From Halarcobacter sp. (lineage in GTDB: Bacteria > Campylobacterota > Campylobacteria > Campylobacterales > Arcobacteraceae): a stretch of DNA of 64,000 nucleotides. The position numbers and the translations under genes were made by a program. The notes below the pieces were generated by a model. It was not told where the DNA came from. It worked only from the letters and a program-made list of their open reading frames with translations, and did no database searches. The DNA lies in the NCBI GenBank assembly GCA_048571215.1, contig CP182352.1, positions 960,001 through 1,024,000 of the forward strand, in the 5' to 3' direction. Shown here piece by piece: positions 1 through 64,000 of this stretch; position 1 is the first letter of the stretch, and the number at the start of each line of letters is the position of its first letter.

Positions 1-159
1 CATAAGCTAAATATAAAAACTAAAAAATCATTAATAACAGATGGTCAAGCTGCATTTCATCCAAAACTACTATTAAAAATATATATTTATGGATATTTAA
101 ATCTTGTAAAGCCAAGAGGTGCTTTAGCATCACTCTCTTTGAAAAAAAGTTATGTATAG
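1..159 (+). pseudogene. IS1182-family transposase N-terminal remnant (5' end outside window, truncated at 3' end)
   Basis: Frame 1 reads HKLNIKTKKSLITDGQAAFHPKLLLKIYIYGYLN, resembling the GRPAYHPxxLLKxxxYGY motif of IS1182/DUF772 transposases; similarity is then lost and the frame stops at TAG 157-159. Confidence 0.6.
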
Positions 160-298
160 CAATAAAAAACAAAGATTTAACTCAAATTACAAAAGATATA
201 GAGAAAAATATATCTTAGTGTTTGGACTTTATCTGGTTTATTATTTAGAATTTATTTTTTATTTTCAAATTTTTGTCAAAAAGTTAAGATATTTGGAA

Positions 299-370
299 AA
301 CTAATTGAGATTTTTACTGTAAATTTAGTTTATTTGGAACTAAATTCACAGTTTGACTGATTTGTTATCT
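299..370 (-). other. attC-like site closing the DUF2157/DUF4824 two-gene cassette
   Basis: Minus strand AGATAAC overlapping the stop codon, internal hairpin ACTGTGAATTTAGTT..AACTAAATTTACAGT, degenerate R' ATTAGTT; AGATAAC is complementary (apart from the G>A change) to the ATTATCT that opens this cassette at 2301-2307. Confidence 0.55.
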
Positions 371-1196
371 ATTTTTTTGTATTTAAATTCAATTCCTTAA
401 CGGCAGTTATATAAGGTTCAAATTTTGTTCCATATTTTAGTGTAACTATATATCTAGGTTTGATTACTTTTTTATTATTATAATTTCTTATTGGTCGTAA
501 TGACTTAAGAAAGTTACTATATTCAAGGGGAACATAAATCTCTTTTATACTTAAACCAGAAATATAACCATCAATTCCTTCGTCTGTATGTCTAACATTG
601 ATTAGTCCTTTTGCAATAATATATTTTGATTTATCTTGATATTTAGATCTTAATATTTTTGGATTAATATTTGCATCAATTGCAAAAAGTCTAGAACGGT
701 TAAATTGCTCATCTTTCAAGTCTTTTATTGCATGTTTTAACTTTTGTTTATCTTTTTTTTCTGTAGAGTTTAGTTCTTGTAATTCTTTGACCTTATTTTT
801 TGCTAATGCTAATGAATCTTGATATGACTTACCGTCATATTCTAGAACAATAAACACTTCTTTTTCAATACTTCTAAAAAAATTAAAACCATTATTTTTT
901 TTAAAGTTATTTTCAATATCAAAACCAAGACTTTTTAGTTTTTGCGTTGTAAGCCATAGTGTCTGGTTATTATAAGAAAAGTTATTTTGAATTCTCCAAT
1001 TAAGTTTTAATGAAATGGCATTATTTTCATTTCTATTTCGATATGGAAGTTTTAACTCTCGTTCCGTAAGAGATACTTCTGAACTAGGTAAGTCTGCTCT
1101 ATTAATAAAAACTCCATATAAAATTACAATATTTGAAATGATAATTAAAGCAAAAGCTAAAATAAATAACTTATTTGAATTAAAAAAATATTTCAT
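369..1196 (-). CDS. DUF4824-like protein (partner of DUF2157 membrane protein)
   Basis: N-terminal TM helix, LTERELxLP and SRLFAIDA motifs; coupled to the upstream membrane protein. Confidence 0.65.
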   Translation of the reverse strand: MKYFFNSNKLFILAFALIIISNIVILYGVFINRADLPSSEVSLTERELKLPYRNRNENNAISLKLNWRIQNNFSYNNQTLWLTTQKLKSLGFDIENNFKKNNGFNFFRSIEKEVFIVLEYDGKSYQDSLALAKNKVKELQELNSTEKKDKQKLKHAIKDLKDEQFNRSRLFAIDANINPKILRSKYQDKSKYIIAKGLINVRHTDEGIDGYISGLSIKEIYVPLEYSNFLKSLRPIRNYNNKKVIKPRYIVTLKYGTKFEPYITAVKELNLNTKK

Positions 1197-2269
1197 GAGA
1201 ATACCTTTTCATCATTTTCAATAACAGATAATCGTAATTTTTTAAATACAAATAATACAATTAGTGCCGATAAGCCTATTAAGAAAAAGAAAATGTATTT
1301 TGGCATCCAATCCCACCACCAATCAAAAAACTTTGTGTATAAAAATATAGTAAAAAATATATTCCCAGTATTTACTACATCTGATAAGTTCTTTTTTATT
1401 CCAAACCAAATCATCAAAGCACTCATACTAAAACCAATCATTTGATACATTGCTTCAATATAATCTATTTCAAAATTTAAATAACTTATCATTCCCCAAT
1501 TCGATAGAATCAATACAGGAAGAAAAAATATAATCATCCCAAAAACTCTATAAATAACATCAAAACCATCATAACGATGATGTTTAATAAATGAAATAAA
1601 AAACAATAAAATGGCAACAGGTAAAAAATGTTCAGGTCTTTCTCCAAACCCAATCCAGTACATACCACTCCATGTTCCAATTTTTGCCGATAGAAAAGCA
1701 GAAAAGCTTAAAATTGCAAATGCTAGCAGTAACCTCGCATTAATAGCGTACGCTAATAATAATGCAAATATTGACCATACCAACAAAGCATTTGCAGATG
1801 GAGTAATATTAAATATTTGTCCAAGCATGGAAATATTAAGTACAAAACAAACGAAACTTAGTAATCCAAATATTTTTGAAAAATAGCTTGTTTTCTCCTT
1901 TTTAGAAAGATACATAGCTACTATCAAAGTAATAATTGGTGTTATTACCAATATTATTACTTGAATTGTAGTAGATAATACACCCCAAAATTGATAAAAA
2001 AGAAAAAATACACTTGCAGATAACCCAAGAGCACCTAAGAACGATGCTATTTTCATCCCTAAACTTAATTGTTTTTTGTGATGATTTGAATCGATATCAA
2101 ATGTTGATATAAGCTTAGTAATAAGGCTTTTGTGATAATTCTGTATATTGGTATATTGTGTTTTTTCAAGAGTAACAATATTTTCTTTTTCAAGTATTTG
2201 TAGTTCTTTTTGAAATTGATTGATTTGATCAACTCTTTGTTGTGCTTCAATTTTAGATTTTATATTCAT
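1193..2269 (-). CDS. DUF2157-domain multi-pass membrane protein
   Basis: 358 aa, many TM segments, LGQIFNI and FFDWWWDW motifs. Confidence 0.7.
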   Translation of the reverse strand: MNIKSKIEAQQRVDQINQFQKELQILEKENIVTLEKTQYTNIQNYHKSLITKLISTFDIDSNHHKKQLSLGMKIASFLGALGLSASVFFLFYQFWGVLSTTIQVIILVITPIITLIVAMYLSKKEKTSYFSKIFGLLSFVCFVLNISMLGQIFNITPSANALLVWSIFALLLAYAINARLLLAFAILSFSAFLSAKIGTWSGMYWIGFGERPEHFLPVAILLFFISFIKHHRYDGFDVIYRVFGMIIFFLPVLILSNWGMISYLNFEIDYIEAMYQMIGFSMSALMIWFGIKKNLSDVVNTGNIFFTIFLYTKFFDWWWDWMPKYIFFFLIGLSALIVLFVFKKLRLSVIENDEKVFS

Positions 2270-2300
2270 TATTTATTGTAACTCCTGAGAATATTTATTT

Positions 2301-2372
2301 AGATAATGTTTGAAATGAGTAATCAAAAAGCCGCCCGCGGGTTTTTGATTGGTCTCCTCTGATTTATTATAA
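2301..2372 (-). other. attC-like site (both cores altered, AAT/ATT)
   Basis: Minus strand TTATAATAAATCAGAGGAGACCAATCAAAAACCCGCGGGCGGCTTTTTGATTACTCATTTCAAACATTATCT; same scaffold as the sites at 2667 and 5412. Confidence 0.7.
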
Positions 2373-2612
2373 GTCTGGTGTGTGTTGCAAGAAATTGATT
2401 TCATTTGCTTTCTCAATATCTCCAATTCTTAGGTAGTGAATCAGCTTTTTCAATTCATTGTCTTGGAATATTCTATAGTCAATGTCCTTTGCACGAATAT
2501 CTTCATCAGAAAAATAATGGGGGAGATATGCAAATACACCATCCAATGAGTTGTCATAAAGCTCTTCAACAGTACATTCAGTGTGTTTTACACTCTCTTG
2601 ATGGTTTAACAT
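2367..2612 (-). CDS. Hypothetical protein, gene-cassette ORF
   Basis: 81 aa ORF bracketed by attC-like sites. Confidence 0.55.
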   Translation of the reverse strand: MLNHQESVKHTECTVEELYDNSLDGVFAYLPHYFSDEDIRAKDIDYRIFQDNELKKLIHYLRIGDIEKANEINFLQHTPDL

Positions 2613-2666
2613 TCTTTCCAGTAAATCAGCTAGTTGAAGATATTGGATAGCGAACCCCTTTTTGAC

Positions 2667-2735
2667 TTATAACGTTTGAATTGAGGAATATTTGAGCCGC
2701 AGGGTCAAATATTCCTCTCCAATGATTTGTTAGCC
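2667..2735 (-). other. attC site (69 bp)
   Basis: Minus strand GGCTAAC-AAATCATTGGA-GAGGAATATTTGA-CCCTGCGGC-TCAAATATTCCTC-AATTCAAAC-GTTATAA: AAC/GTT cores around an imperfect palindrome. Confidence 0.85.
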
Positions 2736-3097
2736 ACACCAGTATATATTTCAGAGGGAGGGTAACCTTCTGACTCTGCATAAAACTTATTTCCATTCTT
2801 CTCAATCACCAAATAACCTCCTCCCCCATGAGCCATCATACTTTTTGAGGCTTGATCCCATGTCAGTTCTTCCATTCGACCTGTCAAATCGAAAAAAATA
2901 CAATCATCTTGATCCACAAAGCCGATTTTTTCATATGCAAACTGTTTGGGAAAAACATCTGAAATACTATGACAAATTTTTCTCATCAATTTTTCGGGCT
3001 TTTTTAACGCATCAACAACACATCGTGATTGGTAGTCTTTGAGGACAAAATTTGAAGCAAATCGTTCAATACTTTGTTGTGTAATCATATAATCCAC
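2705..3097 (-). CDS. Hypothetical protein, gene-cassette ORF
   Basis: 130 aa, RBS GAGG just inside the cassette start GTTAGCC; C-terminus NKSLERNI runs into the attC. Confidence 0.7.
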   Translation of the reverse strand: MDYMITQQSIERFASNFVLKDYQSRCVVDALKKPEKLMRKICHSISDVFPKQFAYEKIGFVDQDDCIFFDLTGRMEELTWDQASKSMMAHGGGGYLVIEKNGNKFYAESEGYPPSEIYTGVANKSLERNI

Positions 3098-3103
3098 CTC
3101 ATA

Positions 3104-3151
3104 GGCTAACTATTTATTGAATATACATTATATAAATAAAGTACTTAAATA
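3104..3151 (-). promoter_or_regulatory. attI-like site with TATAAT box, head of cassette array 2
   Basis: Minus strand ATATAATGTATATTCAATAAATA|GTTAGCC; 25/27 identical to 6919-6945; no hairpin partner, unlike an attC. Confidence 0.6.
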
Positions 3152-3390
3152 TGCTACTTTATTATATATTTATCAAGAAAACTTATTTTATGCATGTTTA
3201 TAGAAATAATATTATGTAATATAATATTTATTCTATATATCTTTATTATAAGTTATAATCTTTATGTATATTTTATGTCGATATTTAGAACTTTAATATA
3301 TATAATGTATGTTAAAAGTAAGAATTTAACTTTAAATAACATTTTGATTGTTTAACAAAATGATAAATATATTATGTGTATTTGGATAAT

Positions 3391-4002
3391 ACTATTATCA
3401 AAATATTTGAGTGTAAATAAACTTTTACTGTACCTCTTGGCTTTGTCGACTTTCTTTTGTGAAAAAGAAAGTAGCAAAGAAACCATCCCACAGGTTTCGA
3501 AGCCGAAGGTTCCCTCGCTTATTATTTCACTTTTCTATTTTTTAAAACTCGCTAAAACGTAAGTTAGTTACGTTTTTGACACTCAGACAGTTAAAAAACT
3601 TTTGCCTGCAAGCAGGATTACATCCGAAAAGCAAAATAAACACTCGGCTTCTCAAATGCGGGAAGGTGGGATAATGACCTTTTCATTTTTTGGTACCATT
3701 TTGTTTGGATTTGTGTAATACTCAAATAGTATGAGAAAGTTCAAGGCTAGGGTATTTTAGTCCAGACTTTGTTGAAGCTGGAAGTTTTTTAATTATTTTC
3801 GGAGAAGACCGAGGACCGTTCAACTGGATAAAAGGTACTGAATGTACCTTTTAGGAAGGCGTTCCGCAGGTCAGAAGATAATTATAAAACTGGAGGGAAC
3901 TTTAGCTTCAACAACCGTCTGGCTGCTTTTTGTCTTACTTTTTACAACTAAAAAGTGAGAAAGCGGAGAGCTTTGCTCTACAAGAGGGTGTATACAATTA
4001 AA
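3391..4002. repeat. ~612-bp structured non-coding repeat, copy 1 (complete: half A + spacer + inverted half B)
   Basis: Start ACTATTATCAAAATATTTGAG recurs at 4003 and 10963; nested hairpins. Confidence 0.9.
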
Positions 4003-4340
4003 ACTATTTTCAAAATATTTGAGTGTGAATAAACTTTTACTGTACGTCTTAACTTTACCGACTTTCTTTTGTGAAAAAGAAAGTAGCAAAGAAACCATCC
4101 CACAGGTTTCAAAGCCGAAGGTTCCCTCGCTTATTATTCATCCCTTTTGAGTGCCTAAAAACTTGCTAAAACGTGAGTTAGTCACGTTTTTTTACGCTTC
4201 AAACAGTTTATTCACTTGTTTTCAAAAGAGACAAATAAACACTCGGCTTCTCAAATGCGGAAAGGTAGGAAATTGACCTTTGCATTTTTTGATACCATTT
4301 TATTTGAATTGGTGTGATACTCAACAATTATTATAAAAGT
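4003..4340. repeat. Structured repeat copy 2 (tandem; half A + spacer only)
   Basis: Highly similar to 3391-3740, e.g. GACTTTCTTTTGTGAAAAAGAAAGTAGCAAAGAAACCATCCCACAGGTTTC. Confidence 0.9.
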
Positions 4341-4663
4341 GGAGATTCATTCTCTGGGGGGTGTCACCATTAAATTGCAATGGATATTTCTATATTTGAG
4401 CTATGCTTTTTGTGAGTTTTCAAATTGCTTTGCATCATCTATTGAACGCTTTGATATGTTTTATAAATAATTTTATATAGTCTATTCATCTCTTTTTTTG
4501 CAAATGTAGATGTATTTTCACTGCACATAGCAACAACCGTATTATTTATTTGACCTTCTTTATGAATACGATCATTGTAAATTTTCTCATATTTATTTTT
4601 TGTTTCAGTAAATAAAATAAAAGGCATTAATGCAATAAGTAATAGTAAATTTGTGACCTTCAT
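4341..4663 (-). pseudogene. LprI/DUF1311-like exported protein, decayed cassette gene
   Basis: Signal peptide, MCS..EMNRLYK, then after a frameshift DDAKQFENSQKA*LKYRNIHC (TAG where the family has W); truncated at the repeat. Confidence 0.6.
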
Positions 4664-4682
4664 AGATTACTCCTTTGTATCA

Positions 4683-4734
4683 ATATAACGCCTGCCTCAG
4701 CCGCTGAAGATCGGATTAGAGTCTCTTGTTAGCC
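4683..4734 (-). other. attC-like site (52 bp, GC-richer type)
   Basis: Minus strand GGCTAACAAGAGACTCTAATCCGATCTTCAGCGGCTGAGGCAGGCGTTATAT. Confidence 0.7.
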
Positions 4735-5107
4735 ATTTTCTAGTTATTATAGGCAACCATGTAGCCCCTATAGCACACAGCTGAAAATAGGTTAACCGGT
4801 ACGGGTGAGCCCAGCCACCCGAGTAGCCAACATCAAAAGCCAGCCACACAACAAATGTGGAACTTGAAGCCAAAGCCACAATCAGCACCCTTTCTGGAAA
4901 TCTCAGTACAGCAAAACCCTCTAATACCGCCAATACTCCGAACCACGCTGTAAAAAAGCCTAAGGTTAGCCCCCAGGAATACCCACCTCTGTATTCTCTA
5001 CCTATAGCTTCCGCCACGAAGTGGCCGACTCCATATATCGCGGTCAGAAGAAGCACCCTGATTATTGGCCGTAACAAAAGCAGATAAACTATGCGCTTTG
5101 TCATCAC
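4697..5107 (-). CDS. Small membrane protein, gene-cassette ORF
   Basis: 136 aa, ~4 TM segments, visibly higher GC than the host, ends inside an attC. Confidence 0.7.
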
Positions 5108-5143
5108 GATTAACCTTTGAAATAAGCCGATAAATTGTTATTC
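5108..5143 (-). other. Internally deleted attC-like site (36 bp)
   Basis: Minus strand GAATAAC-AATTTATCGGCTTATTTCAAAG-GTTAATC between two cassette ORFs. Confidence 0.45.
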
Positions 5144-5144
5144 A

Positions 5145-5387
5145 TTAGAAGTCAGAGAGTACAGAGATTATCACGTGTGGCTCAGAACTTTCAGATTTTC
5201 CAAATTTTAAGGAAGATTGACCATCTGATGTACGAACTTTTGTAGCCTCGGAAATACTTATATCATTAATTTCAAGAATACGAAACATATGTCCTTTAGC
5301 TTGGAAAATCTCATCTTCTGTATAGCAAAGTACATCAGAATTTGATGGTAAAGACTGAAGCTTAGTTAATAAATCGGAAACTTTCAT
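5145..5387 (-). CDS. Hypothetical protein, gene-cassette ORF
   Basis: 80 aa, RBS AAGGA, bracketed by attC-like sites. Confidence 0.65.
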   Translation of the reverse strand: MKVSDLLTKLQSLPSNSDVLCYTEDEIFQAKGHMFRILEINDISISEATKVRTSDGQSSLKFGKSESSEPHVIISVLSDF

Positions 5388-5411
5388 GTAAATCCTTCTT
5401 ATAATTTTAGT

Positions 5412-5480
5412 GTATAACGTCTAAGTTGAGAAATATTTGAGCCACAGAATCAAATATTTCTCCCCCATGATTTGTTATAT
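5412..5480 (-). other. attC site (69 bp)
   Basis: Minus strand ATATAAC-AAATCATGGGG-GAGAAATATTTGA-TTCTGTGGC-TCAAATATTTCTC-AACTTAGAC-GTTATAC; homologous to 2667-2735 with a compensatory G-C/A-T pair. Confidence 0.85.
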
Positions 5481-6892
5481 AGTTTAATCATTATGATACT
5501 TTTACCTATCAGTCCTAATAATGATATAACAATTGAACTTAGCATTAAATAGCCGATATCTGGTACAAACATTAAAAATCCGCTAAATGTTAAATTATAC
5601 AACTTGGGTATAATAAAAAATAGTGAGATGATAATTGAAATATCAAATATAAATGATACTATTGTTCTATACTTTTTGACATCTTTATGCTTTTGAATAA
5701 ACTGTTTCATTAAAAATAATTGAACTATTAATAAACTGATAAAAAATACATATGCAGATATAGAGATAATATCTATAGTGGTATCTTTTAGTTCTTTATT
5801 TCTAATTATATCAATAATACCACCTGCTAGAGTGTTTAACTCATTACTGCCTAATGTATATGAAGTAGCATTTGTAAGCATAATAAGACCTAGTTTTTCT
5901 TCTGGAAATATAATCATTGAAGCTGTATATCCAGGGGCTGTTCCTAAATGATTTAAATAAAGTTTTTCACTAGTATCCACAAACCATCCAAAGCCATAAT
6001 GGATTTTACCCTTGACTATCGTAGCACTTGGTGTTTGTATTTGTTTAATAATAGAAGATGAAAATATCTGTTCTTTCTTATATTTTCCTTTATTTAACTG
6101 TGCAATTAAATAGTTGCTCATATCTTCAACATTTGAAATAATATATCCAGCAGGAAGTAAAACTTTACTAAATGGAAAATCACTTTTTATAGCTTGACCA
6201 AACCAAAGTCTATGTCCTTGTGCTATATTTTTTTTGTCAATATTCTCTAAAGAGGCATAACTATTTTTCATATCAAGTTTATTAAATATATTTTCTTTTA
6301 TATATTGATTATAAGAAAGCCCAGTTACTTTTTCTATAACTAAACCTAAAATTTGATAATTTATATTTGAATAATAAAAAGTGGTTGATGGCTTTGAAAT
6401 AAGTGAGACATCTTTTAACGCCCGAATAGTTTTTTCTAAAGCAAAATTACTACTATCCCAATCATCAAAATTTTTCAATCCATCATAAGTAGAAAATCCG
6501 CTGGTTTGGTTTAACAGTGTTCTAATAGTTATATTGTTGACATCTTTTTCATCTTTTATTTTAAACCAAGAAAGATACTTATTTATTGAATCATCCAAAT
6601 TAATTTTCCCATCTTCCACTAATTGCATAATTGCTAAGGCTATAAATGACTTGGTTAATGAGCCGATATAAAATAAAGATTTTGTATTTATATCTTTATC
6701 TTTAGAATAACTATTTTTATAAATTAAACTATTATCCTTTATAACCCCTATTGATATAGTAGGAATATCTGCTTGATTTTGCATTTTTTTAACATAGTTA
6801 TCAATTTTATTAAAAGTTTGAGTATCTATATTTTTAGCATTTAATTCAAAACAAAGAAATATAATAAAAATTAGTATAAATTTTATTTGCAC
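5450..6892 (-). CDS. Serine hydrolase, beta-lactamase class C/AmpH-like, with C-terminal TM helices (cassette)
   Basis: SLTK (SxxK), YSN, HLG motifs; signal peptide; ends NKSWGRNI inside the attC. Confidence 0.85.
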   Translation of the reverse strand: MQIKFILIFIIFLCFELNAKNIDTQTFNKIDNYVKKMQNQADIPTISIGVIKDNSLIYKNSYSKDKDINTKSLFYIGSLTKSFIALAIMQLVEDGKINLDDSINKYLSWFKIKDEKDVNNITIRTLLNQTSGFSTYDGLKNFDDWDSSNFALEKTIRALKDVSLISKPSTTFYYSNINYQILGLVIEKVTGLSYNQYIKENIFNKLDMKNSYASLENIDKKNIAQGHRLWFGQAIKSDFPFSKVLLPAGYIISNVEDMSNYLIAQLNKGKYKKEQIFSSSIIKQIQTPSATIVKGKIHYGFGWFVDTSEKLYLNHLGTAPGYTASMIIFPEEKLGLIMLTNATSYTLGSNELNTLAGGIIDIIRNKELKDTTIDIISISAYVFFISLLIVQLFLMKQFIQKHKDVKKYRTIVSFIFDISIIISLFFIIPKLYNLTFSGFLMFVPDIGYLMLSSIVISLLGLIGKSIIMIKLYNKSWGRNI

Positions 6893-6915
6893 TTATTGCA
6901 CCTCATATATTTTAT

Positions 6916-6963
6916 ATATAACTATTAATTAAATATACATTATATTAATTTATTACTTAAATA
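6916..6963 (-). promoter_or_regulatory. attI-like site with TATAAT box, head of cassette array 1
   Basis: Minus strand ATATAATGTATATTTAATTAATA|GTTATAT; GTTATAT is complementary to the ATATAAC that closes this cassette. Confidence 0.6.
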
Positions 6964-7217
6964 GCCTGATAACATAACATAATTAAACTAAGCCTTCAAA
7001 TAGGCTATTTGTATAAAAAAATATTCTAAAATGATATATCTTTTAAGTAAATTATAATGTTATATTATCATCTATATGTATAGTTTTTATCTAAATAACA
7101 GTAATAAACATGCAATTTGCATGTTATTTGGAATAAATCGTGATAATACTACATTTTAAGAAAATATAAAATGAGTGAAAAATTATTTGATATAATGAGA
7201 GATAAATTCTAAATATT

Positions 7218-7675
7218 CACTTTTTTGCCTGCAAGCAGGATTACATATTGAAAAAAGTAAAACAAAAAGCAACCCGCAGGTTTCGAAGATGAAACTAGCC
7301 TCACTTATTATTTATTGCTTCTCAAATGCGGGAAGGTAGTATAAAGACCTTTGCATTTTTTGGTACCATTTTATTTAAGTTGGTGTTATGTTAAATTTAC
7401 ATCAGGAAGTTTGTGGCTAGTGTATTTTAGTCCAGACTTTGTTGAAGCCGAGTGCTTTGCTTTTTAAAGCGGAAAAAGCCGAAACTGTTTGAAGAAAGAA
7501 AAGTGACTAACTCACTTTTTCGAGGAGTTTTGCAGGCTAGCTTTAAAAAGTGAAGTGGGAGGGAACTTTAGCTTTAACAACGCGTCTGGTTGCTTTTTGT
7601 CTTACTTTTTACAACTAAAAAGTGAGAAAGCGGAGAACTTTGTTCTACAAGAGAGTGCATACAATTAAAACTATC
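7218..7675. repeat. Structured repeat copy 3 (eroded half A, intact half B)
   Basis: GCTTCTCAAATGCGGGAAGGT, TAGTCCAGACTTTGTTGAAGC and TTGTCTTACTTTTTACAACTAAAAAGTGAGAAAGCGGAGA shared with copy 1. Confidence 0.9.
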
Positions 7676-7717
7676 TATAAATCTATTTAACTATTTACTT
7701 AAATCATATTTTTCATA

Positions 7718-8161
7718 TCAATCAATCTCCAAAAAGTTTTCTTTTACTCTTTCTAATAGTTTACATAAAAGTTCTTTTTCCTCTTGAGTAAAATTTTTAT
7801 ATGTAATATCTAAAAGTTTTGGTGAGATAATATCCATAACTATAGGTTTTGTGCCAAGTCCTTTTTGTGTTAGTTTTACCATTGTACTTCTACTATCTTT
7901 TTCATTTTTAAATTTTATTAAAAGTTCCATTTTTTCAAGCTTGTTTACCAAAGCTGTTACTGTTGATTTATCTTTATTTATTGATTGGGTTATTTGACTC
8001 ATGGGAACACCATCTTTATTTTTATAAAGTAGATTTAAAATATTTCCATGGGAAGGGGCAAGTCCTATTAGGTCGTGTTTTTTTAATTCATCCATGATTA
8101 GTTTATTTGTACTATTGTGAATATGTCCTATAGTTGAGATTATTTCATTTGTATTTTTCAT
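7718..8161 (-). CDS. MarR-family transcriptional regulator
   Basis: wHTH KSTVTALVNKLEK and DSRS..VKLT..G motifs. Confidence 0.9.
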   Translation of the reverse strand: MKNTNEIISTIGHIHNSTNKLIMDELKKHDLIGLAPSHGNILNLLYKNKDGVPMSQITQSINKDKSTVTALVNKLEKMELLIKFKNEKDSRSTMVKLTQKGLGTKPIVMDIISPKLLDITYKNFTQEEKELLCKLLERVKENFLEID

Positions 8162-8227
8162 TAGTTTTATATCCTACTATTTTCTATTGAAAGGATAACT
8201 ATATTTTGTTTAAAGTAATGAAAAGTA

Positions 8228-9088
8228 TTAAAACTTTCCATTACTATTTGCCCATTTATCTTTGGTAGGAATCTCTTGAATAGTATCCCAATGCTCTACA
8301 ATTTTGTCATTTTCAATTCTAAACAAATCGTAAAATGAATAAGGTTTTCCATGCCATGAACCTTCACTAATGGTTAGTACAAAATTACCTTCACCTAATA
8401 CTTTATGAAGTTTTTTATAAGTAAACATATCGTTTTTAGAGATTAGATAAGTGATTGCCTCATTTAAACCTGCCAAACCATCTTTTATATAAGGGTTATG
8501 TTGATCATATTTTTCAGTTGAGATATAATCTGTAATTTTATTTGGATTTTTACCAAAGAATATATCTTCAAAAAGCTTTTTAACTAAAGTTTTATTTTCA
8601 TCAGTTTTATCTAAATCTGTAATCTTAGTTTCCCCATCGATTTGAGTTCTTCCACTTGCTGTATTTTTAACTATATCTTGTAGATTATCCCAATGTTCTA
8701 CTATTTTCCCATCTTCAAATCTAAAGATATCAAACCCAACTTTTGCCCCAAAGAAGTTATACTTTGTATGGGTAAAAACATAATTTTCATCCTCAAAAGC
8801 TCTAACTACTTTTACACTTGAACTTCCTTTTGGCAACATTGCAACAACTTCACCAAAACCTTTCAAACCATCTTTTATTGATAAGTTATGTTGTATATAT
8901 TTATCTGGATTAATATAATTTATAGGCTCAGTTGCTCCTGTTTCTATTGAATTTAGTAGTTCAATCACTTTTTGTTTGTTTGTAAGCATTTTTGGCTCCT
9001 TTTTTTGTTCTGCTGTATATGCACATCCTGAAAAAATTGAAGCAGTTATAACTCCTGCTAGTAGCTTTTTTATATCGATTGTTTTCAT
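8228..9088 (-). CDS. SnoaL/NTF2-like double-domain lipoprotein
   Basis: Lipobox FSGC; two repeats of Y.QHN..IKDG and DxFRxExxKIVEHWD. Confidence 0.85.
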   Translation of the reverse strand: MKTIDIKKLLAGVITASIFSGCAYTAEQKKEPKMLTNKQKVIELLNSIETGATEPINYINPDKYIQHNLSIKDGLKGFGEVVAMLPKGSSSVKVVRAFEDENYVFTHTKYNFFGAKVGFDIFRFEDGKIVEHWDNLQDIVKNTASGRTQIDGETKITDLDKTDENKTLVKKLFEDIFFGKNPNKITDYISTEKYDQHNPYIKDGLAGLNEAITYLISKNDMFTYKKLHKVLGEGNFVLTISEGSWHGKPYSFYDLFRIENDKIVEHWDTIQEIPTKDKWANSNGKF

Positions 9089-9103
9089 TTTTGATCCTTT
9101 AAA

Positions 9104-9161
9104 AGTTTGATATCAAACTAAATATTAAAGGAATTATAGTTTGATATCAAACTAAAGTCAA
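9104..9161 (-). promoter_or_regulatory. Sigma70 promoter overlapped by two palindromic operators (probably MarR)
   Basis: -35 TTGACT (9161-9156), 17 bp spacer, -10 TATAAT (9138-9133); perfect palindrome AGTTTGATATCAAACT at 9104-9119 and 9138-9153. Confidence 0.8.
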
Positions 9162-9257
9162 GAGTTTTTGAAAAGAATTGTGAAATTTTTAATATTATTG
9201 ATTTTTATTTTTGTATGAATTGATTGTTGTGCTAGATTCTATTTGTTGTTATGTCAT

Positions 9258-9353
9258 TTATTTTTTCTCAAACGCAAGCTTTATCCCTAAACAAATCAAA
9301 ACTGTACCACTTGTACGATTGATTCATTTTAGTACAGATTCATTATTCAGGAC
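9258..9353 (-). pseudogene. C-terminal remnant of a LysE/RhtB-family translocator
   Basis: VLNNESVLK*INRTSGTVLICLGIKLAFEKK*, resembling the WxNRxxGxxLIxxGxKL end of LysE proteins; 5' part replaced by the repeat. Confidence 0.55.
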
Positions 9354-9583
9354 CTTTGGATTTTTTATACCATTTTATTCGAATTGGTGTAATACTTAAA
9401 AAGCATTCTAAAAGTTTGAGGCTAGGGTATTTAGTCCAGACTTTGTTGAAGCTGGAACTTTTTCTTTTTTTATGGTGAAAAGTGAGGACGTGTTTGAGCG
9501 TAAAAAAGAGTGACTAACTCACTCTTTTAGCGAGTTGCCACCTTAAAAGAATATAAAAATTCCATATAAAATTTATAATAAAA

Positions 9584-10555
9584 TTAAATTTTTTCTGAAT
9601 CATATGGTACATTATTTTTATATACGGCATGAGCAATAACTAATAGTTTTCTCATAATTGCTACTTGTATAACTGTAGTATGTTTTCCATTTTCTTTTAG
9701 TCTATCATAAAACTTTCTTAATCTTTCGTTATTTCTTATTGATGTCATTGCTGGCATAAACAAAGTACCTCTACATATTTTTGAACCTGCTTTTGATATT
9801 TTTGTTTTTCCATTAACTGATATACCTGAACTTTTTTCTATTGGATCTAATCCTGCTAAAGATACTATCTGTTTTTGATTAGCATTTTTATATTGAATAA
9901 AATGTATAAGTAATACAATTGAAGATATTTCTCCTATACCATCAATTGTTTGCAAATTATTAAATGATTGTTGAAGTTTCTCATCTTTTTTTATGATTGA
10001 TTTTATTTTTTTGATAATTTTTTGTTCTTGTTTTTTTAAAAATTGATTTTGTAATTCAAACTCTTTTATCAAATAGCTTTTATCTTTTTTTGCTTTTAAA
10101 GCAGCTATATGGTTTTTAGTTATAACTTGTTGTTTAATAATTAATTTATATCCAGAAATAAGCTCTTTTAATTCTTCTTCTATGGTATCTACAATAGGTA
10201 TTTTAATATCTTTATCTTTAGCTGTAACAATCATTTTAGATAAAAGCTGTGCATCTTTTATATCATTTTTATTTCTATATCCCATTACTTTTGCAAAGCT
10301 AGCACTTTTTTTAGGATTTACTATAAAGCTTTTTATATTTTTGTTTGCACAAAACTGTTTTAAAAGAAATGAATAATTAGCTGTTGGTTCATAAACAAAT
10401 ACTAATTTATCTATCTCTTTTTTATAAAGCTTTTTTAGTTTAGAGTACAAACTTTTTATTCCATTTAAACTATTATCAATAATTAAATCTAAATCATTTA
10501 TTGGAATATAAACATTAATTGTTGACTTACTTACATCTAATCCGATAGAATACAT
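9584..10555 (-). CDS. IS110-family DEDD recombinase/transposase
   Basis: GLDVSK, YEPT, KNDIKDA (DEDD), SSG catalytic serine, ISKAG, VAIMRKL. Confidence 0.95.
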   Translation of the reverse strand: MYSIGLDVSKSTINVYIPINDLDLIIDNSLNGIKSLYSKLKKLYKKEIDKLVFVYEPTANYSFLLKQFCANKNIKSFIVNPKKSASFAKVMGYRNKNDIKDAQLLSKMIVTAKDKDIKIPIVDTIEEELKELISGYKLIIKQQVITKNHIAALKAKKDKSYLIKEFELQNQFLKKQEQKIIKKIKSIIKKDEKLQQSFNNLQTIDGIGEISSIVLLIHFIQYKNANQKQIVSLAGLDPIEKSSGISVNGKTKISKAGSKICRGTLFMPAMTSIRNNERLRKFYDRLKENGKHTTVIQVAIMRKLLVIAHAVYKNNVPYDSEKI

Positions 10556-10599
10556 TTCTAGAACCTTTATTTTAGGATAAAGAGTTCGTTAGGGTAGGA

Positions 10600-10805
10600 T
10601 TTCTCCTACCTGATAATTGTTATACAAACTTTAGACTTATAAAATACGAACTAGTTATAAAACTGTTCTTGTTGCCACTCAAATTTAAAGTATAACTATC
10701 AAACTCGCCATCAAGCTAATTATAAATTATTTTTTATAATTGCTTTAGTTCCGCAACGATATATTATCTTTCAAACTCTTTGGAAATATATTAACTATAT
10801 TCCCT
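10600..10805 (-). ncRNA. Predicted IS110 bridge RNA (ends approximate)
   Basis: Guide matches in canonical 5'-3' order: LTG 10758-10747, RTG 10708-10703, LDG 10678-10671, RDG 10641-10635; TATAAT just inside the element end. Confidence 0.8.
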
Positions 10806-10962
10806 TAAATGTATTATATAAGTCCCGCAACGCAATAAAAAAATAGAAAGTGGAAGGTAGCTTTGCCTTCAACAACGCGTCTGGTGGCTTTTGTTTTACT
10901 TTTACCACTAAAAGTAAAGAAAGCGAAGAACTTGTTCTTCAAGACAACTGCATACAATAAAA

Positions 10963-11579
10963 ACTATTTTCAAAGTATTTGAATGTAGTTAAACTTTAAC
11001 TGTACCTCTTGGTTTTTTCGACTTTTTTTATGAAAAAAAAGTAGCAAAAAATCACCCGCGGGGTTTCGAAGGCGGAAGCTCCCCTCGCTTATTATTTATT
11101 ATTTCTGTTTTGTCTTGTGCTTGCACTCTCTTTGAGAAAACTCACATAAAAATATGCTCCCAGCATATTTGTTCTGTTCAAACAGTTACAAAACTTCTCC
11201 GAAACAATAAATAAACACTCGGCTTCTCAAATGCGGGAAGGTGGGATAATGATCTTTGCATTTTTTGATACCATTACATTCAAAATTACTGTGATACTCA
11301 ATATCTATTTTAAAAGTTTGTGGCTAGTGTATTTAGTCCAGACTTTGTTGAAGCCGGAAGGTTTTTAATTATTTTCGGAAAAGCCTGAGAATGTTTGAGG
11401 AGAGAAAAGTGACTAGATGTCACTTTTTCGACGAGTTTCGCAAGGCAGAAAATAATTAAGAACCTGTAGGGGACTTTAGCTTTAACAACCGTCTGGTGGC
11501 TTTTCTCAAAGAGAGTGTAAACACAGGTTTTACTTTTACCACTAAAAGTAAAGGAAGCGAAGAACTTTGTTCTTCAAGA
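10963..11579. repeat. Structured repeat copy 5 (complete, tandem to copy 4)
   Basis: Collinear with 3391-4002 throughout. Confidence 0.9.
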
Positions 11580-11587
11580 TAAAAAAC

Positions 11588-12775
11588 CTACTTGTTTTTC
11601 ACTTCCACCCCATTATATCCCAACACCTTTTGCACATATCTTTTATCTCTCATACCAACTAAGATTCTAGTTATATATTCTTGTTCTTCTAAGAATTTAA
11701 GTGCAGCAAAGTCTATTGGTTCTTTTATCCCTAGTTTTTCTGATACTTTTTTTGAAATTCTATGTTTTACATTGTTTTTATAACAATTTAAAAAGCTGTC
11801 AAAAAGTTGGAAATATATGGGGTCTAGTTTTATTTGTTGTACTGCATATGGTATAACTTGATATTCTATTAAGTCATCCACATCTCCAGCCCATTTATAT
11901 TCACTTTCAAGGGAAAGAAGTTGAGTTATTAATTCTTGAAAATTATCATTTGGTATCTCTTTAACTTGTTCTAAAAGTTGCTCAAAATTGATACACTCAC
12001 TATAACTTGCAAGTCTTATCATCTCATCATCTTTTATGGCATTTAAAGGTCTATTAACATGAACCTCTAAGCCATTTTCATGTGCCCATTTTGCAGCTGG
12101 TATTCCATTTAGCTCAAACATATTCATAGGCAGTTGTATAACCTTAAAGTGATGGTTTTCCCCTGCAATTTCTTTTGCATAAGAGATTAGATGTTTATAT
12201 TCTAAAAAGTGTAAATCACTTCTTTTTTTAGCAAAGGAGTTTGAACTAATCCCATAAGCTTTTATTTTTCCCTCTTTTACTCTTTCTTCTAAAAGTGCAA
12301 AGGCATTTTTGATTCTTAGTTGCATTGTTTTGTGATGGTGTAGTACTTGTTCTTCACTCATCCCAGCTTTTACCTCTTTCATTAAGTAATACTCTGGATT
12401 ATGAAGTAGATATACATCAATATAATCTGTGTTTAATCTTTTTAAACTCTTGTGTATCTCTTCATCAATAAATGATTGTGATATTGAGTGGTAGCAGTTT
12501 TCATCATATTTTACTAATTCATCTACTTCATAGCCATTTTGAACTTTTTTTAGAAGCTCACCTTGAATATAACCACCTTTGGTGATAATAGTATAATCTT
12601 CTCTTTTTTTATTCTCTAATACTTGTCCTATCATTAGCTCAGCTTCACCGTGCATATAGTTTGAGGAAGTATCAATATGAGTAATACCATTTTCAAGTGC
12701 AAAGTTTAAAGCATCTTTATGAATAGGATTTTGATAAGTTGTTCTGTAAGTTCCGAATGAATATTTTGATAGCAT
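11588..12775 (-). CDS. Aldo/keto reductase
   Basis: FGTYR, IDTSSNY, TKGG, SLKRLNTDYIDVYLLHNPE. Confidence 0.9.
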   Translation of the reverse strand: MLSKYSFGTYRTTYQNPIHKDALNFALENGITHIDTSSNYMHGEAELMIGQVLENKKREDYTIITKGGYIQGELLKKVQNGYEVDELVKYDENCYHSISQSFIDEEIHKSLKRLNTDYIDVYLLHNPEYYLMKEVKAGMSEEQVLHHHKTMQLRIKNAFALLEERVKEGKIKAYGISSNSFAKKRSDLHFLEYKHLISYAKEIAGENHHFKVIQLPMNMFELNGIPAAKWAHENGLEVHVNRPLNAIKDDEMIRLASYSECINFEQLLEQVKEIPNDNFQELITQLLSLESEYKWAGDVDDLIEYQVIPYAVQQIKLDPIYFQLFDSFLNCYKNNVKHRISKKVSEKLGIKEPIDFAALKFLEEQEYITRILVGMRDKRYVQKVLGYNGVEVKNK

Positions 12776-12865
12776 ATATAACCTTGAAAAAAATTTTAGA
12801 AATAATTATATACAAAAAGCATACCTTTGGCAATAAAAGGTATAAAAATTGCATATATTTTATTT

Positions 12866-13429
12866 ATGGAAAAAAAATACGATTTAGAAACATATGATAG
12901 ATTTTTGGGTGACTTTAAAAGTGATGGTGGTCACTGGGAAAAGATAGAAAAAAGAACAGCTACTTTATTTCAAGTTTTAATAGATGGGGACTTAAAAGAG
13001 CTTGTTTTTGTATTAAAACATTATCCTAAGTATGTTGAGATAGTTTGTGACCATTTTAGATATCTATATAATTATTCAGGGGAAGAGGCTGATATATATG
13101 CAGCTTCAAAGCTTTTAGATATGAGTGAAGGGTACCATCAAAAACAATTTGTTCGAAATCTTGTTAGAAAATTAGAAAAGGTTGATGAGTTTGATATATC
13201 AAGCTTAAAAAACTTTTTAGATAATCTAATAAATAATCAAACAAAAATACACCCTATAATATTAGCTTATTACAAAAGTGAAATACAAAACAATATTGAA
13301 AGTAACAATTACCATAAACTTCAAATAAAGGTTTTAGAAAAAAATCTTTCTAAATTGATAGTTGATAATAGTTTTGATTTTAGTGCAAAAGATAGGGATG
13401 CAAATTTAGATATTCCATATATGGATTAA
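12866..13429 (+). CDS. Hypothetical protein
   Basis: ORF with host-like composition; ATG at 12866 preferred. Confidence 0.7.
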   Translation: MEKKYDLETYDRFLGDFKSDGGHWEKIEKRTATLFQVLIDGDLKELVFVLKHYPKYVEIVCDHFRYLYNYSGEEADIYAASKLLDMSEGYHQKQFVRNLVRKLEKVDEFDISSLKNFLDNLINNQTKIHPIILAYYKSEIQNNIESNNYHKLQIKVLEKNLSKLIVDNSFDFSAKDRDANLDIPYMD

Positions 13430-13442
13430 GAGGAGTAGTTAT

Positions 13443-13868
13443 ATGAAGTTTTTTACAAAAAAAGAGGTTGTTTTTTATGAAAAACCTGGATGTGCAGGAA
13501 ACAAAAAACAAAAAGAGCTTTTAACAAGTAATGGGGTAGAGTTTGAAGTAAAATCTATGCTTGATACTAAATGGAGTGTTGAGAGTTTGAATAGTTTTTT
13601 TAAAGATTTAGATAAAGAAAAAATAGTAAATCAGTTTGCACCGCAAGTAAAAAGTGGTGAGATAGATATATCAAAACTTTCAAAAGATGAATTAGTAAAC
13701 CTGATGATAAAAGAACCAATTCTAATAAAAAGACCACTTATTCAAGTAGATGATGAAAAAATTTGTGGCTTTGATATCCCAAAACTAAACAGTGCATTAA
13801 GTTTAGACCTTGATTCAAAAAAAGAGATTGGCACTTGCCAAAGTAGTGATTCATGCAAAACTGTTTAG
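13443..13868 (+). CDS. ArsC/Spx-family protein
   Basis: YEKPGCAGN, P.LIKRP, CGFD. Confidence 0.85.
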   Translation: MKFFTKKEVVFYEKPGCAGNKKQKELLTSNGVEFEVKSMLDTKWSVESLNSFFKDLDKEKIVNQFAPQVKSGEIDISKLSKDELVNLMIKEPILIKRPLIQVDDEKICGFDIPKLNSALSLDLDSKKEIGTCQSSDSCKTV

Positions 13869-14152
13869 TAGAAATATGTAAAGAGTTTGAAACCTTAAAA
13901 GGTTTTTTAAAAACTCCAACAAAAGAGCAAGAAGAGACTGTAAATAGACTTTTTTATAAATTCATGGAGTGTTTTCCTACAATAAAAGAGGAGAAACTTG
14001 AATACCCTCGTGAGTTCATTGATGATGTAAGATTATATAATGAAGGTTTAGAGATAGTTCATAAAAAATTTGAGGATACTCAAATTAGATATCTAATGCT
14101 TAGCGATTTTTATGATTTTGCAAGAGTAACAAAAAAATACAAGAAAATATAG
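13853..14152 (+). CDS. Hypothetical protein
   Basis: 99 aa ORF overlapping the upstream gene. Confidence 0.65.
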   Translation: MQNCLVEICKEFETLKGFLKTPTKEQEETVNRLFYKFMECFPTIKEEKLEYPREFIDDVRLYNEGLEIVHKKFEDTQIRYLMLSDFYDFARVTKKYKKI

Positions 14153-14198
14153 TTTTATATAAGTTTTATATATTATAATAAATCAAAAAGAGATTTAT

Positions 14199-15761
14199 AT
14201 GCCAAAACTTTTTAAAGACTTCATTATTATAGGTGCAATTTTACTAATTGTATTATCTATTTTAGAACCAAGCTTTTTATGGCTGGCTTTAGTTTATGTA
14301 GCAATTGTTGCCCTTGGGCTTTATGATATAAAACAAACAAAACACTCTTTGTGGAGAAACTTCCCTGTTATTGGTAGACTAAGGTGGGTCTTAGAAGAGT
14401 TAAGACCTCCTATAAGACAATATTTTATTGAGTCTGATATAGATGGTGTTCCTATAAATAGACAACAAAGATCACTTGTATATAGACGTTCTAAAAAGTT
14501 GCCTAGTACTATTCCTTTTGGTACTAAAATTGATGTTTATGAACCAGGTTATGAATGGATAGGGCACTCTTTGAGTGCTCAAAAAGCTTCCACTTTAGAT
14601 AATTCACCAAGAGTTTTAATAGGAGGAAAGGATTGTAAACAACCCTATGAGGCATCTTTATTAAATATATCAGCAATGAGTTTTGGTGCCCTTAGTGCCA
14701 ATGCAGTTTTAGCTTTAGGTAATGGGGCAAAGATTGGAAACTTTGCTTTAAATACAGGGGAGGGTGGACTAAGTAGATACCACTTAGCTACAAACTGTGA
14801 TTTGATTTGGCAAATAGGAACTGGGTATTTTGGTTGTAGAGATGAAGATGGTAATTTTCACGAAGATAAGTTCACAAAAAAATCAAATGTTGAAAATGTA
14901 AAAATGATTGAGATAAAACTTTCTCAGGGGGCTAAACCAGGGCATGGTGGTATTTTACCTGCAAATAAAAATACTCCAGAGATTGCAGAAGGTAGAGATG
15001 TAAAACCACATACAAGGGTTGATTCTCCCCCTACACATAGTTCATTTCATACCTTTAAAGGTTTATTGAATTTTGTTAAAAAATTAAGAGACTTAAGTGG
15101 TGGTAAACCAACTGGTTTTAAGCTTTGCATTGGGAGAAAAGAGGAGTTTATAGATATTTGTAAAGCTATGGTAGAAACAGGGATTAAACCTGATTTTATA
15201 ACTGTAGATGGAGGTGAGGGTGGTACTGGTGCTGCACCTTTAGAGTATACAAACTCTGTTGGGATGCCTTTTAGAGAAGCCTTGGTTTTTGTTGTAGATT
15301 GTTTGATAGGATTTAATCTAAAAGATGATATAAAAGTTATAGCTTCTGGAAAAATTTTAAATGGTATGGATATTACAAAAGCCTTAGCAATTGGTGCAGA
15401 TTTATGTGCAAGTGCTAGGGGTATGATGTTAAGCTTAGGTTGTATTCAAGCTTTATTATGTCACAAAAATACTTGTCCTACAGGTGTTGCAACACAAGAT
15501 CCACGCTTAGCTAAAGGTTTAGTTGTAGAAGATAAAAAACAAAGGGTTGCGAATTTTCATGAAGTAACTTTGGAGAGTTTTACTGAGATGTTAGCTTCAG
15601 CTGGACTTCATACCCCAAGTGAACTCAATAGAACTCATATTTTTAGAAGACTTGATGAAACAAGTTACAAAAGATATGATGAAATATTTACACCTATGAG
15701 AAAAGGGGATTTGTTAAGTGAGCCATATCCTAAAGAATATGAGCTATTTATGGACAAATAG
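14199..15761 (+). CDS. FMN-binding glutamate synthase family protein
   Basis: SAMSFGALS, NTGEGG, EIKLSQGAKPGHGG, CIQALLCHKNTCPTGVATQ. Confidence 0.92.
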   Translation: MPKLFKDFIIIGAILLIVLSILEPSFLWLALVYVAIVALGLYDIKQTKHSLWRNFPVIGRLRWVLEELRPPIRQYFIESDIDGVPINRQQRSLVYRRSKKLPSTIPFGTKIDVYEPGYEWIGHSLSAQKASTLDNSPRVLIGGKDCKQPYEASLLNISAMSFGALSANAVLALGNGAKIGNFALNTGEGGLSRYHLATNCDLIWQIGTGYFGCRDEDGNFHEDKFTKKSNVENVKMIEIKLSQGAKPGHGGILPANKNTPEIAEGRDVKPHTRVDSPPTHSSFHTFKGLLNFVKKLRDLSGGKPTGFKLCIGRKEEFIDICKAMVETGIKPDFITVDGGEGGTGAAPLEYTNSVGMPFREALVFVVDCLIGFNLKDDIKVIASGKILNGMDITKALAIGADLCASARGMMLSLGCIQALLCHKNTCPTGVATQDPRLAKGLVVEDKKQRVANFHEVTLESFTEMLASAGLHTPSELNRTHIFRRLDETSYKRYDEIFTPMRKGDLLSEPYPKEYELFMDK

Positions 15762-15807
15762 GGAATAGTTATTGCATATATAATTAAAAATATATTAAGG
15801 AATAACA

Positions 15808-16374
15808 ATGGCAACTCCTATTGAGTTTATTAAAGAAAATGAATTAGCATGGCAACCATCTTTTAGTGGTGAATTAAGTGATGGAACTTATGGATATAGA
15901 GGAGCTTTGATTATAGAGCCAGGAAAACAAATATCTCCTGATAGAGTATTACCTCCAAAAAGTCAAGCAAAACAAGTTATTATGATATCTGAGGGTAAAA
16001 AAATCAAATTTTTTGCTTGTGAATTAGAAAGTTTTCATCATTTTGCACCAATGATTGAAAAATATAAAGATTTTTTTGATGCTTCTGGATTAAATCTATT
16101 ATATGTTACTGATTTAGAAAAAGCTGGTACATTTGAGTATGAAGGTGTAAAATATACTGCAATTCCATTGGATGAAAGTTCAGTTTGGAATGAATTATTA
16201 GAATTAGCATCTTTAGAAAAAAGTGATATGAAAAGACTAAAAAAACAAGAAGAAAAAATAGAAGCTGTATATGAAGAATTGGCAGATACTGATGTTGAAG
16301 AGGCTTCAAAAACTTATGATGAGATGTTAACTTTTGTAGGAGAAAGTTCTAAACAACTTATGGGAGCAGTTTAA
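15808..16374 (+). CDS. Hypothetical protein
   Basis: 188 aa, RBS AAGGA. Confidence 0.75.
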   Translation: MATPIEFIKENELAWQPSFSGELSDGTYGYRGALIIEPGKQISPDRVLPPKSQAKQVIMISEGKKIKFFACELESFHHFAPMIEKYKDFFDASGLNLLYVTDLEKAGTFEYEGVKYTAIPLDESSVWNELLELASLEKSDMKRLKKQEEKIEAVYEELADTDVEEASKTYDEMLTFVGESSKQLMGAV

Positions 16375-16420
16375 TAACTGCTTTCACAACATATTCAAGC
16401 TTTTTAAACTATAATAGTTT

Positions 16421-16903
16421 ATGAATAAAGAGTTAATAACAGAGTTTGGATATAAAAAAATTGTAAAAGAGTTTAAAAATCTTTTAGAAGTAGAAAAACC
16501 TTATTGGGTAAAAGAGAAAGAGATAGCTGCCCAACACGGAGATAGAAGTGAAAATGCAGAATATATTTCTGCAAAAGAGATGCTTCGTAATATTGATAGA
16601 AAATTAAGATTTTTAGAAAAGATTATTAATAATTCTACTGTGATTGATACCACAAAAATTCCCCATAACAAAGTAAATCTTGGTTCAGAAGTGAGCATTT
16701 TAGATTTGAAAACCAATTTTCAAAAAAAATATATAATTGTTGGAACCTTTGAAACTAATCCAAATGAGAATAAAATATCAAATAAATCTCCTTTAGGAAT
16801 GACACTTTTAGGAAAAGAATTAAATGAAGAGTTTGAATTTTCTATAGATAACAAATCTTTTGAATATGAAGTTATTGATATACAAATGCATAGGTTTTAC
16901 TAA
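16421..16903 (+). CDS. GreA/GreB-family transcription elongation factor
   Basis: GDRSENAEY and IS.KSPLG motifs. Confidence 0.9.
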   Translation: MNKELITEFGYKKIVKEFKNLLEVEKPYWVKEKEIAAQHGDRSENAEYISAKEMLRNIDRKLRFLEKIINNSTVIDTTKIPHNKVNLGSEVSILDLKTNFQKKYIIVGTFETNPNENKISNKSPLGMTLLGKELNEEFEFSIDNKSFEYEVIDIQMHRFY

Positions 16904-16979
16904 TTATTAATAATTTTAAATATAAAATTAATGTATTATAATAAGATTTGATTTTGATTATTTTTAAGGAAATATATAT

Positions 16980-17657
16980 ATGCATAATAAAATATTAAAA
17001 CAAATAAAAGTTTTATTTGTAGAAGATGAAGAGTTAATTAGAAAAAAAACAGTCTCATCTTTAGAGTATATTGTAGCTGAAGTTGAAGAAGCTGCAAATG
17101 GTGTAGAGGCATTAGAAAAATTAAAAAACTTTACTCCAGATTTAATTATCACTGACTTAGAAATGCCAGATATGGATGGTATAGAGTTTATAAAAGAACT
17201 TAGACAAAAGAATAATGATATATGTATTATTGTTGTAACTGCTCATACAAGTGAAAAATATTTGTTAGAATTAATTGATATGCATATAGAAAAATATATT
17301 ATAAAACCAATAAATTTAGAAAAACTTATTAATGCTTTAGAGGATTGTCAAAAATTATTTTCTGATTCAAAATTTTATTTAAAAGAACTTCCTTATGGTT
17401 ATAAATATGATTGGAATCAAAAAATATTGTTACATAATGAAGAGTTGATCTCTTTGACAAAAAAGGAAATACTTTTTTTAGAGTTACTATTTAAAAATAC
17501 AAATAATATAGTTTATTACGAACAATTACAAAATGAAGTATGGCAAAATAGTGTAATGACAGATAATGCCTTAAGATCATTAGTGAAAAATTTGAGAAAA
17601 AAATTGCCAAAGGATTTTATTTCAAATCTTTCAGGAGTAGGGTACAAATTTGTTTAG
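16980..17657 (+). CDS. OmpR-family response regulator
   Basis: Receiver (VEDE, TDLEMP, KP) plus wHTH (LRKKL, GVGY). Confidence 0.92.
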   Translation: MHNKILKQIKVLFVEDEELIRKKTVSSLEYIVAEVEEAANGVEALEKLKNFTPDLIITDLEMPDMDGIEFIKELRQKNNDICIIVVTAHTSEKYLLELIDMHIEKYIIKPINLEKLINALEDCQKLFSDSKFYLKELPYGYKYDWNQKILLHNEELISLTKKEILFLELLFKNTNNIVYYEQLQNEVWQNSVMTDNALRSLVKNLRKKLPKDFISNLSGVGYKFV

Positions 17658-19281
17658 ACTTATTGTTTTATTTTATTTAACAAGTAATTTTTTATTTGCT
17701 CTTGAACCAATAAGTTATAAACATGATGATTCAAAAAGTATTGCAATAAACCATAGAGTTAAAAATTCCCATCTAAAAGTATATATGCCAACACTTCCTT
17801 ATTTTAATATATTAAGTTTGATTAATGGAACTTTAGTGCGTTTGAGTGATTCTAATAAAGGATGGGAGTATTATTTAGCTTATAAACACAAAAAAATTGA
17901 TGATTTGACATATGATTTTTGGCTAAGAAAGAATGTAAAATATCAAGATGGCTCAAAATTTGATGCTGATTCTGTAGTTGAGAATTTTAAACACTTTATG
18001 AAAGGACCTTTTTTATACAGTAATATACACAATGCTTTAAGTTATGTTGAGAAGATAGATGATTATAAAATAAGAATTCATCTAAATGAACCTTATGGTA
18101 TGTTATTAAATGACTTGTGTGTAATAAATTTTTATACAAAAGCCTATTATAAAAAATATAATTGGAGACCAAGTTATACTGCACAAAATACTAAAGGGGC
18201 AGGTTTGTATGGGGCAGGACCTTATATCTTAGAAGAAGGATATGCAACAGGATTAGAACAAAGTGAAAAAATAGTTCTAAGGGCAAACCCTTATTATTTT
18301 GAAAAAGATAAACCCTATATAGAAAAAATAACAATATATACTCAATTAACTAATGAAGAGGTTATTAATAAAATATCAAAAAAAGAGGGTGAGTTAGATA
18401 TAGCTTATATCCCTTTTAATAAAAAAACAGAAATAGTTAACTCAAAATATGCAAAACTATTAATCTTGCCATCAAATGGAAATCTTTTAGTACATTTTAA
18501 TTTATTAAAAAAAGACTCAAAGCTAAAGGATGTAAAAGTTAGAAGGGCATTAAATGATGCAATTGATCAAGAGCGATTAATAAAATTCATTTTTAAAAAT
18601 GAGGCAAAAAAAGCTGCTTTTTTATTATCTAGTAATGCTTATTATTCGAAAGAAATATCCAAAAAGTATATAAATAGAAAGTCAAGATTTTCCCAAAAAG
18701 AGTTAAAAACTATATTAAATGGTTTAGTTTTAAATGTTGTTACACAAGATAGGTTTATGTTTATGTGGAAAGGGATTGAGTATCAATTATCAAAATATGG
18801 TGTTAGATTAAAATATTATGTTACAAATGATGAAAAAGTAGTACTAAATAGGCTCTTTGAAAATAAACATAAAAAATATGATTGGGATCTTCTTATTTGG
18901 GGAGATGAGGATTGGAATGGACATCCTTGGACGGGATTTTTTACCTTGTATCCTGATTCAGGTTGGAGCTCTATTTTAAAAGACAAATATTTAGACAAGG
19001 AGTTTCATAAACTTTTTAAACTGGATGTTTCATCTAAAGCATTTCAAAAAGAGGTTGATAAACTTTTATTATACTCTTACGATAAGGCATATACCTTAGT
19101 TCTTCCTTCTGTAAATACAGTAATTGCACTAAATAAAGAGGTGATTTACAAACCATCTAAAATGGCACTTTTCCCCTTGTGGAATGCAAAAATTACACCT
19201 TATCATTGGTCAATTAGAAAAGAAAAACTTCCAAAAGAAAGATTAAAATATCTATATCCTATAAGGTTAAAAAATGATTAA
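17650..19281 (+). CDS. Family-5 extracellular solute-binding protein
   Basis: LRKNVKYQDGS.FDA, GAGPY, VRRALN.AID; no adjacent permease. Confidence 0.85.
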   Translation: MFRLIVLFYLTSNFLFALEPISYKHDDSKSIAINHRVKNSHLKVYMPTLPYFNILSLINGTLVRLSDSNKGWEYYLAYKHKKIDDLTYDFWLRKNVKYQDGSKFDADSVVENFKHFMKGPFLYSNIHNALSYVEKIDDYKIRIHLNEPYGMLLNDLCVINFYTKAYYKKYNWRPSYTAQNTKGAGLYGAGPYILEEGYATGLEQSEKIVLRANPYYFEKDKPYIEKITIYTQLTNEEVINKISKKEGELDIAYIPFNKKTEIVNSKYAKLLILPSNGNLLVHFNLLKKDSKLKDVKVRRALNDAIDQERLIKFIFKNEAKKAAFLLSSNAYYSKEISKKYINRKSRFSQKELKTILNGLVLNVVTQDRFMFMWKGIEYQLSKYGVRLKYYVTNDEKVVLNRLFENKHKKYDWDLLIWGDEDWNGHPWTGFFTLYPDSGWSSILKDKYLDKEFHKLFKLDVSSKAFQKEVDKLLLYSYDKAYTLVLPSVNTVIALNKEVIYKPSKMALFPLWNAKITPYHWSIRKEKLPKERLKYLYPIRLKND

Positions 19282-20926
19282 CTTGAAAATTAGACAAAAG
19301 TTTTTAATATTGGGTTTTATAGCACTAGTATCTTTACTTTTTATAGGATGGTTGTCTTTAAAAATAAATAATGAAAGTTTTAAAAACTCTAATAGTGTAG
19401 TTGTAAATTTTCAAGATACACAGAAAATTCAAACTTTATATATAGAAGATTTATATATGTTACGTGAAACAATCTTATCTTTAGTTATATCACCTAATGA
19501 TGATTTCAAAAAAGAAATAGATAAAAAGATTTCACCTATAATAAAAAAATTAGATGAAAATTTTGATAAGAATCTTAATATGGATAAAACTTATTGGAAC
19601 GAATATAAGAAAATAGCCCTTACTACAAGAGAGTATTCTTTAAATGGTTTTGATGAAGGTGCTTTTATGAATACTTCTACTGTAGAAAGAGATAGTTTTT
19701 ATAGATTAATCAATCAATTAAAGCTTTTACAAAAACAGAAACTAAAAAGTTCTGAATCAAAATTGATTCAATTAAAAAATAATGTTGATAAGAATAATCT
19801 TTTTATAATTATTGGAATATTATTTATAGGAGCAATAGGATTAGTTCTTGATATGACAGTTATTCTTAAAATTATAAAAGGTATTGAATCAATACAAGGA
19901 GGATTAAGAAAATTTTTTAATTATTTAAATAATCCTATGGCTTACAATAATGAGTTACATATTGATATAGATAGTAAAGATGAATTAGGATTAATGTCAG
20001 AGGCAATTAATAGAAGAGTAAAACTAATAAAAGAGAATCTAAATGATGATTATAAATTAATTCAAGAAGCAACATTAACCTTAGATAATTTAAAAGAGGG
20101 TGTATTTGGTAAAAGACTTAAAGAGGAAGGAAAATCAAAAGAATTAAATGTATTAAAAAATGTAATGAACCAAATGATTGATAGTTTGGAAAATAAAATA
20201 CAAGAAGAGATAAACCAAAGAACAAATCAAGAAAAACTTATGATGCAACAATCAAAACTAGCTGCAATGGGAGAGATGATTGGTAATATTGCTCACCAAT
20301 GGAGACAACCTATAAGTGAAATCAATGCTGTTTTAATGGAGTTAGAGACAATCACAAGATATGATAAGTTAGAAAAAGAACACCTTTTAGAAAATATTAG
20401 AATTTGTAATGAAATAACAGAACATATGTCAACAACAATTAGTGATTTTCAAAACTTTTTTAAACCAACAAAGAAAAAAGAGGATTTTTCTGTATTAACA
20501 GCTTGTAAAAAAGCTTTAGCAATTATAAATGCCTCATTAACAAATAATAAAATCAATTTGACATTTGATATTCAAGAAGACAATATAATAAATGGGTATT
20601 CAAGTGAATTTTCACATGCTGTATTAAATATAATCTCAAATGCAAAAGATGCCCTTGTATTAAGAAAAATTAAAAACCCTGAAATAAAAATCAGTATAAA
20701 AATTGGTAAAATTTACACAGTAATTAAAATATTGGATAATGCAGGAGGAATTAAACTCGAAGATATTGATACAATATTTGAACCTTACTTCACAACAAAG
20801 TATGCAAAACAAGGTACAGGAATTGGTTTGTATATGACTAAAATGATTATTGAAAATAATATGGAAGGCTTTGTTTATGCTAAAAATGTCAAAAATGGAG
20901 CTTTATTTACAATAAAAGTAAAATAA
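19274..20926 (+). CDS. Sensor histidine kinase
   Basis: 2 TM, HAMP, IAHQWRQP, NAKDA, DNAGG, GTGIGL. Confidence 0.93.
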   Translation: MINLKIRQKFLILGFIALVSLLFIGWLSLKINNESFKNSNSVVVNFQDTQKIQTLYIEDLYMLRETILSLVISPNDDFKKEIDKKISPIIKKLDENFDKNLNMDKTYWNEYKKIALTTREYSLNGFDEGAFMNTSTVERDSFYRLINQLKLLQKQKLKSSESKLIQLKNNVDKNNLFIIIGILFIGAIGLVLDMTVILKIIKGIESIQGGLRKFFNYLNNPMAYNNELHIDIDSKDELGLMSEAINRRVKLIKENLNDDYKLIQEATLTLDNLKEGVFGKRLKEEGKSKELNVLKNVMNQMIDSLENKIQEEINQRTNQEKLMMQQSKLAAMGEMIGNIAHQWRQPISEINAVLMELETITRYDKLEKEHLLENIRICNEITEHMSTTISDFQNFFKPTKKKEDFSVLTACKKALAIINASLTNNKINLTFDIQEDNIINGYSSEFSHAVLNIISNAKDALVLRKIKNPEIKISIKIGKIYTVIKILDNAGGIKLEDIDTIFEPYFTTKYAKQGTGIGLYMTKMIIENNMEGFVYAKNVKNGALFTIKVK

Positions 20927-21017
20927 ATACAAAATTACATTTTTTCCCCACTTTTTTACAATTATTTAAACTCATATTTCCTTTATACTATAAATATAGA
21001 AAAACTAAAGGAGCAAT

Positions 21018-21605
21018 ATGAAAACGAATTTAATTCTTGGAATGACTTTATTGACAGTTTCATTATATGCAAGTGAAACAATGTACAGTAGCAGTGTAAA
21101 AAACCTATATGAAGCTTCAGATAGCAATGCTGTTAAAGGTAGACTTTTACCCACATCAGAAGTTAAAGTGGTAGAAAAAAATTCAGATAAATCTAAAATA
21201 GAAATTGAAGGGTTTATGAAAGCTGGAGTATCTAATGCCATTTACTTTACAAAGGGGAAAAGAATTTTAGTTGCTGGACTTAGTAAAAAAGGAAAGTTTG
21301 ATATAAAAAAACTTTCATCAAGTAAAGATGAAAATGGTGTAGAGTGGGATAAAGTAGTTTTAACTGCATATACAAAAAATGAAAATCTAACTAAAGATTT
21401 AAAACCCCTATATGATAAAGCAGAAGATTTATTTAAAAATAACTGTTCTATCTGTCATCCTATTCATCCTGTAAGTGAGTTTACAGCTAACCAATGGCCA
21501 AGTATGTTTAAAGCGATGGTGAATAGAACTGCTATTCCAAAACAAGAAAGATATTTAGTAACACAATATTTGCAAAAACATGCAAAAGATATGAAAGGTG
21601 AATAA
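21018..21605 (+). CDS. Monohaem cytochrome c partner of the S/N-oxide reductase
   Basis: Signal peptide, CSICH, FTANQWP..M, YLQKHAKDM (TorC C-terminal-like). Confidence 0.88.
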   Translation: MKTNLILGMTLLTVSLYASETMYSSSVKNLYEASDSNAVKGRLLPTSEVKVVEKNSDKSKIEIEGFMKAGVSNAIYFTKGKRILVAGLSKKGKFDIKKLSSSKDENGVEWDKVVLTAYTKNENLTKDLKPLYDKAEDLFKNNCSICHPIHPVSEFTANQWPSMFKAMVNRTAIPKQERYLVTQYLQKHAKDMKGE

Positions 21606-21606
21606 T

Positions 21607-24090
21607 ATGAAAAATATTGATCAAAAAAGAAGAGGGTTTTTAAAAGTTGCTGCATTATTTAGTACGGTTCCATTTATTGATGCAATTACAAAAAGAGGTG
21701 AATTACTTGCAGGTACAATTGCAAAATTTTCTTCAAAACTAGTTGTAAATGGTGAAGTATTAACAGCCGCTCACTGGGGTATGTTAAAGTTAACTATAAA
21801 AAATGGGAAAGTTGTAAAATCTGAACCTTATCAAAAAACTTCAGATATTAAAAATTCATTACAATATTATACTCAAGATTTAGTATATGCAGATGATAGA
21901 ATAAAATATCCAATGGTAAGAAAATCTTATTTAGAAAATCCAGATAGTCCTAAACCTGAATTAAGAGGTAATGATGAATGGGTTAGAGTTCCATATGAAA
22001 AAGCAATAAAATTAATAGCAAAAGAGCTTAAAAAAACAAGAAAAGAGAAAGGTGCAGAGGGGGTTTTTGCCGGAAGTTATGGTTGGAAAAGTAGTGGTAG
22101 TATCCATAACTGTAGAGTTTTATTACATAGATTTATGACTGCAACAGGTGGATTTACTGGTACTGTTGGTGATTATTCAACTGGTGCATCGCAAGTAATT
22201 ATGCCACATGTATTGGGTACACTTGAAGTGTATGAACAACAAACTTCATGGCCTGTGGTATTAGAAAGTTCAAAAGTTATCGTAATTTGGGGTGCAAATC
22301 CACTTGCAACTCTAAAAATTGCTTGGACTTCAAGTGATGAAAATGGATTTAAATATTTTGAAGAGTTAAAAAAATCTGGTAAAAAAATCATTTGTATTGA
22401 TCCATATAAAACAGAAACTTGTGAATACTTAGATGCACAATGGGTTGCACCAAATCCAAATACAGACGTTGCAATGATGATGGGGATGGTACATACACTA
22501 TTAGAAGCAAAAAAATATGATGCAGACTTTTTATCTGATTATACTGAAGGTTTTGATAAATTCAAAGAGTATTTATACGGAAAAGAAGATGGTATTGTAA
22601 AAAGTGCTAAATGGGCATCTAAAATTTGTGGAGTTGATGAAAAAACTATTAATTCATTGGCTAATCTATTCTATGATAATAGAACTATGTTTATGTCTGG
22701 ATGGGGAATGCAAAGAGCTCATCATGGGGAACAACCTCACTGGATGTTAGTAACTCTTGCTTCAGTTATTGGACAAATTGGACTTCCTGGTGGTGGATTT
22801 GGATTATCTTATCACTATGCAAATGGTGGAGTTCCTACTGCAAAAAGTGCTATTATTGGTGGTATTACTGCAAATGTTACTCCATCTAAAGATGAGGGTG
22901 GTGCAGCTTGGCTAAAAAATGCAGCTAAATATTCTTTCCCTGTTGCTAGAATTGCTGATGCTTTACTAAACCCAGGAAAAACAATTGATTTTAATGGTAA
23001 AAAAGTTACTTATCCAGAGATTGATTTTATCTATTGGGTAGGTGGAAATCCATTAGTTCATCATCAAGATACAAATACCTTATTAAAAGCTTGGAGAGTA
23101 CCAAGAACTGTTGTTGTTAATGAAGCATTCTGGACACCAACTGCAAGAATGGCAGATATTGTAATGCCAACAACAACTTCATATGAAAGAAATGATATCA
23201 CTGCAACAGGTGATTATTCAAATTTAAATATTGTTCCTATGAAACAAGCAGTTAAAAAACAGTTTGAAGCAAGAGATGATTATCAAATCTTTAGTGACTT
23301 ATCAAAAGAGTTTGGTGTATTTGAAAAATATACTCAAAATAAAACTGATTTGCAATGGGTAGAAGAGTTTTATACAAAAGCTTATAATCAAGCACAAAAA
23401 ATGAAATTACCAATGCCAACATTTAGAGAGTTTTGGAGTAAAAACCAACCAATAACTTTTGATGTTCCATATGAAAATACACAATTTGTAAGATATGCTG
23501 ATTTTAGAGAAGATCCAATCTTAAATCCACTTGGAACGCCATCTGGAAGAATAGAGATATATTCTAAAACAATAGAAAAAATGAATTACAAAGATTGTAA
23601 AGCACATCCAACTTGGTTCGAACCAGCTGAGTGGGTAGGTATGAAAGAAAAACCTGCAGAGTTTGCATTAATCTCTCCACACCCAAGTGATAGACTGCAC
23701 TCTCAACTTAACAATACAAGTTTAAGAAAAAAATATGCAGTTGCAAATAGGGAACCAATCTGGATTAATACAAAAGATGCAAAAGCAAAAGGTATTAAAT
23801 CTGGTGATATAGTAAGAGTATTCAATAAAAGAGGTGAAATCTTAACCGGTGCCATTGTAACGGATGGATTAAAACCTGGAATTGTAAGAGTTCAAGAGGG
23901 TGCTTGGTATGATCCTTTGGAGAAAGGAAAAATTGGAACATTATGTAAAAATGGTTCAGCAAACCTTTTAACAAAAGATATTCCAACTTCAGAATTAGCT
24001 GATGGAAATAGTTCAAATACAGCTTTAGTAAATATTGAAAAATATACAAAAAAAGCACCTGCCTTAACTATCTTTAAACAACCAAGTTAA
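21607..24090 (+). CDS. torA: Molybdopterin TMAO/DMSO/biotin-sulfoxide reductase
   Basis: Tat motif RRGFLK, AAHWG, GSYGWKSSG, GDYSTGA, RLHSQL. Confidence 0.85.
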   Translation: MKNIDQKRRGFLKVAALFSTVPFIDAITKRGELLAGTIAKFSSKLVVNGEVLTAAHWGMLKLTIKNGKVVKSEPYQKTSDIKNSLQYYTQDLVYADDRIKYPMVRKSYLENPDSPKPELRGNDEWVRVPYEKAIKLIAKELKKTRKEKGAEGVFAGSYGWKSSGSIHNCRVLLHRFMTATGGFTGTVGDYSTGASQVIMPHVLGTLEVYEQQTSWPVVLESSKVIVIWGANPLATLKIAWTSSDENGFKYFEELKKSGKKIICIDPYKTETCEYLDAQWVAPNPNTDVAMMMGMVHTLLEAKKYDADFLSDYTEGFDKFKEYLYGKEDGIVKSAKWASKICGVDEKTINSLANLFYDNRTMFMSGWGMQRAHHGEQPHWMLVTLASVIGQIGLPGGGFGLSYHYANGGVPTAKSAIIGGITANVTPSKDEGGAAWLKNAAKYSFPVARIADALLNPGKTIDFNGKKVTYPEIDFIYWVGGNPLVHHQDTNTLLKAWRVPRTVVVNEAFWTPTARMADIVMPTTTSYERNDITATGDYSNLNIVPMKQAVKKQFEARDDYQIFSDLSKEFGVFEKYTQNKTDLQWVEEFYTKAYNQAQKMKLPMPTFREFWSKNQPITFDVPYENTQFVRYADFREDPILNPLGTPSGRIEIYSKTIEKMNYKDCKAHPTWFEPAEWVGMKEKPAEFALISPHPSDRLHSQLNNTSLRKKYAVANREPIWINTKDAKAKGIKSGDIVRVFNKRGEILTGAIVTDGLKPGIVRVQEGAWYDPLEKGKIGTLCKNGSANLLTKDIPTSELADGNSSNTALVNIEKYTKKAPALTIFKQPS

Positions 24091-24122
24091 AAAAGAAAGG
24101 AGATTTTCTCTCCTTTTCTTTT
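24091..24122 (+). terminator. Intrinsic terminator
   Basis: AAAAGAAAGGAGA-TTTTC-TCTCCTTTTCTTTT right after the stop codon. Confidence 0.8.
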
Positions 24123-24181
24123 CTTCCTTAAAGCTTAGCTTACTTTTGATAAAATCTAAAAAAATTTAAGGGAATTAAAAA

Positions 24182-25102
24182 TTGTTAGAAACTCTTGAGT
24201 CTTGTATAAACAAAAATATGGAAACTAAAACAAAAGAGTTTAAAAGACTTTTTCATGGAAGAGGTAATTTTTATGCTGATTTTGAATATCTAACAGTAGA
24301 TAGTATAGATAATATTTTATTAGTAGTTTTTTATAAACAAGTAGAAATAGAAGAAGAGATTTTAAAACTTATGAAAACTATTTTTGATAAACACTCTTTT
24401 AAATCTTTAGTTCTTCAAAGAAGATATTTACCAAATCAACCCCATGAAATTTTAATAGGCAATTTAAATGATAACTTGTATCTAATAGAAAATAATTTGA
24501 AATTTTCTATAAACTTTCAAAATAGAAATCTAGGAATATTTACTGATATGAAAATAGGGCGTGAGTATTTAGCTTCTATTTCAAAAGATAAAAATGTATT
24601 AAATCTTTTTTCATATACCTGTGCTTTTTCTGTATATGCTCTATCACATGGTGCTAGGCAAGTTGTAAATGTAGATATGTCAAAGGGTGCTTTAAGTACA
24701 GGGAAACAAAACCATTATATAAACAACCTAGATGTAAGAAAAGCAAAGTTTCTACCTTTGAATATTTTAAAATCATGGAGTAGAATAAAAAAGTTTGCCC
24801 CCTATGATGTGATAGTTGTAGATCCTCCATCTTTTCAAAAAGGAAGTTTTGCAGCAACAAAAGATTATGAAAAGATTATAAAAAGACTTGAAAGTTTAGC
24901 AAGTGATGATTGTATAGTTATCTCTTGTTTAAATGCTCCAGAGTTAGATACTGATTTTATAAAAGAACTATTTGCAAAAAATGCACCTGAGTTTGAATTT
25001 GTAAAACGATTAAAAAACTTAAATACTTTTCCAAGTAATGATGAACAGAAGAGTTTAAAAAATCTTATTTTTAAAAGAAAAACAGATGATAGCAAATCCT
25101 AA
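24182..25102 (+). CDS. Class I SAM-dependent methyltransferase (RlmI-like)
   Basis: VLNLFSYTCAFS, DPPSF. Confidence 0.85.
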   Translation: MLETLESCINKNMETKTKEFKRLFHGRGNFYADFEYLTVDSIDNILLVVFYKQVEIEEEILKLMKTIFDKHSFKSLVLQRRYLPNQPHEILIGNLNDNLYLIENNLKFSINFQNRNLGIFTDMKIGREYLASISKDKNVLNLFSYTCAFSVYALSHGARQVVNVDMSKGALSTGKQNHYINNLDVRKAKFLPLNILKSWSRIKKFAPYDVIVVDPPSFQKGSFAATKDYEKIIKRLESLASDDCIVISCLNAPELDTDFIKELFAKNAPEFEFVKRLKNLNTFPSNDEQKSLKNLIFKRKTDDSKS

Positions 25103-25310
25103 AATCTGCCCCATTTGTAAAAAAGAAAATAAGTGTGAAGCCCATATCCCAAACAATGATTGCTGGTGCAATCATATAAAAGTACCTGCAAAACTAAGGG
25201 AGTTTATCCCTGAAGAGTTTAAGATGAAAGCTTGTATTTGCAAAGATTGTGTAGAGCTTTTTATAAAAGATGAAGATAGTTTTATAAAAAGGTATTTTAA
25301 ATATCTCTAA
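25086..25310 (+). CDS. Cysteine-rich CWC family protein
   Basis: CPIC..N.C, CWC, CICKDC. Confidence 0.85.
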   Translation: MIANPKICPICKKENKCEAHIPNNDCWCNHIKVPAKLREFIPEEFKMKACICKDCVELFIKDEDSFIKRYFKYL

Positions 25311-26010
25311 CATCTATAAACTCTCCACTTTCAAATTGATCAATTTTTTCAATTAGATTATGTAGCCTTTCAGCTGCATCAAGTGGTTGTTGTATTTCAC
25401 CTTGTTTTAAAACCTTTGCAGAGGTGTAAATATTATCATCAACTTCAAATCTTATAACATCAGTCATTGGTGTTTCAATAACACCTGGTGCAACTGAGAG
25501 GAGTTTTGTATTTGTCATCTCTTTTGAATATAGATTGATAAGCATATTTAGTGAAGATTTTGATAAAGAGTAAGCTCCCCAGCCTTTTGAACCATTTTTT
25601 GAAGCTCCAGATGAGATAGCTATGATATTTTTTACATTTTTTAGGTTTAATATATCCAAAAGCTCTTTATTTGCGTAAACATTAAGATTCATTACCTTTT
25701 GTATCTCATCTAAAGATAGTTTTCCCATCTCTTTTATTTCACCTAACATTCCTGCATTTAAATACACAGTATTTATATTGCCAATACTATCTATAAAAGG
25801 TGTTAAACTATTTTTAATATCGTAAGTTTTACTTAAATCAAAGCTTTTATATATAAGGTTTTTATCTTTTATATTTGGCTTATTTCTACTTATGCCATAT
25901 ACTATATAGCCTTCTTCTAGATAAAAGTTTGTTAATGCAAGTCCAAGTCCTGAACTGCATCCTGTAATTAATATTTTTTTATTTAATTTTTCCATGATAA
26001 AGATTATCAT
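25297..26010 (-). CDS. SDR-family oxidoreductase
   Basis: TGCSSGLG, NAG, YSLSK. Confidence 0.9.
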   Translation of the reverse strand: MIIFIMEKLNKKILITGCSSGLGLALTNFYLEEGYIVYGISRNKPNIKDKNLIYKSFDLSKTYDIKNSLTPFIDSIGNINTVYLNAGMLGEIKEMGKLSLDEIQKVMNLNVYANKELLDILNLKNVKNIIAISSGASKNGSKGWGAYSLSKSSLNMLINLYSKEMTNTKLLSVAPGVIETPMTDVIRFEVDDNIYTSAKVLKQGEIQQPLDAAERLHNLIEKIDQFESGEFIDVRDI

Positions 26011-26106
26011 CTTTTTTATTTAAATTACTTTACAAAATAGAGCACTTTGGGTATAATCCAGCTAATTTAGACAATGGGAGAAAAGTATTTTTACTTTTAA
26101 AATAGT

Positions 26107-27222
26107 TTGCAGCAGTTAAAAATATCAAAAGAGATTAAAAATTTAGAGATAAATAAGATAAAAGAACATCTTTTTTATTATAAATATTACACAAAAAATA
26201 TTAGATCAATTTTAAAAAATAGTAATGAAGAAGAGTTAGATTTAGAAAGTCTTGCCACTTATAATAGTTTTGTAGGTGAAGTATATGAAAATATCATATA
26301 TGAGTTCTTACTTGATTATGCTTTACATAATGATTATATTACAAAGTTTGTTTTAAAAGGTCCACATCAAAATAGAGTTGACAAGTTTTATAAAACTGGT
26401 TTGATGATAGATAGGTCTTTACAAATAGTTTACAAATCAAACTTTAAAGATATAAGTGAATTTGATGCTTTATTTTTCACAAAAGATTCATTATATTTTG
26501 TAGAGATGAGTACTTCTAAAAAAACTGCAAGTTTAAATAAAAGATTAGATAAAAAATATGCACTATTAAAGGTTTTATTTCCAAGTTTACATATAAAGGC
26601 TTTGATAGTTTTAACTGAAGGTTCAACAGGACTAAGAAGATTTCCCTCATATTGCACTATTTGGATAACAAAAGATTTAACAAATAAAGATTTATTAAAT
26701 AAAGTGATATATTCCCACAAAAGAAAAAACTTTGAGACCCCATATACTCAAAAGAAGTTTATTGAGGCTTATACTATAAGACATAAGAGGTTTATATATT
26801 TTCAAACTTTAGATTGGATATTTAAAAATGCAAATAAAAAAGTTGAAGGAATAACAAATTTAGAGTTTTTTAAATCATCAAAGGTTTCTTTATATTTTGA
26901 TATCTATACAAAACTATATATAGGGTTTTTAAAAGCTGAAGAGTTTTTAACTTTAGTTCCAAGTTATGATAGCCAAATAGAAAATGTATTTGTAAGTATC
27001 GAAAAGATAAATAGCAAAGAGTTTGATTTGGTTTATTATGTTAAAAATGTAAATGGAAAACTAAGAAGAGTTAGAATCACAAGAGAAATCTCCATAAAAG
27101 ATAAAGAGTTAGATGGCTTTACAAATGCAGAAGTTAGGTTTATGAAATATTTAATTGAAGATAAATATTTTATGGGTTTAGATGAGATATCAACTCTTAG
27201 TTTAAAGCTGAGAGAGTTTTAG
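26107..27222 (+). CDS. Hypothetical protein, possible PD-(D/E)XK-like fold
   Basis: 371 aa; GEVYE ... EFDALF ... VEMSTSK. Confidence 0.6.
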   Translation: MQQLKISKEIKNLEINKIKEHLFYYKYYTKNIRSILKNSNEEELDLESLATYNSFVGEVYENIIYEFLLDYALHNDYITKFVLKGPHQNRVDKFYKTGLMIDRSLQIVYKSNFKDISEFDALFFTKDSLYFVEMSTSKKTASLNKRLDKKYALLKVLFPSLHIKALIVLTEGSTGLRRFPSYCTIWITKDLTNKDLLNKVIYSHKRKNFETPYTQKKFIEAYTIRHKRFIYFQTLDWIFKNANKKVEGITNLEFFKSSKVSLYFDIYTKLYIGFLKAEEFLTLVPSYDSQIENVFVSIEKINSKEFDLVYYVKNVNGKLRRVRITREISIKDKELDGFTNAEVRFMKYLIEDKYFMGLDEISTLSLKLREF

Positions 27223-28945
27223 TTTCTAACTCTTTTTTCTCATAATTTGGGTTATATAAAACATCAGCTTGTATTTTATCTAAGTCATAAATATCATCCC
27301 TAAAGTTTATTTTTTTATTTTCATCTATCCAAGTTGTTAAATATACTATATGCACAGGAACTTTTTGTTCTAAATCTAAATCAACTTCAACTTTTAGATT
27401 CAATAATTGTGTATAATCCATCCCATCGTATATCTTTTCATCTTTAAGTATATCTAGAAGTAGTTGTTTGGGATTATTTACTCTTATACAACCATGGGAA
27501 TAGGCTCTTTTTGTTCTATTGAAGTATCTTTTATATGGGGTGTCATGTAGATAAACAGAATATTTATTGGGAAACATAAATTTCATTTTGCCAAGGGGGT
27601 TTTTATTGTCAGGAAATTGTATAAACCTCATAGGTGCTTCTTTATCATTACCAATTATGTTATTGTCTAAATACATACTCCAATCTACAAATGAAACATC
27701 ATATTCTATAGAATTTATATCCCAATTCTCAAAAACCTTTATATTTTTTTCTTTTAAATAGTTTGGATTTTCTATAAGTTTTGATATAAGCTCTTTTTTT
27801 ACAATATTTTGTGGGATTCTCCAATAAGGATTTACTATTATCTCAGACATTCTGTGACTAAATATAGGTGTTGGATTCTCTTTTTTACCTACAATTACAG
27901 CTGTTTCAAACTCTAAATTGTTTTTATTAAAAAGTTTTAATCTATAATCAGGAATATTTACATATATAAATTTTTCACCAAAATTACTTGGAAGAAGTCT
28001 TATTCTTTCAAGATTTACTCTAATCTTTTCTATCTTTTTTTCCACTGGAATGTTTAATGCTTTTATAGTATTGTTTCCAATTATTCCATCAATCTCTAAG
28101 CCATATCTTTTTTGAAAGCTCTTTACAGCTTCAAAAAGTTCTTTATCAAAATTCATATCACAATAGCTTTCATCAAAAGAACATGCAAAATCATCTAAAT
28201 CTTTACTTTGTATCAATCTTCTTCTTATATCTTTAATCTCTTCGTATGAGTTACCTTTTTTTAAAGAGATATTTGATTTACTTACCTTTACAAAACCACC
28301 CGTAGATAATATAGTTTTATACTCTTCTATCTTTTGTTTTAAAAGTGATGTATTATAAAAGGGATTTTCTATCTTTTCTTCAATAATTGATAAGGAATTA
28401 TTTTCTACAACTTTATAAAGTAATTTTCTAAAGTTTATATATTTTTTATATTTTTGCCAATTTAAATCTAAATCCTCTTGTTCTTTTAGGTATAAAAGTT
28501 CATTTTCAAAACTTCCCCAATCTATTACACCATTAGATAAATAGCTTATATATTGATGATAGATATTTGTTAATTTTATATCCAAATCTATAATCTCTGA
28601 AACTGGTGAATTTTCATTAAGTTCTGATAACTTTATTTCAATGTCTTTTAAATCAAAAATTTTTTTATCAAGAATTGGTTTTAAAACTTCATCTTTTTTT
28701 ATTGTTTCAATTAGTTTGCTTGTGATACTTTTGGGAATATTTTCATCAAACCAAAAAAGTTTATAGTCAAAATTTTTATAGTATTTATTCATTAAAGTTT
28801 TAGAAAAAAAGAAAGGTTTACTTTTTTTTATAGTTTTTTTAATATCAGATTTTAATATATCTGGTGTATTTTTAATAAGCTTTATTGAATCTGCCTCTAA
28901 AAATAGACTAAATATAAATATCTCAAAAATTATTTTTTTATACAT
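27197..28945 (-). CDS. L,D-transpeptidase (YcbB/LdtD-like)
   Basis: PG-binding AVKSFQKRYGL..DG; YLHDTP, SHGCIRV. Confidence 0.9.
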   Translation of the reverse strand: MYKKIIFEIFIFSLFLEADSIKLIKNTPDILKSDIKKTIKKSKPFFFSKTLMNKYYKNFDYKLFWFDENIPKSITSKLIETIKKDEVLKPILDKKIFDLKDIEIKLSELNENSPVSEIIDLDIKLTNIYHQYISYLSNGVIDWGSFENELLYLKEQEDLDLNWQKYKKYINFRKLLYKVVENNSLSIIEEKIENPFYNTSLLKQKIEEYKTILSTGGFVKVSKSNISLKKGNSYEEIKDIRRRLIQSKDLDDFACSFDESYCDMNFDKELFEAVKSFQKRYGLEIDGIIGNNTIKALNIPVEKKIEKIRVNLERIRLLPSNFGEKFIYVNIPDYRLKLFNKNNLEFETAVIVGKKENPTPIFSHRMSEIIVNPYWRIPQNIVKKELISKLIENPNYLKEKNIKVFENWDINSIEYDVSFVDWSMYLDNNIIGNDKEAPMRFIQFPDNKNPLGKMKFMFPNKYSVYLHDTPYKRYFNRTKRAYSHGCIRVNNPKQLLLDILKDEKIYDGMDYTQLLNLKVEVDLDLEQKVPVHIVYLTTWIDENKKINFRDDIYDLDKIQADVLYNPNYEKKELETKTLSALN

Positions 28946-29072
28946 GTATACATTTCTTTGTTTATTTTATTATAACCAATGAAGCTTTAATATATATTTG
29001 TTAATTTTATAAATTTAAACTAATTTTAAGAATTGTATTGATATCATTAGATATTATAATAAGGAGTCTATT

Positions 29073-29735
29073 ATGGGTACTTTAGATATTAGTATGATTA
29101 ATAATCAATACTTAAATAATGACAATAATATAACATCTGATCAGATGAAACCATATGGTTTATCAAAAACAGAAAAATCTGATGAAACCAAAGCAGTTGA
29201 GAATAAAATACATAATTCTGCTGTGAATGTATCAATCTCCATGGAGAGTATAAAAGTTTTTTTAAACATTAAAAGTGTTGAAATGACTCAAAATAATACA
29301 AATGCACAAACTACATTGATGAATATTATTAATAATACAGATTTGTATGATTTCTTATCTGGCAAAGAATTAGATGGTGGACTTAGTTTATCTTCTATTG
29401 GTTATAATGGAAAACCAATCACTGAGTTAAATCCAGATGAAGCTAAACAATTAGTTTCAGATGAAGGTTTTTTTGGAATAGACAAAACCTCACAAAGAGT
29501 TAGTGACTTTGTTATATCTTTAGCAGGTGATGATGTTGAAGCCTTGCAAGAAGCTAGAAATGGTATTGTACAAGGTTTTAATGAAGCTGAAAAAATGTGG
29601 GGTGGAGAATTACCTGAAATCTCATATAAAACTCAAGAGAAAACTTTAGATATTATTGATAAAAAAATTGCTGAATTATTAAAAACTGATTCACAAAAAG
29701 AGATTGAAGATACAGAAAAAGCACAGACTGAGTAA
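29073..29735 (+). CDS. Hypothetical protein (DUF5610-like)
   Basis: GFFG..KTSQRV..F and GF.EAEKMWGGELPEISYKT. Confidence 0.65.
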   Translation: MGTLDISMINNQYLNNDNNITSDQMKPYGLSKTEKSDETKAVENKIHNSAVNVSISMESIKVFLNIKSVEMTQNNTNAQTTLMNIINNTDLYDFLSGKELDGGLSLSSIGYNGKPITELNPDEAKQLVSDEGFFGIDKTSQRVSDFVISLAGDDVEALQEARNGIVQGFNEAEKMWGGELPEISYKTQEKTLDIIDKKIAELLKTDSQKEIEDTEKAQTE

Positions 29736-29748
29736 AAGAGTTGATACT

Positions 29749-30378
29749 TTATTTATACCTAATAGTATTTAACTCTTTTGCACACTCTATTTGATATTCA
29801 ACCATCTTAGTAAATGGTTTTATAAATTCTTTTAATATATTTTCATTTATATTTTCAATCTTATTTTTTTCTAATAGTTTTAAAATCTCTAGCGTCGATT
29901 CTATAGTAGATAAGCAATATTCACTTGGCTGGGTTTTTATAAAAAAATTAGAGCTAATAGTATTATCAAAACTAATTTTTTTTAACTCTTGCAAGTTTTT
30001 ACTTAATCTTAAGATCTTTTTAGAACAAGGCCAAGTTGAATCTATAATAAAAACTACTAGGTTTTTTTTAGATTTTAAAGGTGTTGTGGATAGGTTTATT
30101 GAGTCTTTTCCAGGATAGAGTAAAAAACACTCATTGTTCTTGTTGTTAATAATACTATTGATAGTACTATTTTCACTAAAGTTTATTCCTATAAACAATT
30201 TAGAATTTGTTAGGGATTTGTTTGTAAAGTGACCAGTGCCATTTTTAGTCTTTCTATACTCTTTTGGGTGCATCAATATAATAAACTTTGTATTTGTATT
30301 TATAGGGCTTATATATTGGCACATACAGCTGCTTTGTGGTCTATAACAGCTATAACAAATTTTTCTACTATCCATCAA
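29749..30378 (-). CDS. DTW-domain tRNA-uridine aminocarboxypropyltransferase
   Basis: CxxC..CxC, HPKE, DSTW, LSTIES. Confidence 0.88.
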   Translation of the reverse strand: MMDSRKICYSCYRPQSSCMCQYISPINTNTKFIILMHPKEYRKTKNGTGHFTNKSLTNSKLFIGINFSENSTINSIINNKNNECFLLYPGKDSINLSTTPLKSKKNLVVFIIDSTWPCSKKILRLSKNLQELKKISFDNTISSNFFIKTQPSEYCLSTIESTLEILKLLEKNKIENINENILKEFIKPFTKMVEYQIECAKELNTIRYK

Positions 30379-30855
30379 TTATTTTTGATGTCCTTTGATA
30401 TTTTTTCTTTCTAGTAGCTCTTCACAATTTTTTCCACCCACATCATATGCTTTTCCAAAACCAAAGACTGCTTCCCCTTTTAGAGGGGTGAATTCATATA
30501 TAGAAAAATCTTTCATTTGTTTTAAAGTATCTATTGTGGAACCATGTTTTTGTTTAAAAAGATCCATTAATCTTTCAAACTCATCATTATCTCTTTCAAG
30601 CTTTTTACTAGTGCTTTGTAAAACAACTCTTTTTCTAGCAAAAATATTTTCGCACTCTTTTTCATCTTCTATAAAAAACAATGAGGCTTTTTGATGCAAA
30701 TCTAAGTTTTGTGTATGTTTAGCGATTGCACTTATGTAAACATAGTATTTAAAATCATCTTTGATAAAAGGTGCATAACTTGTAAAAGGTAAGTTATCTT
30801 CATCCTTTGATGAGATAACTACACTTTTAAAATTTTTTAGGAAATCATTTAACAT
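30379..30855 (-). CDS. HugZ/HutZ-like PNPOx-family protein
   Basis: SYAPF, IS.IAKH..NL, FARKR, GFGKAY. Confidence 0.85.
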   Translation of the reverse strand: MLNDFLKNFKSVVISSKDEDNLPFTSYAPFIKDDFKYYVYISAIAKHTQNLDLHQKASLFFIEDEKECENIFARKRVVLQSTSKKLERDNDEFERLMDLFKQKHGSTIDTLKQMKDFSIYEFTPLKGEAVFGFGKAYDVGGKNCEELLERKNIKGHQK

Positions 30856-30867
30856 ATATTTTCTTTT

Positions 30868-31929
30868 TTAAGCAGAAGGATTAAGCTCTTTTGATGCTTT
30901 TTTCTTTCTTTTTGCTTTCATTTTATTTAAAGCTAATCTTCTCATATCAGCTGTTGTATCCGATTCATCCATTATTTCTAAACCTAAAAGGGTTTCAATA
31001 CAATCTTCTAATGTAACTAAACCTTCTGTTTGATCATAGTTATCTAATACAATAAAAAGATGTTCTCTTTTTTGGATAAACTTATTTAAAGCTTTTCCAA
31101 CAGGTATGTTTTCATTTAAAGCAAAAACAGGAGTCATAATATTCTCCATTGTTGCATTTTCATCTTTAACAGCTTGTTTAAATAGTTTTTTTGTAAGAAC
31201 AATACCTACAATATTATCTATTGTTCCTTCATATATAGGAAGTCTTGAAAATTTGTATGTTCTCTTATCTTCTAAGATATCTTTTATAGGGGTATCTTTT
31301 TCAATAGAATACATTACTGATCTTGGTGTTAGTATATCTTTTATTTTTATCTCGTTTAAAGTAAGAGTATTTTCAATAATATCTGACTCTAAGTCACCAA
31401 TAACTCCCTCTTCTTCACTTAAAAGAGTGGTATGTATTAACTCTTCTCTAGAAAAATTATCAGAATTCTCTTTCCCTTTTATTTTATTTGTTATAAATTG
31501 CGTAAGTAAAATAATAGGGTATGTAATAATGACAAAAAATCTTATCAATGTTGCAGCAGTTGCTGCTAACTGTTTCCAATATACAGCACCAATAGTTTTA
31601 GGAATAATTTCAGCAAAAAATAAAATTGCAAAAGTTAAAACTATAGAAACAAGCATAACTAGAGGACCATTACCTGGAAATACATGTTCAGCTTGAACAC
31701 CAATTGCTGTTGCTCCTAATGTATTTGCTATTGTATTTAAAATCAAAATTGAAGCAATAGAACTGTCTATATCAGTTTTTAGTTTTTTGAGAAGTTTTCC
31801 TGCTTTTGGATCATTTTGTTCAATAACAGGTATATAAGAAAAGTTTACCGATAGAATTACAGATTCTAAAACAGAACAAAGAAACGAAACACTAATCACA
31901 AGTATAAATAAAAATATTAACAGTTCCAT
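30868..31929 (-). CDS. CNNM/CorB-family (DUF21 + CBS) membrane protein
   Basis: SFLCSVLES, EIIPKT, TPR, FSRLP, TLEDCIE. Confidence 0.9.
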   Translation of the reverse strand: MELLIFLFILVISVSFLCSVLESVILSVNFSYIPVIEQNDPKAGKLLKKLKTDIDSSIASILILNTIANTLGATAIGVQAEHVFPGNGPLVMLVSIVLTFAILFFAEIIPKTIGAVYWKQLAATAATLIRFFVIITYPIILLTQFITNKIKGKENSDNFSREELIHTTLLSEEEGVIGDLESDIIENTLTLNEIKIKDILTPRSVMYSIEKDTPIKDILEDKRTYKFSRLPIYEGTIDNIVGIVLTKKLFKQAVKDENATMENIMTPVFALNENIPVGKALNKFIQKREHLFIVLDNYDQTEGLVTLEDCIETLLGLEIMDESDTTADMRRLALNKMKAKRKKKASKELNPSA

Positions 31930-32122
31930 AAAGAACCTTTACTTGTAAAGCTGCACCTCTGGGAATTATCTTCCAATAACCACTCCTTAATTTTACCAAA
32001 TTTTTATGGTATGAATAAATTTAACAACGTATAATAGCTAATTTTTTCTTTATTTATATTTTTTTTGACAAAAACATCAAAAATTTTGTATAATAATATA
32101 AAAGTTATTTAAGGAGGTCGTT

Positions 32123-32527
32123 ATGGAATATGGACTAATCCCAACAATTAATCAGTATGCTGATAATAATCAAGTATTAATTCAACAAGTGCAACCTTCT
32201 AGTGAAATAACAAATGCAAAACTTAGAGAGGGTGATGAGGCAAAAGATATTGCAAAATCAAACTTTCTAAAACCTAAAGATGAGATTCAGAAAAATGGTG
32301 AAACTCAAGAAACAAAGCAAGTTGATGCAAAAACTATTTCACAATACCAAGAGGTTGTACTTACAAATCTAAATTTTGGTTTTAATAATAAATCAAAAGA
32401 TTTTTATGTAAAAGCAATTAGAGGTGAAGCTGAAAATCAATACCCAACTGATGAAATGATGAAACTAAAAGCATATTTAATGGCTCAATCAAAAGCTGAA
32501 CTTGAGCAACAAATAGCGGCAAGTTAG
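32123..32527 (+). CDS. Hypothetical protein (FlaG-like C-terminus)
   Basis: RBS AAGGAGG; LNFGFN..FYVK..QYPTDEMMKL. Confidence 0.6.
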   Translation: MEYGLIPTINQYADNNQVLIQQVQPSSEITNAKLREGDEAKDIAKSNFLKPKDEIQKNGETQETKQVDAKTISQYQEVVLTNLNFGFNNKSKDFYVKAIRGEAENQYPTDEMMKLKAYLMAQSKAELEQQIAAS

Positions 32528-32892
32528 TCTAAGTTTATTGTTGAGTTGATTTTTATTAATAAATCTCTAGCTTCATAATACTTTTGTATATTATCTATTT
32601 CAATACAATCAAGTAATGACTTATACTTTTCAAAGACATTCCAAATTTTTTTATAACTTTCTGGTCTTTTTTTTATAAAATACAAAGCTAATGCTGTGGC
32701 ACCATTTATTAAACCTTGAACTGCTTTTGCTTTTAGTCTATACTCCTCTTGATTTGTTTTTTTCCAGATAGTTTTATATTCTCTCCAATCCTCTTCTAGA
32801 AGTTCATGGGCTTCTACATACATACCTTTTTCTACAGCATAAATAAATCTATCAATAGATGTTTTTTGTGTAAAGATAGATTTATCATACAC
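32524..32892 (-). CDS. DUF309-domain protein
   Basis: EAHELLEEDW, QGLIN. Confidence 0.8.
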   Translation of the reverse strand: MYDKSIFTQKTSIDRFIYAVEKGMYVEAHELLEEDWREYKTIWKKTNQEEYRLKAKAVQGLINGATALALYFIKKRPESYKKIWNVFEKYKSLLDCIEIDNIQKYYEARDLLIKINSTINLD

Positions 32893-35701
32893 CGTTTAGC
32901 TCTTTTTCAAGATAATATCCAGTATAAGAGTTAGTTTCTTTATGCTCTTTTGCTAAGGTTTCAGGAGTTCCTTGGGCAATGATTTTACCACCTTTGCTTC
33001 CCCCTTCTGGTCCCATATCAATCACCCAATCAGAGTTTTTGATAATATCAAGATTGTGCTCAATCACAAGTACTGAGTTTCCAACTTCAACTAGGTGGTG
33101 TAAAACTTTTGTTAGTCTATCAACATCTGCAAAGTGTAATCCCGTTGTTGGTTCATCTAATATATATAAGGTATTACCTGTATCTTTTTTACTAAGTTCT
33201 TTACTTAGTTTTATCCTTTGAGCTTCCCCACCTGATAGGGTAACTGCATTTTGTCCTAATGTAATATATCCAAGTCCCACATCACTTAGTGTTTGTAGTT
33301 TTGCTTTTATTTTAGGTACTTTAATAAAAAACTCTAAGGCTTCATCTACACTCATATTTAAAACATCAGAGATATTTTTACCTCTATAAAGTATCTCTAA
33401 GGTTTGGGCATTATATCTACTACCATGACAATCGTCACACTTAACCATGATATCTGGTAAAAAGTGCATCTCTATTTTGATTTCCCCTTCACCTTGACAC
33501 TTCTCACATCTACCACCCTTTACATTGAAAGAGAATCTTCCTATTTTATAACCTCTTAGTTGTGCCTCTTTTGTTTTAGTAAATAGGGTTCTAATCTCAT
33601 CCATAAGTCCTGTATAAGTTGCAGGGTTTGATCTTGGTGTTCTTCCAATTGGACTTTGATCTAAATAGATAACTTTATCAAGTTTCTCTAAACCTTCTAT
33701 CTCAACCCCATCAATTTTTTTTACTTTCCTTGCATGATTTAAAAGCTCTTTTGCTACAGGGAGTAGGGTTTGTAAGATAAGTGAAGACTTACCACTTCCA
33801 CTAACTCCTGTTATTGAACATAGGTTTTTAAGTGGTATTTTTACATCTAAATCTTTTATATTATTGATATTTACATTTTTTATCTCTATAAACTCTTCTT
33901 GAGGTCTATTGTGAACATAATCAATTACTTTTTTACCATTTATATATTGAGCTGTTAAAGTTTTAGCCTTGTTCATCTGTTTTAATGTACCAGCAAAAAC
34001 TATTTCTCCACCATATTTACCAGCATTTGGTCCAATATCAACTATAAAATCAGCTTCTTTTATAGTCTCTTTGTCATGCTCAACCACAATAACAGTATTA
34101 CCTTTTTCTTGTAGTGCTTTTAAGGTTTTGATTAGTTTATTTGTATCTCTTTCATGAAGACCAATTGAGGGTTCATCAAGTACATACATAACTCCTGTTA
34201 GTCCAGAACCTATTTGTGAAGCTACTCTAATTCTTTGGGCTTCTCCTCCACTTATGGTTCTTGCATCTCTTCCTAAAGTTATATATCCAAGTCCAACATC
34301 ATATAAAAAGAATATTCTTTCTCTGATCTCTTTTAATATAGGAGCAGAGATCATTTTATATTGATCATTTAGATAATCAAAATTTGATTCATCATGAAAA
34401 AACTTATAAGCTTCTTCTATTGGTTTATTTATAACATCTGAAATAGTTTCATTTGCCACATAAACACTTTGTGATGAGGGCTTTAGTCTATTTCCATTAC
34501 AATCAGAACATACTTTTTCTGTCATAAATTCAGCCATCTCTTTTTCATCTTTTATCATGTCGTAGGCTATTTTTACTATACCTTCCCATTTTCTAGTTAG
34601 TCTGTGTCTTTTCCAAGTAAATACAGCATCTTCAACTCCACCATGTAAAACTGCTTTTTGTTGGTGAGGTGGTAACTCTTTAAATGGAATAGTTATATCT
34701 ATTGAAGCCGCCTGACAAAAGGCTATTAGCATCTTAAAATAAAACCCTTTATTGAAACCATATATGATTCTAATGGCACCATCTTCAAGTGGTAACTCTT
34801 CATTTACAACTTTTTTCATATCAAGGGCATATCTTATTCCTAATCCATCACAAGATGGACAAGCACCTTTTGGTGAATTAAATGAGAAAGATAATGGTTC
34901 TAAGGGCTCGAAAGAGATTTTACAATCAAAACAAGCCATATGTTCAGAATAATGGATATGTTTTTCTACACCCACCTCTTCATGGTTCATAACTTCAATT
35001 TCTAACTCACCGAAGCTTTCTTTTAAACCTTTTTCAACATCTTGTGCAATTCTATCTTTATTTTCATCTTTAATAACCACTCTGTCAATAACCACTTTAA
35101 TTGTGTGCATTTGTGTTTTGGATAACTCTATATCCTCGTCAAGTCTTACCATAACACCGTCAATCATAGCTCTTACATAACCTTTTGCTCTTAGACTATC
35201 TAGTAAATCTGCAAAGGTACCCTTTTTTCTATTTATAAGTGGAGCTAGGATTACAGTTTTAGAATTATCAGGAAGGCTTAATACTTGATCAATAACGTCA
35301 GAAGCGCTCATCTGAGAGATTGGTTTTCCACATTTATGACAGTGTTGTTTTCCAATTCTTGCATATAAAAGTCTAAAATAATCATAAACTTCTGTAATGG
35401 TACCCACCGTTGAGCGTGGATTTTTTGAAGTTGTTTTTTGATCAATTGCAATTGCAGGGGTTAAACCCTCAATTCTTTCAACATCTGGTTTACCAACTTT
35501 ATCTAAAAATTGTCTTGCATAAGCAGAAAGTGATTCTATATATCTTCTTTGACCTTCTGCATAAAGTGTATCAAATGCAAGAGTTGATTTACCAGAACCA
35601 CTAAGTCCTGTAAATACTATTAATTTATTTTTTGGTATCTCTAAATCTATATTTTTTAAGTTATTCTCTTTTGCATTATATATCTTGATTGTATCAGTCA
35701 T
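32885..35701 (-). CDS. uvrA: Excinuclease ABC subunit A
   Basis: Two Walker A motifs GxSGSGKS, zinc fingers, SGGEAQRI twice. Confidence 0.98.
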   Translation of the reverse strand: MTDTIKIYNAKENNLKNIDLEIPKNKLIVFTGLSGSGKSTLAFDTLYAEGQRRYIESLSAYARQFLDKVGKPDVERIEGLTPAIAIDQKTTSKNPRSTVGTITEVYDYFRLLYARIGKQHCHKCGKPISQMSASDVIDQVLSLPDNSKTVILAPLINRKKGTFADLLDSLRAKGYVRAMIDGVMVRLDEDIELSKTQMHTIKVVIDRVVIKDENKDRIAQDVEKGLKESFGELEIEVMNHEEVGVEKHIHYSEHMACFDCKISFEPLEPLSFSFNSPKGACPSCDGLGIRYALDMKKVVNEELPLEDGAIRIIYGFNKGFYFKMLIAFCQAASIDITIPFKELPPHQQKAVLHGGVEDAVFTWKRHRLTRKWEGIVKIAYDMIKDEKEMAEFMTEKVCSDCNGNRLKPSSQSVYVANETISDVINKPIEEAYKFFHDESNFDYLNDQYKMISAPILKEIRERIFFLYDVGLGYITLGRDARTISGGEAQRIRVASQIGSGLTGVMYVLDEPSIGLHERDTNKLIKTLKALQEKGNTVIVVEHDKETIKEADFIVDIGPNAGKYGGEIVFAGTLKQMNKAKTLTAQYINGKKVIDYVHNRPQEEFIEIKNVNINNIKDLDVKIPLKNLCSITGVSGSGKSSLILQTLLPVAKELLNHARKVKKIDGVEIEGLEKLDKVIYLDQSPIGRTPRSNPATYTGLMDEIRTLFTKTKEAQLRGYKIGRFSFNVKGGRCEKCQGEGEIKIEMHFLPDIMVKCDDCHGSRYNAQTLEILYRGKNISDVLNMSVDEALEFFIKVPKIKAKLQTLSDVGLGYITLGQNAVTLSGGEAQRIKLSKELSKKDTGNTLYILDEPTTGLHFADVDRLTKVLHHLVEVGNSVLVIEHNLDIIKNSDWVIDMGPEGGSKGGKIIAQGTPETLAKEHKETNSYTGYYLEKELNGV

Positions 35702-35951
35702 TAACTATCCATTCTAAAAAAATTAAGCGGGCATTATAACATAATAAGCTATTAAAACAATGGGTGTTTTAATATATAAATATATAATTTAAAAAAAGTT
35801 AAATTTATATGTTTTTTAATTACTTAAAATTAGTAATTTTTCAACAAATTATAACTAGAATATAATATTTTAATAACTTCCTTACAATCAATGTGCTAGT
35901 ATATATGAAAATAATATTGGATTATAATAACTATATCTAAGGTGATTGCTA

Positions 35952-36320
35952 ATGGGTAAAAAAATATTAATAGTAGATGATTCTTCTATGATGAGATTGG
36001 TTGTTAAAAAAGCAGCTGCAAAAGAGGAATATGAAGTTATTGAAGCAGCTGATGGGAAAGAGGGCTTAGAGCAACTTCTAAAACATAATGACATATCTTT
36101 AATTTTAAGTGATATTAATATGCCAGTTATGGATGGTATGGAGATGGTTTCTAAGATTAAACAAAATGATGCTTTAAAATATATTCCAATTGTTATGCTT
36201 ACAACTGAAAGAAGTAATGAAGCAAAAGAGGAAGGTAAGCAATTAGGGGTAAAAGCTTGGATGGTAAAACCTTTTAATGAAGCAACCTTTATAAAAGCTA
36301 TGAAAAAACTAATTGGATAG
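35952..36320 (+). CDS. cheY: Chemotaxis response regulator
   Basis: Single receiver VDDS, DINMP, KPF; leads the che operon. Confidence 0.85.
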   Translation: MGKKILIVDDSSMMRLVVKKAAAKEEYEVIEAADGKEGLEQLLKHNDISLILSDINMPVMDGMEMVSKIKQNDALKYIPIVMLTTERSNEAKEEGKQLGVKAWMVKPFNEATFIKAMKKLIG

Positions 36321-36323
36321 ATA

Positions 36324-36599
36324 GTGAAAATAGAGTTTGATGAGTTAACTATTAGTGAAGCTGAGGCTTTTTATAAATTATTAACTGAAAATATAGATAA
36401 TTTGGAGAATAACGAACTGACTTTAGATTTTAATGATGTTGAAAAAATAGATTTAAGTTGTGTTCAGGTTTTATTTTCACTTAAAAAGTTTTGTACTAAT
36501 ACGAATATTAATTTATCATTTACTAATCTTCAATCTAAGCAACTACAAAAAACCATAAAAACATATAATTTAGAAAAACTTTTAGGGCTTACTCAATGA
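36324..36599 (+). CDS. STAS-domain protein
   Basis: LDFNDVEKIDLS; typical position between cheY and cheA. Confidence 0.8.
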   Translation: MKIEFDELTISEAEAFYKLLTENIDNLENNELTLDFNDVEKIDLSCVQVLFSLKKFCTNTNINLSFTNLQSKQLQKTIKTYNLEKLLGLTQ

Positions 36600-38635
36600 C
36601 AGAAGAGATTCAACTATTTTTAGAAGATATGGATGAACAGCTCTCTTATATGGAAGAGGCTCTTTTAGATTTAGGTGAAGGTTCATTAGAAGATATTGAT
36701 GAGGAGTTAGTCAATAAACTATTTAGATCAATGCATACTATGAAAGGTAATGCAGGGATTTTTGGATATGAAATAATAATTGAACTAGCCCATCTATCAG
36801 AGAGTTTATTAGATGAAATTAGAAATAGAAAAATATCTTTAAACGATGAGATATTAGAGCTTCTTATGCTTGTAAATGATCACGCTAAGGTTTTAGTTGA
36901 GCTTTGTACAAGTGGAAAGAGTTTAAATAAAGAGCAAAATGATATACATCAAGATTTATTAGTAAGATTATCTAACTTTTTAGATGAAGAGGTAGATTTT
37001 TCTATTGATGAAGAACAAAACTTAGTTTCTTGTAAATATCATATTGAAGTAAAACTAAAAGATGATTTTTTTGTTTCTGGTATGGATATGTCTTCAATCA
37101 TAAAATATTTGGATTCTATTGGGGATGTAAAAGATGTAAGTATAAAAGATGGGTCTATTCCTCCATTAAATGAGTTAAATCCTTTGAAATCTTATCTAAG
37201 TTTAGAAATCTTATATAATACAAAAGAGCCAATTAGTGAAATAGAAGAGGCTTTTGAATTTGTTGAAGAGGATATAGAACTAAAGATTGAAAAACTTGAA
37301 AACTCTTTTGAAGATGAAACTTCTTCAACTCAAAAAGAGTTTCAAGTTTTTAAAAAACCATCTAAAAATAAAGTAGTAGAAAATAAAAAAGAACTAGATT
37401 CAGATTTTAGAGTATTTAAAAAGTCAAAAAAAGTTGAAGCTGAAAAAAAGGTGCCAAGTTCTAATGGCTTTACCCTAAGAGTTGACTCTACAAAAGTAGA
37501 TAGATTGATAAATCAAATTAGTGAGATGGTAATTGCAAATGCAAAAATTACTCAATATTCACTAAAAAGTAATGATACTGATTTTGAAGAAGCAGTTACT
37601 GTTATGTCAGAGATGCTTGAAGAGATTAGAAATGGTATTATGAATATAAGAATGGTTCAAGTTGGAGATTCTTTTTCTAAGTTAAGAAGGGTAGTAAGTG
37701 ATAGTGCCAAAAAAGTTGGCAAAGAGATAGGTTTTGAGATAATAGGAGGGGAAACAGAGCTTGATAAAACTGTTATTGAAAAAATCTTTGATCCCTTAGT
37801 ACATATGTTAAGAAACTCAGTAGACCATGGTATAGAATATCCTGAAATTAGAGAAGAAAAAGGGAAACTAAAAAAAGGAAGTATTATTTTAAAAGCCTTT
37901 CCTGATTCGGGTTCTATTGTTATTGAGATTATAGATGATGGAAATGGTATCAATAAAGATGTGATTTTAAAAAAAGCTATAGAAAAAAACTTAATAAAAC
38001 CCAATGAGCATTTAAGTGATGAGGAGATACTCCATCTAATATTTTTGCCAGGTTTTTCTACAGCCCATGAGATTTCTAATATCTCTGGACGTGGTGTAGG
38101 AATGGATGTAGTAAAAAGAAATATTGAAGATTTAAGAGGTAGTGTTGATATAGAAAGTACTTTGGGTGTAGGTACAACTTTTACTATAAGGCTTCCTTTG
38201 ACTTTAGCAATTATTGATGGATTTTTAGTTCAAGTTGGTAAATCAAAATATATAGTACCTTTAGATAATATACAAGAGTGTATAGAGTTAAATCAAAAAG
38301 CAAAAGAGCAGATGAAATCAAAAGGTTATATTACACTTAGATCACATATTTTACCTATTTTGGATATTGCAGAGCATTTTGAAGAAGATAAATGTGAAAA
38401 TATAAGACAAAATATAGTTATTGTACAATATGGAAAATCTAGGGTTGGATTAAAAGTGGATGAGCTTTTTGGAGAGTTTCAAACAGTTATAAAACCTTTA
38501 GGTGATCTTTTTGAAAATATTTCAGGAATTTCAGGTGGTACAATTTTAGGAAATGGAGAAATAGCACTTATATTTGATGTGCAAAAATTGATTGAACATA
38601 AAATAACGCATAAGGATAATAAAAATGGAAATTGA
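36596..38635 (+). CDS. cheA: Chemotaxis histidine kinase
   Basis: HTMKG Hpt, RNSVDHGIE, SGRGVGMDVV, CheW domain. Confidence 0.95.
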   Translation: MTEEIQLFLEDMDEQLSYMEEALLDLGEGSLEDIDEELVNKLFRSMHTMKGNAGIFGYEIIIELAHLSESLLDEIRNRKISLNDEILELLMLVNDHAKVLVELCTSGKSLNKEQNDIHQDLLVRLSNFLDEEVDFSIDEEQNLVSCKYHIEVKLKDDFFVSGMDMSSIIKYLDSIGDVKDVSIKDGSIPPLNELNPLKSYLSLEILYNTKEPISEIEEAFEFVEEDIELKIEKLENSFEDETSSTQKEFQVFKKPSKNKVVENKKELDSDFRVFKKSKKVEAEKKVPSSNGFTLRVDSTKVDRLINQISEMVIANAKITQYSLKSNDTDFEEAVTVMSEMLEEIRNGIMNIRMVQVGDSFSKLRRVVSDSAKKVGKEIGFEIIGGETELDKTVIEKIFDPLVHMLRNSVDHGIEYPEIREEKGKLKKGSIILKAFPDSGSIVIEIIDDGNGINKDVILKKAIEKNLIKPNEHLSDEEILHLIFLPGFSTAHEISNISGRGVGMDVVKRNIEDLRGSVDIESTLGVGTTFTIRLPLTLAIIDGFLVQVGKSKYIVPLDNIQECIELNQKAKEQMKSKGYITLRSHILPILDIAEHFEEDKCENIRQNIVIVQYGKSRVGLKVDELFGEFQTVIKPLGDLFENISGISGGTILGNGEIALIFDVQKLIEHKITHKDNKNGN

Positions 38636-39476
38636 AAAAATATTAGGAGATAGAGACCTAATTGTTAGTTCAACAGATAAGAAAGGTTTTATAACCTATG
38701 TAAATAGTACATTTAGTGAAGTATCAGAATACACAAAAGATGAATTATACGGAAAACCTCACAATATAATAAGACACCCTGATATGCCAAAAGCTATTTT
38801 TGAATATGCTTGGAAAAACTTATTAGATCATAAACCAGTTGTTGCTTATGTTAAAAATTATATAAAAGGGAAAAAACAATATTATTGGGTAAAAGCTGTA
38901 ATGTATCCAAAGGTTATTAATAATGATATAGATTCAATCACTTCATATAGAACCAAAGCAACAAGTTTTGAAGTACACCAAATCAAAGAGATATATAAAG
39001 TTTTAATAGAGTATGAAAAAACTCACAATGCTCAAGAGTCTTTAGCCTATTTTATTGAATACTTAAAAGATAAAAGCCTTTCATATGATAAGATGATAAA
39101 TAGATTAAATGATAATAAACAAGTATTAAATAAAGCCTTGTTAAATATAGATATTACAAAATACAGAACAGATCATAAGATTTTTAGAAGTAGAATTGAA
39201 AGTTTAGTTGAAAAAGGGTTTGAAAATATAGAGATTAAAAAACCAACTTGTTGTAATTTTGGTAAAAAACTAGCTGAACTTGAAGATGAACCATTTGCAA
39301 AAGATAGTAAATTTTTAGAAATTAAAAAAGTACATAATAGAATTCATGCTAAATTAGAAGAGTATGTAAATGCAGATGAAACAAATAGAGGTATACATAT
39401 GAATGAAGTTTATAAAGATATAGATAAGTTGTTTGGTATAGTTGAAGATTTACAAAATGATCATAAATATGAATAG
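38625..39476 (+). CDS. Aer-type PAS domain + CZB-like domain protein
   Basis: HNIIRHPDMP and YYWV (Aer-type PAS); DHKIF..C.FGK..HNRIH (CZB-like). Confidence 0.75.
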   Translation: MEIEKILGDRDLIVSSTDKKGFITYVNSTFSEVSEYTKDELYGKPHNIIRHPDMPKAIFEYAWKNLLDHKPVVAYVKNYIKGKKQYYWVKAVMYPKVINNDIDSITSYRTKATSFEVHQIKEIYKVLIEYEKTHNAQESLAYFIEYLKDKSLSYDKMINRLNDNKQVLNKALLNIDITKYRTDHKIFRSRIESLVEKGFENIEIKKPTCCNFGKKLAELEDEPFAKDSKFLEIKKVHNRIHAKLEEYVNADETNRGIHMNEVYKDIDKLFGIVEDLQNDHKYE

Positions 39477-39507
39477 TATTAAAAGATGTGAGCTTAAAGG
39501 TTAAAAA

Positions 39508-41202
39508 ATGGGAAAAATTAAAATAGACGAAAAAGAGTTTGATAAAATACTTAAAGCGTTAGATGATATCGAAGATGGTAAGTTTGATATTTCATTAAAA
39601 TCTGATGATAAAAAAGTATCAAAACTAGTGGATAAAATCAATAAGATAGCAAAAGAGATGGGTAATATGGAGATACATGCAAAAAGGATGTATGATGAAG
39701 TTGCCCAAGGTAATATGGATTATAGAGTTGATTCTAGAAATTTCCATAATGGATATGAAAATATTTTAGAGTCAATAAACTCAATGGTTGATGTTCCTGT
39801 TTCTGCTATTAGAGATTTTAATTATGCTATGACAAAACTTTCAGGTGGTGATTTTGATTCAAGAGTTTCAAATAACTATTTAGGAGAGTTTGAAGATATG
39901 AAATACTCATTTAATGCTATTTCAAATATCTTAAGAGATATACAAAATGATAGTTATATGTTAAATCAAGCTGCCCTTAGTGGACAATTAAGCATTCAAG
40001 TAGATAAATCAAAATATTATGGTGATTTTGCAATTATAATTGAAACTATTAATAACCTTACTATGGTTACAAGAAATGTTTTTAATGAAACTATTTTTGG
40101 TCTTAGAGCTTTACAAAGAGGTGATTTTGATTCACGAATTCATACAGAATATAAGGGTGATTTTGATATTGTAAAAGAGTCTGTAAATAATACAGCAGAG
40201 ATATTAACTAGGTTTATAACTGATATTGGAAGTTTAAATGAAGAGGCTTCAAATGGTAATTTGAAAGCTAAAATTGATGAAAGTGTATATACTGGTGGAT
40301 ATACAGAAGTTGCACAGGGGATTAATAGTTTTTCTTCAAAAGTTGAACAAATAGTAGATACTGTTAAAACTGCATCAACAGAGGTTTTAGTTGCAGCAAA
40401 TATTGTAAATAAATTGGCCCAATCTATATCAGCTGGTGCAGAACAACAGGCAAGTTCTTTAGAAGAGACTACAGCTTCAATTGAAGAGATTAGTGCAAAT
40501 ATTTCTGAAACAGCAAAAAATGCCACTAGAACAAGTCAAGTTGCTGAGGTAACTTCTGGGGTTGCTAAAAAAGGTGGTGAATCTGTAGCTCAAACGGTCG
40601 AAGCTATGAATATAATATCTGAAAAAATCATTATTATTGAAGATATTGTTTATCAAACAAATCTTCTGGCACTAAATGCAGCAATTGAGGCTGCACGTGC
40701 AGGGGAGCATGGGAAAGGATTTGCTGTAGTTGCAGCTGAGGTTAGAAAACTAGCCCAACGTTCAAAGGTTGCAGCTGAAGAGATAAGTAAAATCATAAAA
40801 AATAGTGTGGGTATATCAAAAGAAGCTGGGGAGTTAATCCAAAGTTTAATCCCACAAATTAGTGAAACTGCAAACTTAGTAACAGATATTTCGGAAGCTT
40901 CAAAAGAGCAAGAGATAGGTATAGAGCAAATTAATGTTGCAATGAGTGAATTAGATTCTGTAACACAAACCAATGCTAATGCTTCTAGTGAATTATCCTC
41001 TTCAGCTGAAGAGTTAGATGCCCAAGCAGGAGAACTTAGTAAAATGATGTCCCATTATACAACATCAGGTACAGATAAGTCACCTTTAAAAATACCATCT
41101 ATGGATTTAAGTGATATAGAAGTAAAGGTTTTTGATAAGAAAAAAGATGAATCAGAAGATAATGAAGAAGAGATAAATCTTAGAAATTTTGAAAGATTCT
41201 AG
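39508..41202 (+). CDS. Soluble methyl-accepting chemotaxis protein with tandem HAMP domains
   Basis: [27 protein letters not shown]; no TM helix. Confidence 0.92.
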
Positions 41203-41210
41203 GAATATTT

Positions 41211-41690
41211 ATGGAAAATATAAATTCAAACTCTACAAAACAATATCTAATTTTTGTTTTAAATAATGAAAAATATGCAACAAAAGCAGATAATGTTCAA
41301 GAGATTGTGGATTTTATGAATATAAGAAGAGTTCCAAAGTCAAACCCCTGTGTAAAAGGAATAACCAATGTTAGGGGAGATTTGATTGCAGTTGTTGATC
41401 CTAAAATTAGATTTGGAATTGGTAGTATAGATATTCAAAAGAGGACATCATTTATTATATTTAATATTTTAAATAATAAAAAACAAACTATTTTATCAAT
41501 TGCTTTAATGGTAGATATGGTAATTGAAGTTGATGATATTTTGCCAGAAGATATTTTACAAACTCCAGAGTTTGGCTCTAAAATTGAGCAAAAATATATT
41601 GAGAATATAATTAGATTTGATGATGAATATATTACTGTTTTAGATATGGATATGGTTTTAAATATTCCAGAGTTATCGCAAATAAGTTAA
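41211..41690 (+). CDS. cheW: Chemotaxis coupling protein
   Basis: VP..KGITNVRG.LIAVVD. Confidence 0.88.
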   Translation: MENINSNSTKQYLIFVLNNEKYATKADNVQEIVDFMNIRRVPKSNPCVKGITNVRGDLIAVVDPKIRFGIGSIDIQKRTSFIIFNILNNKKQTILSIALMVDMVIEVDDILPEDILQTPEFGSKIEQKYIENIIRFDDEYITVLDMDMVLNIPELSQIS

Positions 41691-41699
41691 GGATTTTTT

Positions 41700-42638
41700 T
41701 TGGAACTTGAATATAATGACGATTTAGATAACAATGATGATTTAGATTTACTTGAATTGATTACAAGTGATTCAAGTACTACAAATAAGTATTTAGTATT
41801 TGAAGGCTCTAATAAAGAGTATTATGCAATAAATGTTGCAAAAGTTATTGAGGTTTTAGTTTATAAAGACCTAAAAATGGCAAAAAATGGTAGTAGTGAA
41901 AGTATTATTAGAGCAACTGCACAAATTAGAGATGAAATGGCTACTATTATAAACTTTGATCAATGGTTTGGAAATGAAGTTTTAGATGATAGTGAATACG
42001 AATATGTTATTCTAGCAGGTTTTGGTGGATACAATTTGGCAATTATGATAAAAAGTGTAGAGTATATTGTAAGTATTGATTCTAAAGATATGAAAGATAA
42101 CTCAATGAATAATCCAAAGACAAATTTTATCTCTGATATAAAATTAAATGGGGAGCATAAACTTTGTACAGTTTTTGATTGTGATAAATTACTTTTAGAC
42201 ACCTTTGAAGATGTTGGCAAAAAAAACAATCTTGAAAAGATTGAATATAAAAAGAATATAAATAGTGATAAACTTGTACTTTTTGCAGATGATAGCAGGT
42301 TTATAAGAATAACTGTACAAAAACTTTTGGAGAAACTTGAATTAAGATATAAAATCTTTGATAATGGTTTAGCGTTACTAAATGAGATTAAAACATTAAA
42401 CCCAAGTGATATTGGCTTGGTTATTACAGATTTAGAGATGCCAATAATGGATGGTAATGAGCTTGTAAAGAGTATCAACGAACTTGATGGTTATGAGGCA
42501 ATAAGTATTATAGTACATACAAATATGAGTAACTTTATAATGAAAAGTTCATTGACTAAATTGGGAGTTGATGAAGTGATTGCAAAAATAGATATGAATC
42601 AGTTATCTAAAGGGATTAGTAAGTATTTTATTCCATGA
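41700..42638 (+). CDS. cheV: CheW-receiver fusion
   Basis: YAINVAKV, ADDS, TDLEMP. Confidence 0.85.
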   Translation: MELEYNDDLDNNDDLDLLELITSDSSTTNKYLVFEGSNKEYYAINVAKVIEVLVYKDLKMAKNGSSESIIRATAQIRDEMATIINFDQWFGNEVLDDSEYEYVILAGFGGYNLAIMIKSVEYIVSIDSKDMKDNSMNNPKTNFISDIKLNGEHKLCTVFDCDKLLLDTFEDVGKKNNLEKIEYKKNINSDKLVLFADDSRFIRITVQKLLEKLELRYKIFDNGLALLNEIKTLNPSDIGLVITDLEMPIMDGNELVKSINELDGYEAISIIVHTNMSNFIMKSSLTKLGVDEVIAKIDMNQLSKGISKYFIP

Positions 42639-43441
42639 AAAAAGATATTATAGAATTAAGTGATAAAGAGTTTGAACTTTTTCAAAAGCTTGTATTTAGT
42701 GAAATAGGGGTTTTCTTAGGGAACTCAAAAAAACACTTAGTAAAAAATAGATTATTAAAACAGCTAATAAAGTATGAATTAAACTCTTATAGTGATTATT
42801 TTAGATTAATACAAGTTAAAAAGAGTGAAAAAACTGTAATGTTAAATTTAATCACTACAAATGAAACATATTTTTTTAGGGAATATAGCCATTTTGAGTT
42901 TTTGCAAGAATATATTATATCAAAACAAAAAAACAATAATATTCGTGTTTGGAGTGCAGCAAGTTCAGTTGGTGCAGAGGCTTATAGTGTTGCAATGATG
43001 TTTGACAATGAGAATTTAAATTTTGAAATTGTTGGTAGTGATATAAATACAGAAGTTGTTAAAAAGGCTAATGTGGGTTTATATCCTATAAAATGGATGG
43101 ATAAAATTCCAGATGAACTTAAATTTAAATATTGTTTAAAAGGAAAAGGTAGCCATGAGGGGTGGTTTTTAGTTGATAGATGTTTATTAAAATATATGAA
43201 ATTCCAGCAAAGAAATCTAATAGAAGAACAGGGTGATTTAGGTTTGTTTGATGTAATTTTTTTAAGAAATGTATTAATATATTTTGATGATGAAACAAAA
43301 GAAAAAATTGTAAAAAATGTACTAAAGAATTTAAAAAGAGGTGGTTATCTAATCATCTCTTTAACAGAACATATTTATAATTTAGATAAGTATGGTTTAC
43401 AAAAAGTGCAAAGTTCTATATTTCAAAAGGTAAGTAGATGA
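42635..43441 (+). CDS. cheR: Chemotaxis methyltransferase
   Basis: TTNETYFFRE, WSAASS.G.EAYS, FLRNVLIYF. Confidence 0.92.
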   Translation: MKKDIIELSDKEFELFQKLVFSEIGVFLGNSKKHLVKNRLLKQLIKYELNSYSDYFRLIQVKKSEKTVMLNLITTNETYFFREYSHFEFLQEYIISKQKNNNIRVWSAASSVGAEAYSVAMMFDNENLNFEIVGSDINTEVVKKANVGLYPIKWMDKIPDELKFKYCLKGKGSHEGWFLVDRCLLKYMKFQQRNLIEEQGDLGLFDVIFLRNVLIYFDDETKEKIVKNVLKNLKRGGYLIISLTEHIYNLDKYGLQKVQSSIFQKVSR

Positions 43442-44238
43442 AAGATTTAAAAGTTTTAGTAGTATCAAGTAAGGGTGGAGTAGGGAAAAGTACAGTTTCA
43501 ATGCAAGTTATAGCACCTTTTTTATATGAACAAAATAGTAAACAAACTGTATCTTTTTATGAGTTTGATGATGAAAATATAGATTCCCTTAGTTATGGGG
43601 GAAGTAATCTAACAAAAAGAGAATCTATTGATGTTGAAGAGTTTGTTATTATGGACAAATTTATGGAGATACTTTCTAAAGATGAATTTGCATGTATTGA
43701 TGTTGGAGGAAATAAATCAACAAGCTTATGTTTAGATACCTTGAATGATTCAGGAATGATAAGTCAAATAGATTTAGCTGTAATTCCCCTTTTAGATGGA
43801 GAACAAGATGCTATAAATGCAAAAAGTGTTTATAAAAGATTAAAAGAGTTTGATTCTAGTATAAAAATCGCTTTTGCTTTAAATAGGGTAAAAAATCAGA
43901 AATTTGTAAAATATCAATTTGATAATTTCTTTGGAGATATTAGAGAGATTTTTAGTGATGAAGATGCTGTTATTAATATAATCAAAGAGGATGAAAAAGA
44001 GAACTATTTTTGTATAGAAGATGGTGATATTATAAAATATAGTAGAAAATTTGGAATGACAATTTATGAAATAGCTGAACAAGAAAGGGATTTTATATCA
44101 GAATTTAAAGATGCTAGTGAAGAGAAAGCTAGAAAATTAATAGCTTTTAAGAATTATGTTTACCAAAATGGTAAAAAGTATTATGAAAGTGTATTGAAAA
44201 ACGCTTTTAAAAAACTAGATACAATAATAAAAGGATAA
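43438..44238 (+). CDS. ParA/MinD-like P-loop ATPase
   Basis: Deviant Walker A KGGVGKST. Confidence 0.8.
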   Translation: MKDLKVLVVSSKGGVGKSTVSMQVIAPFLYEQNSKQTVSFYEFDDENIDSLSYGGSNLTKRESIDVEEFVIMDKFMEILSKDEFACIDVGGNKSTSLCLDTLNDSGMISQIDLAVIPLLDGEQDAINAKSVYKRLKEFDSSIKIAFALNRVKNQKFVKYQFDNFFGDIREIFSDEDAVINIIKEDEKENYFCIEDGDIIKYSRKFGMTIYEIAEQERDFISEFKDASEEKARKLIAFKNYVYQNGKKYYESVLKNAFKKLDTIIKG

Positions 44239-44241
44239 GAT

Positions 44242-45135
44242 GTGATTAGTAACGTTTCAAATAAAGTATCTCTTCTTGCAGCTAATTCAAATATACTAGT
44301 TGTGGGTAATGTAAGTGAACAAATACACAATATGATTGATATCTCATTTTCAAATAAAGAGTTTTTTGATATCACTGCTGATTCATTAGAGATATTTAAT
44401 AACTCTTTGTTTGAACAGTTTGATATTGTTATAATCTCTTTTGATAGATATAGTTTTGAACTCTTTGAAAAGAATAATATAACAATACCAAAAGGGGGGA
44501 TTTATATTATTGAAGATGATGTGTATATTGATTTTAAAAAATATATAAATATCTCTTTTGCTACTCTTTTATCACCTATTGATGAAGATACCTTACTTTA
44601 TAAAATATACGCACGATTAGCAATAATAGAAACAAATGGATTTTTAAAAACAAAAGAAAAAGTTTTAAATAAATATAAAAACGATAGTATAAATAATGAG
44701 ATTGATACCTTCTTAGATCAATATAGTGGTAGCATCATGTTTATTAATGATGATTTAAATGATAGTTTAAAACGTTTAAAAGATTTAGAAATATCAAAAG
44801 AGGTGTTTTCAGATATTTCAGCTAACTTAGTTGAACTATCAAATATATTTGCTCAAAATAAAAAATTAGATCAATTATCTACACTCTTCTTAGAGTTTAG
44901 TCAGTTTTTAAACTCTTTGGATTTTGAGTCAATTGAACCATCCAGATTTGAAGCTTTTGATTATTTGACTACAATTGTTGAGGAGACAACTTTATATATT
45001 GATGAGCTTTTTGTATATAGACTTTTTAAAGATGTATCAGTTTTTGAGTATTCTATAGCAAACAACATCGAATACTTTGAATCAAAACTGTTTGGAAATG
45101 ATGAAAAAAATGAAGATAATTTGGAGTTTTTCTAA
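44242..45135 (+). CDS. Hypothetical acidic protein in the che operon
   Basis: 297 aa, ends DNLEFF. Confidence 0.7.
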   Translation: MISNVSNKVSLLAANSNILVVGNVSEQIHNMIDISFSNKEFFDITADSLEIFNNSLFEQFDIVIISFDRYSFELFEKNNITIPKGGIYIIEDDVYIDFKKYINISFATLLSPIDEDTLLYKIYARLAIIETNGFLKTKEKVLNKYKNDSINNEIDTFLDQYSGSIMFINDDLNDSLKRLKDLEISKEVFSDISANLVELSNIFAQNKKLDQLSTLFLEFSQFLNSLDFESIEPSRFEAFDYLTTIVEETTLYIDELFVYRLFKDVSVFEYSIANNIEYFESKLFGNDEKNEDNLEFF

Positions 45136-46160
45136 TGATAAAAGTATTTATTATTGATGATTCAATGCTTATAAGAAATAGTATTAAAAAGATTTTAAAA
45201 AATGAAAAAAATATTATACTAATAGGGGAGGCACAAAACCCTGTTGATGCAATAGATGAACTTAAAAAAGTTGGTTTCCCTGATGTGTTTATTTTAGATA
45301 TTGAGATGCCTAAAATGGATGGAATTAGTTTTTTAAGAAAATTAAAAGAGCAAAAACCAATACCAACAATAGTATTCTCTTCAATCGTAGGAAACAATTC
45401 AACAAAAGCTATAGAAGCTTTAGAGTTTGGTGCATGTGAAGTTATAGAAAAACCAATAAATATGAATAAAATTGATAAAGATGATTTTGTAGATGAGTTT
45501 ATACAAAAAATAAAAGCAGCATCAAAATCAAAACATGTTGAGAATGATGTTATAATTAATAAAAATACAAGTAAAACAAATCTACTAGCAAGTAAAGTAA
45601 TTGCATTGGGTGCATCAACAGGTGGTGTTCAAACTATTGAAAATATTATTACAAACCTAAATAAAAACCATCCACCAATTGTGATAACACAACATATGCC
45701 AGCTGGATTTACAAAATCTTTTGCAAAGAGATTAAATAATATTTGTCCAAATTCAACTGTAGTAGAGGTGCAGGGTGATGAACTTTTAGAAGTATCTTGT
45801 GTTTATATTGCCCCTGGGAACTTGCATTTGGAAATAGAAAAAATAAGTAAAGGTAAATATAAGGCTATTTTAAAAGATTACCCAAAGGTTTCTAATCATA
45901 AACCAAGTGTAGATGTACTTTTCAAATCTGTTGCAAAAGAGGCTAAAAATGACTCAGTAGCTTTTATTCTAACAGGTATGGGTAAAGATGGAGCAAATGG
46001 AATAAAAAAGATTAAAGATGCAGGTGGAAGAACTTATGGTCAAGATGAAAATAGTTCAATAGTTTATGGCATGCCAAAAGTTGCATATGAGATGGATGCT
46101 ATTGAAAAACAAGTAAATCTTAATGAGCTTGTTGAGATAATAAATTCTATTGATAAGTGA
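45135..46160 (+). CDS. cheB: Chemotaxis methylesterase
   Basis: Receiver plus GASTGG, QHMP, LTGMGKDGA. Confidence 0.95.
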   Translation: MIKVFIIDDSMLIRNSIKKILKNEKNIILIGEAQNPVDAIDELKKVGFPDVFILDIEMPKMDGISFLRKLKEQKPIPTIVFSSIVGNNSTKAIEALEFGACEVIEKPINMNKIDKDDFVDEFIQKIKAASKSKHVENDVIINKNTSKTNLLASKVIALGASTGGVQTIENIITNLNKNHPPIVITQHMPAGFTKSFAKRLNNICPNSTVVEVQGDELLEVSCVYIAPGNLHLEIEKISKGKYKAILKDYPKVSNHKPSVDVLFKSVAKEAKNDSVAFILTGMGKDGANGIKKIKDAGGRTYGQDENSSIVYGMPKVAYEMDAIEKQVNLNELVEIINSIDK

Positions 46161-46161
46161 A

Positions 46162-47088
46162 CTAAACTTTAGCTAAAATAGATTTATTTCTCCCTTTATC
46201 TTTTGCTTCATATAAAGCATAATCAGCTCTTGTGATAGTGTGTTCTATATTGTCACTATCAAGTTCTAAATCAAATTGTGCTATTCCAAAACTTGCAGTA
46301 AATTTTATTATATCTTTATTTTTTGTAATAATTTTACTCTCTTCAAGTCTTATTCTAATCTTTTCTGCAACATCAAATCCAGCCAAACTATTACTATTTT
46401 GAAGAAGAACAACAAACTCTTCACCTCCAAAGCGAGCAACCACATCACTGCTTCTTACAGCTTTCTTAAGTTCACTTGCTACTTTTTTGATCACATAATC
46501 ACCAATTAAATGTCCATAGGTATCATTTATATTTTTAAATTTATCAATATCTAAAACTATTATCGCGATATTTTGATTATTTCGTTTTGCTAAGGATTTA
46601 ATTTTTTCTGATTCTTCTTTAAAATATCTTCTATTATAAAGATGAGTTAGAGGATCACGATGTGACATATCTTCCAATTCTTTATTTAGCTTTTTTAGTT
46701 TTGCATTGGTTTCACAAAGGCTAGTATGGTTATAAATATAGATACATACTTGTTCTTTTTCAATATCATAAGGTACTATTGTTACACTTTGTTGCATAGA
46801 GGTAAAAGTGGTATTAATAATATTATTTAAAGGTATTTCTATCAAAAAATGGTGAGGATCTATTGAATAAAAGGATGGGTTTTTTGTAATTAGTACAGAT
46901 TTTATTTTTCTTTGTAATCTTTTTTTATCTACATAAGTAAAGAGTTCACAAAAATTTTTACCTATAACTTCCTCTTCATATTTTTTTGTAAATAGTTCAA
47001 GCCAATTATTCCAAGCTAAAATATTTAACTCTTTATCTAAAATAACAATTCCATTATCAACTGTATTAAAGATCACACTATCTATCAT
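46162..47088 (-). CDS. PAS-GGDEF diguanylate cyclase
   Basis: DPLT.LYNRR, DIDKFK.INDTYGH, RSSD..ARFGGEEF. Confidence 0.92.
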   Translation of the reverse strand: MIDSVIFNTVDNGIVILDKELNILAWNNWLELFTKKYEEEVIGKNFCELFTYVDKKRLQRKIKSVLITKNPSFYSIDPHHFLIEIPLNNIINTTFTSMQQSVTIVPYDIEKEQVCIYIYNHTSLCETNAKLKKLNKELEDMSHRDPLTHLYNRRYFKEESEKIKSLAKRNNQNIAIIVLDIDKFKNINDTYGHLIGDYVIKKVASELKKAVRSSDVVARFGGEEFVVLLQNSNSLAGFDVAEKIRIRLEESKIITKNKDIIKFTASFGIAQFDLELDSDNIEHTITRADYALYEAKDKGRNKSILAKV

Positions 47089-47092
47089 TGTT

Positions 47093-47713
47093 TTAATACT
47101 CTTCTAATACGATATTAAGAGCTTTCTTAAGATATATAGAAGACTCTTTATTTGTCATAACAACAAGTTCACCATTTATTTGTTGATCCTCAAATTTAAG
47201 TTGGGTAGATATTATTATAATATTTTCATAGTTACATTGAAACTGCTTATTAAATTCACTTAAAGAGTCAAAAAAGCTAACTTTTGGAGATGAAAAGGAG
47301 ATTGAAGCTTTAATCAAGTCTGCAAGTTTTGCTGAAGTTGTAGAAGATAAGATATTTGTTATTTCTAATACTATATCTTTTATCTCATTTTCATCGATTT
47401 CATCTTCATCTAAATCAAACTCTTTTGCCAAATTTTTACTAGATTTACTATCTATAATAAATAAATTTTCACCTGATATTTGGCCATTTATTAATTGGCT
47501 TGCCATATAAAAAGAGTTATTAGTTACTAGACTTTCGATTAAATGTTCTTTTAATTTAGTTGCGGATATTGTTTCAATTTTTGGTATCCCAAGAGTTGCG
47601 AATTTATCAATAATTTTTGATACAGCAGCAGTCGCTGAAGCAAATGAGATATTCATCAATTCTTGTAAGCAATCTCTTTCATCTTCATTTAATCTGATTT
47701 GATTCTTGTCCAT
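47093..47713 (-). CDS. CheC-like phosphatase
   Basis: LQELMNI and LEITNI (two ExxN motifs). Confidence 0.8.
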   Translation of the reverse strand: MDKNQIRLNEDERDCLQELMNISFASATAAVSKIIDKFATLGIPKIETISATKLKEHLIESLVTNNSFYMASQLINGQISGENLFIIDSKSSKNLAKEFDLDEDEIDENEIKDIVLEITNILSSTTSAKLADLIKASISFSSPKVSFFDSLSEFNKQFQCNYENIIIISTQLKFEDQQINGELVVMTNKESSIYLKKALNIVLEEY

Positions 47714-47715
47714 TT

Positions 47716-48084
47716 TTAAAGTAAGCCTAGTTCTTCCATCATAGATTTTAAGTTATTTGCATCAATAGGTTTTTTTATAAAACCCATAGCTCCACTTTCT
47801 TGTGCTTTTGTTAAAGAATGTTCTTGGATATCAGCACTTACAATAATTATTTGTGCATCTGGATTTATACTACATATTTCTTTTGTTGCTTCAAATCCAT
47901 TTACTTCAGGCATAGTTAAATCCATAAAACATACTTCAGGATTATAAGTTTTATAGTATTCTATTGCTTCTTTTCCATTTGTAGCTTCAATAACCTCAAA
48001 CTCTTTATTTATTACCGCTTTTAAACTTTTTATTGTCATCTTTCTAGCAAGTTTTGCATCGTCTACTACTAAATATTTCATCAA
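47716..48084 (-). CDS. Single-domain response regulator
   Basis: VDDA, DLTMP, KP. Confidence 0.88.
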   Translation of the reverse strand: MMKYLVVDDAKLARKMTIKSLKAVINKEFEVIEATNGKEAIEYYKTYNPEVCFMDLTMPEVNGFEATKEICSINPDAQIIIVSADIQEHSLTKAQESGAMGFIKKPIDANNLKSMMEELGLL

Positions 48085-48302
48085 TTTTTCCTATTACAAA
48101 TAATGTATATATGCTATCTAAAATCAGCTTAACATAACTATTAATAGTATTAGTGTTTTAATTATTTATTAATTATTTTAATTTTGTAACATGTGTAAAA
48201 ACTTGTAATATTGTAAATAAATATCAAAATAAACTTACTTTTATATGAATAATTAAACAATCATACGCTATTTTATTGTTTAGATTATAATAAGGGTGAA
48301 TA

Positions 48303-50858
48303 TTGGATATTGTAAATAGTTTTGAAATAGAAGATGAAATTTTATATTATTATGACTTAAATAAAGTAATAAGTAAAAATTTAAAATTAAAAAAGTTACC
48401 TATTGTATTAAAAATACTTTTAGAATCCAATCTCAGAAAAGTAAACAATAATGAAGAGTTTGAAAATATAATTAATATTTTTTCAAATAGATTAAACCAT
48501 AAAATTGGTTTTTATCCTTCTCAAGTTATATTACAAGAGTTTACAGGGATTCCTGCTTTAGTTGATTTAGCATCAATGAGAGAATCAATAAAAGACCAGG
48601 GTGGAGATGTAAGTAAAATAAATCCTCAAATCTTAGTTGATTTAGTTATTGACCAATCCTTAAACACTACAAATATAGGTTCTATTGACAATTCTATAAA
48701 CAATACAAATAAAGTACATTTATCATACAAGCAAGGATATGAGTTTGTTAAATGGGCACAAAATACATTTTCTAATTTTAGAGTAGTTCCCCCAGGTTCA
48801 GGAATTTGTCATCAAGTTAATTTAGAATATTTATCAACAATTCTGCATGTAGAAAAAATAGAAGATAAGTATTTTTTATATCCAGAAACAATACTTGGTA
48901 CAGATTCTAACACTACTTTGATAAACTCTTTGGGTGTTTTAGGATGGGGAGTTGATAGTATAGAAGCACAAAGTGCTATGTTGGGTTTACCTATGTTTTT
49001 AAATCTACCTAAGGTTGTTGGTATTAATCTACATGGAGAGTTAAAAGAGGGAATCAATTCTACTGATTTGGTACTAACCCTAACAAAAAAATTAAAAGAG
49101 CATGATGTTACAGATAAATTAATTGAGTTTTATGGAGAAGGCTTAAGGTATTTAACTTTAGAAGATAGATCCACTGTTTCAAATATGGCTCCAGAATATG
49201 GTGCAAAGTGTTCTTTCTTTGCCATAGATAATCAAACAATATCATACTTTAATAAAACAAGAGATAATGAAAATTATGGAAAATTGATTAAATCATATTT
49301 ACAGAAGCAACATCTATTTTATGATGATAATGAAATATTAGATTATGATGAAGTGATTGATTTAGATTTATCCACCCTAGAACCCACAATTGTGGGACCA
49401 AAACGAGCCCATGATAGTGTTGATATAAAAACTTTAAAAGATATAGTTATAACAAAAGAATCAAAAGATTTAAAAGATGCAGATATTGTAATAGCTGCTA
49501 TTACCTCTTGTACTTCGTCTTCAAATCCTTACCTTTTAATTCACGCTGCATTGGTTGCTAAAAAAGCTCATGAATTTGGACTACATATAAGTGAACATAC
49601 AAAAGTTTCACTTGCACCAGGTTCTTTAGTAGTAAAAGAGTATTTAGAGAAGTTAGGCTTACTTAAATATTTAGAGATATTAGGTTTTCATATAGTTGGG
49701 TATGGGTGTACTACTTGTTATGCAAATCAAGGTACTTTAGATGAAAATTTAGAAGAACAAATAAAAACAGATAATTTAAATGTTTGTTCAGTTAGTTCTG
49801 GAAATAGAAATTTTGAGGCTAAGATGAACCCTTTAGTTAAATCAAATTATTTAATGTCTCCCTCTTTGGTAATAATTTATTCATTAATAGGAACTATGAA
49901 GTTTGATTTATTTGAAGATGTTATTGGTGTGATTGATGATAAAGATATATATTTAAGAGATTTATGGCCTACAAACAAAGAAGTAGGGGAGTATATGCAA
50001 AAACTCGATTATACTTTATATAAAGAGATATATAAAGATATATTTAAAGGTGATAAGTTTTGGCAAGATTTAAAAGTAGAAAAATCTGATACTTATAATT
50101 GGGATATAAACTCAACTTATATTCAAGCTTCAAAACTATTTGAAGATAAGGATACAGAAAAAACAGATATTAAAAATGCTCAAATTCTTGCTTTGTTTGC
50201 AGATAAGATTACAACAGAATATATTTCACCTTTAGGACAAATATCTTTATACTCTCCAGCTGCTAAATATTTAGAGAGTAAGGGAGTTAAATCTTTTGAG
50301 TATAGTACTTTTGCAAGTAGAAGAGGAGATGCAGAAGTTATGACAAGAGGAACTTTTGATGATAATAGAATACAAAATGCAATGGTAACAAAAGAGGGTG
50401 CTTATACTATGGATTATGAGACAAATGAGATTGTCTCAATCTATGATAAAGCTATGAAGTTTAAAAAACAAAATATACCTCTTGTGATATTTGCAGGGGA
50501 AGAGTATGGTAAAGGTGATTCAAGGGATTGGGCAGCAAAAGGAACAAAACTACTTGGCATAAAAGCAATAATTGCAAAGTCATTTTCAGAACCCCATAGA
50601 AAAAACCTAATAGAGTTTGGTGTTTTACCTTTACAGTTTATTGATGATGATATAAAGAGCTTAAAACTAAAGGGGAGTGAAAGTATCACAATTGAATTTG
50701 ATGAACTAAAGGTAGAAAGTAAGGTTTTAGCAACTATACATAAAAAAGATTTAGATATAAAAATCGAGTTGAGATGTAGAATTGATACTTTAACAGAGCT
50801 CAATTTTTATAAAAGTGGTGGGGTATTATCTTATTTGCTAAATGAAATGATAAAATAA
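48303..50858 (+). CDS. acnA: Aconitase A/IRP-family protein with degenerate active site
   Basis: GICHQVNLE, NMAPEYGA, ITSCT, GCTTC, SRDWAAKG; several catalytic residues substituted. Confidence 0.8.
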   Translation: MDIVNSFEIEDEILYYYDLNKVISKNLKLKKLPIVLKILLESNLRKVNNNEEFENIINIFSNRLNHKIGFYPSQVILQEFTGIPALVDLASMRESIKDQGGDVSKINPQILVDLVIDQSLNTTNIGSIDNSINNTNKVHLSYKQGYEFVKWAQNTFSNFRVVPPGSGICHQVNLEYLSTILHVEKIEDKYFLYPETILGTDSNTTLINSLGVLGWGVDSIEAQSAMLGLPMFLNLPKVVGINLHGELKEGINSTDLVLTLTKKLKEHDVTDKLIEFYGEGLRYLTLEDRSTVSNMAPEYGAKCSFFAIDNQTISYFNKTRDNENYGKLIKSYLQKQHLFYDDNEILDYDEVIDLDLSTLEPTIVGPKRAHDSVDIKTLKDIVITKESKDLKDADIVIAAITSCTSSSNPYLLIHAALVAKKAHEFGLHISEHTKVSLAPGSLVVKEYLEKLGLLKYLEILGFHIVGYGCTTCYANQGTLDENLEEQIKTDNLNVCSVSSGNRNFEAKMNPLVKSNYLMSPSLVIIYSLIGTMKFDLFEDVIGVIDDKDIYLRDLWPTNKEVGEYMQKLDYTLYKEIYKDIFKGDKFWQDLKVEKSDTYNWDINSTYIQASKLFEDKDTEKTDIKNAQILALFADKITTEYISPLGQISLYSPAAKYLESKGVKSFEYSTFASRRGDAEVMTRGTFDDNRIQNAMVTKEGAYTMDYETNEIVSIYDKAMKFKKQNIPLVIFAGEEYGKGDSRDWAAKGTKLLGIKAIIAKSFSEPHRKNLIEFGVLPLQFIDDDIKSLKLKGSESITIEFDELKVESKVLATIHKKDLDIKIELRCRIDTLTELNFYKSGGVLSYLLNEMIK

Positions 50859-50861
50859 ATT

Positions 50862-51599
50862 TTATAAAACAGTATTATAAAGCATCACACTAAGAATTAT
50901 AAGATTCATTATAAGTATAAATATTTTATAGTTCTTAACACCTGTTGTATTTTTAGTTTTAATTCCAAAATATACTCCAACTAAAGATGCAAGACCTATG
51001 ATTAAGCCTTCATGATAAAGCATTTGACCACTCAAAGATAGTGAAGCAAAACCTGCAATTGATGAAAAAATCACAAAAAATAGGCTAAGACTAGTAGCTA
51101 CTTTTAATGGATACTTCATAACTCCAACTAAAATTGGTATAAGTAAAATAGCTCCGCCAACTCCTATACTCATAGCAATAACTCCAACAAAAAAACCTAA
51201 TATAAAAAGAATGAACTTATTATGGTGTTTTATTTCACAATCAGGTTCAGCAGGAGAGATAAATAGTTTGATAATTGAAAAAACTACTATAATAATAAAT
51301 ACATATTGTAAAAATTGGTTAGATACTAAAGAGTGTATAAAGCTATTTAAAAGCCCTCCACAAGAACCTCCAATACCTAAAATAAACCCATCTTTGACTA
51401 GATTTTTTACCTTTTTTGAGTTTAAGAAAGAGCCATAAATAGAACTAAATACCATTTGCATTATTGCAATTGCAATCGCTTCTTTCATTAAAAAACCACT
51501 TGTTACTAACATTGGAGTTAGTATTGTTCCTCCACCTAATCCAAAAAAACCAGATATGAAACCTGCAATTAGCCCAAATGATATAAGTTCTAAAGTCAT
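50862..51599 (-). CDS. TauE/SafE (TSUP) exporter
   Basis: GFFGLGGG..P and IGVGG..P repeats. Confidence 0.88.
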   Translation of the reverse strand: MTLELISFGLIAGFISGFFGLGGGTILTPMLVTSGFLMKEAIAIAIMQMVFSSIYGSFLNSKKVKNLVKDGFILGIGGSCGGLLNSFIHSLVSNQFLQYVFIIIVVFSIIKLFISPAEPDCEIKHHNKFILFILGFFVGVIAMSIGVGGAILLIPILVGVMKYPLKVATSLSLFFVIFSSIAGFASLSLSGQMLYHEGLIIGLASLVGVYFGIKTKNTTGVKNYKIFILIMNLIILSVMLYNTVL

Positions 51600-51600
51600 A

Positions 51601-52368
51601 TTATTTTGTTTTTATAGAATTCATTGCACTAATGAATTTAGTATAAATACACTCTAAATCATGATCTTGATTTGATAAATCAATTCCATCATGGTCTTTT
51701 ATGGCATGTTCAAGTAGTGCAACTCTTTTTAAAAGGTACTCAAACATCTCTTTATTTATATCTGGTAAATCACCATGATTTAGTCTTTCACTTTTATCTT
51801 CTCTTTTTATAACTTTTGCTGGAACTCCAACAGCTGTTGAATTCTTAGGTACATCACAGATTACTACAGAATTAGCACCAATTTTACCATTTTTACCAAT
51901 TGTGATATTTCCTAAAACCTTTGCACCACTTCCTATAACTGAGTTTGCTTTTATGGTTGGATGACGTTTACCTTTATTTAGACTAACTCCACCTAGGGTT
52001 ACCCCTTGATAGATTAGTACATCCTCCTCTATAATAGCAGTTTCTCCAATAACAACCCCAATACCATGGTCTATAAAAACTCTTCGTCCTATTGTTGCTG
52101 CTGGATGAATATCCATATTGCAAAAAAACTGTGTTAAACCCATTATAACTCTTGCAATTTTTTTAAATCCTCTATTATAAAGTCTATTTGCAAACCTATG
52201 ATTGATTATTGCCCAAACACCTGGGTAGTTAAAAAAAAGTTCTAGGGTTGAGTTTAGTGCTGGGTCATTTATTTTTGGAACAATAAAATCTTCTTTTATT
52301 TGTTTCCATAAACCCATATCTTTTGCTTCATTTAATATATCTTCTTTTAACTCTTCATTTGTTTTCAT
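51601..52368 (-). CDS. cysE: Serine O-acetyltransferase
   Basis: DIHPAA, FIDHG.GVVIGETA, KRHP. Confidence 0.93.
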   Translation of the reverse strand: MKTNEELKEDILNEAKDMGLWKQIKEDFIVPKINDPALNSTLELFFNYPGVWAIINHRFANRLYNRGFKKIARVIMGLTQFFCNMDIHPAATIGRRVFIDHGIGVVIGETAIIEEDVLIYQGVTLGGVSLNKGKRHPTIKANSVIGSGAKVLGNITIGKNGKIGANSVVICDVPKNSTAVGVPAKVIKREDKSERLNHGDLPDINKEMFEYLLKRVALLEHAIKDHDGIDLSNQDHDLECIYTKFISAMNSIKTK

Positions 52369-52370
52369 TA

Positions 52371-54167
52371 TTAACTCCATGCTGTCTTCAAATAACTATT
52401 TTGATCTAAATAAGATTCTAACATCTTGTATGTTTTTTTATCAAGACTTTGCTTAAGTATTGATTTTATCTCTTTAGTATCATAATCAATATCTTCTAGA
52501 ATATCGATTATTTTTTGTGATTCTAAGACTTTTTCTAAATTTACTTCATTGTTCTCAAAAACTACATTAACCTCAGTAGGATGGGAAAATAGATTGTGTT
52601 TCATACCTAATATATCTTGATATGCCCCAACATGAAAAAATCCCAAAAAGTATTCCTCTTTTTTCAAATCAACATCATGTAGATATAGTGGTTTATTTTC
52701 ATCAAACTCCATCTCCCCATCACTATCACAAGTGATATCCCATATTGAAGCACTTCTTGTTGGCTTTTTATCAAGATGAGTGATTGGCATTACTGGAAAC
52801 TCTTGATTGATACCCCAAAAATCCGGTAATGATTGAAAAATTGAAAAGTTTACTAGATATTTTTCTTGAATTTTGTTATCTATTCTTTTTAACTCTTCAA
52901 AATCATCAACCTCTAAAAGCCAAATAGCTTTTTTAATAATAAGGTTTGTTAAAAGTTCAGCATTACTTCTATCTTCTAAATCAATATACCCTAAATCAAA
53001 TAGTTTAAGTAGTGATTCTAAGTGATCCATACTATCATGCATATACTCTAATGCTGTTTTACTATTTATATCATTGTATAGAGCTGTTAACTCCTCTATT
53101 AAAGGGGGATTCTTATCTTTAAGTCTTAAGTGTTCCTCTTCATATTCAGCTGAAAAGAGTTCTAATACAGGTGCTATTAATACTGTAGATGCAGCTGAGA
53201 TAAACCTTCCTGATTCTGTGAAAATATTTGGTTCATCAACACCCTTTTGACGAGCAATATTTTTTAGTGTAAATACAACATCACTTGCAAACTCTTGTAA
53301 ATCGTATTGGGCAGTTCGTTTAAATTGGGAATATTCAACAGCTAATCCACCACCAATATTTATTGCCTTAAGGTTAATTGCTCCTAAGTTTTTAAGTTCT
53401 GCATAAATATGACCCGATTCTTTTAGTGCATTCTTAAGTGGTTTAATTGTACTCATAGCAGAACCTATATGGAAGTGAATCATTGTTAAGATATGCTCTA
53501 ATTTATTCTCTTCAAGCATCTCATAGGCTTCAAGTATTTCTGTAGAACTTAGACCAAATTTAGAATCAATTCCACCTGATTTTGCCCAAGCTCCACTTCC
53601 ACTATTAAATAGTCTAACTCTAAGACCTATATTTGGGCTTGGTAAAGAGGTTTCTTTTTCAACTTCCAAGATTGTAATAAGCTCATTTAAACCCTCAATA
53701 ATAACAGTTATATTATGCCCCATTTGTTTTGCAATAAAAGCTAAATGAATCATCTCTTTATCTTTAAAACCATTTACAGTTATTGGTGCACCAATCTTGT
53801 TATATGTCATTGCTAAAAAAAGTTCAGCTTTACTACCAGCTTCTAATCCATAGTTATACTTTTCTGCTGATTTAATTAATGGGTGCAAAAAGTTAGGTAG
53901 CTGATTTACTTTTAGTGGGAAAACTGCATTAAAAGTTCCTTTATAGTCATACTCTTTAAAGGCATTGTTGTATATACTAAAAAGTTTATCAATTTGCTTT
54001 TGTGTTATATGGGGAAATCTAAATAGAAGTGGTCCCTTATAATCTTTCCCTCTAATCTCTTTTACTAGTTCAATTAATGAAGGCTTTGAGGCATAATTTA
54101 TTTTAACAACACCATCTTCTATAATAAAATTATCATCTGCCCAAATATCAATTCCATAATCTTCCAC
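52371..54167 (-). CDS. speA: Biosynthetic arginine decarboxylase
   Basis: FPLKVNQ, EAGSKAEL, HFHIGS, DITCDSDG, GAYQ. Confidence 0.95.
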   Translation of the reverse strand: MEDYGIDIWADDNFIIEDGVVKINYASKPSLIELVKEIRGKDYKGPLLFRFPHITQKQIDKLFSIYNNAFKEYDYKGTFNAVFPLKVNQLPNFLHPLIKSAEKYNYGLEAGSKAELFLAMTYNKIGAPITVNGFKDKEMIHLAFIAKQMGHNITVIIEGLNELITILEVEKETSLPSPNIGLRVRLFNSGSGAWAKSGGIDSKFGLSSTEILEAYEMLEENKLEHILTMIHFHIGSAMSTIKPLKNALKESGHIYAELKNLGAINLKAINIGGGLAVEYSQFKRTAQYDLQEFASDVVFTLKNIARQKGVDEPNIFTESGRFISAASTVLIAPVLELFSAEYEEEHLRLKDKNPPLIEELTALYNDINSKTALEYMHDSMDHLESLLKLFDLGYIDLEDRSNAELLTNLIIKKAIWLLEVDDFEELKRIDNKIQEKYLVNFSIFQSLPDFWGINQEFPVMPITHLDKKPTRSASIWDITCDSDGEMEFDENKPLYLHDVDLKKEEYFLGFFHVGAYQDILGMKHNLFSHPTEVNVVFENNEVNLEKVLESQKIIDILEDIDYDTKEIKSILKQSLDKKTYKMLESYLDQNSYLKTAWS

Positions 54168-54169
54168 TA

Positions 54170-55393
54170 TTAAAAATCCTCTAATTTAATTGTATTCTCT
54201 TCTTGAGTTTCAATATTTTTAACGTAAACTGTTCCAGTATTCAATTCATTTTCACCAATTAAGGCAACAATTGTTGCCCCTTGTTTCTCTGCTATTTTAA
54301 AATGTTTACCAAATCCTCTTGGAGTATATTCAATAATTGTTTTTGTTGTTTTTCTTTTTTCATTTGCAATTTTTGTTAAAAGATTTAATGCCTCTTCACT
54401 CATTGCACCTAAATAGATAATATCCTCTTTTGAGTTTTTCATTTTAACAAGTTCAAGTAAACGTTCGATTCCAATGGCAAAACCAATGGCAGGAGTTTCT
54501 CTTCCACCTAAAAATTCAACCAATCTATCATATCTTCCTCCACCTGCAATTGCACTTTGTGCTCCAATCTCAGCAGAGCTAAATTCAAAAGCAGTTTGTG
54601 AATAATAATCAAGTCCTCTAACAAGGTTTGAGTCAATCTCATATTCTATTTTGTTATAGTCTAATATCCCTTTTAGCTTTACAAAATCATCATCACATTT
54701 TTGACATAAATTATCTGTAATTCTTGGAGCATTGTATAAGAGTTGTTGACATTTTTCTATTTTACAGTCAAGCACTCTTATGGGGTTTGTCTCAATTCTT
54801 CTGTTGCAATCACTACAAAGCTCATCTTTGAAGTTTGTTAAATGCTTAACTAGCTTATCTCTATACACTGGCATACACTCTTTACACCCTAAAGAATTAA
54901 GCTGCAATTTGAATTTTATTTCAAAGAAATCTAAGATATCTTTTATCATCATTATGATGTTTGCATCTTCATAAACAGAGCTTACTCCAAACACTTCACA
55001 ACCAAATTGGTGGAACTGTCTTAGTCTTCCTTTTTGAGGTCTTTCATATCTAAACATTGGTCCATAATAGTACCATCTATATGTTCCCCCAGCTCTGTCA
55101 AATTTATTTTGTATAAAGCCTCTAACAACTCCCGCAGTTCCCTCAGGTCTTAAACAAACATCATTTTCACCTTTGTCAATAAACTGATACATCTCTTTAT
55201 TTACTATATCAGAACTCTCTCCCACACTTCTTTTAAATAGTGCAGTTTCCTCTAAAATAGGTGTTTCCAAATACTCAAATCCATAGTTTTTTGCGATTCT
55301 TGAAGCATTATCAACAAAGTAGGTAAATAGTTTACTATCATTCCCTAGGATGTCGTTCATACCTCTTAAACTTTGGATATTTTTATTACTCAT
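54170..55393 (-). CDS. hisS: Histidine--tRNA ligase
   Basis: LRPEGTA, RYERPQKGR, RGLDYY, GGGRYD. Confidence 0.97.
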   Translation of the reverse strand: MSNKNIQSLRGMNDILGNDSKLFTYFVDNASRIAKNYGFEYLETPILEETALFKRSVGESSDIVNKEMYQFIDKGENDVCLRPEGTAGVVRGFIQNKFDRAGGTYRWYYYGPMFRYERPQKGRLRQFHQFGCEVFGVSSVYEDANIIMMIKDILDFFEIKFKLQLNSLGCKECMPVYRDKLVKHLTNFKDELCSDCNRRIETNPIRVLDCKIEKCQQLLYNAPRITDNLCQKCDDDFVKLKGILDYNKIEYEIDSNLVRGLDYYSQTAFEFSSAEIGAQSAIAGGGRYDRLVEFLGGRETPAIGFAIGIERLLELVKMKNSKEDIIYLGAMSEEALNLLTKIANEKRKTTKTIIEYTPRGFGKHFKIAEKQGATIVALIGENELNTGTVYVKNIETQEENTIKLEDF

Positions 55394-55952
55394 TTATAAA
55401 TTCCTCAATTTTTTTTGCAATTTGCTTTATATCTAAACTTGCATCTATAAAAAGATGATTAATTTTTAACATCTCTACCGTTTTTTTCATTCTGTCTTGA
55501 ATATCTAAAAGATACTCTATACCTCTTGATTCGATTGAATCATGCTTTTTCTCACCTAATCTTCTAATAAGTTCTTCTTTACTAAGCTCTAATAGTATTA
55601 CATGGCTTGGTAAAATGTTTTGTGTAGCAATCAAATTTAATGATACTACAATCTCTAATGGTAGATTAGATGCATATGCTATACCACTTATGACACTTCT
55701 ATCACTAATTACAAGTTTTGATTCATTTGGTTTTATAATCTCTTCCATATGTTCAGCACGATCTGCCAAAAATAAGAACATCTCAGCAACTTTACTTTTT
55801 GCTTCACCATTTAAAGCCATTTGTCGTAGTTTAAGACCAATTTTAGTACCACCAGGCTCTTTTGTAAATATAGCTTCTTTATATTTTTCTTTTAAAATAT
55901 CAAGTTGGGTTGACTTGCCAGCTGTATCAATCCCCTCTACTACTACATACAT
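55386..55952 (-). CDS. tmk: Thymidylate kinase
   Basis: EGIDTAGKSTQ, EPGG, SDRS. Confidence 0.95.
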   Translation of the reverse strand: MYVVVEGIDTAGKSTQLDILKEKYKEAIFTKEPGGTKIGLKLRQMALNGEAKSKVAEMFLFLADRAEHMEEIIKPNESKLVISDRSVISGIAYASNLPLEIVVSLNLIATQNILPSHVILLELSKEELIRRLGEKKHDSIESRGIEYLLDIQDRMKKTVEMLKINHLFIDASLDIKQIAKKIEEFINE

Positions 55953-56413
55953 TCTAATACCTCTTTAGGAACAAGATGTTGAAACTTACCCTCAAATCTA
56001 ATAATCTCTCTTACTATGGTAGAGCTTACAAAGGCATTTTCTAATGTGGGCATCAAATAAAGTGTTTCTAAATTTTTATTTATTGATGAATTTGCATAAC
56101 CCATTTGAAGTTCATACTCAAAATCAGAAACAGCCCGAAGACCTCTAATTATGGTATTTATTTTAAGGTCTTTAGCTAAATCAACTAATAAAGTATCAAA
56201 GCCAATCACTTTAACACCCTTTATATCTTTTGTAGCTACTTGTACAAACTCCACCCTTTGCTCATGGTTAAACATTGGGCTTTTTAATTCACTTTGTGCT
56301 ACTGCAATTACTACTTCATCAAATATATTAGCAGCTCTTCTAATAATATCCATATGACCATTTGTTATAGGATCAAAAGTACCACTATATATTGCTTTTT
56401 TATATGATTCCAA
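55943..56413 (-). CDS. coaD: Phosphopantetheine adenylyltransferase
   Basis: GTFDPITNGH, RGLRAVSDFEYE. Confidence 0.97.
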   Translation of the reverse strand: MESYKKAIYSGTFDPITNGHMDIIRRAANIFDEVVIAVAQSELKSPMFNHEQRVEFVQVATKDIKGVKVIGFDTLLVDLAKDLKINTIIRGLRAVSDFEYELQMGYANSSINKNLETLYLMPTLENAFVSSTIVREIIRFEGKFQHLVPKEVLECM

Positions 56414-56438
56414 GTTCTCATCCTCTCTTTAATATTCT

Positions 56439-56993
56439 TTATTTCCATCTTTCGTATAGATTATGTTCTATTTTTAACAAGTCAAGATATTTGCCTATTA
56501 AATACTCTTCCATATCTTCTAAGGTAGATTGATTTGAATAATAAGCTAGTATTGGTGGAGCAATTGTTATGCCTAAGTTTGATAGCTTTAGCATATTTTC
56601 TAAAGCTATTGATGATAAAGGCATCTCTCTAGTAGCTAAAACAACATCCCTTTTCTCTTTTAACATAACTGTAAAGGCTCTTGTAATTAAGGAGTCTGAT
56701 ATACCTACTGCACATTTAGCCAAAGTGTTCATAGAACAAGGAAGTATTATCATTTTATCAGTTTTAAAAGAACCAGAAGATATTGGTGCTTCTATTTGAG
56801 ATTCTTTAAATAGGTGAGTATTTTCCCTTTTCTTTAAAATAGCTTTAAAGTCTAAATTCTCTTCAAGTTTTAAAGATTTTATTGCACTCTTAGAAACAAC
56901 GGCAAACACCTCTATTTCTTTTGGCAATTTCTGTATAAGTTTTAGACCTAGTCTAGTTCCACTAGCTCCCGTAATAGCAACAATTAATTTCAA
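56439..56993 (-). CDS. ubiX: Flavin prenyltransferase
   Basis: TGASG, SSGS, PCSMNTLA, REMP. Confidence 0.92.
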   Translation of the reverse strand: MKLIVAITGASGTRLGLKLIQKLPKEIEVFAVVSKSAIKSLKLEENLDFKAILKKRENTHLFKESQIEAPISSGSFKTDKMIILPCSMNTLAKCAVGISDSLITRAFTVMLKEKRDVVLATREMPLSSIALENMLKLSNLGITIAPPILAYYSNQSTLEDMEEYLIGKYLDLLKIEHNLYERWK

Positions 56994-57216
56994 TTTAAAA
57001 CCTTTGTAACTCTTATTAAGAAATAGATATTACCTAAAAAAATCTTTATTTTCAAAAGTATTCAAAAAAAAAGTAAAAATATTATGAAATAAAACTGTTT
57101 TTTAATCTAATATTAAGATAAAAGAAACTATCATTTTGTATAAGTTTTAAATAAAATAATTAAACAAATTGTTTTATTTATATTTTAAAATAATATTAAT
57201 TGTAGAAGGATTAAAG

Positions 57217-57858
57217 ATGTCTAAAATTTTCACTTTCGTAAGAGTAAACAGTAATAATGATGAGTATACAAATGAACAAAAAAACAAATTGGATTCTTAT
57301 ATTTCAAAAAACAATTTTTCAATTTATCAAGCAATTGAGATTGAAATAAATACACCTAATGAAGAGGAAAAAATTTTAGATTTACTTAAAAAATGTGAAT
57401 CACAATCAACTTTGATTATCTATGATTTAAATGTATTTGGTAGAACAATTGAAACTATTTTAGAGATAATAAAATTTTTACTTTCAAATAAAATTAGAAT
57501 TTTAGTGATAAAACAAAATCTTGATTTGATTAGTGATAAAGATATGTTAACTCAGATGATTCTTGGAATGATATCTATGACTTTATCTTTAGAAAAAGAT
57601 TTAATGAGTCTTAGAACAAAAGAGGCCTTAACTGCAAAAAAACTGAAAGGTGAAAGTTTAGGTAAACCAAAAGGTACCATTCAAAAATCTAAGTTTGATA
57701 AGCAAAGAGATAAAATTGAAGAGTTATTATCTGTAGGATTATCTGTTAGAAAGATTTCAAAACTTTTAGGTTATAACAATCATATTGGTCTAAATAATTA
57801 TGTAAAAAAGAGAAATATTAGAAACACTTTGCCAAATACTCTAGACATAGCTAGTTAA
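57217..57858 (+). CDS. Serine recombinase (resolvase)-family protein with degenerate catalytic motifs
   Basis: Resolvase fold with LGKPKG and C-terminal HTH; RVNS instead of RVST. Confidence 0.8.
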   Translation: MSKIFTFVRVNSNNDEYTNEQKNKLDSYISKNNFSIYQAIEIEINTPNEEEKILDLLKKCESQSTLIIYDLNVFGRTIETILEIIKFLLSNKIRILVIKQNLDLISDKDMLTQMILGMISMTLSLEKDLMSLRTKEALTAKKLKGESLGKPKGTIQKSKFDKQRDKIEELLSVGLSVRKISKLLGYNNHIGLNNYVKKRNIRNTLPNTLDIAS

Positions 57859-57859
57859 C

Positions 57860-58501
57860 ATGTTTGCTATATACAATAACAGTGGCTTAAACTTTAGAAG
57901 TACCATAGACAACCTATATAATCTTCCAAATTTAGATGCTATTGCTAGAGTAAGAAACAATGTGGAGGAGGGTCTTCCTAAAGACCACACCTTAAAAAAT
58001 AAAAAAAAGCTTTATGATAGTAAGGATAATAAAAAAGCAGAAGCAATTTATAAAAAAATTGCAAATATTGATACAAAAGCTCCAATTTATAATGTCTCTG
58101 AAATTATGACAAATGATGTTATAAGTCTAAATGAGAGTAATACTTTACAAGAAGCTTATAATCTAATGGAAGAACATGATATAAATCAAATCCCTGTATT
58201 AAATAATGAAAACACTCATATTATGGGAATGATTACTTATAAAATGATATTAGATATTTTGATTAATGATATTGAGTTTGTAGAGTTTAATCTAAATAAA
58301 ACTTTAGATAATTTAGACTTTACTGATGTACTTACAACTGATCCAATAACTGATATTAGAAGAGTGGCTAAGGTTATGGTTGATTTTAAATTGGGTGCAA
58401 TACCTATAGTTGACCAAGATGACAAGCTACAAGGAATAGTATCAAGATCTGATATATTGGACGCAGTATCAAATAAACCACCTATGCAAATCTATGGATA
58501 A
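57860..58501 (+). CDS. CBS-domain protein
   Basis: Tandem CBS pair, GIVSRSDI. Confidence 0.88.
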   Translation: MFAIYNNSGLNFRSTIDNLYNLPNLDAIARVRNNVEEGLPKDHTLKNKKKLYDSKDNKKAEAIYKKIANIDTKAPIYNVSEIMTNDVISLNESNTLQEAYNLMEEHDINQIPVLNNENTHIMGMITYKMILDILINDIEFVEFNLNKTLDNLDFTDVLTTDPITDIRRVAKVMVDFKLGAIPIVDQDDKLQGIVSRSDILDAVSNKPPMQIYG

Positions 58502-58640
58502 AATTTAATATTTTATACATTCCAATTTAAATTATAAAAGCAATTTACTCAAATAAATCATCTTAATACTCACTTCAAACTAATTATAGTAAAATATCCA
58601 AATTTAAAAAATTTAGACTAATTATTGGAATGGAGATTAT

Positions 58641-59087
58641 ATGAAAGTATTATTATTAAAAGATGTAAAAGGTACTGGTAAAGCAGGTGAAGTAAAAGAT
58701 GTTAAAGATGGATATGGAAAAAACTTTTTAATCTCAAAAGGTTTTGCACTTCACGCAACGGATGAAGTAATTGCTAATTATGAAGAGGAACAAAAACTTA
58801 TTGCACAAAAAGAAGCAGAAGAGATGGCAGAGGCTAAAGAATTAGCTGAAAAAATTGAGTCAACAAAATTAACTATAAAACACCAATTAGGAGCAAATGG
58901 ACATTTAATTGGTTCTGTTACAAATAAAGAGATTAGTGAGGCTTTAAAAGAGCAGTTTGATATAGAAATAGATAAAAAATCAATCTCACTAAAAGAGAAA
59001 ATAAAAGCTGTTGGTATTTTTGAGGTTGATTGTAAATTAGGTCATGCAGTACATGCAAACCTAAAAGTCGATATTATTGGAGCATAA
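58641..59087 (+). CDS. rplI: 50S ribosomal protein L9
   Basis: [27 protein letters not shown]. Confidence 0.97.
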
Positions 59088-59090
59088 TTA

Positions 59091-59627
59091 ATGTTTGAAG
59101 CAACAACAATACTTGCATACAAAGGTCAAGGGGAAGCTGTAATAGGTGGAGATGGTCAAGTAACCTTTGGAAATACAGTTTTAAAAGGTAATGCAACAAA
59201 GATTAGAACACTTTATAAAGGTGAAGTTTTAGCAGGATTTGCAGGAAGTACAGCTGATGCTTTTAATCTATTTGATATGTTTGAAACCCATTTGGAAACT
59301 ACAAAAGGTGATTTACTTAAAGCAGTTATTGCATTTTCAAAAGAGTGGAGAAAAGATAAGGTTTTAAGAAGACTTGAGGCTATGATGATAGTTTTAAACA
59401 AGGAACATATTTTTATCTTAAGTGGTACAGGTGATGTGGTTGAACCAGAAGATGGAATGATAGCTTCAATTGGAAGTGGTGGAAACTATGCTATTTCAGC
59501 AGCTCGTGCACTAGCTAAACACTCAAAGCTAAAACCAGTTGATTTAGTAAAAGAATCTTTGATGATAGCAGGTGAACTTTGTATATATACAAATCAAAAT
59601 ATTAAAATTTTAGAATTAGAGGATTAA
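59091..59627 (+). CDS. hslV: ATP-dependent protease peptidase subunit
   Basis: [20 protein letters not shown]. Confidence 0.97.
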
Positions 59628-59633
59628 TCAAGT

Positions 59634-60962
59634 ATGGATATGACACCAAAACAGATTGTAGAATACTTAGATGATTATATCATAGGTCAAAACAATGCAA
59701 AAAAAACAATTGCCTTAGCACTTAGAAATAGATATAGAAGAATGAGAGTTGAACCAGAACTTCAAGAAGAGATTATGCCTAAAAATATTCTTATGATTGG
59801 AAGTACAGGGGTAGGTAAAACTGAAATTGCTAGAAGATTAGCAAAAATGATGGGATTGCCATTTATAAAAGTTGAAGCATCAAAATATACAGAAGTTGGT
59901 TTTGTAGGACGAGATGTTGAATCTATGATTAGAGATTTGGTTTATGAATCAATCAACTTAGTTACCCATGAGTTTGAAGATGCAATTAAAGATAAAATTG
60001 ATCAAGAAGTAAATAGATTAATAATTGAAAAATTAGTACCTCCTCTTCCTGAAACTGCAAGTGAAAGTGCAAAAGATTCTTTTATCAAAACTTATAACAA
60101 AATGGAAGAGAAATTATTATCAGGTGAGATTGATGATAGAAAAATAGAGATTGAAGTTCCTAAAAAAACCCATGTAGAGATTATTGATAGCTCTTTCCCT
60201 ATGGATATGAGTTCTATGCAAGAAAGCCTTAATAAAATGCTAGGTGGGATGAACAAAGAGAAGATAAAAAAAGAAGTTAAGATAAAAGATGCCAAAGTTT
60301 TACTAAAAGAGAGTGCTAGTGATAAATTGCTCGATAGGGAAGCTATTAAGATTGAAGCTATTAAAAGAGCAGAAAATGGTGGTATTATCTTTTTAGATGA
60401 GATTGATAAAATAGCAACAAGCTCTAAAGCTCAAAATCAAGATCCAAGTAAAGAGGGTGTTCAAAGAGATTTACTTCCTATAGTTGAAGGAAGTTCAGTT
60501 CATACAAAATTTGGACAAGTAAAAACTGATCATATTTTATTTATTGCAGCTGGAGCTTTTCATGTTAGTAAACCTAGTGATTTACTTCCTGAACTTCAAG
60601 GAAGATTTCCATTAAGAGTTGAATTGGAAAATCTAAATGAAGAAGCTTTATATAAGATATTAACAAATACAAAAAATTCACTTCTAAGACAATATAAAGC
60701 ATTATTAAAAGTTGAAGATGTAGAATTAGAATTTGATGACGAATCAATAAAAGCTTTTGCAAAATACGCAGAAAGTGCAAACCAGAAGACTGAAGATATA
60801 GGTGCAAGAAGACTTCATACTGTTATTGAAAAAGTTATAGAAGATATATCTTTTGAAGCTGATGAGAAACAGGGTGAAAAAATTATTATTACAAAAGAAC
60901 TTGTTGAATCGAAGCTTGATGATATAATTGAAGATGAAGATACTGCAAGATATATCTTGTAG
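59634..60962 (+). CDS. hslU: ATP-dependent protease ATPase subunit
   Basis: GSTGVGKTE, DEIDK, GVQRDLLP, GARRL. Confidence 0.97.
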   Translation: MDMTPKQIVEYLDDYIIGQNNAKKTIALALRNRYRRMRVEPELQEEIMPKNILMIGSTGVGKTEIARRLAKMMGLPFIKVEASKYTEVGFVGRDVESMIRDLVYESINLVTHEFEDAIKDKIDQEVNRLIIEKLVPPLPETASESAKDSFIKTYNKMEEKLLSGEIDDRKIEIEVPKKTHVEIIDSSFPMDMSSMQESLNKMLGGMNKEKIKKEVKIKDAKVLLKESASDKLLDREAIKIEAIKRAENGGIIFLDEIDKIATSSKAQNQDPSKEGVQRDLLPIVEGSSVHTKFGQVKTDHILFIAAGAFHVSKPSDLLPELQGRFPLRVELENLNEEALYKILTNTKNSLLRQYKALLKVEDVELEFDDESIKAFAKYAESANQKTEDIGARRLHTVIEKVIEDISFEADEKQGEKIIITKELVESKLDDIIEDEDTARYIL

Positions 60963-61022
60963 TAATTTAATTATTTTTTAGATAAAATTAGGAAGTTTCC
61001 TAAAAATACAATGGAGTAATTT

Positions 61023-61328
61023 ATGAAAATAGTAACCTTTAATGATTTAGATGAATCTTTAATAGAGAGTAAACATACAGTTGAACACTTTCAAAGTGGT
61101 TCTAGTGGTGAAGCACAAATAGCAATCTTAGATATTAACACTATCTTTGATTTTGAAGAGAACAAACATGAAACTTGTGCAGATAAGTTTATCTCTATTG
61201 CGATAATAGAAGATGATAGTGATTATGACGCATTTAAAAACTTTGGTGTTGATGCATGGATAAAACATGAAGATCTTGCGGATATTAATGGATTACTTAA
61301 TTTAATAGAAAAAAGGTATTTTTCATAA
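61023..61328 (+). CDS. Hypothetical protein (degenerate receiver-like)
   Basis: 101 aa, RBS GGAG. Confidence 0.7.
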   Translation: MKIVTFNDLDESLIESKHTVEHFQSGSSGEAQIAILDINTIFDFEENKHETCADKFISIAIIEDDSDYDAFKNFGVDAWIKHEDLADINGLLNLIEKRYFS

Positions 61329-62113
61329 TTATCGATACCCATTGTCATCTTGACAACAGCCAATTTTATGAAGATGTAGACCTCGTAATAAACCGTGCCG
61401 TAGAAAATCAAGTTAAAGGTTTTTTAATTCCAGGTGCAGATTTAGTTGATTTACCAAGGGCTGTGAAGCTTGCTGAAAAATATGAAGAGGTATTTTTTTC
61501 AGTTGGAGTCCATCCTTATGATATTGATGGCTACGATGAAAAAATTATGCAAGAGTATATCAATCACCCTAAATGTATTGCAGTTGGAGAGTGCGGATTA
61601 GACTATTTTAGGCTTCCAGAAAATGAAGATGAAAAAAAAGAGAATATAAAAAAACAAAAAGAGGTTTTTATAGCTCAAGTTGAGTTTGCAAAAAAAGTTA
61701 ATAAACCTTTGATTGTCCATATAAGAGAAGCTTCAAATGATTCAAGACAGATACTTATAGATTATAATGCAAAAGAGGTTGGGGGAGTATTGCACTGTTT
61801 TAATGCAAGTGAACATCTACTTCCTTTAGCTGATCATAATTTTTATTTTGGAATAGGTGGAGTTTTGACTTTTAAAAATGCAAAGAAACTTGTAGAGATT
61901 CTTCCTAAAATTCCAAAAGAGAAACTTATCTTAGAAACTGATTGCCCATATTTAACTCCCCATCCACATAGAGGGAAAAGAAATGAACCTTTTTATACAA
62001 CATTTGTAGCTAAAAAAGTCTCTGAACTCTTAGAAATATCTGAAGAGGATGTTGAAGAACTTACTACTTTAAATGCACAAAAGTTATTTAAGCAGTTTTC
62101 TACCATAATTTAG
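61325..62113 (+). CDS. tatD: TatD-family hydrolase (non-canonical ATA start)
   Basis: In-frame (I)IIDTHCHLD upstream of the listed ORF; GVHP, VGECGLD, ETDCPYL. Confidence 0.85.
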   Translation: MIIDTHCHLDNSQFYEDVDLVINRAVENQVKGFLIPGADLVDLPRAVKLAEKYEEVFFSVGVHPYDIDGYDEKIMQEYINHPKCIAVGECGLDYFRLPENEDEKKENIKKQKEVFIAQVEFAKKVNKPLIVHIREASNDSRQILIDYNAKEVGGVLHCFNASEHLLPLADHNFYFGIGGVLTFKNAKKLVEILPKIPKEKLILETDCPYLTPHPHRGKRNEPFYTTFVAKKVSELLEISEEDVEELTTLNAQKLFKQFSTII

Positions 62114-62150
62114 ATAAAATCTTACCTATTTCATAAAATTAGGATTTTAT

Positions 62151-63554
62151 TTGAAGATAATTTTTTTATTTATAACTGTTTTTACATTGAACCTTTATGC
62201 TTCGCTTATAGGTTCAAGTTTCTCACAAAGAGATTTACAAATTTTGGAAGATCTAGATATCAATGCAGCTTTTATAACTGATTATAAACTTCAAGAGGTT
62301 TATCAGTATTTATCAAATCGAAAAAGTACAAATTATTATTTAGAAAAATATAATGATGCAACACTTTTTGTGCCAAGAATCAGAGATATCTTAAGACAAG
62401 AAAATATTCCTGACGTTTTTATATATATGGCTATGGCAGAATCATATTTTACAATAGATGCCAAATCAAGTGCAAGGGCAATAGGTCTTTGGCAGTTTAT
62501 GAATGGAACTGCAAAGATTTATGGGCTAAGAAATGATTTATATGTTGATGAGAGAATGGATTTAGTTAAATCAACATACGCTGCCACAAAATATCTTAAT
62601 AGATTACATGACTTATTTGGTAAATGGTATTTAGCAGCTATTGCTTATAATTGTGGTGAAGGTAGGGTAATAGAAGCTATTACTAGAGCTACAATTGATA
62701 TGTATGTTGCAAAATTTCCTAAAATGAAATATGATAAACAAATTAAAAAATATCGTAAAGTAATTAGTGATTATCAACATAGAAGAGTAAGGTTTAGTAA
62801 GTTATCAAAAATATATAGGGAAGTTAAAAAGTGGAATTTAAAACCTGATGTAGATTATCTACTAAGGGAGCAAAAAGGTTTAAACAGACAATATCTGCCA
62901 AGAGAGAGTAGAAAATATATAAGAAAGATAATCTCTCTTGCTATGTTAAACTCTCAAAACTTTATTAAACATGAAGATAATTCACATCTTTTAAATCTTG
63001 GCATCTCTACTACTGTTGCTACTATTCCTGTAAAAGGTGGAACTCATCTAAAAGATATAGCAAAAACTATAGGTATGGACTATAAAAAACTTTTAAAACT
63101 AAATAGCCATATTAAACAATCAATTATTCCGCCAAATGAAAAGTATTATACTATCAACATTCCATACAGTAGACTAAATAGATTTAATCAAAATAAAGAT
63201 AAAATTAAAACAACAAAATTTGCAATTCATGTGGTTCACAGAGGAGATACTCTTTATGGTATTTCAAAAAAATATAAAGTTCCTTATAAAGTTATAAAAA
63301 ATTATAATAAACTTAGAAGTAATAGATTATCATTAAGACAAAAGATTATTCTACCAATTCCTGAAGATATGATAAACAAATTTAGTTCAAATACAAAAAA
63401 ATCTAGAAATTCAAAAAGACATTATGTTGTAAAAAGTGGAGATTCTTTGTATTCAATTGCAAGAAAACATAAGATTGATATAAAAAAGATTATTAGAGAT
63501 AATAACTTAAAAGATACACAACTTAGAATTGGAGATAAACTTGTTATTAGATAA
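62151..63554 (+). CDS. Lytic transglycosylase with LysM domains (MltD-like)
   Basis: AES, GLWQFM, AYNCGEG, LysM repeats GDTLY/GDSLY. Confidence 0.9.
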
Positions 63555-64000
63555 AAAACTTAGATATTCATATATATTATTACCTTTAGTTGCTTCTTTA
63601 TTTGTTGGATGTTCATCAAAAACAACAGTTCCTTATTCTGGTAATTATGGTGGTGGATATAAAAGTATTCCAAGTCAAAATATAAAAAATTCTAAAGCGA
63701 TGCATAGGGCAACAATGAGACCTTATAAGATTGCAGGTAAATGGTATTATCCAACTTTAGCAAAAGTTGGTGATGAACAAAGAGGGATTGCTTCTTGGTA
63801 TGGACCAAACTTTCATTCAAAAAAGACTTCAAATGGGGAAATATATAATATGTATGCCATGACAGCTGCACACAAAACCCTTCCTATGAATACTATGGTA
63901 AAAGTTGATAATTTAGAAAATGGAAAGTCTGTAGTAGTTAGGGTAAATGATAGGGGACCTTTTGTTAGTGGAAGGATAATTGACCTTTCTAATAAAGCTG
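63541..64000 (+). CDS. rlpA: Septal ring lytic transglycosylase RlpA-family lipoprotein (runs off the window)
   Basis: TTG start, lipobox [34 protein letters not shown]. Confidence 0.9.

Follow-up and report, generated by a model that had tools for sequence, protein, structure and literature searches.

Integrase-less attI heads with short cassette arrays in a Halarcobacter genome: a probable distributed integron

The window, 64,000 nucleotides of Halarcobacter sp. DNA (positions 960001-1024000 of genome G000, a single contig of 3.61 Mb at 28.5% GC; other G numbers denote relatives' genomes and L numbers relatives' intI loci), carries near its left end two modules in which copies of a hairpin repeat are followed, on the minus strand, by an AT-rich head, an attI-like site and a run of cassettes (Table 1). 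A third module, built in the same way, is located directly left of the window (G000:957002). Both 27-mers that an earlier note had placed at the ends of the heads are present and share 25 of 27 nt, mismatching at two, and the 27-mer had no match in 100 shuffles of the sequence. The AT-rich stretch put at about 250-300 bp is likewise borne out, the repeat ending 290 and 253 bp upstream of the two sites, but the crossover G of the GTT falls at 6922 and 3110 rather than at 6916 and 3104. No intact intI lies near either head, in line with the earlier claim that none adjoins them, but 13 codons of the intI start survive as a stub at the 6922 head (score 43, shuffle maximum 38), and the junction of this stub with the repeat is identical at seven places in G000. 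The run of four cassettes described behind 6922 is in place, but its first attC alone is well formed; those of cassettes 2 and 3 look shortened, the latter folding at −1.6 kcal/mol, and the fourth gene has no attC. Similarly, of the three cassettes behind 3110 the first has an intact attC, but the second has ATT for GTT and the attC of the third is split. The serine hydrolase of cassette 1 scores under all NCBIfam beta-lactamase cut-offs among the matches listed, and the IS1182-like family call was made on the L011 copy (a fragment, below cut-off). In the contigs of run X5 both flanks were covered at about 105x and positions 4400-7200 were uncovered; no bridging contig was seen, and the gap is not counted as evidence.

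Table 1. Features at the left end of the window (window coordinates unless prefixed G000).
Feature	Position	Strand	Remarks
IS1182-like remnant	1..357	.	interrupts cassette 7 attC; attC right part G000:959839-959782
Cassette 7	358..2306	-	two genes, DUF2157 and DUF4824; attC left part 372-358
Cassette 6	2307..2672	-	81-aa ORF; attC 2372-2307, ATT replaces GTT
Cassette 5	2673..3109	-	130-aa ORF; attC 2735-2673
attI core B	3107..3133	-	has TATAAT; crossover G at 3110
Head B	3110..3362	-	intI-attI intergenic region, cut directly before intI start codon
Hairpin repeat copies 2 (half unit) and 1 (full 600-bp unit)	3363..4367	-	head to tail
Unit 4	4368..4689	-	74-aa ORF behind GTT; no attC; continues into repeat
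Cassette 3	4690..5114	-	136-aa ORF, 48% GC; shortened attC 4733-4690
Cassette 2	5115..5417	-	80-aa ORF; shortened attC-like remnant, read by eye
Cassette 1	5418..6921	-	serine hydrolase, beta-lactamase fold, 480 aa; attC 5480-5418
attI core A	6919..6945	-	has TATAAT; crossover G at 6922
Head A	6922..7170	-	intI-attI intergenic region, integron type like that of G048
intI-start stub	7171..7212	+	13 codons, then stop at repeat junction; from alignment to relatives' intI starts
Hairpin repeat copy 3	7212..7684	-	partial unit with internal deletion, fused to intI stub
SnoaL-like and MarR genes	7718..9088	-	between repeat clusters; move with block in G128
Further repeat copies	9349..11581	-	split by IS110 transposase (9584-10555); no attI behind

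We identify the 27-mer with the attI of this lineage because of its fixed position beside intI: in G000 and at 22 of 24 usable relatives' loci (of 29, five being too close to a contig edge), the motif is found on the strand opposite intI, 245-305 bp upstream of that gene. By sequence and position, then, the 27-mer class is the attI of this lineage, and the window copies at 3110 and 6922 themselves have no adjoining divergent intI. A TATAAT is kept 17-22 nt ahead of the GTT at attI sites, and a generic promoter scan returned the chance level (28 against 26.9). The TATAAT would also suit a motif that is just a strong promoter, behind which cassettes landed at attG-type secondary sites, since attG is described, in the available text, as requiring just GWT (10.1101/2022.09.11.507474). 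This account is very improbable, given the fixed place beside intI at 22 of 24 loci, the 250-nt homology to intI-attI regions, the tie of nearly all attC to the motif, and the scattered distribution and central cut of attG insertions.

A matrix built on 15 seed sites (leave-one-out scores 25.8-39.6) found 22 sites above 20 bits in G000 and none above 18 bits in the reversed genome; one weak site and two gapped ones added by eye complete a working list of 25. The crossover triplet of the 22 scored sites is GTT in 19, ATT in two and CTT in one, the seeds having been picked with GTT; four of the 25 lack GTT. Within the family, 65 of 121 genomes carry the motif (control hits 0) and 45 of 121 an intI match, the motif being present in 21 of 25 genomes of the genus. 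G128 has 15 copies and one intI, while G056 and G115, each a single contig, have four copies each and no intI match. The motif was also found in 10 of 23 and 14 of 23 genomes of two other families of the order (G292, from another family, has seven copies and one intI; G229 has four copies and no intI), and several families gave no match. The 27-mer thus heads other cassette runs, as the earlier note had proposed checking, with about 25 sites genome-wide, most of them leading short arrays. As to its occurrence without cassettes, which that note would have taken against its reading, six of the 25 have no detected attC and the other 19 have one.

A whole-genome hunt for intI, also called for earlier, returned a single match above the integron-integrase cut-off, at G000:895245-896189 beside guaA and 68 kb from the window. 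The encoded IntI (G000:895239-896201) scores 398.5 bits (TIGR02249 cut-off 265), has the additional domain and the catalytic residues, and matches IntI4 (PDB 2a3v) over its full length. An attI motif lies 292 bp upstream of the gene and divergent from it (G000:896493), ahead of a cassette array, so that the locus at 895-899 kb comprises IntI, a divergent attI and attC cassettes, one of which is duplicated. This IntI carries private substitutions at five columns that are invariant in the other sequences of a set of 14, one of them near the catalytic Tyr, and may therefore be weakened today. The window modules are not complete integrons, adjacent intact intI being absent.

Generic attC heuristics were too noisy at 28.5% GC and were dropped in favour of profile models. 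The first of these put 35 of 38 attC within 6 kb of sites, but it was circular because it had been seeded behind those same sites, and it was therefore remade from relatives. The second model, built solely on 22 first cassettes linked to relatives' intI, detected 29 attC in G000. Of these, 27 follow a same-strand attI-like site at no more than 6 kb, where about 2% are expected, and the remaining two are 7.3 and 9.3 kb behind. Many attC in G000 are broken. Cassettes join between the G and the TT of the triplet, and sequence conservation stops there.

When a cassette has been integrated as a circle, the four bases after the GTT complement the four before the AAC of its own attC. Among the 19 sites with a detected attC, 17 match the R'' of their own attC at all four variable bases, against a mean of 2.4 and a maximum of 9 in 20,000 permutations, and none of the 19 matches its own R'; sites 6922 and 3110 both show the footprint. 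Searched for independently of an attC model, it was found at 11 of 23 G000 orphans (permutation mean 1.4), at 26 of 73 relatives' orphans (permutation mean 1.9), at 7 of 10 intI-linked sites, and at 3 of 16 sites in other families, the last being inside the permutation range. The stand-alone attI/promoter platforms of the earlier note, with cassettes exactly at the GTT and one integrase elsewhere, thus find support in the sequence (25 sites, 17 of 19 footprints). The footprint by itself leaves the order of integration and intI loss undated.

Homology indicates that the heads are shortened intI-attI promoter regions from several integron lineages. For each, homology extends over the complete interval between intI and attI in the integron of some relative, head A matching L034 at 85% over 287 nt, head B matching L052/L054 at 88% over 247 nt and the head at 1717232 matching L043 at 87%. 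Five G000 heads keep the 13-codon intI start and stop with one shared repeat junction, which recurs in G020, G056 and G083; other heads are cut at or directly before the intI start codon. The location of intI is not fixed across the family, and for 27 of 29 relatives' loci the sequence on the far side of intI maps to about 19 places in G000, some via short matches. Four of these places are no more than 10 kb from orphan sites. This argues that integrons settle at many places and shed intI. These flanks, the intI stubs and the ancestry of the heads in several integron types would fit a reading in which each module is a frozen, decaying integron that lost its intI separately, as would the broken attC, the IS insertions and the altered IntI. 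We nevertheless consider this improbable, since unrelated first genes stand behind heads that have one derived repeat junction in common, and TATAAT and GTT are kept in most cores.

The first genes are informative here. Thirteen repeat-fused, intI-less heads from four species (G000, G128, G124 and G056) are 89-98% alike, but their best match among 31 intI-linked heads is at 68-72%, and the first 500 bases downstream of them share no similarity, their first genes being unrelated. Two G000 heads with the same stub match at 97.8% over 420 nt and diverge from the GTT onward. Near-identical intI-less heads with unrelated first genes argue for capture of cassettes following intI loss, which is the simplest reading of these sequences. 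The comparison of cassette content across relatives that the earlier note envisaged did reveal orthologous heads with different first genes: at G000:2745607 flank and head are the same and the first gene differs, in four species, and at 634884 and 1940122 the first gene behind a conserved head differs from that of the G128 orthologue. At the orthologous loci 1465089, 1807051 and 1720192 it is the head type that differs. The first gene behind the ATT-for-GTT site 904735 is unchanged in G128, but the change at 634884, the second ATT site, counts against such a pattern. One cassette is first behind orphan 1472890 in G000 and lies inside a different array in G128, GTT-bounded in both.

The 3110 array is present in G128 at 97.9% with the same cassettes, the 6922 module being missing there between two repeat copies, and heads are 96-98% alike between species against 82-87% for flanks; blocks therefore move between genomes. 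Cassettes might then have been loaded only at donors' intI-linked attI, with orphans receiving whole arrays by homologous recombination via head or repeat. The block common to two species, the gain or loss of the entire 6922 module between repeat copies, the conservation of heads over flanks and the 88-94% intI-linked look-alikes of some head types all accord with this. The 13-head clade, however, is too distant from its best intI-linked counterparts for easy recombination, and its 13 different arrays would need 13 swaps, as judged from a donor sample of one genome per species. Transfer of ready-made arrays is thus an unlikely source of the orphans' cassettes as a whole, and we favour their capture at the intI-less heads.

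The repeat is a mosaic unit of about 600 bp, arranged head to tail, with a folding z of −11.3 against shuffles and no clear strand preference in RNA folding. Two-sided change affects 34 of 136 predicted pairs, a figure without shuffle control, and an Rfam search of window positions 1-14000 gave no match at E up to 1. A repeat end lies within 450 bp upstream of 17 of the 25 G000 sites (against 0.3% of random positions), and an attI site follows 17 of the 34 G000 repeat clusters. Among relatives' orphan sites, a non-random sample of 66 loci of which two were chosen for having both repeat and site, the repeat was found at 18, all inside the genus; only 2 of 19 relatives' repeat loci are followed by a site, and at 20 loci from other families the repeat was not detected. 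The association of platforms with the repeat thus holds for G000 but not for 48 of the 66 relatives' orphans, and these, with the 8 of 25 G000 sites that lack it, rule out the repeat as a required part. Since many sites lack it and it was not detected at the loci from other families, we treat it as a genus-level companion outside the definition and probably a recombination handle. Insertion of repeat-plus-head as a cassette at the GTT of an attC found no support, as repeat starts do not trail intact attC. A RAYT-like gene in G000 scores 78.2 bits (cut-off 80); the repeat's border motif also occurs beside RAYT-like remnants, and the repeat body and full copy are absent beside the RAYT gene, so that the border-motif link of repeat to RAYT is a lead only.

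In conclusion, we think it probable that these loci form a distributed integron whose orphan heads are served in trans by IntI. Integrons of the lineage would settle at many chromosomal places and later lose intI, leaving a promoter/attI head of 250-300 bp; in this genus many heads would have become fused to the 600-bp repeat at or just within the intI start, and the repeat-plus-head units would have multiplied, most likely spreading via homologous recombination between repeat copies. The heads would stay substrates at which IntI, from the one intact gene or a passing integron, could put cassette circles at the GTT, giving many short arrays with each captured gene directly behind a promoter. 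Both catalysis in trans and promoter activity of the heads are what we infer from sequence. A bolder version, to which we give somewhat less than even chances, is that free-living Campylobacterales have a genome-wide integron: its intI-less promoter/attI platforms would be self-propagating on a structured element of 600 bp that takes the place of intI at the gene's start, would be under selection and would be served in trans by one mobile intI, holding some twenty captured genes in strongly expressed first position.

The findings suggest that cassette arrays without an enzyme of their own can be working sites of capture instead of relics. Among the origins proposed for CALINs, which are attC clusters lacking a neighbouring intI, is the loss of that gene; half of all CALINs sit in IntI-encoding replicons, they outnumber complete integrons, and attI is unsearchable in most integrons (PMC4889954, in the text available). 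Because attI is unknown for most lineages, whether CALINs are live or relics could not be asked (PMC4889954). Across the order to which this genome belongs, attI can now be defined and searched for, and nearly all integrase-less arrays carry one. Should these sites work in trans, gene capture is undercounted by the view of one intI and one attI, a passing integrase could reactivate genomes that have no intI, and many cassettes would not be silenced as they are when placed far down a long array. The main texts found in a literature search, in which subscription journals were mostly beyond reach, held no report of multiple attI per intI and none of attI or integrons of this lineage. These arrays may figure as CALINs in published IntegronFinder supplement tables.

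On the accepted definition, the arrays in the window count as CALIN-like: behind 3110 lie at least two attC without a nearby intI (2735, 2372 and more leftward), and behind 6922 one good attC. Loss of intI and mobilisation in trans have already been proposed for CALINs (PMC4889954, PMC8618304, 10.1101/2025.06.18.660453, in the parts available; 10.1101/2022.02.06.479319 and PMC2426708, likewise in part, were further sources of comparison). CALINs are, however, defined on attC alone and discussed as cassette donors in the available text (PMC4889954), whereas in this genome almost all clusters possess an attI head of their own and are apparently recipients. Those of Xanthomonas occupy several conserved loci away from an intI that is often truncated, and mobilisation in trans is mentioned; there intI is at one locus, and the available text reports no attI at the CALINs (10.1101/2025.06.18.660453). 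At attG, as would be the case here, IntI puts cassettes away from its own gene, but the attG consensus given in the accessible part is three bases (10.1101/2022.09.11.507474), whereas the present sites are complete copies of attI together with the region upstream. REP, BIME and REPIN elements resemble the hairpin repeat in being multi-copy, mosaic, tandem and intergenic hairpins, but their unit is 20-50 nt in the part of the source available (PMC8266576), against 600 bp here. Finally, the G000 locus at 895-899 kb is itself a sedentary chromosomal integron, a type made up of intI, attI, Pc and an array; in the system as a whole, about 25 heads with one to five units each replace the one long array.

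Several arrays contain attC sites interrupted by an IS1182-like element or its remnant, the insertion point being roughly constant, just after R''. Because insertions recur at about one attC point in several arrays, the element is possibly an attC-targeting IS. The hairpin repeat, the structured unit that precedes many orphan attI heads, is likewise split again and again, here by IS110-type elements at two recurring positions.

Coordinates of the features discussed (G000, the Halarcobacter sp. genome; L009, its sole intI locus; L109 and L111, further loci)
Feature	Sequence	Position
IS1182-like element or remnant within attC	window	1-372
IS1182-like element or remnant within attC	G000	~631400, ~900520, ~1471450, ~1937050, ~2825900
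IS110-type element splitting hairpin repeat	window	9584-10555
IS110-type element splitting hairpin repeat	G000	~1467.5k, ~1705k, ~2826k, ~2521k
ORF-less cassette, two copies	L009	6493-6674, 8384-8565
IntI	L009	5239-6201
Palindrome in head A	window	7107-7125
C-terminal fragment run	L109	1900-8900
C-terminal fragment run	L111	1500-6000

The intI-linked array carries one ORF-less cassette twice, at its first and fourth positions, with a TIR-domain cassette after the first copy. Head A, an orphan intI-attI intergenic region, contains a palindrome with a counterpart in the intI-linked head, possibly a regulator site. The IntI itself may be decaying, since it bears private substitutions at five near-invariant columns.

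Two runs of C-terminal fragments, which by resemblance we take to be polymorphic-toxin-like, include small partner genes, with short REP-like motifs between; the REP-associated transposase-like (RAYT-like) gene forms the end point of one run.

At its guaA locus (L150), the relative G083 has the repeat, an intI stub (a remnant of the gene start) and attI, its intact intI lying elsewhere. Across the family (L029-L057), the chromosomal place of intI varies widely. Whereas typical sedentary integrons are fixed in position, the intI of this family occupies many different chromosomal places.

Follow-up and report, generated by a model that had tools for sequence, protein, structure and literature searches.

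Positions 9536-10823 (minus strand) of a 64,000-nucleotide stretch of Halarcobacter sp. DNA (contig CP182352.1; the whole stretch is termed the window, and its numbering is used below unless genome positions are given) very probably constitute an insertion sequence of the IS110 family (IS110 group) that is intact, was recently active and works like IS621. The sequence anatomy, copy number and site choice of the element, the covariation of its RNA structure and of its guides with their flanks, and the catalytic residues of its recombinase were observed directly in the analysis. A preliminary description of this DNA had recognized the element as an intact IS110 member whose guides follow the order LTG-RTG-LDG-RDG known from IS621-type bridge RNAs, and this reading holds. 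The definitions of the guides, the core, the promoter and the handshake guides follow those given in PMC11208160 and PMC11208158. The element, its gene and the sequences at its boundaries are as follows.

9536..10823, minus strand: whole IS110-family element, 1,288 bp, with the ambiguous A-C-T counted once
9584..10555, minus strand: recombinase gene, 323 aa, with an AAGG ribosome-binding site at 10567-10564
10823..10832, minus strand: left target (LT), host DNA, CGTTGCGGGA; the left core copy, CT, is next to it at 10822-10821
9528..9534, minus strand: host DNA, consisting of the right core copy, CT (9534-9533), and then the right target, CGCTA (9532-9528)
9535..9542, minus strand: right-end tip and left donor, GGTGGCAA, from direct reading and copy comparison
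9504..9528, minus strand: host hairpin AAAAGAGTGA-gttag-TCACTCTTTT, directly 3′ of the right target

Judged by its sequence, the 323-aa protein is a DEDD/serine recombinase of the IS110 family. Both recombinase domains exceed the Pfam cut-offs (PF01548, E 4.2e-14; PF02371, E 9.8e-18), the NCBIfam model NF033542, “IS110 family RNA-guided transposase,” scores 170.2 bits against a cut-off of 140, and a phmmer comparison with the IS621 chain 8wt6 gives a full-length match (residues 4-321, E 1.3e-29). In this alignment, from which the pairing of residues was taken (the chain numbering of 8wt6 is offset by 2), D7, E56, D98, D101, and S243 align with D11, E60, D102, D105, and S241 of IS621, and all five catalytic residues are therefore kept. 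The protein had been called compact; its size is ordinary, that of IS621 being 326 aa according to PMC11208158.

A genome comparison showed that the ends of 9536-10823 coincide exactly with the ends of three 100%-identical copies. Direct reading of the plus strand gives GCG-AGT-TGCCAC at one boundary of the window copy (9530-9541) and TATA-AGT-CCCGCAACG at the other (10817-10832), and no pair of terminal inverted repeats linking both tips was found among the 25 longest of 90 inverted-repeat pairs. Both flanks are adjoining parts of one host repeat unit with a 3-nt overlap, AGT/ACT (repeat query 460-649 aligns to genome positions 969535-969349, and query 315-462 to 970967-970821); excision of 9536-10823 restores the host repeat, as had been claimed, and the joined sequence is GCGAGTCCCGCAACG. 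The right-end tip, GGTGGCA, is nearly invariant among relatives: it was present in all 27 copies examined, and further relatives were found with a looser pattern. The RE-LE junction of the putative circle would read GGTGGCAA-CT-TATATAAT. A search of four sets, all assembled contigs, found neither a circle junction nor an empty-site joint. In two of these four contig sets the element occurs as a 99%-alike copy in a different flanking context. The 3-nt ACT core of the preliminary description was rejected on the evidence of left junctions: relatives carry G-CT there, so that only CT is common to the junctions, and the extra A of the shared ACT is position 7, which is A by coincidence in both donor and target.

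The host repeat is a non-coding sequence of approximately 590 bp that is present in dozens of copies in the genome, with units that are 70-88% alike and sometimes tandem. The three identical copies of the element (A1, A2, and A3) all lie in this repeat, and the guide-related insertion-site sequence is TGCGGAACTCG. Among 13 paralogous sites in the repeat, the 3 that are occupied by the element belong to the best guide matches, with 0, 1, and 2 letters that depart from the 15-nt ideal defined by the guides, while the 10 unoccupied sites differ from this ideal by 1, 2, 3, 3, 6, 6, 6, 7, 7, and 7; no unoccupied exact match to the 15-nt ideal was found in the genome. The occupied sites agree with the LTG 12-mer at 12/12, 11/12, and 11/12 positions. 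The ideal target that had been predicted is exactly where copy A3 sits (12/12 LTG + ACTCGC), and inspection of the flanks of the other copies, for which the preliminary description had asked, revealed related targets, not unrelated ones. The hairpin directly 3′ of the right target has a DNA fold of -9.0 kcal/mol (z -4.2), and a hairpin is predicted at the same place in 12/12 related insertion sites, with z <= -2.9 in 10 of them. The copies, the paralogous sites and the adjoining hairpin bear out the earlier view that the element targets a structured repeat present in many copies in the host, a non-coding location in which insertion is presumably harmless.

The left end of the element comprises 268 nt of non-coding sequence upstream of the recombinase gene. 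The elements of the predicted bridge RNA, in the order in which they begin, are as follows.

10813..10818, minus strand: TATAAT -10-like box at the tip of the left end, overlapping the right donor
10782..10804, minus strand: 5′ stem-loop of the predicted bridge RNA, from the MFE fold
10697..10761, minus strand: whole target-binding loop, basal stem UAUC 10761-10758 / GAUA 10700-10697 (helix 2)
10747..10757, minus strand: left target guide (LTG), GUUGCGGAACU, of which the last 9 nt are the well-supported part
10713..10745, minus strand: distal hairpin of the target-binding loop, AAGCAAUUA.../...UAAUUAGCUU (helix 3)
10702..10710, minus strand: right target guide (RTG), UGGCGAGU at 10710-10703, plus the next U, from direct reading and relatives
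10620..10695, minus strand: whole donor-binding loop, basal stem UUAUAC 10695-10690 / GUAUAA 10625-10620 (helix 4)
10671..10678, minus strand: left donor guide (LDG), GUGGCAAC, equal to right-end positions 1-7 plus the core C
10648..10668, minus strand: distal hairpin of the donor-binding loop, GAACAGU/ACUAGUUC (helix 5)
10635..10641, minus strand: right donor guide (RDG), UAUAAGU, complementary to A-CT-TATA of the circle junction
10593..10610, minus strand: extra 3′ hairpin after the donor loop, GGUAGGA-GAAA-UCCUACC (helix 6)
10581..10587, minus strand: 3′ half, GAACUCU, of a possible long-range helix (helix 1), with the predicted partner AGAGUUU at 10779-10773

The consensus fold contains 40 pairs in 6 helices, with 98.4% of cells paired and 16/40 pairs changed on both sides, a level of covariation that was reached by 0/500 shuffles, and the guides sit on both sides of the two internal loops. 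Compensatory changes were identified in 7/9 pairs of helix 3, 4/7 pairs of helix 5 and 3/7 pairs of helix 6, and the basal stem of the target loop shows a C-G to U-A covariation in 3 sequences. The possible long-range helix would enclose both loops in the predicted fold; it is nearly invariant, without compensatory change, and is for this reason unproven. The hairpin AATTATAAA/TTTATAATT, described earlier as lying between both target guides, is present in the MFE fold and corresponds to helix 3 of the consensus. A helix in which RNAalifold pairs GUGG of the LDG with part of the RDG side was left out as probably spurious, because it is G-U rich and uses guide letters. A search of the whole window against Rfam found no family at gathering score, and around the element only three chance-level hits, none on the bridge RNA, were obtained at E up to 10. 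The TATAAT box is kept in 18/19 aligned relatives, the exception being TATACT, and by analogy with IS621 as described in PMC11208160 it is probably the bridge-RNA promoter; a sigma-70 consensus scan identified no -35/-10 pair at the left end (7 promoter-like sites vs. 9.5 expected), and the assignment is thus drawn from IS621.

The four guide strings proposed earlier were all recovered from the minus strand, in the order LTG-RTG-LDG-RDG. The 12-mer CGTTGCGGAACT at 10758-10747 is 11/12 identical to the left flank plus core of the window copy, CGTTGCGGGACT, that is, LT and LTG agree at 11/12 positions with the core counted; GCGAGT at 10708-10703 and GTGGCAAC at 10678-10671 were likewise confirmed. 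The first loop matches the target, with the LTG equal to the top strand and the RTG complementary to it, and the second loop matches the donor junction; these matches include the core, except for that of the LDG with the core T.

The preliminary description had posited a long LTG. An LTG is indeed present and matches the target, but its effective length is about 9 nt, not 12. In 30 distinct insertion events in the clade, agreement between guide and flank is high only at positions -2 to -9 (23-28 of 30) and is lower at -10, -11, and -12 (15/30, 11/29, and 13/28), and a 12-nt LTG was rejected on these per-position counts. Sister genomes with the same LTG, in which the element protein is 97-99% identical, have ACC or CCC at -10 to -12, and in the consensus fold the C at 10758, with which the 12-mer begins, is a paired base of the stem that closes the target loop. 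The RTG, given earlier as the 6-nt GCGAGU, contains that string but reaches 8 nt; CT and the right target form 8 pairs with UGGCGAGU, one of them a G-T wobble. Positions 1-8 of the RTG agree with the right junction in 25, 25, 25, 25, 23, 15, 17, and 22 of 25 events, vs. 2/25 for position 9. The UU at 10703-10702 occupies what would be the handshake-guide position, pairing with donor A7 and A6, if its role is that given for IS621 in PMC11208158. The LDG is nearly invariant among relatives and agrees with the core C while mismatching the core T; the RDG covaries, with UACGAG accompanying left ends that start with CGTA and CAUGAG accompanying CATA. For the U that follows the core guide of the RDG, pairing with donor A7 of the element itself would be possible; for IS621, PMC11208158 reports that pairing of the guide with its own donor A7 hindered strand exchange.

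To assess how often the guide strings would arise by chance, the 265-nt left end was shuffled 20,000 times with its dinucleotide composition preserved. The 11/12 LTG-like match appeared in 0/20,000 shuffles and the 8-mer LDG in 10/20,000, at least two guide strings together in 38/20,000, and all four in 0/20,000. The 6-mer RTG arose in 344/20,000 shuffles and the 7-mer RDG in 2,721/20,000, the latter frequency making the RDG alone weak evidence; both figures would be in keeping with an explanation in which the internal matches are protein-binding subterminal repeats, or chance in AT-rich DNA, and the protein alone picks the site, as would the resemblance of the LDG and RDG to subterminal repeats in copying the ends of the element itself. 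However, the sequences that the LTG and RTG match are host DNA outside the element, and where this DNA varies among relatives the two guides vary with it, the four strings are all located in internal loops of helices that compensatory changes support, the complete set never appeared in a shuffle, and RNA guidance has been demonstrated for this recombinase family (PMC11208160). Site choice by the protein alone is therefore considered extremely improbable, and guidance by a bridge RNA is preferred.

Guide-target covariation among homologues, on which the preliminary description had made its reading depend, was found. A homologue is present in 31/184 genomes of the bacterial family, and the elements compared were drawn from these 31. 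The LTG agrees with its own flank at 8.37/11 positions and with the flanks of other elements at 4.45 (19 distinct elements; permutation p<=5e-5), and the RTG, core excluded, agrees with its own flank at 4.29/6 positions and with those of others at 1.56 (17 elements; permutation p<=5e-5), these p-values overstating independence because the relatives used are kin. The same genome carries four copies of a sister element, B, which has 75% DNA identity to element A and the same RNA scaffold with different target guides (LTG, UGUGGGUGGUU; RTG, AAAGAAGU), and which is inserted at another place in the same host repeat, TGTGGGATGG-TT-TCTTT.

All copies of A and B thus lie in one repeat family with similar and in part tandem units, a setting in which duplication, gene conversion or homologous recombination between host repeats might have produced the three copies of A and the four copies of B, the fit of guides to flanks then dating from one old insertion. 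B1 and B3 share a 60-nt left flank, B2 and B3 share a right flank, and the right flanks of A1 and A3, which lie in similar repeat copies, are almost the same, so that spread by recombination is possible for the latter pair; yet A1 and A3 show numerous differences in their left flanks, while the element itself is 100% identical along its 1,288 bp. The repeat that holds A2 is of a clearly distinct subtype, in which both flanks differ, and in other genomes the same element or close kin occupies the same motif within different flanking sequence. In one relative genome, moreover, copies that differ in their LTG occupy correspondingly different sites. Taken together, these observations render spread without guided insertion very unlikely and favor repeated RNA-guided insertion.

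The donor core of B is CT, and the host repeat core at its site is TT, as seen in 22 unoccupied paralogous sites; all four B copies keep the target T at the left junction and the donor C at the right junction. A non-C base occupies the left-junction place in 6/19 elements (B and five relatives), and CT is found at the right junction in all 17 elements with a located right end. This asymmetry is the expected trace of exchange of the top strand only, followed by replication, and two preprints from 2025-26 propose models, “top-strand insertion” and copy-and-paste, with which it would agree. Two copies in one relative genome show 14 differences, 4 of which are within 5 nt of the LTG. Retargeting may be able to proceed through a burst of changes confined to the LTG, and the sisters A and B may divide one host repeat as separate landing pads. 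It is conceivable, if somewhat doubtful, that the clade offers natural genome-level evidence on these open points of bridge recombination, namely junction asymmetry, LTG-only retargeting bursts and split landing pads.

In the proposed mechanism, transcription of the left end, with the TATAAT box at the tip as its probable promoter, would yield a bridge RNA consisting of a 5′ stem-loop, a target-binding internal loop with the LTG (G)UUGCGGAACU on its 5′ side and the RTG UGGCGAGU on its 3′ side, and a donor-binding internal loop with the LDG GUGGCAAC and the RDG UAUAAGU. The 323-aa DEDD/serine recombinase would bind this RNA, the target loop would pair with both strands of the host site TGCGGA-CT-CGCTA and the donor loop with the joined ends GTGGCAA-CT-TATA of the excised form, and strand exchange would take place at the CT core, the preferred site adjoining the hairpin inside the approximately 590-bp non-coding repeat. 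For transcription, RNA binding, the circular intermediate and the chemistry, IS621 serves as the model.

The element is an ordinary further example of the RNA-guided IS110/IS621 type described in 2024, and the known working of such elements is unchanged by it. It does provide a natural case resolved in good detail, from a bacterial family of low GC content and within a clade that forms a series of about 19 scaffolds with different guides, including the same-genome pair A and B. This series could help to set design rules for the clade (LTG of about 9 nt, RTG of 8 nt, wobble tolerated) and to probe the tolerance of core mismatches. A limited literature search found no paper on IS110 in Arcobacter.

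IS1111-group elements belong to the same recombinase family and follow the same RNA-guided logic, with the guide RNA downstream of the recombinase gene; the upstream position of the guide RNA here places the element in the IS110 group, not the IS1111 group. Such IS1111-group elements with seekRNA are named in the review PMC13604230. IS621 of Escherichia coli, an IS110-group element, has a 177-nt bridge RNA (Durrant et al., 2024, PMC11208160; Hiraizumi et al., 2024, PMC11208158; structures 8wt6-8wt9). The present element resembles it in both protein domains, the catalytic residues and a nearly equal protein size (323 vs. 326 aa), in an RNA encoded in the left end upstream of the recombinase, with a 5′ stem-loop, two internal loops and the order LTG-RTG-LDG-RDG, in an LTG that equals the top strand and an RTG complementary to it, in the CT core and the LTG of about 9 nt, in the U-U after the RTG where IS621 has its handshake guide, in the -10 box at the left-end tip, and in a target within a repeated, hairpin-bearing host element. 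It differs in that the protein is only distantly alike (E 1.3e-29), the RTG has 8 nt (A7, CT and 5 more) where wild-type IS621 has 4 nt, the RNA carries an additional conserved 3′ hairpin and possibly a long-range helix closing it as a whole, the LDG mismatches the T of the core, and the host belongs to a low-GC (28.5%) bacterial family; longer RTGs occur in other orthologues, according to PMC11208160. The transposase of ISCro4 (PDB 9t56), compared by protein sequence alone, also gives a full-length match (E 7.1e-28). For ISPpu10, an IS110 element of Pseudomonas putida, a preprint (bioRxiv 10.64898/2026.03.19.712850) describes that all insertions lie in copies of one conserved intergenic sequence, with a stem-loop beside the guide-matched site, and that this stem-loop, a GC-rich 5′ extension, adds specificity. 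The hairpin found here beside the right target in 12/12 related sites is similar to that arrangement as described, but it is AT-rich and lies 3′ of the site, and any role in specificity is putative.

The bridge RNA of element A, the IS110-family insertion sequence on the minus strand at window 9536–10823, is readable as the preliminary description proposed, with three small corrections, and the finding is correct. The plus strand reads GCG-AGT-TGCCAC at window 9530–9541 and TATA-AGT-CCCGCAACG at window 10817–10832. On the minus strand, 268 nt of non-coding DNA precede the open reading frame (ORF) and 48 nt follow it, and no inverted repeat linking the two tips was found among the 25 longest pairs listed. 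All four guide strings claimed earlier, corresponding to the left and right target guides (LTG, RTG) and the left and right donor guides (LDG, RDG), were present where they had been placed.

Coding and guide features of element A (window positions)
10555..9584, minus strand: ORF of 323 aa, the sole ORF between the two junctions
10758–10747, minus strand: LTG string CGTTGCGGAACT, read directly
10708–10703, minus strand: RTG string GCGAGT, read directly
10678–10671, minus strand: LDG string GTGGCAAC, read directly
10641–10635, minus strand: RDG string TATAAGT, read directly

Among 20,000 dinucleotide-preserving shuffles of the 265-nt left end of A, the 11/12 match to the left flank and core was reproduced in none, the LDG 8-mer in 10, the RTG 6-mer in 344, and the RDG 7-mer in 2,721; at least two guide strings occurred together in 38 shuffles, and all four in none (0/20,000). 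The four-guide observation is real and not due to chance, and the RDG match by itself would be weak evidence. The 323-aa protein contains PF01548 (DEDD_Tnp_IS110) and PF02371 (Transposase_20), each scoring better than its cut-off, and reaches 170.2 bits against NCBIfam NF033542 (“IS110 family RNA-guided transposase”; cut-off, 140). Its residues 4–321 align with the recombinases of IS621, the Escherichia coli reference element (8wt6; E = 1.3e-29), and ISCro4 (9t56; E = 7.1e-28); in the 8wt6 alignment, D7, E56, D98, D101, and S243 stand opposite D11, E60, D102, D105, and S241 of IS621, which are catalytic (PMC11208158). Because the IS621 recombinase has 326 aa (PMC11208158), 323 aa is a usual size, and the earlier label “compact” is not borne out.

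The host genome (3.61 Mb, one contig, 28.5% G+C) contains three copies of A, namely the window copy A1, A2, and A3, which are 100% identical across all 1,288 bp, in addition to four copies of sister element B, a second IS110 element with 75% DNA identity and 63% protein identity to A, and four short fragments.

Flanks of the copies of A on the recombinase strand (slash, junction)
A1: CGTTGCGGG/ACT ... GGTGGCA/ACTCGC
A2: CCTTGCGGA/ACT ... /ACTCGT
A3: CGTTGCGGA/ACT ... /ACTCGC

These flanks place A3 at exactly the “ideal” target worked out earlier from the guides; the genome has no unoccupied site identical to this 15-mer. All three copies lie inside a non-coding host repeat of ~590 bp, for which a 901-nt query around an empty site returned 58 matching pieces in the genome. 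The repeat units are 70–88% alike, one having 36% G+C versus 28.5% for the genome, and some are in tandem, as with three units in a row near genome 1978918–1980671. The 10 unoccupied repeat copies that span the position of A are 1, 2, 3, 3, 6, 6, 6, 7, 7, and 7 letters off the ideal 15-mer, and the three occupied sites are 0, 1, and 2 letters off; the best-matching repeat sites are those occupied by A. The two flanks of A1 match neighbouring parts of one repeat unit with a 3-letter overlap, which confirms that removal of A restores the host repeat.

Pieces and an example unit of the host repeat
Window 3409–4340: repeat piece
Window 7317–7713: repeat piece
Window 9349–9535 with 10821–10967: repeat piece
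Window 10981–11582: repeat piece
Genome 2744147–2744733: repeat unit elsewhere

The repeat contains several hairpins, its copies within the window stand between genes, and no ORF of at least 80 aa and no Rfam match were found in it. Both A and B use it as a landing pad, and REP-type repeats are described as known landing sites of IS110 elements (PMC11208160). DNA folding of the right-hand flank at 12 related insertion sites, 3 in this genome and 9 spread over five others, gave in every case a hairpin starting 4–12 nt past the core, with stem letters that vary among sites; z-scores were at most −2.9 for 10 of the sites, the remaining two scoring −1.9 and −1.2. These hairpins resemble the target-adjoining stem-loop of ISPpu10 (bioRxiv 10.64898/2026.03.19.712850).

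The left end of A folded on the minus strand at −58.4 kcal/mol (z = −4.0 versus its own shuffles), with a 5′ stem-loop in this single-sequence fold. An alignment of A with 16 other upstream regions, from sister element B and from relatives in 15 other genomes of the same family, yielded a consensus fold of six helices.

Helices of the 17-sequence consensus fold
First internal loop: basal stem and distal hairpin
Second internal loop: basal stem and distal hairpin
Window 10593–10610: extra 3′ hairpin
Window 10773–10779 with 10581–10587: possible long-range helix, AGAGUUU with GAACUCU, that would close the RNA as a whole

The first loop has the LTG on its 5′ side and the RTG on its 3′ side, and the second has the LDG on one side and the RDG on the other. 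For 40 pairs counted on the alignment, 98.4% of cells were paired and 16 pairs had changed on both sides, values matched by 0/500 shuffles, and pairing fell to 34–41% with partners shifted by 1–3 columns. The long-range helix is nearly invariant, with zero compensatory changes, and is therefore unproven; it ends ~25 nt upstream of the start codon and could couple RNA folding to translation. No Rfam family matched the predicted bridge RNA. A relic of ~70 nt at genome 267732–267803 (L011), 76% alike, resembles the left-end tip of A and comprises the 5′ stem-loop and the start of the target loop; a DNA search found no recombinase gene there.

Homologues (E ≤ 1e-40) were identified in 31 of the 184 genomes of the bacterial family, the host genome included, and guides and junctions were read from fetched loci for 19 distinct elements. 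The scaffold of B is almost letter-for-letter that of A, and the differences fall in the guide columns (LTG UGUGGGUGGUU; RTG AAAGAAGU; RDG UACGAGU). The left end of B starts with CGTA versus TATA in A, and its insertion site, TGTGGGATGG-TT/TCTTTGC, shares a repeat unit with the A site at a distance of ~370 bp. Among relatives, the reverse complement of the RTG can repeatedly be read on into the right junction.

RTG reverse complement, then right junction
ACTCACTAT, ACTCACTAA
ACTTTTGTT, ACTTTTGTG
ACTTCAAAT, ACTTCAAAG
ACTGTTTGC, ACTGTTTGA
ACTAAATTA, ACTAAATTC
ACTTCTTTA, ACTTCTTTG (element B)

Out of 11 positions, the LTG matched 8.37 in its own flank versus 4.45 in the flanks of other elements (19 elements; permutation p ≤ 5e-5), and the RTG without the core agreed with its own junction at 4.29 of 6 versus 1.56 for those of others (17 elements, two being left out as their right end was not found; permutation p ≤ 5e-5), p-values that are generous because the elements are kin. 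The pattern of guide–site covariation is plain by eye. In the relative genome G167, three copies (L049, L050, and L051) are ~99% alike and differ in the LTG, TGATGAAAAACT versus TGAACTATAACT, the sites being CCCTGAGAAACT and AAAAATATAACT, respectively; L049 and L051 show 14 in-element differences, four of which lie within 5 nt of the LTG. Judged from these sequences, the occurrence of different LTGs at correspondingly different sites looks like natural retargeting.

Position-by-position counts covering 30 distinct element/left-flank events showed LTG and flank to agree in 23–28 of 30 at −2 to −9, in 17/30 at −1, and in 15/30, 11/29, and 13/28 at −10, −11, and −12. Genomes whose elements (97–99% protein identity to A) carry the same LTG as A have ACC or CCC versus CGT here. 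Since agreement is poor beyond −9 and the first C of the proposed 12-mer is paired in the basal stem of the consensus fold, the working LTG is ~9 nt, as in IS621, rather than unusually long. RTG agreement at positions 1–8 was 25, 25, 25, 25, 23, 15, 17, and 22 of 25 events, and 2/25 at position 9. The six matches first assigned to the RTG are real, but the stretch is longer: the RTG of A, UGGCGAGU, forms eight pairs with ACTCGCTA, including one G-T wobble, and longer RTGs exist in some orthologues (PMC11208160). Likewise, ACT does stand at both junctions, but some relatives have G-CT at the left junction, so that CT alone is the shared core and the A is position 7. The U-U after the core guide in the RTG of A is able to pair with donor A7 and A6; the handshake guide of IS621 occupies the equivalent place (PMC11208158), and the U-U is by analogy a putative handshake guide.

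Copies of element B (genome positions)
2826477–2827771: L004
2521362–2522656: L005
1705062–1706356: L006
1467508–1468802: L007

The RDG and LDG of B point to CT as its donor core. Among 22 unoccupied sites paralogous to its target, counted by eye, 15 show the reading ...TT-TCTTTGCTAC, another six contain a T run, and the last is odd; in no case are there only two Ts. These sites indicate that the target core of B is TT. In each of the four copies the left junction keeps TT and the right junction has CT. That left-junction place holds a non-C base in 6/19 elements, and the right junction is CT in 17/17 elements whose right end was located. Strand exchange in IS621 begins with the top strands, which are cut 3′ of the core (PMC11208158). 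The left-TT/right-CT asymmetry is exactly what top-strand exchange alone would leave, a correspondence to be taken as a lead; a “top-strand insertion” model (bioRxiv 10.1101/2025.10.25.684509) and a copy-and-paste model (bioRxiv 10.64898/2026.08.31.748434) both agree with the asymmetry. Outside the window, at genome 635849 on the minus strand, a repeat copy reads GGGTGGTT-CGTA-TGCTAC versus GGATGGTT-TCTT-TGCTAC in the others; it is the best match to the LTG of B, holds the first four letters of the B left end, and could have arisen as a footprint of B or by chance.

A consensus promoter scan identified no −35/−10 pair at the left end of A. A TATAAT box at the left-end tip is kept in 18/19 relatives; joining of the ends re-creates a promoter in IS621 (PMC11208160), and the box is by analogy a putative promoter element of the bridge RNA. 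No RNA run containing the stretch was identified, and the assembled contigs of four runs, the material covered, showed neither a circle junction nor an empty-site joint. The transcription, RNA binding, circular form, and chemistry of A are presumed by analogy. In two of the runs, X3 and X7, contigs with a 99%-alike copy of A (equivalent to window 9525–10829) have word depths of 1152.8 and 219.9, respectively, versus ~4–38 for the long contigs of the same runs; this depth, which is not copy number, may reflect many copies in those organisms.

What makes the clade of A of interest is an orderly natural set of guides rather than any new mechanism. The predicted RNA of A shares the architecture of the IS621 RNA, made up of a 5′ stem-loop plus two others that carry internal loops; to this the clade adds an extra 3′ hairpin, which is conserved, and possibly a long-range helix around both loops.
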